DNA from: Podarcis filfolensis
Taxonomy: Eukaryota
Length of the DNA: 64,000 nt
Reading direction: 5' to 3' (one strand)
NCBI GenBank assembly: GCA_964270895.1
Contig: OZ185441.1
Under the pieces are notes generated by a model. The model was not told the DNA's origin, did no database searches, and was given only the letters and a program-made list of their open reading frames with translations. The position numbers and the translations under genes are program-made. Positions 1-64,000 of this stretch are shown here, piece by piece; positions within the stretch are counted from its first letter, which is position 1, and every line of letters begins with the position of its first letter.

Positions 1-589
1 CTACATCTTTTCTCCTTTACAAACCAATCAGATTCTGACCGGCTCCTAAACCTCAGTTCTCATTTAGCAGGGAATCTATGTTCTTCTTATGTCAGGACAA
101 CTGTAGTCAATCGGTGAGCTTCTACTAAGAGTTCTCAAAACCAGTAGTCCCATACTTATTTTGTTTCCTCTACATCTTCTCCTATCTTTCATTCACCATG
201 ACGTGGTCCTGCTTTGTGGAATATTGGCTTTAGTGATCTGGTGATTGCTCCATATTGTAAACATCTGAGATGGGAGTGATCCCATTATTTTCATTAAGCT
301 GGTAGTTTGAGAGTCAGGTGAATCGCAGACAGTAAACAAAAGCCATTGAACCTAATGGTAGTTTGACTGAAGAGGAGACTTGTGGTGTAAAATGTCCCTG
401 GAATTATTTGTGCATTATGAGAGGTGGCTCAGATGCTCTGGAACCCTCCTCACCTGAAGTGTCTGTATTGATGGAGATGTGTGGACCTGGCCCAGCCAGG
501 TTGAAATGCATCATTTCCTGACATATATTTATGTGAGCACAAATGTGTTGTGAATTCATGGGTTGATGCTGCATTCATGAGGGATGCAC

Positions 590-700
590 TGGACTAAAAG
601 TCTCCAACCTGCATGCTATGGGAACTCCAATTCCCATCAGTCCCAGCCTGTGAGGGATGGTGGGAACTGCAGTCCAACAAATATGGAGTGTTCCCTCTGC
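590..700. mobile_element. Degraded short hAT/URR1-like MITE fragment
   Basis: Contains the GGGAACTCCAATTCCCATCAG...GATGGTGGGAACTGCAGTCC core also seen in the intact MITE at 6816-6951; termini and TSD not resolved. Confidence 0.4.
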
Positions 701-2175
701 ATAAAGGGTTTAAGAATGTCTGAGTTGACCCAGAGATTAGCAGATCATGTGCAGAATTTGTATCAGAATGCAATCAAGCAAACCCTCCTTTACTAAACAA
801 ATAAAAAAGCAGGAACAATAAAAAAACCCAAAACAAATAAAAAAGCAGGAAAAGGCAAGCAGCCTTCTGCTCCCAAACTCTCAACCATTAAAAAAATGAC
901 AGAAGAGTCCCCAAACTGAGCCTTCTGAGCCCTGTGGTAGTGGCCTCACCATGATAAACTAAATCATCTGTACAAGCTGGTTCCAATAAACCAATGAATG
1001 TGATAAAGGGGGTGCTATTATATTACAAAGCCCAGAAGGCTCCGGCACTTCAGCTATCACAAACCGAATAGATTAAAAGTATTTTAATGGGACTGACATA
1101 GCTTTCCACAGTGAAAACAGGACTATAGGCAGAAAATAGCCCTTTATACGGTAGGTCACCTGGACAACTTAGGAGGAGATAATCTCGTTTGTTCTGATCA
1201 TTTGATATTTTGAAAACAGTGAAGGAAACTCTATAAAAGGCATCTGGGAAGCAAATAAGTTTTTTTATATATATAAAAATCTGGTAATAAAAGGTTTCCC
1301 TTTCAAGGAGAAAGAACTAGAGGAAAAACAAAACAAAACAAAAAGAAATTATAACCTATGTTTGTACAGATCTGTGAATTATTTTCAGTCAGAACTACTG
1401 CTGAAACATTTTATGTTATGGAACACTTAATTTGAAAAATGTGTTGCGATCTTTGTTTGTGTGAGTTCACCATCATCTTATGTGGCAGATGCCTGAGCAA
1501 TTGTTTTACAATAGACCTTCTGGGCAGATCTCCATATTTGACCCAGTGGGCACCTGCAGCTTTCACCATGAGGGTATGCAATGCTCCTGTCAGAAGTAGA
1601 GTGGCTCTGTGTCCTACTCTACAAGGGATGGTCCTCTGCTAGAAAGGATGTTAAAAGATGAAGGGCTGATTGGTCCAGATCCAGTTAGAAGATAATAAAC
1701 CACAAGAAAGCAGAGGAGAGAACTTGAGTTTGTTCATCAACACAAAAGCACCTGGACTGCAGACTATGCAGGCACACAGGTCACTTGGCAGCAGGTGACA
1801 GGTATGGTATTTCTATTATGTCTAAATTTGCTTCTATACATTTGCATTGGATATGCAATTTTTAATGCAAGTACATGTTCACCTTCTTCTGCTTTTTCAG
1901 TGATGCATTTCCTGTTTTGCAGTGATGTTTAAGCAGCCAGCATAGATGAAAGCAAAGTGAATAGAATTACTTGATCCAGGTAAATAAGATTTGTATAACA
2001 GAGGTGTATTTAAATCCATCTCCCAGGTGCCCGTGCACACTTCCCACAGCCTATAGAACCATCAGTACATGTGAGGGCCTAAGTGTGTAAATATCTAAGT
2101 CAGCAGGAGCATGAAAAGGAAGAAATAGGCATGCTTTGGGTGTGTGAGTTGAGAGCCCATCTCAGGTAAGTTTAC

Positions 2176-2414
2176 CAGGCAGAGGGCCTTCTCAGTAGTG
2201 GCACCCTCCCTGTGGAACAGCCTTCCTTCAGATGTCAAAGAGATATAGAACTATACAAATTTAGAAGACATCTGAAGGCAGCCCTGTATTGGGGAGTTTT
2301 TTATGTTTGATGCTTTATTATGTTTTATATATTCTGTAAGCCACCCAGAGTGGCTGGGGAAACCCAGCCAGATGAGCTGGGTACAAATAATAAAATCATT
2401 ATTATTATTATTAC
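2176..2414 (+). mobile_element. L2-type LINE 3' end (squamate family) with (ATT)n tail
   Basis: GAGGGCCTTCTCAGTAGTGGCACCC...CCACCCAGAGTGGCTGGGGAAACCCAGCCAGATG followed by ATTATTATT; near-identical copy at 17140-17400 and tail at 48325-48400. Confidence 0.7.
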
Positions 2415-2715
2415 TTCTTTCTGATTAAGGTAGCTGGCTGATGGTCTCTGGTCTGGGGATTCCTATACTCCTACACCCATCCCTCAGAAGCTTGACTTCA
2501 GATTGTTGAACCCCTTTGGCCAAATAACCTTTCAGCAGCAACCTACGTTCCTTAAAGGTCATGTTGAACAGTAGCCTTCCTAACGCAGGTGCCCTCCAAA
2601 TATTTTGGACGATGACTTCCATCAGTTGTGTTGGCATGACAGTTGTAGTCCAAAGCTTCTAGAGGGGATCAGGCTGATTTACAGGGTTGCTGCAACATAT
2701 GAAGCATTTTGGATA

Positions 2716-2952
2716 CAGTGGTACCTCGGGTTAAGAACTTAATTCATTCTGGAGGTCCGTTCCTGAAACTGTTCTTAACCTGGAGCACCACTCTAGCTTA
2801 TGGGGCCTCCCCCTGCTGCCGCGCCGCCAGAGTACGATTTTTGTTCTCATCCTGAAGCAAAGTTCTTAACCTGAGGTAATATTTCTGGGTTAGCAGAGTC
2901 TGTAACCTGAAGCGTCTGTAACCTGATGCAACTGTAACCCAAGGTACCACTG
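2716..2952 (+). mobile_element. Tc1/mariner (Tigger/pogo-like) MITE, copy 1
   Basis: TIR CAGTGGTACCTCGGGTTA...TAACCCAAGGTACCACTG, TA on both sides, subterminal GTAACCTGAAG repeats. Confidence 0.88.
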
Positions 2953-3843
2953 TATTAGACATATCATATGAATGCAATTATTTTAAACCAGTTAATGTCT
3001 TTATGAAGCCTCCTTTATTTGTTTAAACAAATTACCTCCCAGGGCGTGTGTGTGGTTTTTTTTACTTATGATTTTATCTCTGTAGGAGTTGTGGCATTGC
3101 ATTCTTCTCAAGAAGATGATGACCATGGAGTCTTTGGTGTTTTGCTTTGGCAGTCCGTTCCCCCCCCCCCCCCCGATTGTTTATCACCAGCCAGCATGAC
3201 ATTGATAGAGCTTCCCTTGGAAATATGTTGTGCCATTCATGATGTAATCTCCTGGCAATAGAAAACTAGCAAGAGAAAATGGTTATGTTTTCAATTAGAC
3301 TACTAAGTAATCACACAAAGGCTAATAGTGAACGATTCTGTATTCCCAGGGTGCCCTGACCAATTGTTTTGTAAATTGATTTCAGGACTAAGGACACAAG
3401 CATGACAGCAAGAATATTATTTATGGTTTGGAAGATCCCTTTTGTCACTTCTGCTTCTCCCTCTCTCTTGCCTCCCCACTTTAAATAGTTTCTGGCAGAG
3501 TAGCAACAAAATAGGGCTTATTCTTCGAAGTGTCATGTTTTCACATTAGGCATTAAAAAACAACAATGATAAATTTATACTTGGATTGATAGAGTTGTTA
3601 AAATTCTGCTGCCACTAAACATGTTTCTTATTCCTTGGGAAATGAATGATTTCCATGCAAGAACTTTTGACATGTTTGTTTTGCTACGAATACTTACTCT
3701 GCTTTTTTTGGGGGGGGGGTATATTTACTCTTGGCTTTTTGTCAAATAGATCCTCCTAATATCAGCTACATCATGCTTAATTTTTGCAGGTACTAAATGC
3801 ATAGTACAGCACACTCTCTTCTAATAAAATACTAACAGAGAAA

Positions 3844-4033
3844 GGCCATAGCTCAGTGACAGAGCATTTGATCTGCATGCAGAAGGTCCCAGATTCAATC
3901 CCCAGGATCTCCTGGGAGGGCTGTGGAAAACTGTTATCTGAAACCCTGGAGATCTGCTGCCATTCAGTGTAGACAATACTGAACTAGGTCGACTAATTGT
4001 CTGACTCTCAGTGTAAGGACTTCCTTATGTTTC
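3844..4033 (+). mobile_element. tRNA-derived SINE (Squam-like)
   Basis: tRNA-like head GGCCATAGCTCAGTGACAGAGC...GATTCAATCCCCAG with degenerate A/B boxes, followed by a non-tRNA body ending TTCCTTATGTTTC. Confidence 0.7.
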
Positions 4034-4039
4034 AAAGAC

Positions 4040-4742
4040 ATCTAAATGTCAGTTGCTGAAACTGAAATCCACCCCTCCCCACAGCCGTCTAAGTTCCTAC
4101 CTCTCTAGAACTTTTCCCAAGCAAATACTGTGTCTGTGTGAAGCCAAACTTTCCTCTGCCCTTTCCATGCCTCTTCTGGTTCTGGGATACAAGGGGAGTG
4201 TTATGTTGTGGGTGAACATATCAGACAACACAGCGATTCTTCAAACAGCTCTTGTTTATTCACAGGCCAGAACAGAATTGAACTGAAGGGTTCAGCCAGC
4301 CTGCTTATATAGAGCTCCACTACAACGCAATAGTAACCACTTTCTGTAACTATCCAATCACTGAACGTCACTTTCGATCCCTTATCTGCATATGTGGACC
4401 TGAGTGAAAACTATCTACGGTATCCCCCTGCTGGCCCAGGGTGAGAACTTCAGTACATAACAGGGAGAGTGGAGCTTGTTGTGGCAGGAGGGAGAGACAC
4501 TTGTGACTCTCCACGAGCCTGATTCATCTCTGCTTCTTGGCCTCCCTCTCCTGCTTCTGATTCTGGACTTCTCTCTGCCACAGACTCTCCCAGCTCACTA
4601 AGCCCTGTTACCGCTTCAGCTTCTGACACCTCCTTCTCCCAGTCTTCTCTGTCTTCTCTGTTCATTCATCATCATCCCACCACCAATCCCCATGCGCTGA
4701 ACCTTCTTCCATTGGGGGTTCCCCAGCTGGTTCCTTCCGTCA
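4040..4742 (-). mobile_element. 3'-truncated LTR-like element (family D) with decayed acidic-to-basic ORF, interrupted by a solo LTR
   Basis: Minus strand starts TGACGGAAGG and encodes EPAGEPPMEEGSAHGDWWWDDDE / REDREDWEKEVSEAE...SLPPATTSSTLP. After removing the 4199-4462 insert and one TSD copy the frame continues LYPRTRRGMERAEESLASHRHSICLGK. The 3' terminus was not found. Confidence 0.55.
4199..4462 (-). mobile_element. Solo LTR (family A, 264 bp) nested in element D
   Basis: 8-bp terminal inverted repeat TGTTATGT...ACATAACA and perfect 5-bp TSD GGGAG (4194-4198, 4463-4467). Also a CCAAT box (4354-4358, reads ATTGG on the LTR strand), and on the minus strand TATA CTATATAAG (4304-4312) and AATAAA (4255-4260). 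Confidence 0.9.
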
Positions 4743-5740
4743 ATCCTCTGCACCCAACTAATACATTGTGTGAGAGGAATGGTCCATCCCCTTCCACCAC
4801 AACGCTCTTTCCCTTCCTGCAGACATCTATTGGCTGGAGGGATAATGTCTGGAGCAAGGACCATGTTCCGTTCCTGGGGGCGGGGCTCTGTGCAGTTTTG
4901 AACCCTGGGAGTCCAGCCTGTGGAAGGTGATAATGTCAGCAATGGGGATAGAGGAGATGGGGGCCAACAGCCTCACCCCACTCTCTACCCCTGTATGATA
5001 GTCATCACATGCATGTGTGTGCAAGAGAAAGAATACCTGAACAGGACTCCTACTCACAACACACATTTTTCAGTGAAATCTTTGTTTTGGAAGTACAGCT
5101 GATTTGAGGATTTCATTATATCATATTCATAGTAGATACTGACATCATTGGCCTTTAAAGTAAGGCCCTTTAGGCCTAGGGTCCTTGCTACCTTGTGCAG
5201 ATAAACACAAAACTGTGCTGTAATTTTAGGCTTTGGGTCTATAAAGATGAATGATAATGATACTGAGAAATGCTGAAAGCCTCCAGGGATATTTCTGATA
5301 TAAGAAAGTGTGGTGAGCCTGTCTGTATAACTGATCACACCTCACCTTAGCAGCTTATTCAGAAATCAATGCAACATAAATACACTCATGCACAAAATCT
5401 GTTTTGGTTTTTTTTTTTTTTTTGGAGGGGGGAGAGTTCAATGAGAAAATGAAAGCAGAAGCATTCATGTTCAAAAATTATAAATGCATTGTTATTTCCT
5501 CTGATGAAATCTGGTTGTAAAATAAAAGAGAGAAAGAAACACCCCGTGCTTTATTTTAAAAGCATAACAAAACAATAACTAGAAATTGATCCAATGTAAT
5601 TGTCTGCAAAATATCTAATAAACAGCTTCTATACATTGGATTTAAACTTCCTCAGAGGGAAGGAAAAGTTGACCAAAGTCAGGCAAGAGTTAAAGGCTAA
5701 CCTGGTGACTGTGTTCGGCTGAGCTAGGATGGATTCCTTT

Positions 5741-5771
5741 TTAACAACAACAACAACAACAACAACAACAA
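5741..5771. repeat. (AAC)n microsatellite
   Basis: Direct reading of tandem AAC units. Confidence 0.95.
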
Positions 5772-6370
5772 TTGTTATTAATTTTCAATTATTAAAATCC
5801 AGTAACAGCCACATTTTATCAATATCAAATTACCATTCCCATCCAAATATAGATCAATTATACAGCCAATTATACATTTTGAGTGACTTCCCGTGGGCTG
5901 GGTTTCGGGGTGCAAAGTTCTTCTTTCTTCCTGCTTCCAAAATCGAGCTAGGGTGGATTCAAATCAGGCACTCTTTTTCAGAATCTGTGCACACAACTTC
6001 AGGCAGAACCTGGCAAATGTATTCCTGGAACTAAACCTACAATCTTACAAAGTTGCTTCTACCTGGCCGTAGCTTCTCCCCAGTATTGTCCCTGCCACAT
6101 TCTTCCCAACTTTTCAGTGCTCACTTGGAAGTATTAATGCATTTTTACCTCACCCATGGAGGAGTGTGCTGTTCTTTTCTCTCCTCCATTTTATCATCAT
6201 AGCAACCCTGTGAGTGAGGTAGGTTAGCTGATCAATAACAGGGTGTCCATGGGCATTTGAATGGGGATTTTGAGTTTCACCAGTTCTAGTCTGTCACTGA
6301 TCCATCTTTCACTGCCCCTCCAGAGAAAGCTTACAAGGTACCAAATTTGACGTCTCTTAGCCCAGGCCTT

Positions 6371-6587
6371 CTCATGAGAAGAGAAGACTCCCTGGAAAAG
6401 ACCCTGATGTTGGGAAAGATGGAGGGCACAAGGAGAAGAGGACGACGGAGGATGAGATGGTTGGACAGTGTTCTTGAAGCTACCAGCATGAGTTTGACCA
6501 AACTGCGGGAGGCAGTGGAAGACAGAAGTGCCTGGCGTGCTCTGGTCCATGGGGTCACGAAGAGTTGGACACGACTAAACAACAACA
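6371..6587 (+). mobile_element. Bov-B (RTE clade) LINE 3' end
   Basis: Encodes LMRREDSLEKTLMLGKMEGTRRRGRRRMRWLDSV...VHGVTKSWTRL, has a (CAA)n tail and a 12-bp TSD AGCCCAGGCCTT (6359-6370, 6588-6599). Confidence 0.92.
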
Positions 6588-6815
6588 AGCCCAGGCCTTT
6601 GCCACCATTCATTTATAACATTTCAGAGTAACCTTTCCAACTTAGAAGCATGGCTGGGGAACCCCTTTCTGACTGAGGGTTGCATCTGGGCAACCATCAA
6701 GGGGGCACAAGCCTCTGGTGAGAGGGATGAGAGCCAAAAGTGGGTAATGCAACAAATATAAATGCTATATAAATCCATATAAATATAAATGCTACCATTT
6801 TTCATTAGGCTAGTT

Positions 6816-6951
6816 CAGGCTTCCTCAAACTCGGCCCTCCAGATGTTTTTGGCCTACAACTCCCATGATCCCCAGCTAGCAGGACCAGTGGTCAGGAATG
6901 ATGGGAATTGTAGTCTCAAAACATCTGGAGGGACAAGTTTGAGGAAGCCTG
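6816..6951. mobile_element. hAT (Charlie/URR1-like) MITE
   Basis: TIR CAGGCTTCCTCAAAC...GTTTGAGGAAGCCTG; 8-bp TSD GGCTAGTT/GGCTAGCT with central CTAG typical of Charlie-type hATs. Confidence 0.88.
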
Positions 6952-6962
6952 GGCTAGCTTCT

Positions 6963-6970
6963 ACACACAC

Positions 6971-7019
<49 letters not shown>

Positions 7020-7021
7020 TG
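6963..7021. repeat. Compound (AC)n(AG)n microsatellite
   Basis: Direct reading. Confidence 0.95.
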
Positions 7022-7414
7022 TGTCTTCAATTCAGGCATGATCAGAATTCAATGACACATTCCAGCTGGTCAGGGGTGTGGCCAGGGGAGAGAGAAACCA
7101 AGGAGGCGGCATGTCCCAAGGAGAGGTTCAAGGGCCAGATGGTGAGCTCTGGAGGACCTCATTTGGCTCCCAGGCCAGAGGTTTCCTGAAACAGCCATTT
7201 TAAAGGAAACAAACCTCAAATGACAAAGGTGTCATGTAAACAGCCATACTAATTGACAACTAATTCAAATGATGTCATCTGAATAGAAACAGAGAATAAA
7301 TCGGCAATTTTTACAAGCCAAGTTGGCAACAAAACTTATATATTTTTGTAAATTGGAAAACAGGCAAGCCCACTATTCCTTTGGCATAGTATTCCAAAGG
7401 GAAGGTGCCACAAT

Positions 7415-7419
<5 letters not shown>

Positions 7420-7469
<50 letters not shown>

Positions 7470-7475
7470 CCCCCC
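7420..7475. repeat. (CT)n microsatellite followed by a C-run
   Basis: Direct reading. Confidence 0.95.
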
Positions 7476-10400
7476 CCACTTTTCCCTCTCTGTATACAAG
7501 AGAGGAACCCAATATTGATGGTGGACACTAACTTTGTTGGACATACTTTAGCATTAGTTCCATATCACACAAGTGTGCCAGAAAAATTGGGACATCCCGA
7601 CTGTTTTTTATCATGAGAGAACGGTGGCAATTTTGGTTGCCAGGATAGTGCATGATTTCACACACAATTCCTCCCCCCCCGCCCAAAATGCATTTTTTCA
7701 GGACTGTGATCTTGTGCGGCACCCCAATTTGTGTGTTACTTCGCACCGTGCCCAGAAAAGGCTTTTTTTGAGGGTGTGTGTGGTAATTTTGGTGCAAAAT
7801 CATAGCAACCAAAATGGATGCCATGATAAAAAAAAAAACAGAAAGATGGCATCTGGGAAGATGGCATCCCATATTTTGGCTTCAAAGTGTTGGAGCATAT
7901 TTAGTTCCATTCCATGTTTTCCATACACAAAGCAAGGGATTAGATCTTGCATTAAGAAAGGGCATTCACACCTTACTTTTTGTATTCCCCACCCTGGATG
8001 TTGATGTGCAGCATTTGTTGCAGTATATTTTTATATCTATAATTTGAGAATATAACTGATCAGTCCATTTTTGAGTAACCTGTTCTACCCTGGTTTTTTT
8101 AATGGCTTCTTTTTATAAATAAGACATAACAAGACAATGGCTGAATATCCTGTTCAGTCCAGTGACCACTGTATATTATAACTGAAAGGTCCTGCAAATT
8201 AGACACCTAATTGCAGCAAAGCTCTGCATGAATACCACTAAAAAGGCATCGTCCTGAAGCCCAAAGGCAGAGATCATATGCAGGAACAGTCCCTCTTGTC
8301 GGTGAATGATTATATTGTTCCCTTTTTGGAAGGCTGACAAAATAGCTTGTTGCTGACTATTCCTGCGGAGTGAAGGAAATTACCAAGTATGTATATCCTG
8401 CATATGTTCTTTCAAACAGCACTGAAAGACAAAATTAAAATAATGCACACTTAATATTTATATGCACACTAAACATTTATTATTCAACCACCTATGTCCA
8501 TTTCCCCTCTATTACACACTGTATTTCTACAACCAATCAAGAGTGTTCCATTTGGGATGAGGAGGCAATTATACATACATCATCAGGCATTTTGGAGTCA
8601 AAATTCAGGACATATCTATGCATTTGTACAAACAAACAATGGCATCAAAAGGAAATGAAATACAGAAAGGTACAGATATGATCATTACATCATTAACACA
8701 GGGCCGTCACAAAAAACGCAGCTGTCGATAATCTAAATATTGTGACGTTAGTAAGCCAGTTAACATGGGTTGTGTGATAAAATATCTTATGTCTCAATTC
8801 TACAATTGCCAACTTTTGGTCCTGGCAAATGCCTGCTTGGTAAAGATTTGCCAACTGAGTTTCTGCTTTCCTGACATCTGCAGAGGGCAAAGGAGCCATT
8901 TCAGAATAATAAGCGGAGAACCTTCCTTGGATGTGCTGAATTTCACCTCAGGCGATGTTCATAGGTGAATATGGAGGCTTCTACTTCAGCAAAGGCATTT
9001 GGGGAATTTTGAGGGAAGCTTAAAGTATTTCCAAGAGCCTTTTTTGTGGGGAGTGGAGAATTAATGCATTTTAAGTCACTCTCAGTCGTTTCAACTCCAC
9101 ACAGTAAAGGCCATAAGTGGAAATCCCAAGTTATCTTCCTTTTACCTCCTTCTGTGGTAACATTTAAGTTTCCAACATATCCTAAAGGTCTCCTTCACAA
9201 ACTTTGAAAGCGAAATGTACTTTCAGAGACTTGAAACAGTGGCCTGGAGCCCAAGAACCATTCACTTAATTTTGCACATCCAGATGCTACACTTGAATCC
9301 CTCCCTGCCTCTGTGTGTGAAGTAGTTCTTTTTATCCCATTCTCTCAATATTTGGGGTCATTAGTTAAAATTCCATTCTGTAAGGTTGAAAAACTAGCAT
9401 ACATGCTATTTCAGATCATGTGTAGAGTGCCTTGAGTTGACCTTTGCGGCTGTTTCACTTTCCTAAGTGGAGCGAAACATCCAAATGTCTTCTTTTTGTG
9501 CCTGTGTTTTGAAAAAGAGCAACTCTGCTCTCCTCTCATTTCAATATGGCTCTTGTTATGAAAGTGTATAGATCCCGTTTTAGCTATTTACATCGGCTGT
9601 AATGCTGAACCAACATTTAAATGCTAGTTCAAGATTTTCATTAGTGTACCTGAAACCAAAACTCAAATTCTTCCAATTCTCCTATGCATTTTTCTCCCAT
9701 ATAACTCCATTGACTCTTGAACTTGACATCAGTATTCTGTATCAGTGAGAACAAGGTCTTCTTATGCATGTAGAACTAATATTCCAGTTAGATCATAAGC
9801 CTTCTTGACTGATTGCTCTCTCTCTCTCTCAGCTGATACGTCTTTGCCATACAAATGGTGGTGGTGAGGCCTCAATTGTATGATCTGCTGACTACAGCTA
9901 AAAACAGCCATGCAGATAAAATTGCCCACCTTAAAATGTTAGCACCACATCTCTTGTAAGTAACATGTGGTGCCAAGCTTGCAAATATTACACTATTAGG
10001 AGTTTATAGGTCAATACCTTTTGGTTACAGAAATGTCAGTGGGATGGAAAATACAGCATACCTTTGTACTGTTCCTGAGCTGACCACTTTGAATACCTAT
10101 CTTGTTTTCGCTAAATTTGTATCTGCAGGTGCATGGTTTCAACCAGGTTGCACCATCAACCAGCTGCAAAGTGTTTGGCATTGGCAGTCCTGGCCTCACC
10201 CACACAATTTCTGCTTCCTTCTCTGTCTGTGCCACAGCTGTCATCTCCTTTTCCTTTGTGCTGTTTGCAGGAGATCCCAGTTGTCTGCTGAAACTGGACT
10301 ATAATAATAGGACAGAGGGATTGGAGAGAGGAGCTGGGACTACCTGCTGTAAGTGGGGCTGCTTATTTTCAATGAACTGAGAGAGCCTCTGTGTTCAGTT

Positions 10401-10814
10401 GTGCCTCTGAATACCAGTGGCCGGGGAGCACAGTTGGATCATGCACTCATATGATGCTTGCAGGCTTGCCTTAAGCATATTGTGGACCACTCGGGGAACA
10501 GGATGCTGGATGTACCTTTGACCTGATCCAACAGGGCTCTGCTTATGCAAAGCTGGATCTTGCCCTGGTATATAGGCAAAAATATTGTATTCTCTTTCAT
10601 GGGAATTTGGGTTGTCCATGTCCATTAGCATATCGTGGCTCTTCAGGATTTTCAAACATATAGGGAAAGCAAAGAACTATTATTAGAATAGCTTCAAAGT
10701 CTGCTTCTGATTTTTTTTTTAAAAAAGCTGATTTGCAAGAAAATATATTTAGATGATCTGGTAAATGAAATAAAACACACACCTCCCTCCCCACGTTTCC
10801 CATGATAAGATCTC

Positions 10815-11187
10815 CCAGAAGAATGGCAGACAAAATTAATGGACTACGCAGAATTGGACAAAATGACAGGAAGGATTCGAAACCTGCGGGACCAGAGATT
10901 TACAGAAGATTGGAAGAAATATACGAACTATTTGAAGAGCAACTGTAATCAACAAATTACGCTAGCAGGACTACAAGAAGTTTTGTAAGGAGGAATATAT
11001 GAAATATTACAAAGAAGAGAAAGAAGAGAGATATTAATTATGACATTTAAATGTAATAGTGAAAGTAAGAAATGTAAATTAAGTGAAAAAGATTGGAAAA
11101 TTTTCAGATGTGATTGATGGAAGTCAAAAAATTGTTTAAGATATAAAAGTATGTTTAGTAATTGTTGACAATGCTATGTTAAAAAAC

Positions 11188-11195
<8 letters not shown>
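10815..11195 (+). mobile_element. L1-clade LINE 3' end (ORF2 C-terminus plus 3' UTR)
   Basis: Translates EEWQTKLMDYAELDKMTGRIRNLRDQRFTEDWKKYTNYLK, homologous to the L1 ends at 19.1 kb and 36.1 kb; followed by an A-rich UTR and (TA)n. Confidence 0.8.

Positions 11196-11240
<45 letters not shown>
11194..11240. repeat. (TA)n microsatellite at the L1 tail
   Basis: Direct reading. Confidence 0.95.
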
Positions 11241-11243
<3 letters not shown>

Positions 11244-11440
11244 TGATCTCCCATAGTTCTTTCCTAAATCCTAAGGTGAAAAAACTTTCACAAAGCTGGC
11301 CAGTGTTCTAGATCAGTACCTCATAATCAAACCAGTATCTCCTTTAGCGGGGGATAATATATACAAAAAAAGCAGAATGCATTTATGAAGAAGGTGGTAG
11401 CCTTTCTTTTTCCAAAACCCATCTATGCGACATGTATAAA

Positions 11441-11441
<1 letters not shown>

Positions 11442-11512
<71 letters not shown>
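11442..11512. repeat. Compound (GT)n(GA)n microsatellite
   Basis: Direct reading. Confidence 0.95.
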
Positions 11513-11514
<2 letters not shown>

Positions 11515-13047
11515 ATCTCTCTGCTCCTATGAGTACATTAGGCAGATAGTATAAATGACCGTACAAGGTGCAGGTCAGCACTGGAATGTGCTTCTGGATG
11601 TTTCAGGTGACATTCTATTGATTCAAGTGAAACATTGCTGCCATTAAGGTGACACTGCAAGATTACACTGTGGCCCGAGTAGCGGCCGAAGGGTTAAAGG
11701 CAAACCTTACGAGACTGGCAGTGGGCCAAGTGATGTAACCCACGGAGGAAGGCATACAGACTCGTGAAAATGATCTAAGAGGCATTTGAGGAAGTACAAG
11801 TCATAACGGAATGGCCGCCATGGATCAATAGTTGTCTTTTGAAAATAAATACAATTTCAGGCCATATTTGACGGTGAACTGAAAATGATCCTTGCACGAC
11901 CATTTATTTACTTAAACTCGGTAGGAACTGCCAAGCTGTATTAGAGTAAGATATAAAATGCTAGTGCCACACTATTTTAATCAGGTGCAGTCGGAGGCAA
12001 AAGGATATTTTTTGGGGGGTGGGGTGGGGGGAGGTTATTTCACGATTCTCACATCTCAGCCATAACCCTTGGCCAGCTGTGCAGAAATGATTTTCCTCCT
12101 TCTGGATGTTATTAGGCGACTCTGCTCATTTCAAAGCCACAACAGTAACTTTGTTTTCCTTTTCCTTTCCCGCCCTGCTTTTTACACGAGGTCAAAGCAA
12201 CGTGGCTTGTTCCTTATGCATTTCATATGACATTACAAAATAGGCATATTGAATTTGGCTCAGCCTTTCCTTAGAACTATCCATCTTTATTAGCAGAGAA
12301 GCTGGGGATTTGGGAAAGGAGAACACAAGTTATTTGAACAAGGTGCGACAGCCTGAGCATCCTGTCTGTCAAAACAAGGCAGGGGAAGGCACCTTTCTTG
12401 CCCGCTGACACAGAGACGCAGCTGCTGAAGAGGAATCCTTAGCCAGAAGATGGCAGTGTGAGAGTGTGGATTACAAACCCGCCCGCTTCCCCTCTCACAG
12501 GAAACAAGCCGAATAAAAATAGATTTTGACTTGCAAGCATTTATTAAGTAAGCCATTAGTCGCAGCCAGCCTCCTTCTCCCTAAAGATGGGCAACCCACA
12601 AGTATTGTTTAACAAGTGCTCTTTCCCCCTGCCCCTGAAACAAAGGCTGCAGTCCTCCTAAGCATACTAGGTAAAGCCCATTGAAATCCACTGAAATTGC
12701 ATCCAAGGACCCATGGTTAGGATTGGGCAGCTTGCCAGAGAACTATTTAAAGGAGAACTTAGGCGTTCCGCAATTGCTCCGTGAATTCAGAGCTATGCAA
12801 GATGCCACTGAACCTTAGCATCTCTCAAAGCCTCGGGAAAGGCTGCCTTGTAAAAGCAACCTTCATTTCTCTCACACACAAACACAAAGACAGAACCCTA
12901 AGTAACCCATGCCATGCAGTCATTCAGCGAAGAAATTCGGAGAAATTTCAAAAAGCTTCAGGATTCGTTCAGCTTTAGCATAACCTTCTACACACCAGAA
13001 CCTACAAGGTCCAAATTATGCACTACAAGACATTACAGTGCCTAATA

Positions 13048-13278
13048 CAGTGGTACCTTGGGTTAAGAACTTAATTCGTTCTGGAGGTCCGTTCTTAACC
13101 TGAAACTGTTCTTAACCTGAGGTACCACTTTAGCTAATGGGGCCTCCTGCTGCCGCCGCACGATTTCTGTTCTCACCCTGAAGCAAAGTTCTTAACCCGA
13201 GGTACTATTTCTGGGTTAGTGGAGTATGTAACCTGAAGCGTCTGTAACCTGAAGCATCTGTAACCCGAGGTACCACTG
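13048..13278 (+). mobile_element. Tigger-like MITE, copy 2
   Basis: TA-CAGTGGTACCTTGGGTTA...TAACCCGAGGTACCACTG-TA. Confidence 0.9.
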
Positions 13279-14188
13279 TACCAGCCTGTGTCTTATCCCC
13301 AAGTCTCCCTGGAAATAGTTCATGATCAATGACACGACGTCATCATCTTCAGAGGTAAACTCTTTGTTGGCTAGCATTCGCAGGGAGGGAGAGTGTATTG
13401 TCCTTGCCTACTAAGTACTACTGGAGGAGAGAGAGTAGCCCTTTTAGGCTTTCCCTGAAATGTGTGATCTAGTCATTTTATGGAATATGAATGGTACAAC
13501 AGAAGAAATGATTTTTTGATTTTTAGTTTATTGGTTCTAATCTTTTGCATTTTATCTTGTTTTATCTTATTGTACGGCAGCTTTCATTGTTGTTGCAAAG
13601 TGGTTTCTAAATCTGTGAAGAAATACAATAAATTTCTCCCACACCCTTTAAAGAAGGCGTATGCAGCTAGAGGTACATTGGTAGATTTCTGGTAGATCTC
13701 TCTGGGTGATTGACAGCAAATCGGCAAGGGGTTCTGAAGCACAACTGTTTTATCAATAGCAACAACTTCCCCCACTTAAATTAGGTCGCTGCAATGAAGG
13801 AAGCCAACCACAGGGGTCTAGTTTTGTGCAAAAGGACTGTGACCTCAGCTCAGTTCTGGTCCTGAAAATAAACGTGGGCTCAGAATGCACACAGATACAC
13901 CTCATTATTCAATTCTAACTTTATGTCTCAGAATTCTAGTAAAAAAACAAAAAACAAAGTAGATTCAAGTCAAAAAGCATGATTTCTGCCCCCACCCCCT
14001 GCTTCAGAGTATTTGTTCACAAGTGACAGCTCTTTCTTTTACAAAAGGCAGCCATGGGGGTCACCTTGATCCATATAGAGAGAGGGGGAAGCATTGCCAT
14101 TTTCCCACTGAAATTGTCCCTCTCCCACGCTATTTTGCCCCTCCAATGTACTACCTGTGTCAAATAACACCTGCTGGGCAGTGGAGAG

Positions 14189-14381
14189 CATAGGAGCCAA
14201 CTCCTAGGGGCCGTGGAGGCTTCAGCCCCCCACAATAAAATATGTGAGGGGGCTGGACCCCCCCACAAGGTTGATAGGCATTCCCATTCAAATGGTGCAT
14301 GTGCACTGCATCATGTGATCAATTATGCAGGGCGGGGCTTACCTGGGCCCCCACAGTACTTTACTCAAGTTGACACCCCTG
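14189..14381 (+). mobile_element. hAT-type MITE (CATAGGAGCCAACT family)
   Basis: Termini CATAGGAGCCAACT...AGTTGACACCCCTG; 8-bp TSD GTGGAGAG/GTGGAAAG; related inverted copy at 41883-42074. Confidence 0.75.
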
Positions 14382-14978
14382 GTGGAAAGTGGGCTATTAG
14401 GGAGAATGGGGCAGTGTCCCACCAGCCTCAATCTGCACTTAGCAGGCCCCACAACAAGCTTCTGCTAGTGCATCTGATGTGGGGGCCATGTGTGGAGTCT
14501 GGGGGAGTGCAGAATTCACACTGGGACTGCTCCCCCCTACTGTGTTCCTCAACACTACCTATTTTCCACCTCTTGCCAGTGGAAATATCCTGGCATAACT
14601 TTCTGCCAGCACAATGTAATCAGTGGTGGCATATTCCCAAGACCTGCTAACCCAGGGGCAGAGGTACAGTTAGGTCTATGGCTGGTCCACAAGGTGGCAG
14701 GCTCCAGGGAGCTGGGAAAGGTGGCAGATCTGACCTTCTCCGCTGTGTGCCTCCTGCACTTGCACTACCACCACCCTCTGCCTTCTTCCAGGGGCGTAAG
14801 TGTGAGGGAGGCTGCCGGGGTGTTGGCCCCAGACATATTTTTCGGAGACGGGGTGTGTGCTTTGCATTTGGGTCCTCACACAAAACTAGAATTGGTCCAC
14901 CTTTCATTGGTTCTGGTTCCATCTGCTGTTGGGTCCCTTGCTCTCCTCCCTACCTGTGTCGATGGGCACCAGTCAACA

Positions 14979-15424
14979 TTGTTGTTGTTTTTTAATCGTT
15001 TAGTTGTGTCCGACTCTTCGTGACCCCATGGACCAGAGCACACCAGGCACTCCTGTCTTCCACTGCCTCCTGCAGTTTGATCAAACTCATGCTGATAGCT
15101 TCGAGAACACTATCCAACCATCTTGTCCACTGTCGTCCCCTTCTCCTTGTGCCCTCCATCTTTCCCAACATCAGTGTCTTTCCAGGGAGTCTTCTCTTCT
15201 CATTAGGTGCCAAATTATTGGAGCCTCAGCTTCAGGATCTGTCCTTCCAGTGAGCACTCAGGGCTGATTTCCCTAAGAATGGATAGGTTTGATCTTCTTG
15301 CAGTCCATGGGACTCTCAAGAGTCTCCTCCAGCACCATAATTCAAAAGCATCAATTCTTCGGAGATCAGCCTTCTTTATGGTCCAGCTCTCACTTCCATA
15401 CATCACTACTGGGAAAACCATAGC
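14979..15424 (-). mobile_element. Bov-B LINE 3' fragment
   Basis: Minus-strand frames MVFPVVMYGSESWTIKKADLRRIDAFELWCWRRLLRVPW and KTLMLGKMEGTRRRGRQ; (CAA)n tail at about 14979. Confidence 0.92.
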
Positions 15425-16417
15425 ACATTGCTTAAAGCCAATTCCTAAGGTGTTCTGGCTGGCATAAATTGAGCATGGGACTTTGCCCTAACTTGTATAA
15501 ATCCAAAGAAGTTTGTTGTCCTTTTATTTTCAGTGAGATCGTGCTTTCCTAAGGGCCAGACGAATTCTTTTTTAAAAAAGAAAGAAAGAGAGAAGTGGTA
15601 TATTCATTTCATTCCCGTGATCCCGCTAAACAACCATAATGTCATCTCCTCAAAACATGGCAAGATTTGATATATTTTGACTATTTATCTTGCAGGCAAT
15701 AAGTATCCGTTTACCAAACACGCTTCATATATTAACTCAAATTACATTTGGGGCTGCTGTGACTGAAAGTCCCGTAGAGAAAAAGGTGCCAGCCATTTGA
15801 TACAAGAGAGCATCACGTTTAACTTCAGGGAAGAGCAGAACTTGTGATTCTGTCATGCAAGGTGAAAGAGCCAAGTTCTACTTTATGTCAGCATTTAGGC
15901 CATTTGTCCTTATTTAGCTGTCAGTTTTATTACTGTCTGTGATGCACATGACAAACAGGCAGGCCTGCTTTAAAATAAAAATGAATTGGTTTCATACATA
16001 TGTACTGTCTATATGTACAAAAATTCCTTTTAATAATATGATTCTGGTTTCTTCTAGCTAAGGTGAGTGGAAGGGTGTTTTTTTAATAAAAAAAATCTTT
16101 AAATTCTAAACCAGTAGCAACCTTGTTCACTTTTATAACATTCATATTGTGGCAAGGGTGAGTGGATATTTTTGCGTGCAAAAACTCTGTCAGGAAATTT
16201 GGGCTTACTGCAGGTGTTAATAAGAATATTTATATGAATGAATGAGACTGGAGTTAAGCTGCTCTGAAAAAGGTGCTCAACTGAACTGTTTATTTTTCAT
16301 TTCCCTGTAACTGACCCCACCACTATAGACACACTTTGATTTAAGGCACAAATGGTGCCCTAATGGCACTAGAAGTATTTAAGAGTATGAATTAAAGGAA
16401 TACTCCTAACATTTTCC

Positions 16418-16645
16418 TAGGAATGGATGGATTTGTCAGTTTTGGTTCCTCTCATTTCTCTATTTTCCCTGTCTCCCATTCTCCACATGTTCGAATCAGT
16501 TTGAGATTTTTTTTGGAAATAAAAATTAATCAGTATTTAGTGCAAATTTTTCTTAATGCGCAGATCTTAACATGCAATTTTATCTGACATATACATTTTT
16601 GCAAGCAATTTCCCATAATATAATGCATGTTATAGTTTAAGGACA

Positions 16646-16680
<35 letters not shown>

Positions 16681-16800
16681 ATTTGGCTGGAGAACTACAT
16701 CACGCAATTTGGAGATGGAAAGCTGTGTTTTCAGTTTGCATATTATTTGGGAAAGAGTGAATCAGGTGAGTTCACATTGAAACCCTAACTCCCCCATCAC
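16418..16800 (+). mobile_element. Old AT-rich dispersed repeat (TAGGGATGG-type, putative non-autonomous DNA transposon)
   Basis: Shares TTTTGCAAGCAATTTCCC and TTGGCTGGAGAACT blocks with 62468-62856; related copies at 27020-27330 and 49629-49920. Confidence 0.55.
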
Positions 16801-17139
16801 TGGCTTATCCTATGGATTTTAACTATCTTTCTCTTCAGACAAACGCCTCTGCCCTTTCCTCCCCCCAGATTGTGTATATAATGTATAAGTTGCAAATTAC
16901 ACATCCTTACATTATTCTGGAAAAGAGATCAGGGTGGGGAAAGCATTGCAGCTGGTGGTTCCATGCAGGAAGAGGGGCTTGGACAGCTGTGGAGGTGACA
17001 ATTCTACTCTCCTTAAAAATAAAAATGAGTGGCTTCAGGCAAGCAGCCCAACCCAGACTCCCCCACCATGTTCCATTGGGCTGTTCTACTTTAAGAATAT
17101 TCCTTAAGGCCATTTTACTTTTGTTTGCAGCCAAACAAG

Positions 17140-17400
17140 GAGGTCCAGCTCCGAGGTGGTTCCCTCCCTGCGAGAAGTGAGGTTGCAGGGAACCAGGCAG
17201 AGGGCCTTCTTGGTAGTGGCGCCCGCCCTGTGGAACGCCCTCCCATGAGATGTCAAGGAAATAAACAACTATATGACTTTTAGAAGACATCTGAAGGCAG
17301 CCCTGTTTAGTGTAGTTTTAGTTCTGTTGGGAGCTGCCCAGAGTGGCTGGGGAAACCCAGCCAGATGGGCAGCGTATAAATAAATTATTATTATTATTAG
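17140..17400 (+). mobile_element. L2-type LINE 3' end
   Basis: Same family as 2176-2414; (ATT)n/(TAG)n tail. Confidence 0.72.
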
Positions 17401-19074
17401 TAGTGGTAGTAGTAGTAGTAGTATACATTTTATAGGGAGTAACCATGAATTCTGGCTACCTGGTAAGTGTTTGTGCTTGAAATGACCTTGGAAGCCTCCT
17501 TCAGTGCATTGTGGCCCATGTGGCTCTACCTATTCAGCATCATCTGGTTGCTCACCCAGAGCCCAAAGGTGAACAAGGCATTCATGGAAAAGTGCCCACC
17601 TCTCTCTCTGGGTGGTGATGGGGACTGAGATCACAGGATCCGCTCCTCACAGCTGGCCTGAGAGGGAGAGCTGGTGAACGAACAGACAGTGGTGGCTGTG
17701 CTTTTCTGTTGCTGGCAAGGAACAGTCACCACGTCCTGCTGTCTGCGCTTTGACATCCAGTCTTTTCCTGGTGGGCTTTGGTCTGTATAGTCTTCGTTTT
17801 CAACTGATGTCTGGCATGAGAACTTGAGTGGCTAGTAGCAGATCATCATTGTGACATTTTTTTTGCCATCTGGTTTGGTGGTACTAATAGCCTTCACACA
17901 GACTGGCGACGCAGTATATAGGTTTTATGATGAATGGCGTATGCCTACCCTCCCTTACACTTCATGGCCATAAGTGAAAATGATAAAAGCCAGTGACTTT
18001 ACTGCAGCACAACAATATGACTGTCCAGTGTGCTTTCAAATTATACACTCCTAGTCACTTCTGCTAGTCGACATCTTGCGATAAAGCTAGTAAACCCAGA
18101 TGGTCTTTTAAACGTAGATTTGCATATCAAGCAACTCAGCACATTTTTAATTTTTTTTAGATTCTGATTTCATGGATAAAGCACAAATGAGACAAGGGGA
18201 GTCTGTTTTTGCTAAAACATGAATATATTAAGGCACTAGAAAAGAGCAATAAAAGAGATAAGCTTATATGTTTTATTAGATCTGCTTCTTTTGGAGTCTT
18301 CAGGAAGTCTTCTTCAGTGGAAAGTTGGTTAGATTCCCAGACACAGAGAAACAGTGTGCAAGAGCAAAATTACTGCTAAAGTCACTTCTGTTATATAGTG
18401 ACTGGCGACAAAATTCTTCAAAAAGTGAACGAATACATTCGGCAGGCCAGCAAATAATTACAGAGTGGGCCGTTCTGCCTAATGAATACTTCTTTGTAAC
18501 TAGGACTGTAGTTGCCCAATAATTCAATTATTTGAGGAACTACATAGCAAGGGGCAGGCTCTATTTAGGAGGGCAAAGGATGTAACTGCTTTGTGTCACC
18601 AAACACACTCATTTTAAAGTGTGCATCAAGTGGCTGCTTGCACTTCACCAAAACAGGGAAAATGCCTAACTGAAAAACATGACAAAAAAAGTAAGAGACC
18701 TCCATAGCATTTTCATACACACATATAGAAACATAATTTAAATAGAAATACAATACATCCTACCATACTGAAGAAGACTGTGACCAGACAGGTTCAGTCT
18801 GCTGTCCGGGTCTGATAGGCAGTGCCAAGGGCCTGTTCTTCCTTCTTGTGGCTTGTTGCCTTTAAACGGGACTTGGGACCAGACATCCCTTAGAGGACAC
18901 CTGCAAATGGAGAAGTGTCCTTTGACAGCTCTTCCAATAGAGGACTGTCTTTTGTAAAGCAGGGCACATGGTCACCCCAAATGTGTATCCTGGCTTAGGG
19001 ATTTCAGTGGTCCTTTCAATAGCTTACACCCAACAACATCTTTAAATTCACAATGTGGTACTTAACCCCTGTAA

Positions 19075-19886
19075 AATTAGATTTATCATAATAGTGATGA
19101 TCTTTGTTGGAAATGTAAAGAAAAAGAAGGTACCCTTTTCCATATGTGGTGGACCTGTCCCAAGGTGAAAGACTTCAGGGAGAAGATTTATAATGAATTG
19201 AAAAAAATGTTGAAATATACATTTATCAAGAAACCAGAGGCCTTTCTTCTTGGGATAACAGGTTTGGAACTGCCCAAGAAAGATGTTAGGTTATTTTTGT
19301 AAGCCACAACGGCTGCTCGAATTTTAATAGCCAAGAATTGGAAAACACAAGAAATACCAACAGTGGAAGATTGGCAGATGAAGATGATGGACTTCTCGGA
19401 GCTAGCTGACCTGACTGGAAGAATCCGCGACCAGAAAGAAGAGGAATACCAAGAAGATTGGAAGAAATTTAAGGACTATTTGAATAAATATTGTAATATA
19501 AAAAATTAGAAATTACTTGAAAGTACCAAATTGGCTTAGGATCAAATTAGGATTTAATTTAATAAATGGGATTTACAACAGTAAGAAAAGTGAATAAGTT
19601 AGATGACAATTGGAAATATTTTTGCTTAATAATGATATTGGAAAGCTGTTACATCCAGATACAAGGAAACTCAGAAGGGAGGGACTAGGGGAAGTCAATA
19701 ATATGTTTATAAGATTGGATCTTTAAAGAACTATGTTTGTTTTTATTGTTTATTTGTGTATTGTTTTCTTCTTTGATGTATTTTGTTGTTTTTTGTTTCT
19801 GTTTTTGTTTGTTAGTTTGTTAGGCGATATTTGTTATAATTGTGGGAAACTTAATTAAAAATTTATAAAAATAAAATAAAATAAAA
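19075..19886 (+). mobile_element. L1-clade LINE 3' end with ORF2 cysteine-rich (CCHC) domain, containing a stop
   Basis: CWKCKEKEGTLFHMWWTCPKVKDF...KPEAFLLG...(stop)ATTAARILIAKNWK...EDWKKFKDYL, then a 3' UTR with a T-rich tract and an (AAAAT)n tail. Confidence 0.88.
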
Positions 19887-20169
19887 TCACAATGACTGCA
19901 TTGTACCTACATTATACAGCTGTACCTTTGGCCACTGCACTTCCTCTTCCTCTTCGCGACTCTTATGATCAACTCTAAAGGGAGGCCAGTCAACCTCATC
20001 AATATTTGTCTGTTGAGCTCATATCTATTATTTTCCACCGAACCCTTATGAAGCCACATGGTTGGATGCTCAGTCTCCTAAATATCAAGCAGAGTTTGAA
20101 ACATATTACTGGCCTATAAGTTTCCTTGTTACCATGTATTACCCGGTGAACTATTCCCCCTATAATATT

Positions 20170-20405
20170 AGAGCCATAGAATGGTAGGGTTGGAAGGGAC
20201 CTCAGGCCTACCTGTAGTTCAACCTCTTGGAATGCAGGAATCTCAGCTAAAGCATCCATGACAGATGGCCATCCAACGTCTGCTTGAAAACCTCCAAGGA
20301 AGGAGAGTCCACAACCTCCCAAGGGAGACCGTTCCACTGTCAAACAGCTCTTATTTGGTTAGAAAGGTCTTCTTTCGAATCTCTTGTAACTTGAAGCCAT
20401 TGAAT
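20170..20405 (-). mobile_element. CR1 LINE 3' end
   Basis: CATAGAATGGTAGGGTTGGAAGGGACC...GGAAGGAGAGTCCACAACCTCCC is the reverse complement of the CR1 ORF2 end and 3' UTR. Confidence 0.8.
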
Positions 20406-21496
20406 GCATTAATTCCAGGGTTAACCTTGAAGACATATTCATACCTCATTTTGTATCAGGTTCTTGTAATCAAGGGTAAAAGGTGAAACTCCTAGATCTT
20501 AATTTGAATTAATTGTATTTGGGAAGGTTTTTTGGGGGTGCCTTCCCCTCCCCCCTGAATCGATATTCACTTGGGAAGATACAAAACACCACTTAAACAT
20601 TATGGTTAGCATATTTTCCCCTGAGATTTTCTTTTTTGTAGGTGTCATCTGGAATTGCCAGTGGGGTTAATTCTGTGGCTGTTCTATCAAATGTTAGGTT
20701 CCAGTACAGATACTTGTGTATATATGAACAACTGTTTTTTTAATAATCTGCCAGGAAGCTCTAATCTTCCTTTGCAGTTCTCCTGGGATTTAATTAGAAT
20801 GGCTTCCTACAGCCTGACATGTTTATGAGGCATAGGTAAAGAGACAGTTCATAAAGCTGTCAATTTCCTGAGAAATTAAAGAAAAATTGGGCTTCTTAGT
20901 GCCTTGGCAATTCCACACTGCTGATATAGTAGCCTTGCAAACAATGAAATCAAAGGCTCCATAACAAGATGCTGATGCATTAGATATGGACAGGGTTTAA
21001 AAACTATATACAAGAGCATTTGTCAATTTGAATGCCTAAAGAGAGAAGTATGGGAAGCAAAATAGAAATCCAGGTAGCTTCAGACCAGACTGTTCAGTTT
21101 TCAGCAGTGCAAGGATGAATAATAGCCTCTTCATTGCTTCAATGATAACTGCAAATTTGCCTTTCATAAGACAAGTCTTAGGGAATCAAATCTGCAAGAT
21201 GAAAAAGAATTGCACTGAGAGCACAGATCCCTTGCTACCTGCACTTTTCTGCTTACATAAAAGCCTGCGGACTTGGATATTATAGCCACCAGTTAAAAAG
21301 GAGAGCTTGGCATTATCAGCGAAGGGGCAATACACTGATGGTAATTGTGATGATAGAATTTCATCATTATAGACTATGATTACATACTCTATTACTAATA
21401 TATTTTCATATGGCAAATCAGCAAAGCACATTTTCCAGGTGCCACCCTACATACACCTACATAAGAGTCTATGCAATTAAAAAAACCAACAACCCT

Positions 21497-21690
21497 TAAC
21501 CCCTGGATGGTTAAGTCCAGTCAAAGGCAACTATGGGGTTGCGGCGCTCCTCTCGCATTCAGGCCGGGGGAGCTGGCGTTTGTCCACGGACAGCTTTGCG
21601 GGTCATGTGGCCAGCATGACTAAGCTGCTTCTGGTGCAACAGGACACCGTGACGGAAACCAGAGCGCACAGAAACGCCGTATCTATGGGA
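21497..21690 (-). mobile_element. Sauria SINE 3' half
   Basis: Reverse complement matches the 3' half of the full copy at 61552-61911 (GTCATGCTGGCCACATGACCC...GAGCGCCGCAACCCC). Confidence 0.75.
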
Positions 21691-21729
21691 CTGCCTCTTC
21701 TGGTATGCCCCACAGAGGACCTTACGGTC

Positions 21730-21935
21730 TGCTAACAACAACACCTTGAAGCTCACAGGCCCCAGGGAAATTAGACTGGCCTCGACTAGAGCCAGGGCCT
21801 TTTCGGCCGTGGCCCCGGCCTGGTGGACTGCTCTCCCACAAGAGATTGGGGCCTTGCGGGATTTGACATCTTTCCGCAGGGCCTGCAAGACGGGGCTGTT
21901 CTGCCAGGGCTTTGGGCAGGATGCAGTTTGACTTA
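21730..21935 (+). mobile_element. L2-type LINE 3' fragment (second subfamily)
   Basis: AGGGCCTTTTCGGCCGTGGCCCCGGCCTGGTGGACTGCTCTCCC, translating RARAFSAVAPAWWTALP, the typical L2 ORF2 end (RAFSxxAPxLWNxLP). Confidence 0.65.
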
Positions 21936-23167
21936 CTTTCCTTTGTATAAAACAAGCCCGAAGGATGCCTCCAACCCACTCACAGGTCTTTGTATGATCA
22001 GTGGAAACAGTTGGTCCTGGCAAGTATTAACCACTCGCAATTCCAACCTGATAGTTGCCACCTGCCCAGATTTTGACTTGATTCTTTAATTGACTGGCAC
22101 ACTAATGCCCTTCCGCATTAATATCTACAGTCTGAGTTGATGCTGAGTCTTAATTTTCCACCTGTCCTCTTTTGGTTTTACTCTCCTGCTGTGCCTTTCT
22201 CTCTTTCTTACATCCATTTGTCTTCATTAAAGTTCCTTCTTCACCCACCCCCAAGTCTTTGTTCAGAGTCCTTTCCTTCCTAGCCTTTAAAATTATAGTC
22301 ATTACTCCTATAAAAGATATTGTAAGAAGGCATCTGATACCAAGTTCCTCAAATGTGTCTCTTATAAGCCATAAACCACCCGAGGGATAATACTTTCGCA
22401 GTCCCGAACATCATAATTTTGTCTCTTGCGTGATTATTTACCTTCCTGTCTCTTTCTCATTTCTTTCTGGGTTGCTAACACACTTACGGGTTTTATATAT
22501 AATCTTCTGAAGCATCCAAACTAGGAACGGCTCTCTTTTTATATTCTAACACGTATATGATAAAAAGGGGAAATAAAAGTTTATAGGCAGGGAATAAAAA
22601 AGGTGTGGAAGGCTAAGAGAGGCTATGCTATATATAGGTCAGCAAGGTAAAGCTGAGATGGAGCGCAGATCAAAGAAAGTTAAAAATTATTTGACAGCAC
22701 TTGATTTAAAACAGCCACTCTAGGAAGGCTCTTGTAATAACTTATTCTAACTCGCACTTTGCAGATCGCTGAGCTGTCTTGAAAGAATTCAGGGACTACT
22801 GAGCTTGGGCATGGTTTTCACTTATGATTTCTGAGATCAGAAGTGCAATACAGTGGGTCAATGAACGACCAAGATGTCACTCACCCTATTAGGAGGAAGA
22901 GATTAGCACTTTCTTGAGCCACTGAGAGTTCATGGAAAGCAGCCCCAACTTTTGTGCTCCTGAAGATGGTTGACAGTAACATGGGACACAATGGCTTGGA
23001 AAGATAGTTGAAAGCTACCATTGAAATTAATTAGAGATAAGTCCAGTCATGACTAACTTGTTCCATATATTTCAACTTATTCCATTTATTCCAATTAACT
23101 ACATCTGGGCCCAACCCAATACATATCGCCTTGCTTCCCTTTTCTTGTTTCATTTAATCTTTTGCTA

Positions 23168-23290
23168 TAAAGTTACCAGATTGTTTTCAATGAATCCGGG
23201 GACACTTTTCAACTTCAATTGATTTTGTATGGGGACTGATTTGTAAATCCGGGGACTGTCCCCAGGAAACAGGGACATCTGGTAACCTTA
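23168..23290. mobile_element. Short hAT-like MITE
   Basis: Imperfect TIR TAAAGTTACCAGA...TCTGGTAACCTTA with GGGACA subterminal motifs; no clear TSD. Confidence 0.55.
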
Positions 23291-23609
23291 TTTCAGTGGC
23301 AGAGTTTTTCATGTTCTCTCCTTGCACTAGACACTGTATCACTTCAGGACTTTGGTCTTTCATATTTCAGTGGCACCCTGTGCAAGGCCAGCATTTGGTG
23401 CCTCCCGCCTTCCATTCTGCTCATTTCACAATGTCACAGTTGTGATGCCCCCTCGGCTTGGCATCCAGTGCAGCGGAACCAGTCGTGCTGCCCTAAATCT
23501 GCCTCTGATCACTTCATATTACTGCTACTCCCAGCGAAGCAATCTAAACCAGATTACGTGTCTATATGGACTGCATTTGCAGTACCTATAAGAGAAGGAG
23601 TGTATGCCT

Positions 23610-23680
23610 TCCTATGCTAGAATGGTTAGAGCATGGTGCTGACCAGGCCAACATTGCAGGTTTGATCCCCTTATGGGACA
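23610..23680 (+). mobile_element. Degenerate tRNA-derived SINE head
   Basis: GCTAGAATGGTTAGAGCATGGTGCTGA...GCAGGTTTGATCCCC: decayed A and B boxes. Confidence 0.5.
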
Positions 23681-23814
23681 GAATGAATCAGAAGAATCTT
23701 TATTTGCATCAGCCACTAGCCGTAGCAATAAAATAAAATAAAATGAAGATATAGGTAAAAACTTAATTATACAAAGTGCATTCTGGAGGTTTACATCAAT
23801 AATCAAATAATAGA

Positions 23815-24056
23815 CAGTCGTACCTCGGGTTAAGTACTTAATTCGTTCTGGAGGTACGTTCTTAACTTGAAACTGTTCTTAACCTGAAGCACCACTTTAG
23901 CTAATGGGGCCTCCTGCTGCTGCGCCACCACCGGAGCACGATTTCTGTTCCCATCCTGAAGCAAAGTTCTTAACCCGAGGTACTATTTCTGGGTTAGCGG
24001 AGTCTGTAACCTGAAGTGTATGTAACCTGAAGCGTATGTAACCTGAGGTACCACTG
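23815..24056 (+). mobile_element. Tigger-like MITE, copy 3
   Basis: CAGTCGTACCTCGGGTTA...GAGGTACCACTG-TA. Confidence 0.88.
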
Positions 24057-25794
24057 TATCTTATTCTAATTGCCCCTGCTATTTTTTTTTTTTTTGCACT
24101 GTTTGCTATTATTTTGATCTGCACTGTTTGCTATTATCTTGATCTGCTAGTAGCAATGGTTGAGCAACCTGGTATGGATAGTAGTAGAGGGGTAATAACC
24201 TCACTCCCCAAATCTCCAAAATTGGAGTTTGCAAAGAGATTAGACCAGATGTTCCTCCAGGTCCCCTCCAGCTCTACAATTCCACGGTTCTGTGATTCCC
24301 TCTTTCTACTATGACTGGTTTCAGATGCCACACTGTTGGAAGGGCAACAGTAAGTGCAGGTGTCATGCGATTCCTGCCTTCCTGCTTATTTCATCCAAGA
24401 TGTAGCCACCTTAGGAATGGAAAACCTTTTGTGAACGTACCTCCTTGTCTGATTTCCTGCCCCCTCCCTCCCAGCTCTTTACAATCTATTGTGATGGAAC
24501 GAGCCATTTAAAGATACATCCTCATGCCTTCATTCTGTCAGCAGCACTGCTGCCTGTCATAAACACATCTGAAAAAGGAAAGTGCAAAATGGTATCATGT
24601 CCACCATTTTTAATGGCATAAACCCAGGCCTGAAAAAGAGGTGTCCCTTTGCAGGATCGGCTGCTGATTAACACGTCTAGCGATGTTGTGAATGAACGAA
24701 ATCTCGAGAGGTGTCTTGAGGTTAGAGTTAGGGTCACTTCTGCTCTTTGGCTTGGTGACAGCCTATTTCTCCCCCCTATTAATCCTTTCCCTCACTCGCT
24801 GCCAGGGCCTGTGTTATGACTTTTCTGGTACAGGTGCTAACCTTTGCTGTGCCTCAGCCTTGCTTACTTTTGTGAGATCTTGACGTTTGCTAAAGCTGCT
24901 CCTCTGTCTGAACTGTTGTTCCCCAGGAATTCTAAAAGGTGTGTGTGTGTGCTACATTGTGCTATGTAACACACAGTGGCTTGAAAAGAGAGTGTGACTT
25001 ACTTTTTAACTAGTACCATGACCTCTTGGCAACCAGGTAGCCCAAAGCACCTGGAAGCAATTGTGCCTTTTAACATATATAACACTAAGTCCATATAAAA
25101 TAAATCACATTCCAAAATTGTGGATTTTTATGGCTGTTACCTTTATATAACACTTAAGTATGAAATGGAAAATTGTAATCGGGGCTCCGTAAGATTCGGA
25201 GATTGAAAGGGGCCTTCAGGGTCATTATTATCATCATCACCACCACCTCCGCTTTGATCATGAGCAGCCAAAGCCTTTATAATTAATCCTAAAACCAGAA
25301 TGCATGTAAGCATAATAAAACTTCAGGAAAAGAAAATTCCAACTAGGCAACAAATAGTGGCTTGGGCAACCAAGTCAGATGGGTGGGGTATAAATAATAA
25401 CAACATTATTATTATTAACAAATAGCAAAGGTAGAAATGAAATAGAAAGGTAGAAAATTGTAGAAATGGGCTGAACCAGGAAGGCTGAATTTTGCTAAAT
25501 TTTGTGTCCCTCGAAAAACAGCCTCGATCGTTGGCTTTTTCTTTCCTCAGGGTGGCATTCGGCATAAAAATGCTTGCAGAATGATTTCAAGTTTTTTATT
25601 TTATTTAAATCTAAGCATTTCTGTACGCTAGTGTGCAGCACTGGGGCTTTAAAAGTTTTATTGTGCCTTAGCACATAGCAACAGGCTTATAAAGGCTTTT
25701 AATTCTGAAATTGTTGCTCAAAGTCAGGCATTTATGCAGATCAGCTCACATCAGCCAGACTGAGAGAGAGGTGTGAGCAATGTTCTTGCAATTA

Positions 25795-26048
25795 CAGTCA
25801 TACCTTGGGATAAATACGCTTCAGGATAAGTATTTTCGGGTTGCGCTCCACGGCAACCTGGAAGTAATGGAACGTGTTACTTCCGGGTTTCGGCGCTTGC
25901 GCAGGCAGTCAAAATGACGTCATGCGCATATGCGGAAGCGGCGAAACGCGACTCGTGCATGCACAGATGCGCAGTCGCATCTTACGTTCTGTTCAGGATG
26001 TGAACGGGGCTCCAGAACGGATCCCGATCGCATCCCGAGGTACCACTG
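25795..26048. mobile_element. Second Tigger-like MITE family with CpG-rich core
   Basis: TA-CAGTCATACCTTGGG...CCCGAGGTACCACTG-TA; the internal sequence is unrelated to copies 1-6. Confidence 0.82.
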
Positions 26049-27019
26049 TAAAACAAAAATGGTACAGAGGCAGTGGCAAATCTGGTGCAGAAATGGTGAA
26101 AGTGTGTATGTTTTTTGTTTTTTGTTAGACTATTCCACAGCCTTTGAAATGGAAACTTTGGCATAAAAAGCTGAATATCAAGAAAATTGAGTGCAGCATT
26201 ATTTCATAGTAAATTGTGGCTGTAACAGCCTGCATGTATTTTAGTTGCAGCAGTTGCAACTCCAGTTGTTTTTTTTTATGGTTGTCTTATTCACAACACA
26301 TGGCATGTCCATAGAAGGCAGTCTGATCTGTAACTGGCTCTAAAAATTCTCTGCTCAAAATCTGATCTAAAGGGTGTGAGAGCAGCATTGCCCATCTTTT
26401 AATGGATACCCTTCACCTGAAAGGGAAAGACCACTGCTTTCCCAGGGCACTGACTTGAGTGTGCAGTATGTTCATGGATGTCTGCATGAATAAGGCCTAT
26501 CCCATGAATAAGTCCAGTGCTGAGGAAAGTTCTGCACATGTAAACAAACAAGCCAAAAATGTTTTGCTGTATCATTACTGTATTAAGAGGTGACTGCTGC
26601 ATTTATCTCTAGACAGGAACCAGCCTGTTGTTAAACTGTAGCCAGATGTAATTTAGTTGTGGTAATGGAGAATCAATTGTAGCCTACCTCTAGCATAATG
26701 TGGGTACAAATGGTAGCATTGTTTGGCTAAATTTAATTTCACCTAAACAATCTAATTTTTGAAGGCAAACATCTTCAGAAAGGTAATCAACATACAAGCC
26801 TTGTTAAGGATTACTAGAAGACCTTCTGATAGCATCCTGTTGACCCAATCTTCTCATAGCGAACTATATTATCCCATTTCACCAATGGAAACTTTTAATT
26901 GAGTATTTGATATCGGTCTGTTGAACTAACTGTGGCTCCTCTGTCCTAACCCTGGACAGACTCTACTACCAGCCCTAGAAGGAGAGAGAATACAATGAGG
27001 ATTCTCATTGGTCTGATGC

Positions 27020-27330
27020 CCTATTTCATTTTATCTCAGTTTCTCATTTTCCCCGGTTCAGCTTGCCACATTTCGCCATCAGTTTGCATTTTTTAAAAAG
27101 TACTTACGGATAGTCATCCTTTGTGTACACACTATGCACATTTTGCAAGCAATTTCCCCAAACGTTGTGCATTTTATATGTTAATTTCACTAATATATGC
27201 ATTTTATGCCCACTTTCCTGTAATATATTCATTTCCCACATGAACATGCTTAAAAAAACTGAATTGCAAAATTCAGAAAACGATGGCTACGCTTCTGTTC
27301 ATATATTGTTTTGGGAACACAACTTAGGTA
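27020..27330 (+). mobile_element. Old AT-rich dispersed repeat (same family as 62468-62856)
   Basis: TCTCAGTTTCTCATTTT...TTTTGCAAGCAATTTCCCC...TGCATTTTAT blocks. Confidence 0.5.
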
Positions 27331-28414
27331 GCTTTTCACCCACCAACCCCACCCTATGTGTGTTTTTTTCCCATTTGAACGAGTATAACAAGACATGAAT
27401 ATGAAAAAAGTTATATCTACTGTATATCAGAGCCAGTAATCAGCTGAAATCAGCTGAGAGCTTCTTTTATTTCCTGTTGCACTCCAGCTCAGAGAAATGT
27501 ATCATCCACATGTGAGAAGTTATTATTTTTGTGGATGCAATGAGCACTGAAATGGTCAGAAAGAAAGGTCTGTGGTGGATCTTTCCACATGGGAGGGGCA
27601 TAAAGTAAGCAAGGAACCCCTTCATTTGGTAGGGCTGTCCAGCTGCCCCTGCAAAAGCCATTTCTGGCAGGGATAAGTCATGCTCTCTTGCCTCTAAGCA
27701 TCCCTGGGAGCACAGAGCTGTGTGAAGGCGCTAGCCCTGCCCAGAGGGGATGAGTGAATGGTTGGCTGAGCAGAGGAGAGCTAAAGCAACAGCCTTTAAA
27801 AATGTATAGTGCAGATAGGGCCTACATTCTATTCGGATTAGAACCACCGAAATGAATGAACTTAAATTATCCATTAATTTTAATGGGTCTAATCTGAGTA
27901 GGATTGGATACAACCTACTGGGAGGGTAAGTCTTGTCTTCTCCTCAAATTAACCCTTGAAGGTAGGGGGGAAATTGTGGGATAAATATTTGTGGGGCTGG
28001 CACATTTTAAAAGCCAAACAATGCAACAAAAAAATGATGCAGACACATATGTAATAGCAATTATAATTTATGTGGCTTTGCGGTGGACTGTACCCTAAAA
28101 GCTGAGACAGGTAGCCAAAGCAAACTGCCATATTCCATATATATATATGGATGGATAGATAGATAGATAATAATGTTGATGAACTTTCCCCATACTTTGC
28201 CTCGCATGCAGCACACCCCAATCTATGTTTACTCAGAAGCAGGGGTCCCACTGAGTTAATCTGGACTTAGTCTAGTACTAAGTAAAGGTGCATAGCATAC
28301 CAGCCACCAAATCCCTTATTGGTGTAAAGATTGCCTTGAACTAGAACATATAATGCATAGTTGATCTGTGCATAATTTAAATGAAAACATTCATATAAAC
28401 CTTTGCCTAAAACT

Positions 28415-28593
28415 NNNNNNNNNNNNNNNNNNNNNNNNNNNNNNNNNNNNNNNNNNNNNNNNNNNNNNNNNNNNNNNNNNNNNNNNNNNNNNNNNNNNNN
28501 NNNNNNNNNNNNNNNNNNNNNNNNNNNNNNNNNNNNNNNNNNNNNNNNNNNNNNNNNNNNNNNNNNNNNNNNNNNNNNNNNNNNNNNNNNNNN
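28415..28593. other. Assembly gap (N run)
   Basis: 179 N. Confidence 0.99.
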
Positions 28594-29006
28594 GACATCA
28601 GGCATTTTCATCTTGTAATAAAATAGTTTAGAGCAAGAAAACACTTGATGCAGCACTTGTATATACAGGAGTGTGCCAGAAGCTACAACAGGTAGTATGA
28701 TTGTTATGGAAGGTTTAGGAAACCTGAAAGTGTATTATTAGTCCCCAAAAGGGGGGGGGAGCAGAAAAAGGCTTCTCCCCCACCCTTCCTTTTTCCTTTT
28801 TTCCAGTTCATGAAAGCAAGGGGCCTCCGAGGCCCTTCTCCTGAGGAATTCAAGTGCATATCTGTGGTGGGAAAGTGGATGTAAGAAAAATGCCAAGGGT
28901 ACGGAGAGAGAATGGGGGGAAAGCCATATATTTCAAGAAAGAATATTGTTTACAAGGAGTGTTAATAGGTTTCAGGGGAAATGTTAATTTTTTTTTTCCT
29001 AGGCTG

Positions 29007-29226
29007 NNNNNNNNNNNNNNNNNNNNNNNNNNNNNNNNNNNNNNNNNNNNNNNNNNNNNNNNNNNNNNNNNNNNNNNNNNNNNNNNNNNNNNNNNNNNNN
29101 NNNNNNNNNNNNNNNNNNNNNNNNNNNNNNNNNNNNNNNNNNNNNNNNNNNNNNNNNNNNNNNNNNNNNNNNNNNNNNNNNNNNNNNNNNNNNNNNNNNN
29201 NNNNNNNNNNNNNNNNNNNNNNNNNN
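29007..29226. other. Assembly gap (N run)
   Basis: 220 N. Confidence 0.99.
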
Positions 29227-30404
29227 CAACAGAAACTTTTGTGTCTGAAGAAAACTAGACCATTTTATCATGGTAGGCATGCTGATATGTTTTCTTTAAT
29301 AAAATGCCATATTTCTGCCTTTAATCTCTTGTCAACCAGCTATTAAAAACCCAAAGTGTATGCGTGCCGCACATGTAAACACTTTGTGGTTTACTGAAGT
29401 AGCCACAGAACACACCAATAAAGCCTGCAATTTGTGTTTGGTGAGCTGGGCTGTAATAATTTTCTTGAGTAATGGAAAGAAATAAGAATCTTTTCCTTCT
29501 CCCCTTTCCCACCCACCCCTCGCTTCAAACCAGAAACCCTATTTTATTTAATTCAGTGACCCGTGCAATTAAATGGAAAGGCGCACGGAATGTGCACCTT
29601 ATGAAAACCTTTCATGAGCTATAAAACAATGACCTTAAGAAATACCGCTTATTTACAGATAGTAACAGAGAACTGCCAGTTACAAAACTAGTGTCATGAG
29701 GTAATTATTTATGAAAACTGGTCCTCAGAGGCTCCCTTGTTTCCACACTAGGCTTCTGTGTGTCTATGAATTCTGCTTATTCATCTCTAAATATATATAT
29801 ATTTATTTAATCCCCCTTGGGTGATACCTTGCCCAACTGAGTTTAATGGCAAGATTAACACTGATTTTAGTGAGTTCAAGCTTTTCCTCAACCAATTGTT
29901 TGCTGTCGGTTGAAGATGAGCTTGGAGATCATACCTGCCAAAAGAGCATGTAGATAACATTTCTTATGACTAACAGAGCGGGGAATCTCTTCTTTGTTTG
30001 GAGAGGCAGAGGGTTTGGCGGAGGCTTAAAAATAAAACTGGCAACAGTTAGCCTTGAGGGCACAGGCAGTCCACAGGGAGCTATCTAGTGGCCTGGGCTG
30101 AGACCTTGCCTGCTCCACGATGACCTTCTCTGAGCTTGTTAACCATCTACACCTGACTTAGCTGGATTGGCCAGGTTTATCCTGAATTTTGATTAGGCAG
30201 CCTATCAGTTTTGTGGTTACAGCTTGCCCTTTCACCTGTCTAACAGGCCATATCCCTGCTGTTGCTGTGCAGTCTCCACGTGGGTTTCTGCTTACGTTGC
30301 CTCTTCCACGATATTGCTCCTGTTGGATTCTAACTTTGCCTTACTTTGTAAGTTCTGGTTCATGCATATGGGGTTTTAAGTAGTGATTCTTTTCATGGCC
30401 CACT

Positions 30405-30540
30405 ATATAGGAAGCTGCCTTATACTGAGTTAAAGTATTAGTCCATGTAGCTCAGTATTGTCTACACTGATGAGCAGCTGCTCCCCTGGAATTCAGACAG
30501 GAACCAGTTTCTGATCTGCTTGGAGATGCCAAAGGCTAAA
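30405..30540 (-). mobile_element. Squam-like SINE body fragment
   Basis: AGCTCAGTATTGTCTACACTGA and flanks are the reverse complement of the SINE body at 3844-4033. Confidence 0.55.
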
Positions 30541-31414
30541 TGGGACATTTTGTGTGTAATGGATGGGCAATTCTGCTGGGCTGTGGCAGAACTTTCTTTC
30601 AATATTTCCTTTTTTGTGTGTGTGGTGGCCGCCATTTCTATCCACAATGCCCCAGACCAATGTTAGGCCCGGGGTGTTATGGAGGATGCAAAATGGCAGT
30701 CAGGCTGCCACCAGAATGGTCTCTGCTGCCTCTTTCAGCAACAACAACACAACAACAATGGAAAAAAGAAAGACGATGTTGTACTGAATGGTGAGCCCTG
30801 CCCTATAGAAAATATTAGAGAATGTCTCATCCTGGAAAAAATATGGCAAAATTGACTTTCCAAATTTTTCTGCCCACCAGTAGGGTGAAGGATATGGAGA
30901 GGCCATTTGCTCAGAGCTAGTGTTAAAAGCGGAAGAACTGGGGCTGTTAAAAACGAAACAAAACCGGCTGATGGCCCTGTAATTCTGTAACTTCGTTTTG
31001 TTCTTATTTCTCCATTCTTGTACCCTGCTGTGTTTGTGTTCCTTAAGGAAGTGAAGTTGCCAGTTCTGTTTGTGGGAGAATCCCTGGAGCCCTTAAATGA
31101 GTAGAATTTCCAATTTTACAGAGAGAAAAAACCCTAGTAAATAGATGTTGCCTTTTTAGAGCCTGAAGATGCTGTTAGCACACACATCCTTTCTCCTCAA
31201 TGGTTCCTTAAATCACAGTCTCCTCCTGGGAAAACCTTCCTTGTCTATGTTCCTGAAAAAACTTGTACCCTATCAAGATTCGGCTGAAAGCTTAGGGCTG
31301 CCAACTCTTTTACTGACCCATCTCCTTTGCCTTAAAAGCAGCTTGATTATCAGACATGTAACAGGCGGAACATTTCTAGGCTGGGAGATAGAGTGATAGG
31401 TGAAGCTTCACCAA

Positions 31415-31650
31415 GTACATTTTTGTTAAGAACTTAATTCGTTCTGGAGGTCTGTTCTTAATCTGAAACTGTTCTTAACCTGAAGACCACTTTAGCTAAT
31501 GGGGCCTCCTGTTGCCGCTGTGCCGCCGGAGCACGATTTCTGTTCTCATCCTGAAGCAAAGTTCTTAACCCGAGATACTATTTTGGGTTAGCGGAGTCTG
31601 TAACCTGAAGCGTATGTAACCTGAAGTGTATGTAACCTGAGGTACCACTG
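31415..31650 (+). mobile_element. Tigger-like MITE, copy 4 (left TIR decayed)
   Basis: Internal sequence matches copies 1-3; right end GAGGTACCACTG-TA. Confidence 0.85.
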
Positions 31651-32273
31651 TATGTTTTTATGCTTTAATTGCTCTAAGGTGCTTTGATATATTTTTATGG
31701 TATAGCAGCACACAAATATTTATTTATAAATAAAGGAATTAGTGATAATAATATATAACCAGGGAAGGCAACAATCCCTCAGGAGTAATCTTTCTGGTTT
31801 CACATACCAAAGCTTGGTGAAACCAGAGCTGTTTATGGGATGCAGCTAACGACAACATCATGGCGCATAAACTTACCCAGAATAAAGACTAGGCCCCCGG
31901 GGCAATCTTAAAATGAATCATATTTCTTTGTATTTACTTTACATTGATGGATAATACTACCTTTTGGTCTTGGGATTTATGGTGGTGATGAGGAAAAACA
32001 TGTATCAAGTTGAGACTAAAGATGGATTCTGAGTAAATGTTGGCATCAGTCTGTCTCAAAAGAAAATGGAGTGTGCCTCCAGGGATGAAGTCAAACCACT
32101 TGTGTTAGCAGCACTGAAGTGATCTACCCAGGGCACAAGCCTGGTTAGTGTGTATGGAAGTCCTGGGCTGCCTAGACAACAAGACCCCACTGTTAGTCTT
32201 GCCGATGTGGTCCAAAGGAAAGCAGAGCAATATGTTTGGCACCAGCTGCAGAAGTTGTTGGAAGGAGGTGTGC

Positions 32274-32854
32274 TGTTCTGGTCCCGGGGGGGGGGGGTTA
32301 CCGTGCGGCGTGGTCCATGTCCGGTCCGAGGCTGAAGCGGGGTCCAAGGCAGGGAGTCGGGCGTGGTCAGGAACTCTGGCAGAAGAGCAGGACAGGGTGC
32401 CGGCAGGAACAGGTAACCAACGATGTTGCTCCCGCAACCTGAGACTGGGCGGGCTGGCCTTTATCTCCTCTGAGGCATAGGGTGGCCCCGGTCCACAGGT
32501 GACTCGCCTCTCCTGGCCTGGAGGCGAGCAATCCTCCTGCGAGAACTTAGTTCCCTCCGCCTCTCTGCCCTGAGCCTCTGCAACTCAGGAGAGGCTGGAG
32601 GGTTACTGGACCCAGAGGCAACCTCACCTTCCCCTGACAGGGCTGGGAGAGGAGCACCTGCAGGCAATGGGTCCTCGATCACCTCCGGAGCCAGAACAGA
32701 TTCAGCTGGTGTCTGCTCCTGAGGATCCGGCACAGGTGAAGGCCCTTCAGGTTCAAGCTCCAGCCCCTGCTCAGCCGGCCCTGGAGGCGGGGACTGCTCT
32801 GCGGGCTGGGATTCCTCAGGTTCAGCCTCTGAATCAGATTCCCTGGCCATCACA
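32274..32854 (-). mobile_element. Solo LTR (family C, 581 bp), probably Gypsy-type
   Basis: Minus-strand termini TGTGATGG...CAGAACA; 5-bp TSD TGTGC/TGTAC (one mismatch); colinear with the second copy at 56314-56922. Confidence 0.88.
32461..32853 (-). CDS. Putative LTR (U3)-encoded 130-codon acidic/Pro-rich protein with basic C-terminus
   Basis: Frame opens at LTR nucleotide 2 (GTG ATG) and ends at a TAA overlapping the TATA-like GATAAA. 101/130 codons give identical residues to the copy at 56315-56707, with no indels. Expression is not demonstrated. Confidence 0.3.
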   Translation of the reverse strand: MMARESDSEAEPEESQPAEQSPPPGPAEQGLELEPEGPSPVPDPQEQTPAESVLAPEVIEDPLPAGAPLPALSGEGEVASGSSNPPASPELQRLRAERRRELSSRRRIARLQARRGESPVDRGHPMPQRR

Positions 32855-33459
32855 TGTACAAGGTGCCATCCAACCGTCTTAGGAACTTACCCTAGGAACT
32901 TTACTCCTTAGCCCTTTCTTCTCCCAAAGACGTCCTACAAGGCAACGGAGGTTCAAGATCAGAGTTTTCCTTCTGGATGAGCTACCTTCCCAGGTTGACG
33001 AGCTCCATCTGCCCCTCACTTCCGTCTACAGCTTGTGAAGTAGCTGCCTTCTTGACCAGTGGACCCACTATTGGTCTCGTCCACTGGAGCCTGTCTTCAC
33101 GTGCAGGGGAAGTCCCTAACTCACTGAGGGTTTGAGACCCATCAGCTGCCCTCACCTGCTTTAGCTGGCCAGCCAAAGCTGTTCCAGGGATGTGGCAACT
33201 ATTGTATGCTGACAGCTTCTACGAGCCACAGGTGAGAGCTGAGTGCAGGGTGGGGACCAAAGGTGGACAAACTACCTCAGAAGGATGTCCACCACCAGAG
33301 GGACTACCCCTCTCCTAACTCCCTCCCCCCGAATAAATGTGCATTTGATAATTATGGACTGCAAGGAGGCAAGGCTGGTGAAAGAGCTCTGGCAGCTCTG
33401 TTGCCTCACCATCACCCCTCATCTTCCTTTGCGTCTACCACTGCTGACCCCCACTTGTT

Positions 33460-33934
33460 GTTGAGCTTTTTTGGGGGGGGGCACGCAACTGTCTCCCATG
33501 CTGCTGCTGCAGGTGGAGGGAGGAGAGCAATCCCCACAGAGGCTTGGGAGGGAAGCTGCGTGCCCTCCAGCCATATGGGTGGCAGGTGCATAAGTCTCTC
33601 CCATGCTACTGTGGGAGGAGAGCTTTTCCCGCAGAGGCTTGGGAGGGAAGCTGTGTGCCTTGGATGAGCAGCATGCATGTGCTGGCTGGGCCTCTCAATG
33701 GCCTGCCAATTCCAGGTGCACAGGAGGGCGGAGCCAGCCAGCTGCCTCAGCGCCTGCAGCAAAAAGCCTGCGGTGCTCTGACAGGCTCTGCTCCGCTCAG
33801 GAGCGGCTGTCAGCTGGCCTGGCTCTTCAATCCCCGGACTCCAAATCTTGGCCCCAGACTTTCGGCCTGGCGCCCCTGAGAGCCCGGCACCCGGGTGCCC
33901 TGCACCCCTAGCGCCTATGGGTAAGCCGGCCCTG
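33460..33934. mobile_element. GC-rich hAT-like non-autonomous element, one end only
   Basis: Right terminus GGGTAAGCCGGCCCTG; internal repeat AGAGGCTTGGGAGGGAAGCTG(C/T)GTGCC occurs twice; left terminus not found. Confidence 0.45.
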
Positions 33935-35017
33935 ACTCTGCAAGAACTTGCAATATTGTTTTCCTTGCAGCGTTTAAAGAGCTAGGCTGATTTGTGTCCC
34001 CAGCCTTCAAAACAGAACAGGTTTGTTTTCATAGATATCAACATTGGGGAAGCGCATGAATTTGAAAATGGAGTAGAAAGAGAAAGTCGTTGTGCTGTTA
34101 AATGTGACCTTGGAAATGTGCATATCAATTAAGAAGCATCTGCCAAGAAGTTATGTTACAAACAGGAATCTCAAGCGCTTGCAATAAAGCCGTTCGCTCT
34201 CCTCCCCACCCCCTCTTTCTGAACTTGATGGCTGGGTGCCCATGTGAATGCATTATCTCTACCAAAAATGTGTGTGGTTTTTAATCTCTTATCGGATTTA
34301 GCAAAATGAAATTAGTCCAGAGTGAAATACCCTAGGAAGGAAATCAACTTGAAAAATCAATCAGCCTGCTATCAAGCGAAGTGCAAAGGTCAGGGGCGGG
34401 GAGAGGTACAGATACTAATCCCAGTGAGCAAAATTGTGCTTGTGGTAGGAATACTCTGAGTAGGTTTCCCTCAGTTCACGCAGTCTGTGGCTCAGCAGCC
34501 CAGGAAGATGAGCCATAGGAGCTACGTGAGACAACTTTCACCTTCTTCTTTAATACTTACATGCCAGAGCCTGCATCTGGCTATAGGTTTTGGCCTGTTT
34601 GTGGAGCCAAAAAAAATACAGAGCTGCCTATCTACATTTAGAGCGGTTATAATAACTGTCTTAGCCTAAGATGAAATCACCTACTGTACCATAAATTCAC
34701 TGAAGCCCATTTTGTGCATGATACTGCAGCAAATGCCGGATCTCACTGAGTGTTAAGGGAGCCACACAATCTAAGTGCAAGTGAACTTGCATGATACACC
34801 AATGCATTTGTCACATTTACACTTTGCATGTTAGGTGTACACATAAAGCATTGTAGCTGGGGGGGGGGAGGAGAGATTTGTAAAGTATACTTTGGTAGGC
34901 CTTGTGCAAATCAATCATAAAACGGGCATAATATTGAGGATGAATGAGTCCTTAGTCACTGGAAAAGTGTGGCCTAAACATTTATTTTAAAATCCCCCTT
35001 ACCAATATCATTAAGTA

Positions 35018-35363
35018 CAGGAGTGCTGACTTGGGCCCCAGATCATGGGTGCCCAGTGGCACCGACATAATGTGACATCATGACGTTATGTTATGTCACC
35101 CCCAGAAGTGGCATCGGAGGCCCTGCGAGGCCTAGGATGACACTTCCAAGGCCTCCAAGGTCCCGGAGACAGCATCTGAAGCCTCGCAGAGCCTTTAAAC
35201 TGGCGTTCTGGGCCCCACACGACCTCCAACGTTACTTCCAGTTCCTTGCAAGGTACGAGACCCGGAAGTCATGTCCAAGGTCCGCAGAGGGGGTGCTGAG
35301 CACCCACAACAAAATTTTTGTGGGTGCCCGGGCACCTAGGAGCCCCCGGAGTTGGCATCATTG
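35018..35363. mobile_element. hAT-type MITE
   Basis: Termini CAGGAGTGCTGACT...AGTTGGCATCATTG; perfect 8-bp TSD ATTAAGTA (35010-35017, 35364-35371). Confidence 0.85.
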
Positions 35364-36089
35364 ATTAAGTATCAAAATTAATACATCCCCAAGAACAGTG
35401 TTGAGCAGAAACCTTGATATGCTTATGGATGCTATGGTATGATACATTTTCATCTTGTGCATCTCAGTTCTTCCATGACCATGTTACTGTTCATCACTTT
35501 CTGTACATATAGGTTATTATCAATGCTATATTTATATTTTTGTGTGATGTATTTGATGTAATGCACAAATCTAAGTAGCTTATTAGGAGACAGGGCCAAT
35601 GCATCTTGCAGGAGTGGAGAAGCTTTTTCCCCTCCTCCTGACAAACACCATATTCCTATGAGATGATCTGTTAGGGGCTACAGGCCAGCGGTGGGAAATA
35701 CCAGAAGCAAAAGTGGGTGGAATTTGCAGGGTTGAATAGCTTTCCCCATCTCTTTTTCGCTGCCTCTTGCATGGAAAAGAAGAAGCAGTTACAAACAAGA
35801 GTGGATCTACAATCCCGGAGGGGTGCATAGAAATATATTGGGAGTCCCATGTGGCCTCCTAGCCACAAGTCCTACACTATGGACACCATTGATGTAGAAG
35901 CTGACAAGTGAAGGGAAGTTCATGACCATGATGTCCCACACTGCTGAGGAACCGCTGGGCAGTTTTGAGAAGATGAGTTCTTCTCCAGGATTTTGCTACC
36001 ATTATCCAAGCTGCTACCCATAACTGCAATACCAAAAGTCTTCCTTTGTGTGCTAGCCAATATGACCTAGTAACATTGAAACTTGAATT

Positions 36090-36786
36090 TAGTTGCTAAC
36101 ACCAAGTAAAATTGCTAAAATGTACAAAACAAGTTCAAAATTGTGTTGGAAATGTAAAGAGAAAGAGGGTACTTTTTATCATATGTGGTAGACATGGACA
36201 TTGGTAAAGGCTTTCTGGGAAATGATATATAATGAATTAAAGAAAATGTTTAAAATTACATTTGTTAAAAACCCAGAAGCCTTTTTACTAGGTATAAAAG
36301 ATGAAGAGTTATCAAGAGAAGACAAAATACTTTTTATGTATGCAACAATGGCAGCAAGAATGCTACTAGCCCAGAGATGGAAGGAAGGAGAAGTACCAAC
36401 AAAAGAAGAATGGCAGTTGAAACTGATGGAGTATGCAGAGATGGCGAAGCTGACGGGGAAGATCTGAAACCAGGAAGATCAAGTATTTTCTAAAGACTGG
36501 AGTAAATTTGTAATTTATTTAAAAGACCACTGTAAACAGTTAAAATCTTTGGCAGGGATGTAATGACACTTGTAATTTGGAATCATTTATGAAAATTATG
36601 GTTATATAACAGATGGATAATGGTAAAAGATGCAGCAAATTTAATTTTAAACATGGAACCCATGGAAGGGAGGGAAGGAGGTCCGAAGTCTCAAAATAAC
36701 CTTGTATTTTAATGTTTGAAATGGTTATGTTAAATATGTATAAAATTGTCAAAAAAATTAAAAAATTATAAAAGAAAGAAGAAGAA
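36090..36786 (+). mobile_element. L1-clade LINE 3' end (ORF2 CCHC region plus UTR)
   Basis: CWKCKEKEGTFYHMW*...KAFWEMIYNELKKMFKITFVKNPEAFLLG...EEWQLKLMEYAEMAKLTGKI; A-rich tail. Confidence 0.88.
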
Positions 36787-37260
36787 ACTAAATTGGATTT
36801 AGTTGCAGGCTACATCCTTAGATCTCTGATAACTTTTCAAAACATCTTAATTTTTGCACACCATGATAAGGTACTGTTCGGTCTTGATGAATGATGGCTG
36901 AATGAGGGGGACTGAATCCATGAAAAAAAAGTGGTGTGTTTGAGGTGCAAGTTCCATCTGTGGTGTTTGAGATAGGATGCCTCTTCTTTTACACATGCCA
37001 TTCGCCAGTTGACACTTTTGTCATCAAGTGTTGAGCGTACATGCATGAATCACCCTGTAAGGACATACATTGGGAGATATCATTGCATGTGTGGCCCAGA
37101 GGTACCGCATAAGCAACTATTCTTACTTCCTTGAGTTTTTTCAGACATAATATTGAAAGTACTACCATCTCTCCATGATAATGAACTTGTGTGCTTTTTG
37201 ATTCAACTTCTGCTATAGAAGTCATATTTAAAGGGAAAGTACCACAATGCTTTGCATATA

Positions 37261-37486
37261 CAGTGGTACCTCAGGTTACAGACGCTTCAGGTTACAGACT
37301 CCGCTAACCCAGAAATAGTACCTTGGGTTAAGAACTTTGCTTCAGGATGAGAACAGAAATTGCGTGGTGGCGGCATGGCGGCAGCAGGAGGCCCCATTAG
37401 TTAAAGTGGTACCTCAGGTTAAGAACAGTTTCAGGTTAAGAACGGACCTCCAGAACGAATTAAGTGCTTAACCCGAGGTATTACTG
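37261..37486 (-). mobile_element. Tigger-like MITE, copy 5 (inverted)
   Basis: TA-CAGTGGTACCTCAGGTTACA...CCCGAGGTATTACTG-TA. Confidence 0.88.
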
Positions 37487-38300
37487 TATCTATATATTGA
37501 TATTGATATCGATATCCCTAGGGTGCTAAATTGCCCAAGGCTTTCTCTCAGTGTGAATTTGTATCATGTAAGCCTATCAGTTTATCGTAAAATGAATGTG
37601 AAAGGACAGGACCTTGCTTGTTGTGACTTATGATGATTTTAATCCAACACTATATTCTTCCCTTAATCTAATTCTCAGGTATTGGAGGAAAACAGAACTT
37701 AGCATTATTAAATAGGATACCATGGACAGGACCACTTCCTTCAGTGATGCAAGGCGCAGGTTAATGACTTATGGCAACAGGACACAATTTAGTGGATTGA
37801 AGTATATGCCACTCATAGTGGTTTCTAGGCCAAACAGAAGTTCCACTTCATTTCTATGGAGAGAGAGTTCCATATAATTGCTCCTTCATAACAAAAGTTA
37901 TGGCAGCGATCTTGGATGATTCTTAAGAACATTATACAGCTTGAGATATAAAACACTTCACAATATTGTTGTTTATTTTAACAGGCAACTTTTGAAAATT
38001 TCTGTTTCTTTTATGTATTTTAAACATTTCTAAACCACCCTTCATCCAACAGATGCCTGGATGGTGTGCAACAACAGTTAAAAAACATTTTATTGTAATA
38101 AAGTGATTCCTTAAAACAACAATAAAACGGAAAGGCACAAGGGGTTGTAAGTCCATGTTTGGTATACTCAGAGTAGATCCACTGAAATTAATAGACACGA
38201 GCAACTTAAGCCAATTAATTTCAGTTGTTCTCTGAGTAGAGAGCAGTAGGACAACAAGAGGCCATAAAAACATTTTAGAATGGCTGAGCAAATAAAAGTC

Positions 38301-38805
38301 TCTTGTTGTTATTTGTTGTTTAGTCGTTTAGTCGTGTCCGACTCTTCGTGACCCCATGGACCAGAGCACGCCAGGCACTTCTGTCTTCCACTGCTTTCTG
38401 CAGTTTGGTCAGACTCATGCTGGTAGCTTCGAGAACACTATACAACCATCTCGTCCTCTGTCGTCCCCTTCTCCTTGTGCCCTCCATCTTTCCCAACATC
38501 AGGGTCTTTTCCAGGGAGTCTTCTCTTCTCATGAGGTGGCCAAAGTATTGGAGCCTCAGCTTCACAATCTGTCTTTCCAGTGAGCACTCAGGGCTGATTT
38601 CCTTAAGAATGGATAGGTTTGCTCTTCTTGCAGTCCATGGGACTCTCAAGAGTCTCCTCTAGCACCATAATTCAAAAGCATCAATTCTTCGGCGATCAGT
38701 CTTCTTTATGGTCCAGCTCTCACTTCCATACATCACTACTGGGAAAACCATAGCTTTTACTATACGGACCTTTGTTGGCAAGGTGATGTCTCTACTTTTT
38801 AAGTA
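38301..38805 (-). mobile_element. Bov-B LINE 3' fragment
   Basis: KSRDITLPTKVRIVKAMVFPVVMYGSESWTIKK...RVPWTARRANLSILKEISPECSLE...VHGVTKSRTRLND; (CAA)n-like tail. Confidence 0.93.
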
Positions 38806-39136
38806 CAAAAAAAGATGGTAGCATGTATTTTTATGAGTCGGTTTTTCAGAAATGGCAACGAACATGACTTTTTAAAAGCATAGAACCACAGAATAACAAG
38901 TTGCGTCCTTCCACTCTTGAGAGATCGCTAGATGAGCAGCAACCGACAGATACGGAATTAATTGTTGAGAAGCAAGATAAGCATTGGCAGCATCAACAAA
39001 TGGATCAGAGACTTAACTTAGGCTGACCTTTTAAGCGTTATTAAAACGATATTAGAAATACCGTTCTAAAACGTCAAAACAGGAAATGTTCTCTCTTGCT
39101 GTTTCTCCGCTGTCTCTCTGGTTTCTGATTGCTCTG

Positions 39137-39155
39137 TAGTGTCCTCTGGTGCCAC
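39137..39155. promoter_or_regulatory. CTCF-like motif in a CpG-retaining AT-rich block
   Basis: TAGTGTCCTCTGGTGCCAC versus CTCF consensus TAGCGCCCCCTGGTGGCCA; two mismatches at conserved positions. Confidence 0.25.
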
Positions 39156-41882
39156 ATTTTAACAATGCGCTAAGAACGTTAAGAGCAATGTGTCATTTGT
39201 CCCTCGGTTTTGAAAACTATTCTTTAACCCTTTCTTTACTTTATAAACCGTGAGTGTAGATCCGCCCTCAGTGTCCAAGGTGACCTGGTTTTTTGCTATT
39301 GTTAAGTGATATATGATATCATTGGTGCTATATATCATTTAGTGCTATTGCCTGTGGAATGCTCTACCAATAGACAGTCAGCAGACACCTTCTGCTTTAA
39401 CCTTTAAAGCCCTGTTGAAAACTTTTCTATGCCCCCAAGCTTTCACTGGCCATTAAAATACTAGTTGGTTGAGCTCTGATTTTAAATTTTATATGGTTTT
39501 TACTGCATGGTTTAATGTATCCTTTGAGAAAAAGGTGGGATATAAATGCCATAAAAAAAAGACTGAACCAGCAAATCACTCTGTACTTCTCATGTGCATT
39601 TCACCATGGTTTCATTTAATTTGCATGTTGTTTCCCAGCATCTTGTTGTACCACAATAGTTTTCACTGATACGATATGAAACCCTGGTTCCAAGTAATGC
39701 CGAGCGTGTTTTACTGGTTCTGTGAAGTGCATGGCAATGTACATGTGCAGAAAGGACACAAGCACCAGAGACTTCCAGTCAAATATTTGATGGCCGGTTG
39801 TTTTGAACTGGTATGTGTAGTTCAGAGCCTCTAAAGCTCTCAAAATCCTGGATGTTCATCTCCCTAGCCCACTTCCATCAGCATACTGCTCATGAAATCT
39901 CTAGACTTTACCAGGTATGTCCTTTTGCCAAACTGACTTCATATTTCCTCCAATCGCTGGAGGAGAAGAAGGGCATTCATAACAATAACTAATATCTATA
40001 GTCTCCATAGACTATGTGTGTGTATAACTATGCCTGGCTACAGAATACTAGTTATTTACCGAGTCTCCCCTCACCTTGCCATTCTTGTTTAGTTCAGATA
40101 TATATTGCCATTTTACTACTCCTGAGGTAAATGTAAGGCCTCCCAGAAAAAAATATTGCAATCGGCGCCAATTCTTTCCTCTTGTTTCCCTTCGCATCTC
40201 TCAACCTACCTCAGCCAATGTTTATTGAACTCCATGAGTTGTCAAGACAGTATTTGTAAGTGGATTTTAACTGTATGTGAGCTGTACAAATGTAATAATA
40301 TTACCCAACTCTTGTTTAATTTTGAAAGCTCCATCCTTGACAACGTAGCTCATAAAGGATGGTTCAGGCTGAATTATCCATTATTGTTCCCAAAGTCTAC
40401 AATTAAACTATCGATCAGAGCTGGCAGAAAGAAAGAAAAAGGCTCGTCCAGTCCGGGTGCCGACGATGCACCGCTGACTGTGTCAGACACACAGCCTGAG
40501 AGGGAATGCAAGGCCAGACTCTGCCTTCAGCTAATCCTCTCAGTTCCAGCTGGCCTGGATAGAGCCATGATTATGTATTGTGCTTATGCAGTTTTAATAG
40601 GGTGGGTCTTATGCAATTTGCGACCTTCATTTTTGCACAGGAAGACTTGGAGCTTAGCAGGTTCAGATCCACGGGGAACCAGTGTTGGCTCGTCGACTTC
40701 TTCAGATACTGAAAATGCATCTTTTCTGGGGAATTCCACAATAAAATGACTGTTATTTATCATTACAAACCTCTTTATCATTTAGTCAATAAAAGGCCTC
40801 TCTCCCTCACTTTTTTTTTCCTGTGGTGTGCTCAGAGTCAGAAATCTGTATTAGTCTCTACTGGCCTGAAGGCAGGAGATGTCAAAAGCTAAATCATGAT
40901 CTGCCCTGGCTTTCTGGCTAAATTGTGTATGAAGGCCTGAGGCAAAAAGGTGCACATGCTCATTATTTGAAACAGAATGATTTCACCCCCTCCCCTCCTT
41001 TCCTTTCCTCTTTCCTTAAAAAAAAATATATTGAGACATATATGGTAACATGAATACAGTATATACACTCTTCTAAAGTATCAACCTTGAAAAGAAAGAA
41101 AGAAAAGCATCCAAAACAGGGCTAAATATGTTAACTCCATGTAAGAAAAAAGGGATAATACTAGGAAATGGCCTCCTTTAGATCTTTCTAATAAGAACAA
41201 AGGGGGCAAGGATATCGCGATTTCACATGGCTGAAAGATTCTTGGGCGTCAAGCTGTGCACAGATTCTTCTTCTTCTTGTGAGAAATTAGCACACCCCAG
41301 AAACCTTTGGTTGTGGCTCAGGATACATCTCTCCTGTTTCTCTCTCGGTGCTGAAACGGGCACCACACCTTCCAGGTGAGTGTCAGCACATTCCTTTGCT
41401 CTGTGTAAGATGGCTGTCGTTTACCTGACACTTGTGCCTGACTGGACAGTACCATTGACATCAACCAAAGATTTCCAGAGGGATAGGCATGTTAGTCTGT
41501 TGCGATGTCAAAGAGTGCTGTGGTGCTTTGAAGATTAACAAACAAGCTGCATTGGACTAAAAACGGACTAAAGCCTATTTAGTTGGCAGATCTCATAACT
41601 GTGTTAAAGCTTAAATGTGAAATTAATATAGTGACCATTCACAAGGCAATGTTGATAAAAATACATACAGCCTGGCTTTGGGAAATTTAATCAACATCTG
41701 TAGTGTGATAATAGTAATAATAAAATTATCTAGATTCAAGTCACAGGAGATGGAACTGAACTCCTTGTTAAGTATTAATTCAGCAGGTTCACACTGGAAA
41801 TGGAGAGTGCTAGAGAGCCGGGTCTAAGGTTCTCCACCCACACAGTGGGCAATGGATTTTGTTATATATTCTAGGTCGAAGC

Positions 41883-42074
41883 CAGAGGTGCGAACTTCAA
41901 TTAAATATTGGGGGACCCAGGGAAGCCCCACCCTGCATAATCGATTCTGAGATGTGGCACACAAACACTATTTGAATTTGCAATGCCTATCAACTGGGGG
42001 GGAGGGGCTGGCACCCACAAATATTTTATGGGGAGGGGGCTAAGGGACCTCAGCCCTTAGGAGTTGGCCCCACG
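41883..42074 (-). mobile_element. hAT-type MITE (same family as 14189-14381, inverted)
   Basis: CAGAGGTGCGAACTT...GGAGTTGGCCCCACG; perfect 8-bp TSD GTCGAAGC. Confidence 0.85.
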
Positions 42075-42182
42075 GTCGAAGCTGAAGCACGTAGGCATGT
42101 GTAGCACTCACTAGGTTTCTGATATATGGAGGTGCTTACAGATTTGTTATGTAGTTGCAGTGTAATTGTGGGACATCTTCAG

Positions 42183-42428
42183 GAGAAGAAGAAGAAGAGT
42201 TTGGATTTGATACCCCACTTTATCACTACCCGAAGGAGTCTCAAAGTGGCTAACATTCTCCCTTCCTCCCCCACAACAAACACCCTGTGAGGTGAGTGGG
42301 GCTGAGAGACTTCAGAGAAGAGTGACTAGCCCAAGGTCACCCAGCAGCTGCATGTGGAGGAGTGGAGATGCGAACCCGGTTCACCAGATTACGAGACTAC
42401 CGCTCTTAACCACTACACCACACTGGCT
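42183..42428 (-). mobile_element. tRNA-derived CORE/MIR-like SINE with (CTT)n tail
   Basis: Minus strand begins AGCCAGTGTGGTGTAGTGGTTAAGAGCGG (A box) ...GGGTTCGCATCTCC (B box) and carries the core TGGGTGACCTTGGGCTAGTCAC. Confidence 0.75.
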
Positions 42429-42539
42429 ATGGAGTAAACCCTACACAAATCCAGGGGGGAATCGCTAAAATGGCTGGATCATGTATGTATGTATGTATAT
42501 ATATGTATTTTATATACTGCCCTTCATCAAGACATCCCA

Positions 42540-43490
42540 GGGCGGTTCACAGAATAAAATACAAGATGAAACACAAATAAATAATTAAATCGAAACAACA
42601 AAACATAACCGACCCCCGACCCCATTCCCACAGATACATGTAAAAGGCTGTAGGATATTAATCAGCCAAAGGCTTGGCTGAAGAGGAATGTTTTCACCTG
42701 GCACCTAAAAACATATAATGAAGGCACCAGGCGAACCAGCTCCACAAACGGGGAGCCACTGCAAAAAAGGCCCATTCTCGTGTTGCTGCCCTCTGGACCT
42801 CACGTGGAGGCATTATATATGTATATAATGCACTGCGGTAGTCTAACCTAGATGTTACCAAAGCATAGATGACACAAGTTAGGCTATCCTTGTCCACACA
42901 GGGGTGCAGCTGGGCCACCAGCTGAAGCTGATGGAAGACTCTCTGTGCCACTGAGGCCATCTGAGTCTCAAGCAACAGCAAAGGATCCAGAAGTAACCCC
43001 ATGTTACGTGGCCTTCTTCAGAGGGAGTGTAACCCCATCAAGAGCAGGCAACCTCCCATCAGTCTTATCTGGACTGAGCTTCTGCTTGTTGGCTCTCATC
43101 TAGTCCATTACTGAGGCAAGACAATGGTCCAGAACATCCACTGTTACACCAGTGAATGTAAAGGAGAAGTAGAGCTGTGTGCCGTCAGCATCTTGCTGAC
43201 AACAGACTCCAAAACTCCATATAACCCCACTTAGTGGTTTCATGTAGATATTAAATAGCATAGGGGATAAAATTAAACCCCAAGGAACCCCACGTTGAAG
43301 TCTCCACAGGGCTGAGGAGCAGTCCCCAAGCATCGCCCTCTGTAAGTGACCATCCAAGTAGGACTTGAACCACACAGCAAAGCAGTGCCACCCATTCTTA
43401 ACTCGGACAGCTGCTCCAGAAGCTGCTCAATGGTATCGAAAGTCACTGACAAGTCAAGGAGAAACAATAGGGTTGCGTCTCTTCTCTAGG
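42540..43490 (-). mobile_element. Decayed L2-clade LINE ORF2 (reverse transcriptase) fragment with internal deletions
   Basis: LLDLSVTFDTI, WFKSYLDG, GVPWGLILSPMLFNIYMKPL, QDADGTQLY (YADD motif region), ALVTSRLDY, RAFFAVAPRLW-like end. Confidence 0.85.
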
Positions 43491-43594
43491 AATTGGTTCC
43501 TAGGCATAGGTATAGAAGGCAGGACTGGATCTAATTTGTAGGTAGCAGACATGAAAGTGATGCTTTGTGGTGCTCTGTGGCTAAATTTATTTAA

Positions 43595-43738
43595 CTCCGT
43601 CAGTAGAGTGTGAGACTCTTAATCTCAAGGTCATGGGTTTGAGCCCCATATTGGGCGAAAAATTCCAGCATTGCAAGGGATTGGGACCAGATAACCTTTG
43701 TGGTCCCTTCCAACTCTTAAAGTCTATGATTCTATGAT
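43595..43738 (+). mobile_element. tRNA-Lys-derived SINE with CR1-type 3' tail
   Basis: GTCAGTAGAGTGTGAGACTCTTAATCTCAAGGTCATGGGTTTGAGCCCCATATTGGGCG is a decayed tRNA-Lys(CTT); followed by GGTCCCTTCCAACTC...(CTATGATT)2, the CR1 octamer tail. Confidence 0.8.
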
Positions 43739-44070
43739 TTAACCACAGAGCCTAGGGCTTGCTGATCAGAAGGTTGGCGGTTCGAATCCCTGCAACGGGG
43801 TGAGCTCCCGTTGCTCTGTCCCTGCTCCTGCCCACCTAGCAGTTCGAAAGCTTGTCAAGTGCAAGTAGAAGTAGTACCTTCCAGCGGGAAGGTAAACGGC
43901 GTTTCCATGCGCTGCTCTGGTTCACCAGAAGCGGCTTACCTGTAGTCATGCTGGCCGCATGACCTGGAAGCTGTATGCTGGCTCCCTCGGCCAGTAAAGT
44001 GAGATGAGCACCACAACCCCAGAGTCGTCCGCGACTGGACCTAACGGTCAGGGGTCCCTTTACCTTTACT
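43739..44070 (+). mobile_element. Sauria SINE (5' end displaced by the tRNA-Lys SINE)
   Basis: AACCACAGAGCCTAGGGCTTGCTGATCAGAAGG...GGGGTCCCTTTACCTTTAC. Confidence 0.9.
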
Positions 44071-44321
44071 TAATACGTTTAGGGTGTCATTCCCTTTTCA
44101 AGTGCTAAGAGTGAGAAGGTAGTTTCAGGATTTTTGTCCCAAATATAATCTGACCTACTTTTCAATATTTCTCTCCCAATGTGCCTCCATTCTCTCTCTT
44201 TTTAAAGTTTAGCTAAGGTGTTATTTTATTGGGGTCAGGCTTCATTTGAAGTTCTGCTACTTTATAGAGGATTCCAAGAGAGACTTATTCAATATTATTA
44301 TTGTTATTAGTATTATTATTA

Positions 44322-44563
44322 CAATGGTATCTCAGGTTAAGAACTTAATTCGTTCTGGAGGTCTGTTCTTAACCTGAAACTGTTCTTAACCTGAAGCACC
44401 ACTTTAGCTAATGGGGCCTCTCGCTGTTGGCGCGCCGCCAGAGAATGATTTCTGTTCTCATCCTGAAGCAAAGTTCTTAACCCAAGGTACTATTTCTGGG
44501 TTAGTGGAGTCTGTAACCTGAAGCGTCTGTAACCTGAAGTGTCAGTAACCCGAGGTACCACTG
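44322..44563 (+). mobile_element. Tigger-like MITE, copy 6
   Basis: TA-CAATGGTATCTCAGGTTA...CCCGAGGTACCACTG-TA. Confidence 0.88.
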
Positions 44564-47500
44564 TAGTAGTAGTATTAGTATACCACCCTTCATCTGAAGA
44601 TCCCAGGACAGAAAAATAAAAAATGATGCCAGGTAGACTCAGATAGACTCAGATAGGTAGGAATGAGATGTTTACTCTGGATAGACATAGGACAAATAAA
44701 GGAATGAGGATGAAACCGTAGACATTAAATTGGTTGTAGAATCAGTATAAGGAAGGCTGTAAGGAGGGCAGAACTTTAAGTATCACAGTCCAACTCCATT
44801 CCCACAGCTTTTATTACTCTGATGTCCCATTGTCTTGCATCTTTCCAAGTGAACTGCTTGAGCAGATGCCTCGTTTCAGTACTATATGCAAAACCTACAC
44901 ATGTAAATCTTCCATGATAGTAGGGAATAAGATTTGTTCTCCATCTGAGATATAATTAAATTCGTGTGACTAGTACTAATGCTAGACAATACCTTACAGT
45001 AAAATATATAAGGAAAATGAACAAAGCAGTACTGAGATATAATCTTAAGCAATCGCATTAAAGGCAGTTCTAGAATAACAGGAAAACTAGATTAGTATTC
45101 ATTACGTTTTTGAGATATATATTAAGATGTAGTGTTTCTTTTTCAAGGGAAGACGTTGCTTCTGCTGAAAAGGAATTACTATTTATTTCTATTTAATGTG
45201 CTTTATGGAAGAATCAGATGTGCAGAAAGCAGTTCTTGCTACTTCTTCTCATTTGATTTTCTTTTTTTTGCCATATCCGTGTTGCCTAATAATATTATAA
45301 TAGACCTTCCTCAGTTTTTTAAAGTGTTCTCATTTTTAAGTGCATGTTTTTAAGAATAATTTTTCCTTTTCCCAATAATTCAATACATTCTCTCATATTG
45401 TGGTCCCCCCCCCCGATTCATTTTGCGCCTCATATAATTGAACTGGGAATGCTTTTTATGATATGGAATGCCCCCCAACCCCCCCCAGCAACGATGGGGG
45501 AGATACCTAGTCATACCCCCCACATCTGGTTTTTGATGTTGACGTAAGAACTATGCCGCTGACATCTAGTTTTCAGACGTTTGTGTGTGAGAGAGGCACT
45601 ACCTGTAATGTAAAATGGTGGAACCACAACACAAGTTTCAGCAAGAACTAGAGGAGTGTGGATGACTAACTCCACTGAAACGCAATGCATCGGAGCGACG
45701 TGGGAGTTTCCAAAGGGGTTGGTTTAGCTGTAAGACCACATACACACAAGCAAGTCCTAACTACATGTCGCTATCTTAAAGTGATGGGCATGGCTGGGTG
45801 AACCAGCCCTATAGAATCACATGCTTTTTTTTAACCACAGAAGCCTAGCGTATAGCTGCAGCCTATATGACCACAAGCTGCTGAAAAATTTAGCAAAATT
45901 TTAGGCTCATGTCACAATATCCCAGAGCACATAAAACTGACATAAACTCAGTGCTTTCTGTTTGCTTGTTTTTTGCTTTTTGTACAGGACGTCGACTGGG
46001 TCTCTTAGGTGATGAGCAGGGTAGAAAGATGATAGGTTGATTACCCCACTGTTGTGTTTATTGTGCTGCACTGATGCATCTTTCACAATTTTTACTATCG
46101 CAGTCCAGCGTTGCTGTGGAGAACAAGGAAGACCCATAAAGATGACATGTTTGCTGTCCTGCTCCCTGACGGGACTTCAATGTATTACCTGGATCTAATT
46201 ATCTCATCTTCAGCTGACAGAGAGGCTACCATAGAACATTTTCCATCACTGGGGGGCTCAGCCAAGCTTCCAATGGGCTGTCTAATAGTATGATATATTT
46301 TTGGACCTCCTGCTCATTGGATGAACAGGCTGGGGTAAATCATGTATTGACCTCCAAGCATTTATAAACTGTGGAACATCACATTCTCATCAGAGCCACA
46401 GGGGCAGTAAACTATAGTTTCTCGGCTGTGAAACATGGTTTTGGTTATGCACTGCGTTACTAGGGTTTGTGCCTAAACAACTATACATCATTTGTGGCAC
46501 TTGTCGCCTTCTTTATTGAAAGGCAAAACAAAGAGTTGAGGACAAAAATCATTACTACTTTAGCAATTTTTCACAAAATGCTTTTGTTTTGTACTTGACA
46601 CACAGATGGGACGTTGCACCACAGTATGGATGATGTATGGTGCGTGACAAATTTCATTTCCTTTATAAAACAAGGATCATAAGAGTGGACAAATTTGGGG
46701 GGAAGAGATTGCATGGGGGCTTTTAGTATGGGTTAAAGGAATGTAATTTTTTTTTCTGTCTTTAAGGTTGCAGGCTTTAATTGGTTTACTCGGTTGATCA
46801 ACTAAAGGTTTAGTTGATAAATCAGTAGTGTCCAAGTTTAATTGGTGGGACTGTGAGTTAAGGGAACACATGCTATATAGAGTAGCTGATTTTTGAGGCT
46901 ATTCTGGTTTTGGTGTTTAGAATAAAGGAATAAATGGGAAATGTGACTAGATTGCATTTCCTTCTGACCATGAGTGGTACCTTATTTTTCTTTCTTTCTT
47001 GATAAATTGTAAGATATTTCATGCTTCCTTTCATATCTCAAAAATGTTATTATATGGATTAGGAAAACTGTGGTATACTAATACTGATTTGAGTCTTCCT
47101 GTGCTCATGCTTGTATGGCCAAACCTGAACAGAAAGGGGGGAAAAGTAATCCATATACAACAGAGATATATTGACAGACTCGAGGTAGCCATGTGGTGCA
47201 TAAGTTCAAAATATCTGCAATGGAGGAAACCCTAAAAGGTGAGAGCCACAGAACATCCCCATAGAACTCTAAGGAAGGAATGTTGAGAGGCTGAGGGGGT
47301 GTTCAGGCAAATGCCTGAACATCTGAGGTCTTAAACAACAGAGACACAGGCAGGGATGAGCATGAGAGTTCTACCCCCAATATGCTCAGGCATGTAAGCT
47401 CCTATTTAGGCATTTGTGCAATTAGTCAGAAGGTTTGTGGAGTGTGCTCTAAGTGTGTTCAGTTTAATGGACTTAACAACCTCTTGTGAGGCAGGGTTTC

Positions 47501-48324
47501 TGATTGTGGGGAGGTTTCTAAGTGTGCTCAACCCAACATGATTCAAAACCCTTGGCAGATCTTCATGTTAAGCATGCAAACCACCTACAGAGGAGCGTCC
47601 ACGTGTATGGAGTATGGGGGAATTTGCATTAGAGTGGTCTCTGCCACTCTAAGCCCACACGTGGACACCTAAATGGGTCTTGAGGGGCGAACTCAGTGGG
47701 AAATTTCTAGATAGCCTTTCCACCCAAAGGACCCTAGGGTAATGTACAATATGCAGAAACACAAAATACACATCACATTCCAAGACTACATCACCCTCAA
47801 CACGGTGGCAACTACATAGCTTGGGAGGACCACCAGGGCTTATGCCAATATCATCACTAGCCCCATGGACATCTGGTTAACACTGAGAAAACGACTTTAA
47901 ATGTCCCTGGGGAGTGAAGAGAGAGCTGTCCATAGACATAAATTGAAAAACTAAACAATTTAATGCAGCTGGGATGGGAGGAAATGTGTTCACCCAGCCA
48001 TTCTCCCTACCCGACCCCACCCCATTTTTAAAAAACTCATATTGGAGAAAACAGCCCAATAAGGACTGAGCACGTTCACTGGGCAAGGAATGCTGAATGA
48101 CTGGCGTTTCATGGAGGGAGGGGGTTGTGGCGGTGAAGAAAAGCAGGCTGAGGGTGAAGGGAATGTAGTGGCTGGAACCTTGAACAGAAACATTCTACAC
48201 TGCAATGTTTTGTTGCAGGGCTTTGCTAGCATGAACAAATAATTTGATAGAAAATTTGAGTAATTGGTTAAAAGGGGCTGGTAATATTGTATCGGGAAAC
48301 TTTTAATGTTTGATGTTTTACAAA

Positions 48325-48420
48325 TTTTTATATGTGCTGTAAGCCACCCAGAGTGGCTGGGAAAGCCAAGCCAGATGGGCGAGGTATAAATATTAAACAT
48401 AGTAGTAGTAGTAGTAGTAT
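48325..48420 (+). mobile_element. L2-type LINE extreme 3' tail with (TAG)n
   Basis: TGTAAGCCACCCAGAGTGGCTGGGAAAGCCAAGCCAGATGGGCGAGGTATAAAT. Confidence 0.65.
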
Positions 48421-48832
48421 GTTTCTTTTTCTTTTTAAACTAGTTTTAAGGAGGGGGGGGAACCATCTCTAGTTCAAACTCTTTGAAGAGTGTAATTGTC
48501 TTGGCAAATATCGATTATGTGAATATACTGGAAGCAATAGAAGAGGCTTGTGTTAGTGCTTTCGTATGACCTTGATAGTTATATTCCTTGCCTGAAGAGG
48601 ATATTAATGTAAGGTGATGCAGTGCAGAGACCTAGTGGTGTGATTTGAGGTTTGTATGCCAGAAAAATCTAAACTAAGAACTGTGTAACTTGCCCCAAAG
48701 GATTTTCTTCAAAGAGAAGTCTTTCCCAACACATCCCATATGGTAAATCAGTTTGGAACCGAGTCGCCAATCTAGACATTACTTTGGAAAACATGTGATC
48801 CTAAATCCAGTTTTGTTAAGTGAACAGGAAAT

Positions 48833-49420
48833 CACAGAATCATAGAGTTGGATTAGATAACCCTTGGATCCATTTCAACTCCCTGCAATGCAGGAATCTC
48901 AGCTAAAGCATCCATGGCAGATAGCCATCCAACCTCTGTTTGAAAATTTCCAAGGAAGGTTCACCTACTTTCTGAGTCTGTTTTGCTGTTGAACAGCTCT
49001 TACTGTCAGAAAGGTTTTCCTGATCTTTTTTCTTGTAACTTGAAGCCATCGGTTCGCATTCTACCCTCCAGAGCAGGAGAAAATAAGCTTGTTCCCTCTT
49101 CCATGTGACAGTCCTTGAGATAGCTGAAGATGGCTATCATATCTCCTTTAAGTCTCTTCTTTTCCAGGCTAAATATACCCAGCTCTTGCAACCGCTCCTC
49201 ATAAGGCTCGATTTCCAAACCCTTGATCATCTTGGTTGCCCTCCTTTGCACACGTTCCACCTGGCCATCCAACAGATGGCCCTCCAAGCTCTGCTTAAAA
49301 ACCTCCAAGGAAGGAGAGTCTACAACTTCCTGAGGGAGATTGTTCCACTGTTGAACAGCTCTTACTGTCAGAAAGTTTTTTCTGTATGTCTAGCTGGAAT
49401 CTCCTTTCCTACAATGTGAA
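48833..49420 (-). mobile_element. CR1 LINE 3' region, rearranged (two 3' segments joined)
   Basis: Minus frame ERVQRRATKMIKGLEIEPYEERLQELGIFSLEKKRLKGDMIAIFSYLK is CR1 ORF2; the segment encoding EVFKQSLEGHL occurs twice. Confidence 0.85.
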
Positions 49421-49628
49421 ATGCAAGGGGGGGGGGGGGTCACACATAAGGGAGCTTCAATGGAAAGAGGGTTGATTCTCTTCAGAGAATCCTTTCACTT
49501 CCCTGGAGTTGTTCTCCCCCCTCCCCCGCCTCACCACAGTTTCAGTGCCTAGTTTTACACTCCAGAAAAAAAAATTCTGGTACATGATCTAGCTTGGCCT
49601 TCCTCAACCTCATGCCCACTCCTGAAAC

Positions 49629-49920
49629 TAGGGGCAGACAAATCTGTTCATTTTGGTTTCTCCCAGTTTCTCATTTTCTCAAATATTAGGTTCAATTCTC
49701 TACATTTTTATATTAGTTTTTTCGGTAAAAAAATAAAATAAATCCTCATCAAAATTATTCACAATTCATTTCATATAAATCTCTCACACATATTTTCATT
49801 TGCAATTTTTTGCAAAGCAATTAAATATAATACATTTTTGTATCTTATTTTCACTAAAATATGCATTTTATGCACATTCCAGTATGTGCCTTTTACACTG
49901 TAACATGATTGATCAGCCAT
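49629..49920 (+). mobile_element. Old AT-rich dispersed repeat (same family as 62468-62856)
   Basis: TAGGGGCAGACAAATCTGTTCATTTTGG...CCCAGTTTCTCATTTT...TGCAAAGCAAT...TGCATTTTATGCACATT. Confidence 0.5.
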
Positions 49921-50156
49921 CAACCTCATTATTATCTCACAAGATTATTCACATGATAGTAAGCGTACCACACAATGCAGGGCCTCTCTCCCACTTTTCT
50001 TTTTAATTGACAAATGTCACCAATATGATATTTAATGAATGTGTTACCTGACAATTCACTGCTTATTTTTTTTTAAAGTAATTTACAAAATTATACACAA
50101 GAAGGGGGGGGGTAAGCCATGTTTGACAATTTGAAGCATATTGGCCATCTTTATTA

Positions 50157-50295
50157 NNNNNNNNNNNNNNNNNNNNNNNNNNNNNNNNNNNNNNNNNNNN
50201 NNNNNNNNNNNNNNNNNNNNNNNNNNNNNNNNNNNNNNNNNNNNNNNNNNNNNNNNNNNNNNNNNNNNNNNNNNNNNNNNNNNNNNNNNNNNNNN
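50157..50295. other. Assembly gap (N run)
   Basis: 139 N. Confidence 0.99.
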
Positions 50296-51437
50296 GCATA
50301 AAGAAACCCAGTTATTTACTCTAGGACACAGGTGACTGAACTTATAAAAATCACTACAGGAGAAGATGTATTGAGGCCTGGCATGGAATGACAAATTCTG
50401 GCGAGGTTCACTAAGAGGAGACATATTGATTTTTAAATGATTAATAAGGAGAATATAATTGTATTTCATTAAGATGGATGGGATTTCATTTAGTCCATCT
50501 TCCACCCTTTCCCCACTTCAGATGCAAAAGGAAATCAAGTTATCATCAGTGGAAGCTCCTGTTTGCCTTCCATGGCAACAAGGCCATTGATTGAATAAAT
50601 GAAGTTTTCCGAGAGACTAATGGAAGGGGTGTGCGTGGGGCAGATAATGTGACACAGATAATGTGAACTTTTTGTAACAGCGTTAAGAGAACCACGGGGG
50701 AAAAAACCCCATATTTTGCCATCTTCTTCTGAAACCAGATTGCCAAAATTATCCATTATTGTAATTGGCTTAAGTTGACATTAGATGTTTCGCAGTGGTG
50801 TGCGACTTTCTCCTCACTTTTAAAAATGAAAAGTAGCCTCACGCGGCTTAATGTTTAAGTAGAAGAATGATGTGGGGAGGGTGGGCCGGGGGGATGACGA
50901 CGACGACCACAAGCCTAAATCTTTTCCCTCTAGCAATTTTTTGTTTTTGTTGAAAATAACACCTGGCTACTCTTCACCCTGCAAGGGAAAAGCCAATTGC
51001 ACAAGTGGAACTTGAACAAAAAGCAGATGGAATTGGGTGTGTGGGTGTGTGGTAGTAGTCCCTTCTGCTATTTTTCTACTTAAACTTGAAACCACTCCCT
51101 CAATATTTTCACTTAATGGATTTGCTAAGCATTTGCTTAGGTGCAGCCCATAGGTGCGTTTTCTAACTAACATTACCAATCACTGGCCATGTCAATGGTT
51201 GGGGGGTGGGGGTGGGGAAACACAGAGAAGGGCCTGTGGAAGTATAAACCTTGTAAGCTTGTTTCTGCACAGACTACGATACATGCACAATGTGAACTGT
51301 ATTTTTGGCCCCCACTCAGCAGTGGTACCTTGCCACCAAGGGTCTCACATATATCTCGCATGGGTTGTTAGCGGATGCAGCCTATCCCAAAAGGGACCAG
51401 ACCAGGATGGAGTCAGTATGGAGGCCAAGACTATACT

Positions 51438-51470
<33 letters not shown>

Positions 51471-52129
51471 AATCCATCAAAATAGACACGTTAAAGTAAA
51501 TAATTAGCGAGGATGAGTTGGAGAAAAGTTGGTGAGATCATAGAATAGGTATAGGCAAACTAAGGCTGGGTAGCTTCAGGGAATACTGTGGTCTTGATGG
51601 ATTCCGTGAAGGAGATTTATGAAAGCACAGAATGCTTTCATAACAGAGATAAAGGGAGCTTCCTTTCAACAGATGTAAAATAGGTACTTCCCCAAGCTTG
51701 CCATTCAGAAAGTCCTGATGTGCATTTCTGATAACCCAACATTACTTAGTAACGCTATGCACCTATTTTGGGGCTCACTCGTACACAACTGGAACAGGGT
51801 GAGAGCTATTACTGGATCCTATGTTGCTCCAGTAATGTCTATATTATTATTTTTTATGGGAAGGAACTACATAGAGCAGACAAATAGTATGACTTCTTCT
51901 CACTTCCATGGGCAGAAACACCAGGGTAGGAAGGTGTCAAGGTTCAGATTTGCTCAAACATGGAACCCGGGGTCTCCTTGGATGTGGGCCAAGGGATGAA
52001 GGACCCCTCCAGCAGATTTCCATGCTGCCAGTGTCCCCGAGGCCCCTTTGAACCCAGACATAGGATCCCAGCTCCTTCCAGGCTTCCTCTCTTAGCTCAT
52101 GGCTTCCTCCCTCCACTCATATTGGCTAA

Positions 52130-55100
52130 CAATAGAGATTCATTCCATTACCTGCAAAGAAGCTAGTTGCATTGTCATCGTAAACTGCGACACAGACCCT
52201 ATTGCACAGAAGTCGGGCAGAGACAACAGAAGACTTTCAGCCAGACGTTTATTTACTGAACTGCTCAGACAGGAGTCTGGTGGGTTTTTCCTTGTGACCT
52301 AATTTTTTGCGGTCATTTGTTAGCCTTGTCTAACCTGCATGACTTCACTACAAACTAAATTTCCAATGACTGTTTTCTTATACTGGCATGCGGCAGCCGT
52401 TCCCAGTGTTCTTAAAAAGGGTTCCAGGGTATAGAGGAGAGGCTTCACACTGTTAGCTCACTTTGTTAAACAGAAGTTGATTTTGTACTTAGCTGTACAT
52501 GGGATGTGTGATGCAATGGAAACAAATCTCTCCGATATACTCTGCTCGATGAATAATTCCAGCTGCAAGCGAGACGCCAAGGCTGAGTGCAAGATTAATA
52601 TGCACTTCCAAGTTAGGCATCCCACTGCATTTATTGATTATGGGGAGAACACAAAAGCCTGCGCTTTCTGTTCTGAGTTTGATTGAGTCTTTTGCCTTGC
52701 TTGATTTAGATACAATTTCTCTTTTTTTAAATAATTTGTCAGTGATGAAAGGTGTGTGTTTTCCTTCCCAGTTTGGTTCATCTGCAAGGTGCTGTGAATA
52801 CTATGTGGCTGGAAGATTAAATCAGCGGACTTGTCCACCGTAACTTTAGTTACTTAAATGTAGCTGTCAATTATAACCTACAGTGACTACATAACTTTAT
52901 GACCACTGCTCCACATTAACCATATAGATGGGTTTATGAAGCATTTCTGTATCCTTCTGCTGTGCTGAAGAAGAATTCCATGAAACGGTGGGCATATCCG
53001 GAATCACTGTCCACAACGTTTGTTTGCGAACTACTTTGGCAGCGTTGGACGCCATAAACAAAGCTTTACGGCCTGTTTCCACCAGATAAGAATCTGATAC
53101 ATTGCTTCTTTCAAAGACTTTCATAGTCTTCAAAGACTTTCAGTCTGTTTATGTGATTTCATATATTTCATATTATATAAAGAGTGTGTATTGATATCGT
53201 AGCATTGTATTTGGTCATCGTGTTGCCTTGGATATTACAGCCAATTATAACCAGCAAAGCCAAATTTTAATTGGTAAGGCTGAGGGCACACTTGATTTTT
53301 TTTAATTGTGGGGTGTTATAATCAAGAAGAAGGAACTTGGGCTTTACTCTTAACAATTTTCAACTTACATTTTAGTCAGTTGTTCCCACCCGCCTAGAAA
53401 TATCAGTGCCGATACTCACCATGAAGTTGTTACAGTAAATGCTACACAACAACAGAGGTGCCGGTACTATGTCCCCTTGAGTACCTCCTGAAAACAAAAC
53501 AAAACAATACACTAGTTTCAGTAACTAAAAGCTATCGTACATTTCTTCCAGTACCTCAAATGGCACCTATACTGATTTGGTAGCATGTGCAGTTATTTAA
53601 GTCCAAACCATTAACAAGTTAATTGCTGCAAATTTGTTTATAACCCCTTTGAATCTTATTTACCAGTGCAAGACCACCAGCAGCAGATGCCAGGGGCGGT
53701 TGATATTAATGCAGTTCCCCTCTTTCTTTTTAAACTGGCCTTGGGTTGGACAGCCCCTTCCGCCCTTTGGGTGTGCATATAAGGTTATTGTGTGTTTCTG
53801 TGAGTTCCTTTATATGCATATGCATGTCAAGAAAGAGGCACACGCCCTTTGCTGAGAAATTTAGGCCACAGGCCAAAACCTGTAGAACTGTAACTTGTAA
53901 TGCGTATGCGCATTGCACAATAGTAATATTTACAAAAACTTCTGCAACATCTCCCCAAGGCAAATTTGGGACAATATCTAGCCAGAGGCACGTAAAATAG
54001 GAATAATCCCTGAGGAATAGAGACAATTCATTCCAAAACTCCAAAGCTGAGTTAGTGTGGTGGCTTCTCAGTGACGGTGAGAATTAGCTGGGTTTCTTTT
54101 TGTAACGTAGGACACTTTTCTGTTTAGCTCTGCATTAAGAAAGTTGGGTGGTGCTGAATTTCTACTTATGACTACTGTTGCTTTTGCTAATGCTGTTGTT
54201 AATAGCCATTGAGCAGAACGTAGACGAAGATATAGTTACCTCTAGAGAGCGTTTCCGAGTGCCAGTACGAGATCTTCTATGCACATGTTGCCTTGGGCTA
54301 GGTATAAAAATCACTTGATAACCAAAAACTACGCATGCAGAAGAAATCTCATGTACCAGAATTAGGCCACCACCCCCATTTCATTATGCCGCATTAGACA
54401 AACAATTGTTTTATTGCAAATCCTTTCTAATTAAACGTTAGTCGCACACTTTCCCTTGCCCTCTGTTAAAAACTGAAACCCTAAAAAAAATAAAATCCCT
54501 TGCCCCCTCCCATCCCTCCATCTTACAACATGAACGGCTTCATTAAGCATTAAGTTGGCCTTCAGAATACAGGTCTTGTGCTTTCCCCAGCATTGGGCAC
54601 TGCCACGTTTTAACCAAGGGCAAAAGCGGACCAAAACTGTGTGCGTAAGTGTAATATAGAACAACCTTTGTCCGCAAATGGCTCTTGAAGAGTGCAATGG
54701 GGAGTGAACGAAGAGAATATAACAGAAGAGAAGAAGTGGGGGCAGGGGAAAGAGAAAGGAAAACAATAGGTACAGATCTCTACCAGTTTCCTCAGGCATC
54801 CATAGCAGCTGCTTAATGATACATGTATCATTATATCCTAGAGTAGTTGGAGGGCAAAAACAGAGTTGATTACACTACAGACAATTGTTTCACAATAATT
54901 CCAGGCCATTTTTCATTAGCTGCCTCTCCTCACAGCAAAAAGCAGGGATAATTTTTTAGGGGGGAAAAAAACCTCTACCTCTCAAAGGTTGTCCAGGAGT
55001 TAAAGATTTTTAATAATTCATCATGCGAAACATTGAGAGCTAAATGCTAAATTTCCTAGCAATAACAACAAAAAGATGAATGGAAGAGAACCGAGGTTAA

Positions 55101-55430
55101 CTTGCTTTGATAGAAGCAAAGGGGTAAATAAAAGGAATTGTGGTATCGCTTTCCTGTGATTTATTGGTACGATTTTTTATTATTATTACTCTGCTCTGGT
55201 TTGAAATGTGTTGCCACTCAGTCTGTTGAGTCAAACCAGTTCATGCTGGGCAGACTGATTAAGGAACTGATTAAAAACAAAGCAGCGTTGGGCCTTAATC
55301 ACTTGTGCTATCTGGCAAGCGGCAGTTATCACCGCTAAATTTTCCTGTAAGAAAGGTCGGGAGTTTTCTTTCCCAATAGACCTGGCTCATTAATTACCCT
55401 CTTAGAACTTCAGAACAATGTTTTTTTGTT
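52130..55430. promoter_or_regulatory. Candidate conserved non-coding enhancer cluster
   Basis: About 3.3 kb with no recognisable TE, CpGs retained, and many homeodomain-type motifs (TCGTAAA, TTTATGA x2, CCATAAA, TTTACGG, TGATTTAAT, TGATTTATTG, TGATTAA x2). Conservation not tested. Confidence 0.4.
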
Positions 55431-56313
55431 GCCTGTGAGGAGGCATGGAAATGCCCCACCTTAAAAAATTCCACCATTCTTAAACAAAACTTTTTGCTTT
55501 CCCCACAAAACTTCCCCATACTTCCCCATATCTAGCTTGCTCTACCTTGGCCCTCTGCTTAACTCTGCCCCAAACCAGCCTTCCTCCACCACCTCTTCTT
55601 GGGCCCTGCCACTTGCTTACTAGATGGCTGACTGTTTTGGTTTATAAACTTTCTTTTTTGGGGAAAGAGGAGTATCACATAACTACTTGCCATGTTACAA
55701 AGCTCTCTGACGCAGCAGTTCGGCCACCCACACTTTTTCCTTCCAAGTATTTAAGGAAGTGTGGCAGATAAGAGCCAGCATCAAAGAGCCTTGCTCCTCA
55801 TCCTGCTTCCCCCCCCCCCCCAGCTGACCCCACCCTTAGGCTTACAATTCCAAAGACAAAATAAAACAATATAAGCCCAAGGGTGGGAAAAGCTCTCTAC
55901 AAGGAAACAGCACCAGCGGCAAGGGACTTCAGCATAGCCTCCCAGCTCCTGGAATGCCTGGAAAGACAAAATAAAACAAGCCATTAAACATCTTCTAAAA
56001 GTTGTTATAAGGGCAAAAGGATGTTCATGGAGGAGGAACAGATTCATTGAAGGCAAAGGATCTGGGGTGGGAAGTGATTTTGTGCTGCTGTCCGGAGTCC
56101 AAGTTCCCAGCTTGATAACACAGTAAGCGTAGGTGAGGATTTATTGCAGAAACAAACAGATAGCTTCGGACAGCTCTAATGCAGCTGCCAGCATTATCAC
56201 TCAAGATGACCCTTCTGAAGACTGCTTCCTGTGACTACAGAATATATTGAACTTTCGCACCTTACGTCTTTTGTTTTGCTTCCTGTCTAGAAGCCCTCCC
56301 GCCAACTCCTTGG

Positions 56314-56922
56314 TGTGATAGCCTGGGATTTGGACTCAGAGGCTGAACCTGAGGAATCCCAGCCTGCACAGGAGTCCCCGCCTCCAGAACCAGCTGAGCC
56401 GGGGCTGGGGCATGAGCCTGAAGGGTCCTCACCTGTGCTGGATCCTCAGGTGCAGGCACCAGCTGAGTCTGCTCTGGTTTCTGTGGTGATGGAGGACCCA
56501 TTGCCTGCAGGTGCTCCACTCTCAGCCCTGTCAGGGGAAGCTGAGGTTGCCTCTGGGTCCGGTAACCCTCCAGCCTCTCCTGAGCTGCAGAGGCTCAGGG
56601 CAGAAAGGTGGAGGGAACTAAGTTCCCGCAGGAGGAGTGCTCACCTCCAGGCCAGGAGAGGCAAGTCACCTGTGGACCGGGGCCGCCCTATGCCTTGGGG
56701 CAGATAAAAGCCAGCCAGCCCCAGCCCCAGGTTGCGGGAGCAACATTGTTGGTAGCCTGTTCCTGCCTGCACCCTGTCTTGCTCTTTTGCCAGAGTTCCT
56801 GACCTCACCCGACTCCCTGCCTTGGACCTAGCTTCAGCTTTGACGGACAGCCTCCATATCGCACCCTCGACCTCGGACTGGACTTGGACCTCGCTGCACG
56901 GTTAACCCTCTGGACCAGCACA
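56314..56922 (+). mobile_element. Solo LTR (family C, 609 bp) nested in LTR B
   Basis: Termini TGTGATAG...CCAGCACA; perfect 5-bp TSD CTTGG (56309-56313, 56923-56927); homologous to 32274-32854. Confidence 0.92.
56315..56707 (+). CDS. Putative LTR (U3)-encoded 130-codon frame, second copy
   Basis: Same frame, length and stop as 32461-32853; codon 2 is ATA here (ATG in the other copy), so there is no early ATG in this copy. Confidence 0.25.
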   Translation: MIAWDLDSEAEPEESQPAQESPPPEPAEPGLGHEPEGSSPVLDPQVQAPAESALVSVVMEDPLPAGAPLSALSGEAEVASGSGNPPASPELQRLRAERWRELSSRRRSAHLQARRGKSPVDRGRPMPWGR

Positions 56923-57774
56923 CTTGGACTGATTGGATCATCTCCAACCCCTTCCGTTTCTGATTGACTCTCCCTGTGTCTGTTCACACCTATTTGAGCT
57001 TCTGGAGAGCTTTGGCTGTGGTCCAGCCTGCTCTCAGCCACTGCCTCATCAGCTGGTCCATAAAGGTCAGGAAGAGCTGGCAGCTGCAGACTTCGGCTCT
57101 CCCCTGTCTGATTGACATCAACACTTCTCTGTTCCTGGCTGCTTTCAGCAGTTGGCTGCAAACCTTCGCTCGGAGCTGGCTCATTCCTGATAGCTGCCTG
57201 TTCATGTTCAAGCAAAAGAATGCATGAATAGAATACATGCATGTGCGTATGTGAATTGATGTGTGGCTGTGTGGGCTATCCTTGGCCCCACTCACTTTTG
57301 GTGCTGGCTCCACCCACTGCTGGCATGCAGACTCCGAACAATTTCCCCATGTCCCTCAGGGGAGAAAAGGTTCCCTGGTGCTGACCACTGTGTTGAATGA
57401 GTTGGAGAATTCAGATGTGATACTAAACTGTAGTAGACTGTTTTCTGCACAATCATGTGTGAATGAAAGCTTCCATTTCAAACTAACTGCAGTTTGTCAT
57501 TTTGTCTGAACCAGGACAAACCGTGGTTCATTTAAACAATGGTTAGTCAAAACAAGTCCGGATCAAACAATAACTTCTGATCTTGATTAGTTCAGAGAAA
57601 CTTTAGTAAAAACTAAGCACACTTCCTGAATCAGAAGAAATTAACAACTGTGGTTAATTTAAATTAGAAGTGCATGCTTTTGATCCTGTGATAACAGTTA
57701 GACCAGAGGAAGAAGGAGGAAGGCTTGAGATAAAAGCTCATGGACATGACACAAAACCATAGTTTAATGCAGAG

Positions 57775-57905
57775 GTAGCCAGTGTTGTGTCTTCCAGATG
57801 TTGATAGACTACAACTACCATAATCCCTGACCATTGGCCATGCTGACTGGAGCTGATGGGAGCTGGAGTTTGGCAACATCTGTAGGACCCCCTGTTGGTT
57901 ACTCC
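57775..57905. mobile_element. Degraded URR1-like hAT MITE
   Basis: CCAGATGTTGATAGACTACAACTACCATAATCCCTGACCATTGGCC...GATGGGAGCTGGAGT...CAACATCTG core. Confidence 0.5.
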
Positions 57906-60835
57906 TTCAAATAAGGAGTATAAGGAATGTTAGATCTGAACCAGGTCTGCATTTCATGTCCACTCTGAAAACTCTGAGGAGTCTTGTAGCAACTTAAAGA
58001 CAAAGAAGCTTATTATGACATAAGTTCTGAAAGAATTTCATCATCTGTTTCATCATCTGTTGCATCAAATGATGAAATGGGCTCTATACACAAAAGCTTA
58101 TCTTATAACAAGTATGTCAGTGTTTATGGTGCTACTAGACTTCAGGTTTTTGTGCTGAAAAACAGGCTAACACATTGTGTGTAGATACGATTATTAGACA
58201 CAGGCAACCTGTTTTCCAAGTTCTATATTTAATCAAGAAAAAAAGCTGTAATTATACCCAAGCAAAAAATGTGATTGCATTGAACTCCCTAAGGTCTGTC
58301 TCCCCCCTGCCATAACATAGTGACTTGCTAGATTGGCAACTCTACTGTGAACAAGTCACTGGCCTTTGTGGCTGAATGGTGACATCAAGAAGAAGCCTCC
58401 CACATCCAAACCCAGCACTCTAGCCACTCATGTCCCCATTAACTCATATTTGTGTGTATTGTGCTTCTATTACAGTGAATGTGAAAATGGCTTCCATCTA
58501 TTGAATGGAGCCAACTGGAAACAAGTCGCAATGTGCTTCCTTTTTCTTCTCCTACTGCCATGGCAATTGATTGTTTCTTCTCTTAGCTGATGAACGATGG
58601 CTTTGGAAATGCAGTGCGCTGCCAGATCTTGAGTCAGCAACTATGTGCCAGCGCTGCAAAATGACGATTCTTATCTGCTGTGTGTGTGTGTGTGTGTAGC
58701 CTGACATTTTCAGTAAGGCCTGGAAGGTTTTGGTTAATAGGGTTTGTCATAAGGGGAGCTACAATATAAAACTCTGAATTATGGAATGAGAACAGAATGG
58801 TGAACCCATGTCACCTTAAATGTTACCCAAGCAATTTCTGGGAAACTAATTATTCACAATAGATAACTAAACTGTAAATCTTCATTATGAGTTGGAAAAT
58901 GGAAGGCAGACATTGCCTTGGAAAGCATTTGGAAAGTCTCCTTTACTAATAGCTAATTCAAAAGGCGAATGGTAGATGTGCCAGAGGCTGGGGAAGATGA
59001 GGGTTCCCAGGATGAAAGTAGATTAATCCCTGGACTCAGACAGACACTGCGTCTTGGCAAGATGCATTTCATTATCAAACAGTTGACATCTTTGACAATC
59101 AAATGTGGAGATGGTTTGCTACTAGATTAGGAGTGGGCCATCTATACTCCAGGAAGCTCAAAGCAGCATCTTCCAGTATCTGTGTAAGACAAACCACCCT
59201 TTTTGCCCAGTTTGACTTGGGCCATTCCATACATTGTGAGCCATCAGGGCAGGACAGTGGGGCAGAAGTTCAGGGTCTCATTCAGCAGAAAAAGCATCAG
59301 TGCTAGTTTTTGAAGCAATCAAAACCCCAACCCTCTGTGCTGGAGAGAGTTTGGATGGCGCAGAGACATCCCAGCCTTCCAAACTCGGCTGCTAGAGGAG
59401 ATCTGCCATTGGTGGGGAATCTTGGCCAGTGAGAGGTGCCTCAATGACTCTACTCAAGTAGTGGGTGGAAGCTGTGGCTGGTGCTATTGCCACTGATGGT
59501 AGCCAGCAGAAAACCCCAAAGTAGGGTGCTTCAGGAGTGGGGAATAGTTGGGAGCAGAGCCAGCTAGTAACTGCTGGATCCTGAGCTGGGCCTGCTGCTG
59601 TCACACGATAGCAATGGACCCAATCCAGGCCTCTTTGCTATGCCAGCTTGGGAGCTGGTACAACAAATGGGCATTTACTTCCCTGACCTTCCCAGGGCTG
59701 TGGACGCAGTGTTGGCTTCACCAGTCCATCGAGCTCCACAGCTGCTATCCAGGAGATAGGATCATATCCTAAGTGCTGATATACGTTATGCATTTATGAA
59801 AGCATTGGGGTCGAGGTCCAACATTTGCATGGCATGCTCTTCCATAGTCCCACTAATAAATGATTCAGCATTTGTATTTGCAAGAAAGGAGTCATTATGT
59901 TCAAAGTTAATCTGTTCCAAGGAAAGGAGCCGAAATTAGTTACTGGCAAGCAATAATTCATTTTGTATTTTACCAACAATAATTAAATTGCCTGGAACTG
60001 TTGTCATTTAACAGCCTATTAATTGACTAATGTGCATCACTTGCATGTGGGCTATAGGTAAAATCCAGGGATTAAGAGAGGAATACAATTTCTAGCATAT
60101 GCCAACCATCATGGAAAACTGGGAAAAAATACCTACACTGGAGTATAATTTATGAAGGCATCACCTGTCTTGTGTCTTAGCAAAGACATTATGTATTTCC
60201 AGCAAATATATATTTTTAGAGAACAGCGAAGCAGCTACATTTTTCTATGCCTGTGATGGCAGTTAAATGGCTAATTAAGCATAGACACTTTTTCTGCTGT
60301 CAGATGAGCCAAGTATATAATTCTTCTTCCTTCAAATTTCTTGCTTGGATCCAATGCTTATATGTGTGTCCACTAGCCGTGTGGATATTTTGCTCATCTC
60401 TCAGGTGGGTTACCATCTGATTCAGGGGCGCTTCACACAACATGTTCCATATTAGTCAATGGTCATTGTTTGTATATAATGCCAACATCTTCATTTTGTA
60501 TGCTTTTCATGAAGTTACAGAGTTAACATCCTTGAGAAGCTGAGTCTTTGGATTGCTTAGCTTGCTTTAAAAATATATATCAAAAAATCAATGTCCTTTG
60601 AAATGCCACCACTTGAAGAAAATGATGGATTTCACCTCAACACAAGATAAAGAACAGTAGGCCTGATTCCTGATCTACTATGTTGCTGTAGAGTGGATTT
60701 GTAAAAATAAAATAAAAAATAAGGCTAGCAAGCTCAGAACGTGCAAAGTCCTATGTTACAACATACCTCTGCACTACCTTCCCCTCCCTACAACATGTGG
60801 TCTACACATGTATTCCAAAATTGCAGAGATTATAT

Positions 60836-60980
60836 CAGTGCCTTTTTTCTTAAAAAAAATGTTTAGGGGTACTCTCATTTTCCTACTTATATTGAAATAC
60901 TGCCCCTCAATGAAGCAAAACTTAGATTCACAAAATGTTTAGGGGCATGCGCCCCCTGCGTCCCCCCGAAAAAACCGCTG
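60836..60980. mobile_element. hAT-type MITE
   Basis: Termini CAGTGCCTTTTTT...AAAAAACCGCTG; perfect 8-bp TSD GATTATAT. Confidence 0.85.
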
Positions 60981-61244
60981 GATTATATGCTACAAAAGAA
61001 TTTGTCCAGATGTGGTGAAGGCTTTAATCACATGGGTGGTATACAGATGCTATTGTTCCTGCACAGAGATGGTGGAAGCAAATACAGCCTGGTGCGTTGG
61101 TGAGGAGGACAGGTTTGTTCACCTTCCCTCACTACACTTAAGAGCAGAAGTGTCATCTAATCTGGACAAGAATATTTTCTTAAAGTGCTTGAACATTATC
61201 AACGTATCATCACAATATGTTCAACCTACGAGGAACATTCCAAT

Positions 61245-61482
61245 CAGTGGCGAAGCTGCATGCTCTGGCACGGGGGGTGGAGAGCAGGCGGGGGCATGGC
61301 TGGCGCATGTCCCGGGGCATGGCACATCGCCCGCGGGGGTGTGGCGTGTGTCCTGGGGGCATGGTGCCCAGGGCAGTGGGGGGGTGCGTGGCACGTGTCC
61401 GGGGGGTGGCCACGATGGTACTCCCCTCCCCGATGGTGCTGGGGGCGGTGCACTCTGCCCATCCCCTGTTCCTCCACCAGTG
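61245..61482. mobile_element. GC-rich hAT-type MITE
   Basis: Termini CAGTGGCGAAG...CTCCACCAGTG; perfect 8-bp TSD ATTCCAAT. Confidence 0.85.
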
Positions 61483-61551
61483 ATTCCAATATGTCTAGAA
61501 GCCAGGATGATATATGCTTTAAAGAAAAAAGTACTGGCTATTCATAAACTT

Positions 61552-61911
61552 GAGGGATGCGAGGGGTGCTGTGGGTTAAACCACAGAGCCTAGGACTTGC
61601 AGATCAGAAGGTCGGCGGTTTGAATCCCTGCAACGGGGTGAGCTCCCATTGCTCGGTCCCTGCTCCTGCCAACCTAGCCGTTCAAAGGCACATCAAAGTG
61701 CAAGTAGATAAATAGGTACCGCTCCGGTGGGAAGGTAAACGGCATTTCCGTGAGCTGCTCTGGTTTACCAGAAGCGGCTTAGTCATGCTGGCCACATGAC
61801 TCGGAAGCTGTACGCCGGCTCCCTCGGCCAATAAAGCGAGATGAGCGCCGCAACTCCAGAGTCGGACCTAACGACTAGACCTAATCGTTAGGGGTCCCTT
61901 TACCCTTACCT
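61552..61911 (+). mobile_element. Full-length Sauria SINE
   Basis: GGGATGCGAGGGGTGCTGTGGGTTAAACCACAGAGCC...GGGGTCCCTTTACCCTTACC with a 13-bp TSD TATTCATAAACTT (61539-61551, 61912-61924). Confidence 0.93.
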
Positions 61912-62467
61912 TATTCATAAACTTTACTTCAGAAATGGAAGATCAGTTGCCACCGACTGCTGAATTACTGAACAAGCTCCTGAATATGCATGACTTGTAT
62001 GATTGGCTGGTCTGCTACGTATGCAAATGCGTTCCATTTTGTTACATGGCAATAGTGATTACAATCTGAATCTGACACAACCTTTGCTTTTTTTTTATAT
62101 GAAAACAAATGGTCATTCTGTCCATGTGGCTGTATCTCTGTGCTACTGGGAAGCAAATATTTTAAGTGGATGCTGAAGAGGCTAAGCAAAGAACTGGCTG
62201 TCTAATTTCTGGCAATCCATTGACCTTAGTCTTCACTTCAGTAAGGAGCCAGAACTGAGGATGTAGCGCTTCATAGCTTCCCCCATTCAATTGGATGCAG
62301 CTTCTGCAAGTATTTGTGTGTCTGCATCTCTGTGTGAATGTGATGCAGTCAGACCGGTTTTTGAGATATGTGGCGCCTCAGAGTATATAGTTCAGCAGAG
62401 GGCCTGCTTCCATGTGTCTCCATCTGGCCATAATGTGAGGACAAAAATAATTATTATGTACCTTCAT

Positions 62468-62856
62468 TAGGGATGGATGAATCTGTCAATTTTGCTTTCT
62501 CATTGTTTCAATCTTAATTTCATTCTCCACATTTCTGCAATGGTTTTTGATTTACCGGTATTTTAAGTCATCTTGAAAATTCATCAGCATTGCAGTGCAA
62601 TTTTCTCCTAATATACACATCTTTTGTATACAATTCTGCCTGATATACACATTTTTGCAAGCAATTTCCCCTTACAATGCCTTCTAAAACATTATTTTCA
62701 CTAATACAATGCCTTTTTATATACACTTTAATTTGCACATTTTATGCACATTATTTGGCTGGAGAACTGCATCATAAAATTCAGAGGTGTGCAAATTTGA
62801 ATGTATTGCTGTGGTTGGTTAACATATGGTTTCAGGAAATTTCCTGCCCATCCCTA
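62468..62856 (+). mobile_element. AT-rich non-autonomous DNA transposon-like element
   Basis: Inverted termini TAGGGATGG...CCATCCCTA; best-preserved member of a 4-copy family in this window; TSD not recognisable. Confidence 0.65.
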
Positions 62857-63657
62857 ATCACTGTCACTATTCAGTGGCATCTGAAAAACAGAGCATAGAT
62901 AGCTGGAAAGAGAACTGAACACAAAGCTATGTTTGCATTACCAAGAAACTTTTTTTAATTACAATTGGCAGTGACTGATATGCTGAAGAGGTAATAAAAT
63001 AGCTAAAAAGCATGTGATTCAGGAGCCTGGGGACCTGCAGAACTACTTTCTCTCCCTAAAGAGGTGGTGCCTTCAAATCAACCCACTGGAAGATTATCAT
63101 CATGAAAGGAAATTGTATGGGAAGACAAGCGCCAAGTTTTCTAGCTGCATTGAACTGGTCTGAACTCTTCTCCCTGGTGTTCCAGGTTTCCATGTGCAGA
63201 TAGGGATATGTTGTGGTTGCTTTGTAAAAGCAAGATGTAACTCCCTCCCCAGGATCAAATTCAGAAACTTACGAGGGCGTAAGTACGCAGAATAGAGAGC
63301 ATCATGTTATAACTGAATAAAACACATTTTATTTTCATGATTTAGTCTTGACTTTCCTACCCTAAGGACATAACAAAAAAACAAAGAAACCCACTTTTAA
63401 ACACACACACCTCGCTAATGATTTCTGAATGTTCACAGCTTAAGCTGGCAAGTATACGTTGAGAGAGGCCACAGAAATAACAGTCCCAGTGCCATATGTG
63501 TGATCTTGAGTAGGATTTGGGAAGTGGGTAAGACTCCCAACTGTTGAACAGCCTTATCAAAGCAAACACTCATCAGGGTGATATTTAAACGCAACTGGAA
63601 ATAGAAATGGCCAAAGAACACAGCCAGTGGATATCTCTGAAATGAAACAGCCTCCGG

Positions 63658-63662
<5 letters not shown>

Positions 63663-63734
<72 letters not shown>

Positions 63735-63750
63735 CTCTCACACACACACA
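63663..63750. repeat. (CT)n/(CA)n compound microsatellite
   Basis: Direct reading. Confidence 0.95.
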
Positions 63751-64000
63751 GAGAGAATTCTCCTATCCATGTTTTTCAAAACTCTGGCCAAACACTACTT
63801 CTTACATTTTATTTAATTGCTGATATGCTAATTTCAATGGTTGTGAAAGTGGGCTGCCCACATAAGGTCACAGATTCCTGCAAAATTCCAGACAAACTTT
63901 GGTGAGCGCGGAAAGCTTTATTTATGTTATCTTCTATATATCCCATTTTTATACTTATTAAAAGGAAAACCTGTTTTAATAAACAGCCAGCACCTACTGA

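Follow-up and report, generated by a model that had tools for sequence, protein, structure and literature searches.

A reading frame that fills the U3 of LTRs in a lizard chromodomain Gypsy family is coding and probably forms the C-terminal tail of Gag-Pol

Coding sequence that overlaps the U3 of the 3′ LTR and is copied into both LTRs is known from MMTV sag, HIV nef and foamy virus bel, each of them a gene of its own, expressed from spliced RNA in an env-bearing retrovirus. Few studies have addressed integration-site choice by vertebrate Gypsy elements, whose chromodomain is commonly regarded as the entire targeting module. The closest precedent for the family described here is plant CRM group A, whose polyprotein is described as extending into the 3′ LTR (PMC3059260), and self-priming has been described for the Tf1/Sushi group (PMC6317226). 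The Tf1/sushi chromoviruses of fungi and vertebrates (sushi-ichi and Amn; V-clade) share domain order, chromodomain, self-priming PBS and LTR ends with the lizard element, which differs from them by a selected frame of 120–143 codons filling U3. It resembles sag, nef and bel in the coding overlap with U3, but lacks env and has a frame that continues Pol. The comparison with CRM group A is closer, since the polyprotein also enters the 3′ LTR in some genomic copies of the lizard family and in most Podarcis models; however, CRM group A has a CR motif in place of the chromodomain and is primed by tRNA-Met, whereas the lizard element keeps a canonical chromodomain before the LTR-encoded part and primes itself from a PBS matching its own LTR. 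Its tail, of low complexity with an RRSARL core, is also unlike that of CRM group A. The lizard family would work like CRM group A but is not a member of it. Our searches, which covered part of the literature, found no report of a U3-encoded tail in a vertebrate chromovirus.

The window, a stretch of 64,000 nucleotides from Podarcis filfolensis, contains two solo LTRs of the family, here called LTR A and LTR B (Table 1). A first-pass annotation made from the sequence alone had located both with TG...CA ends, and had described in each a frame opening at LTR nucleotide 2, uninterrupted for 130 codons and closed by a TAA inside GATAAA, with 101 of 130 residues identical between the two and 9 synonymous against 29 non-synonymous changed codons. 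All of these details proved exact. The accompanying claim that each LTR has its own 5-bp target-site duplication held for LTR B, whereas that of LTR A is not a perfect repeat. LTRs A and B are 88.8% identical across 525 nt and each lies about 5% from its own nearest relative; because they belong to different subfamilies and have different flanks, they are independent insertions, as the annotation had supposed. The frame of LTR A is divided into an acidic part (residues 1–84, 19 acidic and 1 basic) and a basic part (residues 85–130, 14 basic and 5 acidic). LTR B has ATA at nt 5–7, where most copies of the family have ATG.

Table 1 Features of the two solo LTRs in the window.
Feature	Position	Strand	Remarks
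Solo LTR A (subfamily A)	32274..32854	-	581 nt
U3 frame of LTR A	32461..32853	-	130 codons + stop; homologous to C-terminal tail of Podarcis Gag-Pol models
HMGN-like hexamer position of LTR A, codons 106-111	32521..32538	-	RRIARL
GATAAA of LTR A, TATA-like hexamer containing the stop codon	32460..32465	-	may also be poly(A) signal
Self-priming site of LTR A, complementary to PBS	32426..32435	-	predicted transcript start (U3/R border)
Target-site duplication of LTR A, upstream copy	32855..32859	-	4/5 match
Target-site duplication of LTR A, downstream copy	32269..32273	-	4/5 match
Solo LTR B (subfamily B)	56314..56922	+	609 nt
U3 frame of LTR B	56315..56707	+	130 codons + stop
HMGN-like hexamer position of LTR B, codons 106-111	56630..56647	+	RRSAHL
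GATAAA of LTR B, hexamer containing the stop codon	56703..56708	+	
Self-priming site of LTR B	56734..56743	+	predicted transcript start
Target-site duplication of LTR B, upstream copy	56309..56313	+	5/5
Target-site duplication of LTR B, downstream copy	56923..56927	+	5/5

Base shuffles of this 63% GC region (n = 5000) left the given frame open in 2.0% of cases and any of the six frames in 13%, so that a single open frame is weak evidence and evidence at the level of the family is needed. Pfam searches assigned no family to the frames of LTRs A and B and returned no match for eighteen other long frames of the window. An ESM Atlas search gave no usable match and is uninformative. The window also holds other interspersed repeats, namely two pairs (14985–15424 with 38313–38754, and 43738–44069 with 61576–61909) and a repeat of 230–250 nt in about seven copies (e.g., 13043–13280, 23814–24058, 31425–31659, and 44317–44565).

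LTRs A and B are the ends of a chromodomain-bearing, self-priming Gypsy family of Tf1/sushi type. A first look at the P. filfolensis genome gave 2651 candidates for LTR A, 40 of which were scored. Among the 30 loci closest to LTR A (itself included), 28 are solo-like, one is a 3′ LTR that follows a polypurine tract (PPT) and an integrase-chromodomain region, and one is a 5′ LTR that precedes gag-pol. In the Podarcis protein model P0030, Pfam domains are ordered gag, protease, RT, RNase H, integrase, SH3, and chromodomain (PF00385), all above Pfam cut-offs, followed by the tail, and tblastn recovered the same order in copies from the animal’s own genome, where the chromodomain adjoins the PPT in 44 of 47 loci. 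Only 38–56 nt separate the chromodomain from the LTR, and there is no env. Protein searches with the tail matched only Podarcis-labelled Gypsy proteins, and a search of representative proteins returned two matches, both of Podarcis type; the nearest Pol matches outside lizards are amphibian and fungal chromodomain Pols. Domain order, chromodomain and Podarcis protein matches thus bear out the earlier suggestion of a squamate Gypsy-like element, whose solo LTRs are spread over many contigs.

The element’s own LTR contains, 26–27 nt after GATAAA, a site complementary to the PBS. For 13 of 18 PBS candidates the best match falls at this site, 176–188 nt before the end of the LTR, and in 6 of 18 it is a perfect 10 nt. 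We infer from this that transcripts start near LTR nt 420, which would place the frame wholly in U3; a full-length transcript could then be read through it in the 3′ LTR only. In the R/U5 of 82 copies from the four subfamilies, including 32274–32435 and 56734–56922 of the window, eight common poly(A) hexamers were all absent beyond the predicted start. The single GATAAA may therefore combine the roles of TATA box, stop codon and poly(A) signal, with a very short R.

Whether the frame is coding was addressed with 120 LTRs gathered with four queries, of which 113 were kept after removal of three probable duplicates, three 5′-truncated copies and one partner LTR. They form four subfamilies with frames of 120 (Y), 130 (A), 130 (B), and 143 (D) codons, all running from nt 2 to the same hexamer. 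The frame is still open to its end in 24/29, 16/27, 22/28, and 13/29 copies of the four subfamilies, approximately as expected of neutral decay. Every one of the five gap blocks shared in U3 is a multiple of three (18, 18, 3, 30, and 3 nt), whereas shared gaps beyond the stop are of mixed lengths and insertions private to single copies in U3 measure 1–2 nt.

Net dN/dS, taken as pairwise divergence between subfamilies minus diversity within them, was 0.28–0.44 for D against Y, A and B with bootstrap intervals below 1, the three comparisons representing one common branch. The +1 and +2 shifted frames gave 1.4–1.8 in the same comparisons. Values within subfamilies were 0.55–0.88, and a chromodomain control, one D copy against nine, gave 0.15–0.18. 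Regions picked after viewing the alignment differ in constraint: codons 1–16 have a dN/dS of 0.00–0.14 in all six subfamily pairs and the basic core 0.14–0.50, while the acidic, proline-rich linker (0.56–1.70) drifts with its frame preserved. The excess of third-position changes holds after removal of CpG sites (p 0.0003–0.001), is not significant for transversions alone, and has a counterpart in an R/U5 control in arbitrary register, where third columns are also in excess in the D comparisons (0.35–0.42 vs 0.22–0.33; 45–58 sites). Among the nearer subfamilies the Y–A pair shows no third-position excess, and pooled dN/dS for Y, A and B was 0.69 (interval 0.38–1.21), so that selection is not significant there. 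An open frame would survive neutrally in about 2% of cases over the D distance, and in about 15% over the Y/A/B distance before indels are counted.

The U3 frame is a coding stretch under purifying selection against the distant subfamily D. The first-pass annotation had proposed a coding function and had named dN/dS near 1 between subfamilies and frequent non-triplet indels as findings that would speak against it; dN/dS against D lies well below 1 and the shared indels are triplets. Its own reservation, that 9 synonymous against 29 non-synonymous codons are no sign of purifying selection, is accounted for by the state of the window copies: both are dead solo LTRs, and neutral drift has produced most of the differences between them.

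The idea that the frame is an accessory gene in its own right, after the manner of sag, nef or bel, is probably wrong. Where the element reads through the LTR start, the frame directly continues that of the integrase-chromodomain region. Six of the 15 members of the P0002 cluster of Podarcis proteins reach the chromodomain, and five of these continue in frame over the PPT into the tail, as does P0035, making six of seven Podarcis chromodomain models; these are gene models, which favour open frames. Two members of the cluster are complete Gag-Pol-tail models of 1551 and 1559 aa, and further in-frame length variants occur among the Podarcis models. The connection upstream across the PPT, which had been put forward as a possibility, is thus found in most Podarcis models and in some genomic copies.

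The genomic junctions are more varied. Of 47 loci examined, 39 were classified by hand labelling; three of the remainder had no chromodomain at the expected place and five no recognisable LTR start. Pol enters the LTR in frame in 11 of 39 junctions, eight of which are open from the chromodomain into U3, and the only junction of subfamily D is among those in frame. In the 28 others the polyprotein does not extend into the tail as it does in CRM group A: 15, the commonest class, have a Pol stop at LTR nt 3–5 overlapping the ATG at nt 5–7, and the third frame accounts for 13. A short, labile G-rich tract is the source of these differences. In-frame junctions make up 10 of 24 in a young clade and 0 of 14 in an older A/B-like clade (Fisher p 0.006) and belong to less diverged copies (p 0.02), while they do not differ significantly from other copies in LTR-pair identity (p 0.13). 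Junction state shows no clustering on the tree (17 changes, against 18.7 after shuffling) and a C-run in U5 takes nine lengths among 24 A copies, so such runs appear to be unstable from copy to copy. Assembly error is unlikely to be the sole cause of this variation, as junction length variants were present in contigs from three of four other DNA runs, contigs too fragmented to show a dominant class. We infer slippage of individual copies away from an in-frame state, although the commonest junction class is the stop. Twenty-five of 40 PPT-LTR junction matches lie on a single 43-Mb contig of the 1.5-Gb assembly, as would be expected of a non-recombining (W-like) chromosome.

We consider it likely that the U3 frame is the last 120–143 residues of Gag-Pol, which would supply the integrase with a flexible acidic arm terminated by a basic, HMGN-like motif for chromatin binding. 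Pol would be read on from the integrase chromodomain over the PPT into the U3 of the 3′ LTR. The replicating elements would be those in frame, and many genomic copies would have lost the frame by slippage at the G-rich junction; reverse transcription would give both LTRs a copy of the frame, which recombination between the LTRs would leave to decay neutrally in solo LTRs. This would account for the thousands of solo LTRs in the genome that come with a ready reading frame and an ATG in strong context. Three protein models (P0001, P0003, and P0004) suggested instead that U3 might be an N-terminal extension of Gag. We rejected this because transcripts are predicted to start downstream of the U3 in the 5′ LTR, and gag opens at a separate ATG that follows the PBS.

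Three other explanations deserve weighing against the integrase tail. That the frame has no coding function, being a GC-rich U3 that is poor in stops by composition and conserved as promoter DNA, would agree with the proportion of shuffles holding some open frame of such length and with the lack of Pfam or Atlas matches. It is largely refuted by a dN/dS signal specific to one frame and by shared indels that are triplets only, and the low neutral survival over the D distance and the high dS in the most conserved protein blocks also oppose it; we regard it as highly improbable. A less remote, though still unlikely, possibility is that the tail is a relic, coding in the common ancestor of the subfamilies and later dispensable, so that the recent lineages A and B, to which both window copies belong, replicated with Pol ending at the LTR start. 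The absence of in-frame junctions from the older A/B-like clade, a dN/dS among Y, A and B not significantly below 1, and the neutral survival of about 15% over that distance all point this way. However, the 30-nt deletion of Y is in frame, codons 1–16 and the core are still constrained in the Y/A/B pairs, most in-frame junctions sit in the youngest clade, and the Podarcis models add further length variants that keep the frame.

The strongest competitor, which we nevertheless judge improbable, is that the frame encodes a separate small protein or a regulated minor product and that Pol normally stops at LTR nt 3–5. The product could arise if translation restarted at the overlapping ATG or shifted frame within the G-rich tract, or it could be made from a spliced RNA, and it would correspond to the accessory gene first proposed. 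The stop overlap is the largest single junction class, 105 of the 113 LTRs keep the ATG, flanked by G at −3 and +4, codons 1–16 are the most constrained part of the frame, and the inverted repeat of U5 differs from the U3 end at exactly the A of the ATG in all four subfamilies. The overlap of stop and ATG nonetheless derives from the integrase recognition motif of this group of LTRs, given as TGTYANR for Sushi (PMC3601003), and on that account needs no special explanation; we have accordingly downgraded TGATG as a purpose-built stop-restart signal. The sister family described below has the same architecture without the ATG, junction states are unclustered on the tree, and no splice joint was found in the element in four RNA runs, at a depth inside the element of only about 0–5. 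In these runs reads from U3 came mostly from solo LTRs within other transcripts, with loose ends at LTR nt 1, and internal element reads were sparse and, in the two bulk RNA runs, mostly from one strand.

The tail has a conserved basic core that ends in RRSARL, the commonest form of the hexamer in all four subfamilies, which occurs in 73 of 113 copies and has one change in each window copy. Binding to the acidic patch of the nucleosome is ascribed to RRSARLSA in HMGN proteins, and Dsup is described as binding with the looser PPRRSSRLT (PMC12487698). The lizard tail has in common with HMGN and Dsup a hexamer of this kind in a disordered, proline-flanked basic segment. It differs in matching only six of the eight residues of RRSARLSA, the next two being QA, KA, RA or WA, and in its context of an integrase tail. 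The tail might be a disordered arm that sets an arginine anchor behind the chromodomain and would hold the integration complex on chromatin. Binding of the RRSARL core to the H2A-H2B acidic patch, acting with the chromodomain in tethering or targeting integration, is a tentative proposal of rather low probability, as the match covers six of the eight residues. Arg-rich hexamers are common, and a role of the core in nuclear localisation or as a nucleic-acid-binding patch would fit equally well.

When the genome was searched with an amphibian Pol, another chromodomain Gypsy family came to light that is very young, its LTR pairs being 97–100% identical. Its Pol frame runs 100–109 codons into the 3′ LTR, about 25 nt beyond its own self-priming site. 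A junction could be recognised in 36 of the 37 loci inspected, and 33 of the 36, many of them near-identical copies, were open from the chromodomain through the U3 part; in these the polyprotein extends into the LTR, as in CRM group A. No ATG is found at its LTR start. The U3 part shows pairwise dN/dS of 0.23–0.66, with eight of ten intervals below 1. The tails of the two families have the same acidic-then-basic layout; hhalign detected no homology between them (probability 0.2%), and a common origin is therefore not claimed. The sister family supports the architecture of a tail encoded in U3.

Between its chromodomain and the PPT, the sister family has a pre-LTR tail with an aromatic helix-like stretch, an acidic Ser/Thr linker, and FxGF, which is present twice in 33 of 36 copies when the variant LxGF is counted. 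Motifs of FxGF type that interact with a TND are described as binding LEDGF/HRP2 (PMC9987994), and the stretch matches such a motif, making it a candidate LEDGF/HRP2 binder. Two amphibian Gypsy Pol models (P0006 and P0007) continue past a PPT-like stretch by about 90 and more than 200 residues, in sequence not homologous to the lizard tail. A U3-encoded arm under purifying selection, and two families with unrelated tails, offer short candidates that can be tested, the HMGN-like hexamer and the FxGF of the sister family. It is conceivable, though we would not favour it at present, that lizard chromoviruses at least twice turned LTR promoter DNA into integrase-tail code mimicking host chromatin motifs, with a U3-encoded anchor of HMGN type here and FxGF motifs plus an unrelated U3 tail in the sister family. 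These would steer integration from behind the chromodomain, converging on plant CRM and on the lentiviral use of LEDGF.

The frame may also have consequences for host genes. LTRs of one subfamily also supply a candidate splice donor: a donor-like GTGAGT lies directly after the RRSARL core in 19 of 29 D copies. Host gene models have already absorbed the LTR frame as a first exon. A Podarcis muralis RefSeq model (P0034) begins with the ATG of the LTR and contains the tail as far as the donor-like site, from which it continues in other sequence, and this structure, together with the position of GTGAGT, suggests that solo LTRs have been exonised in host genes.
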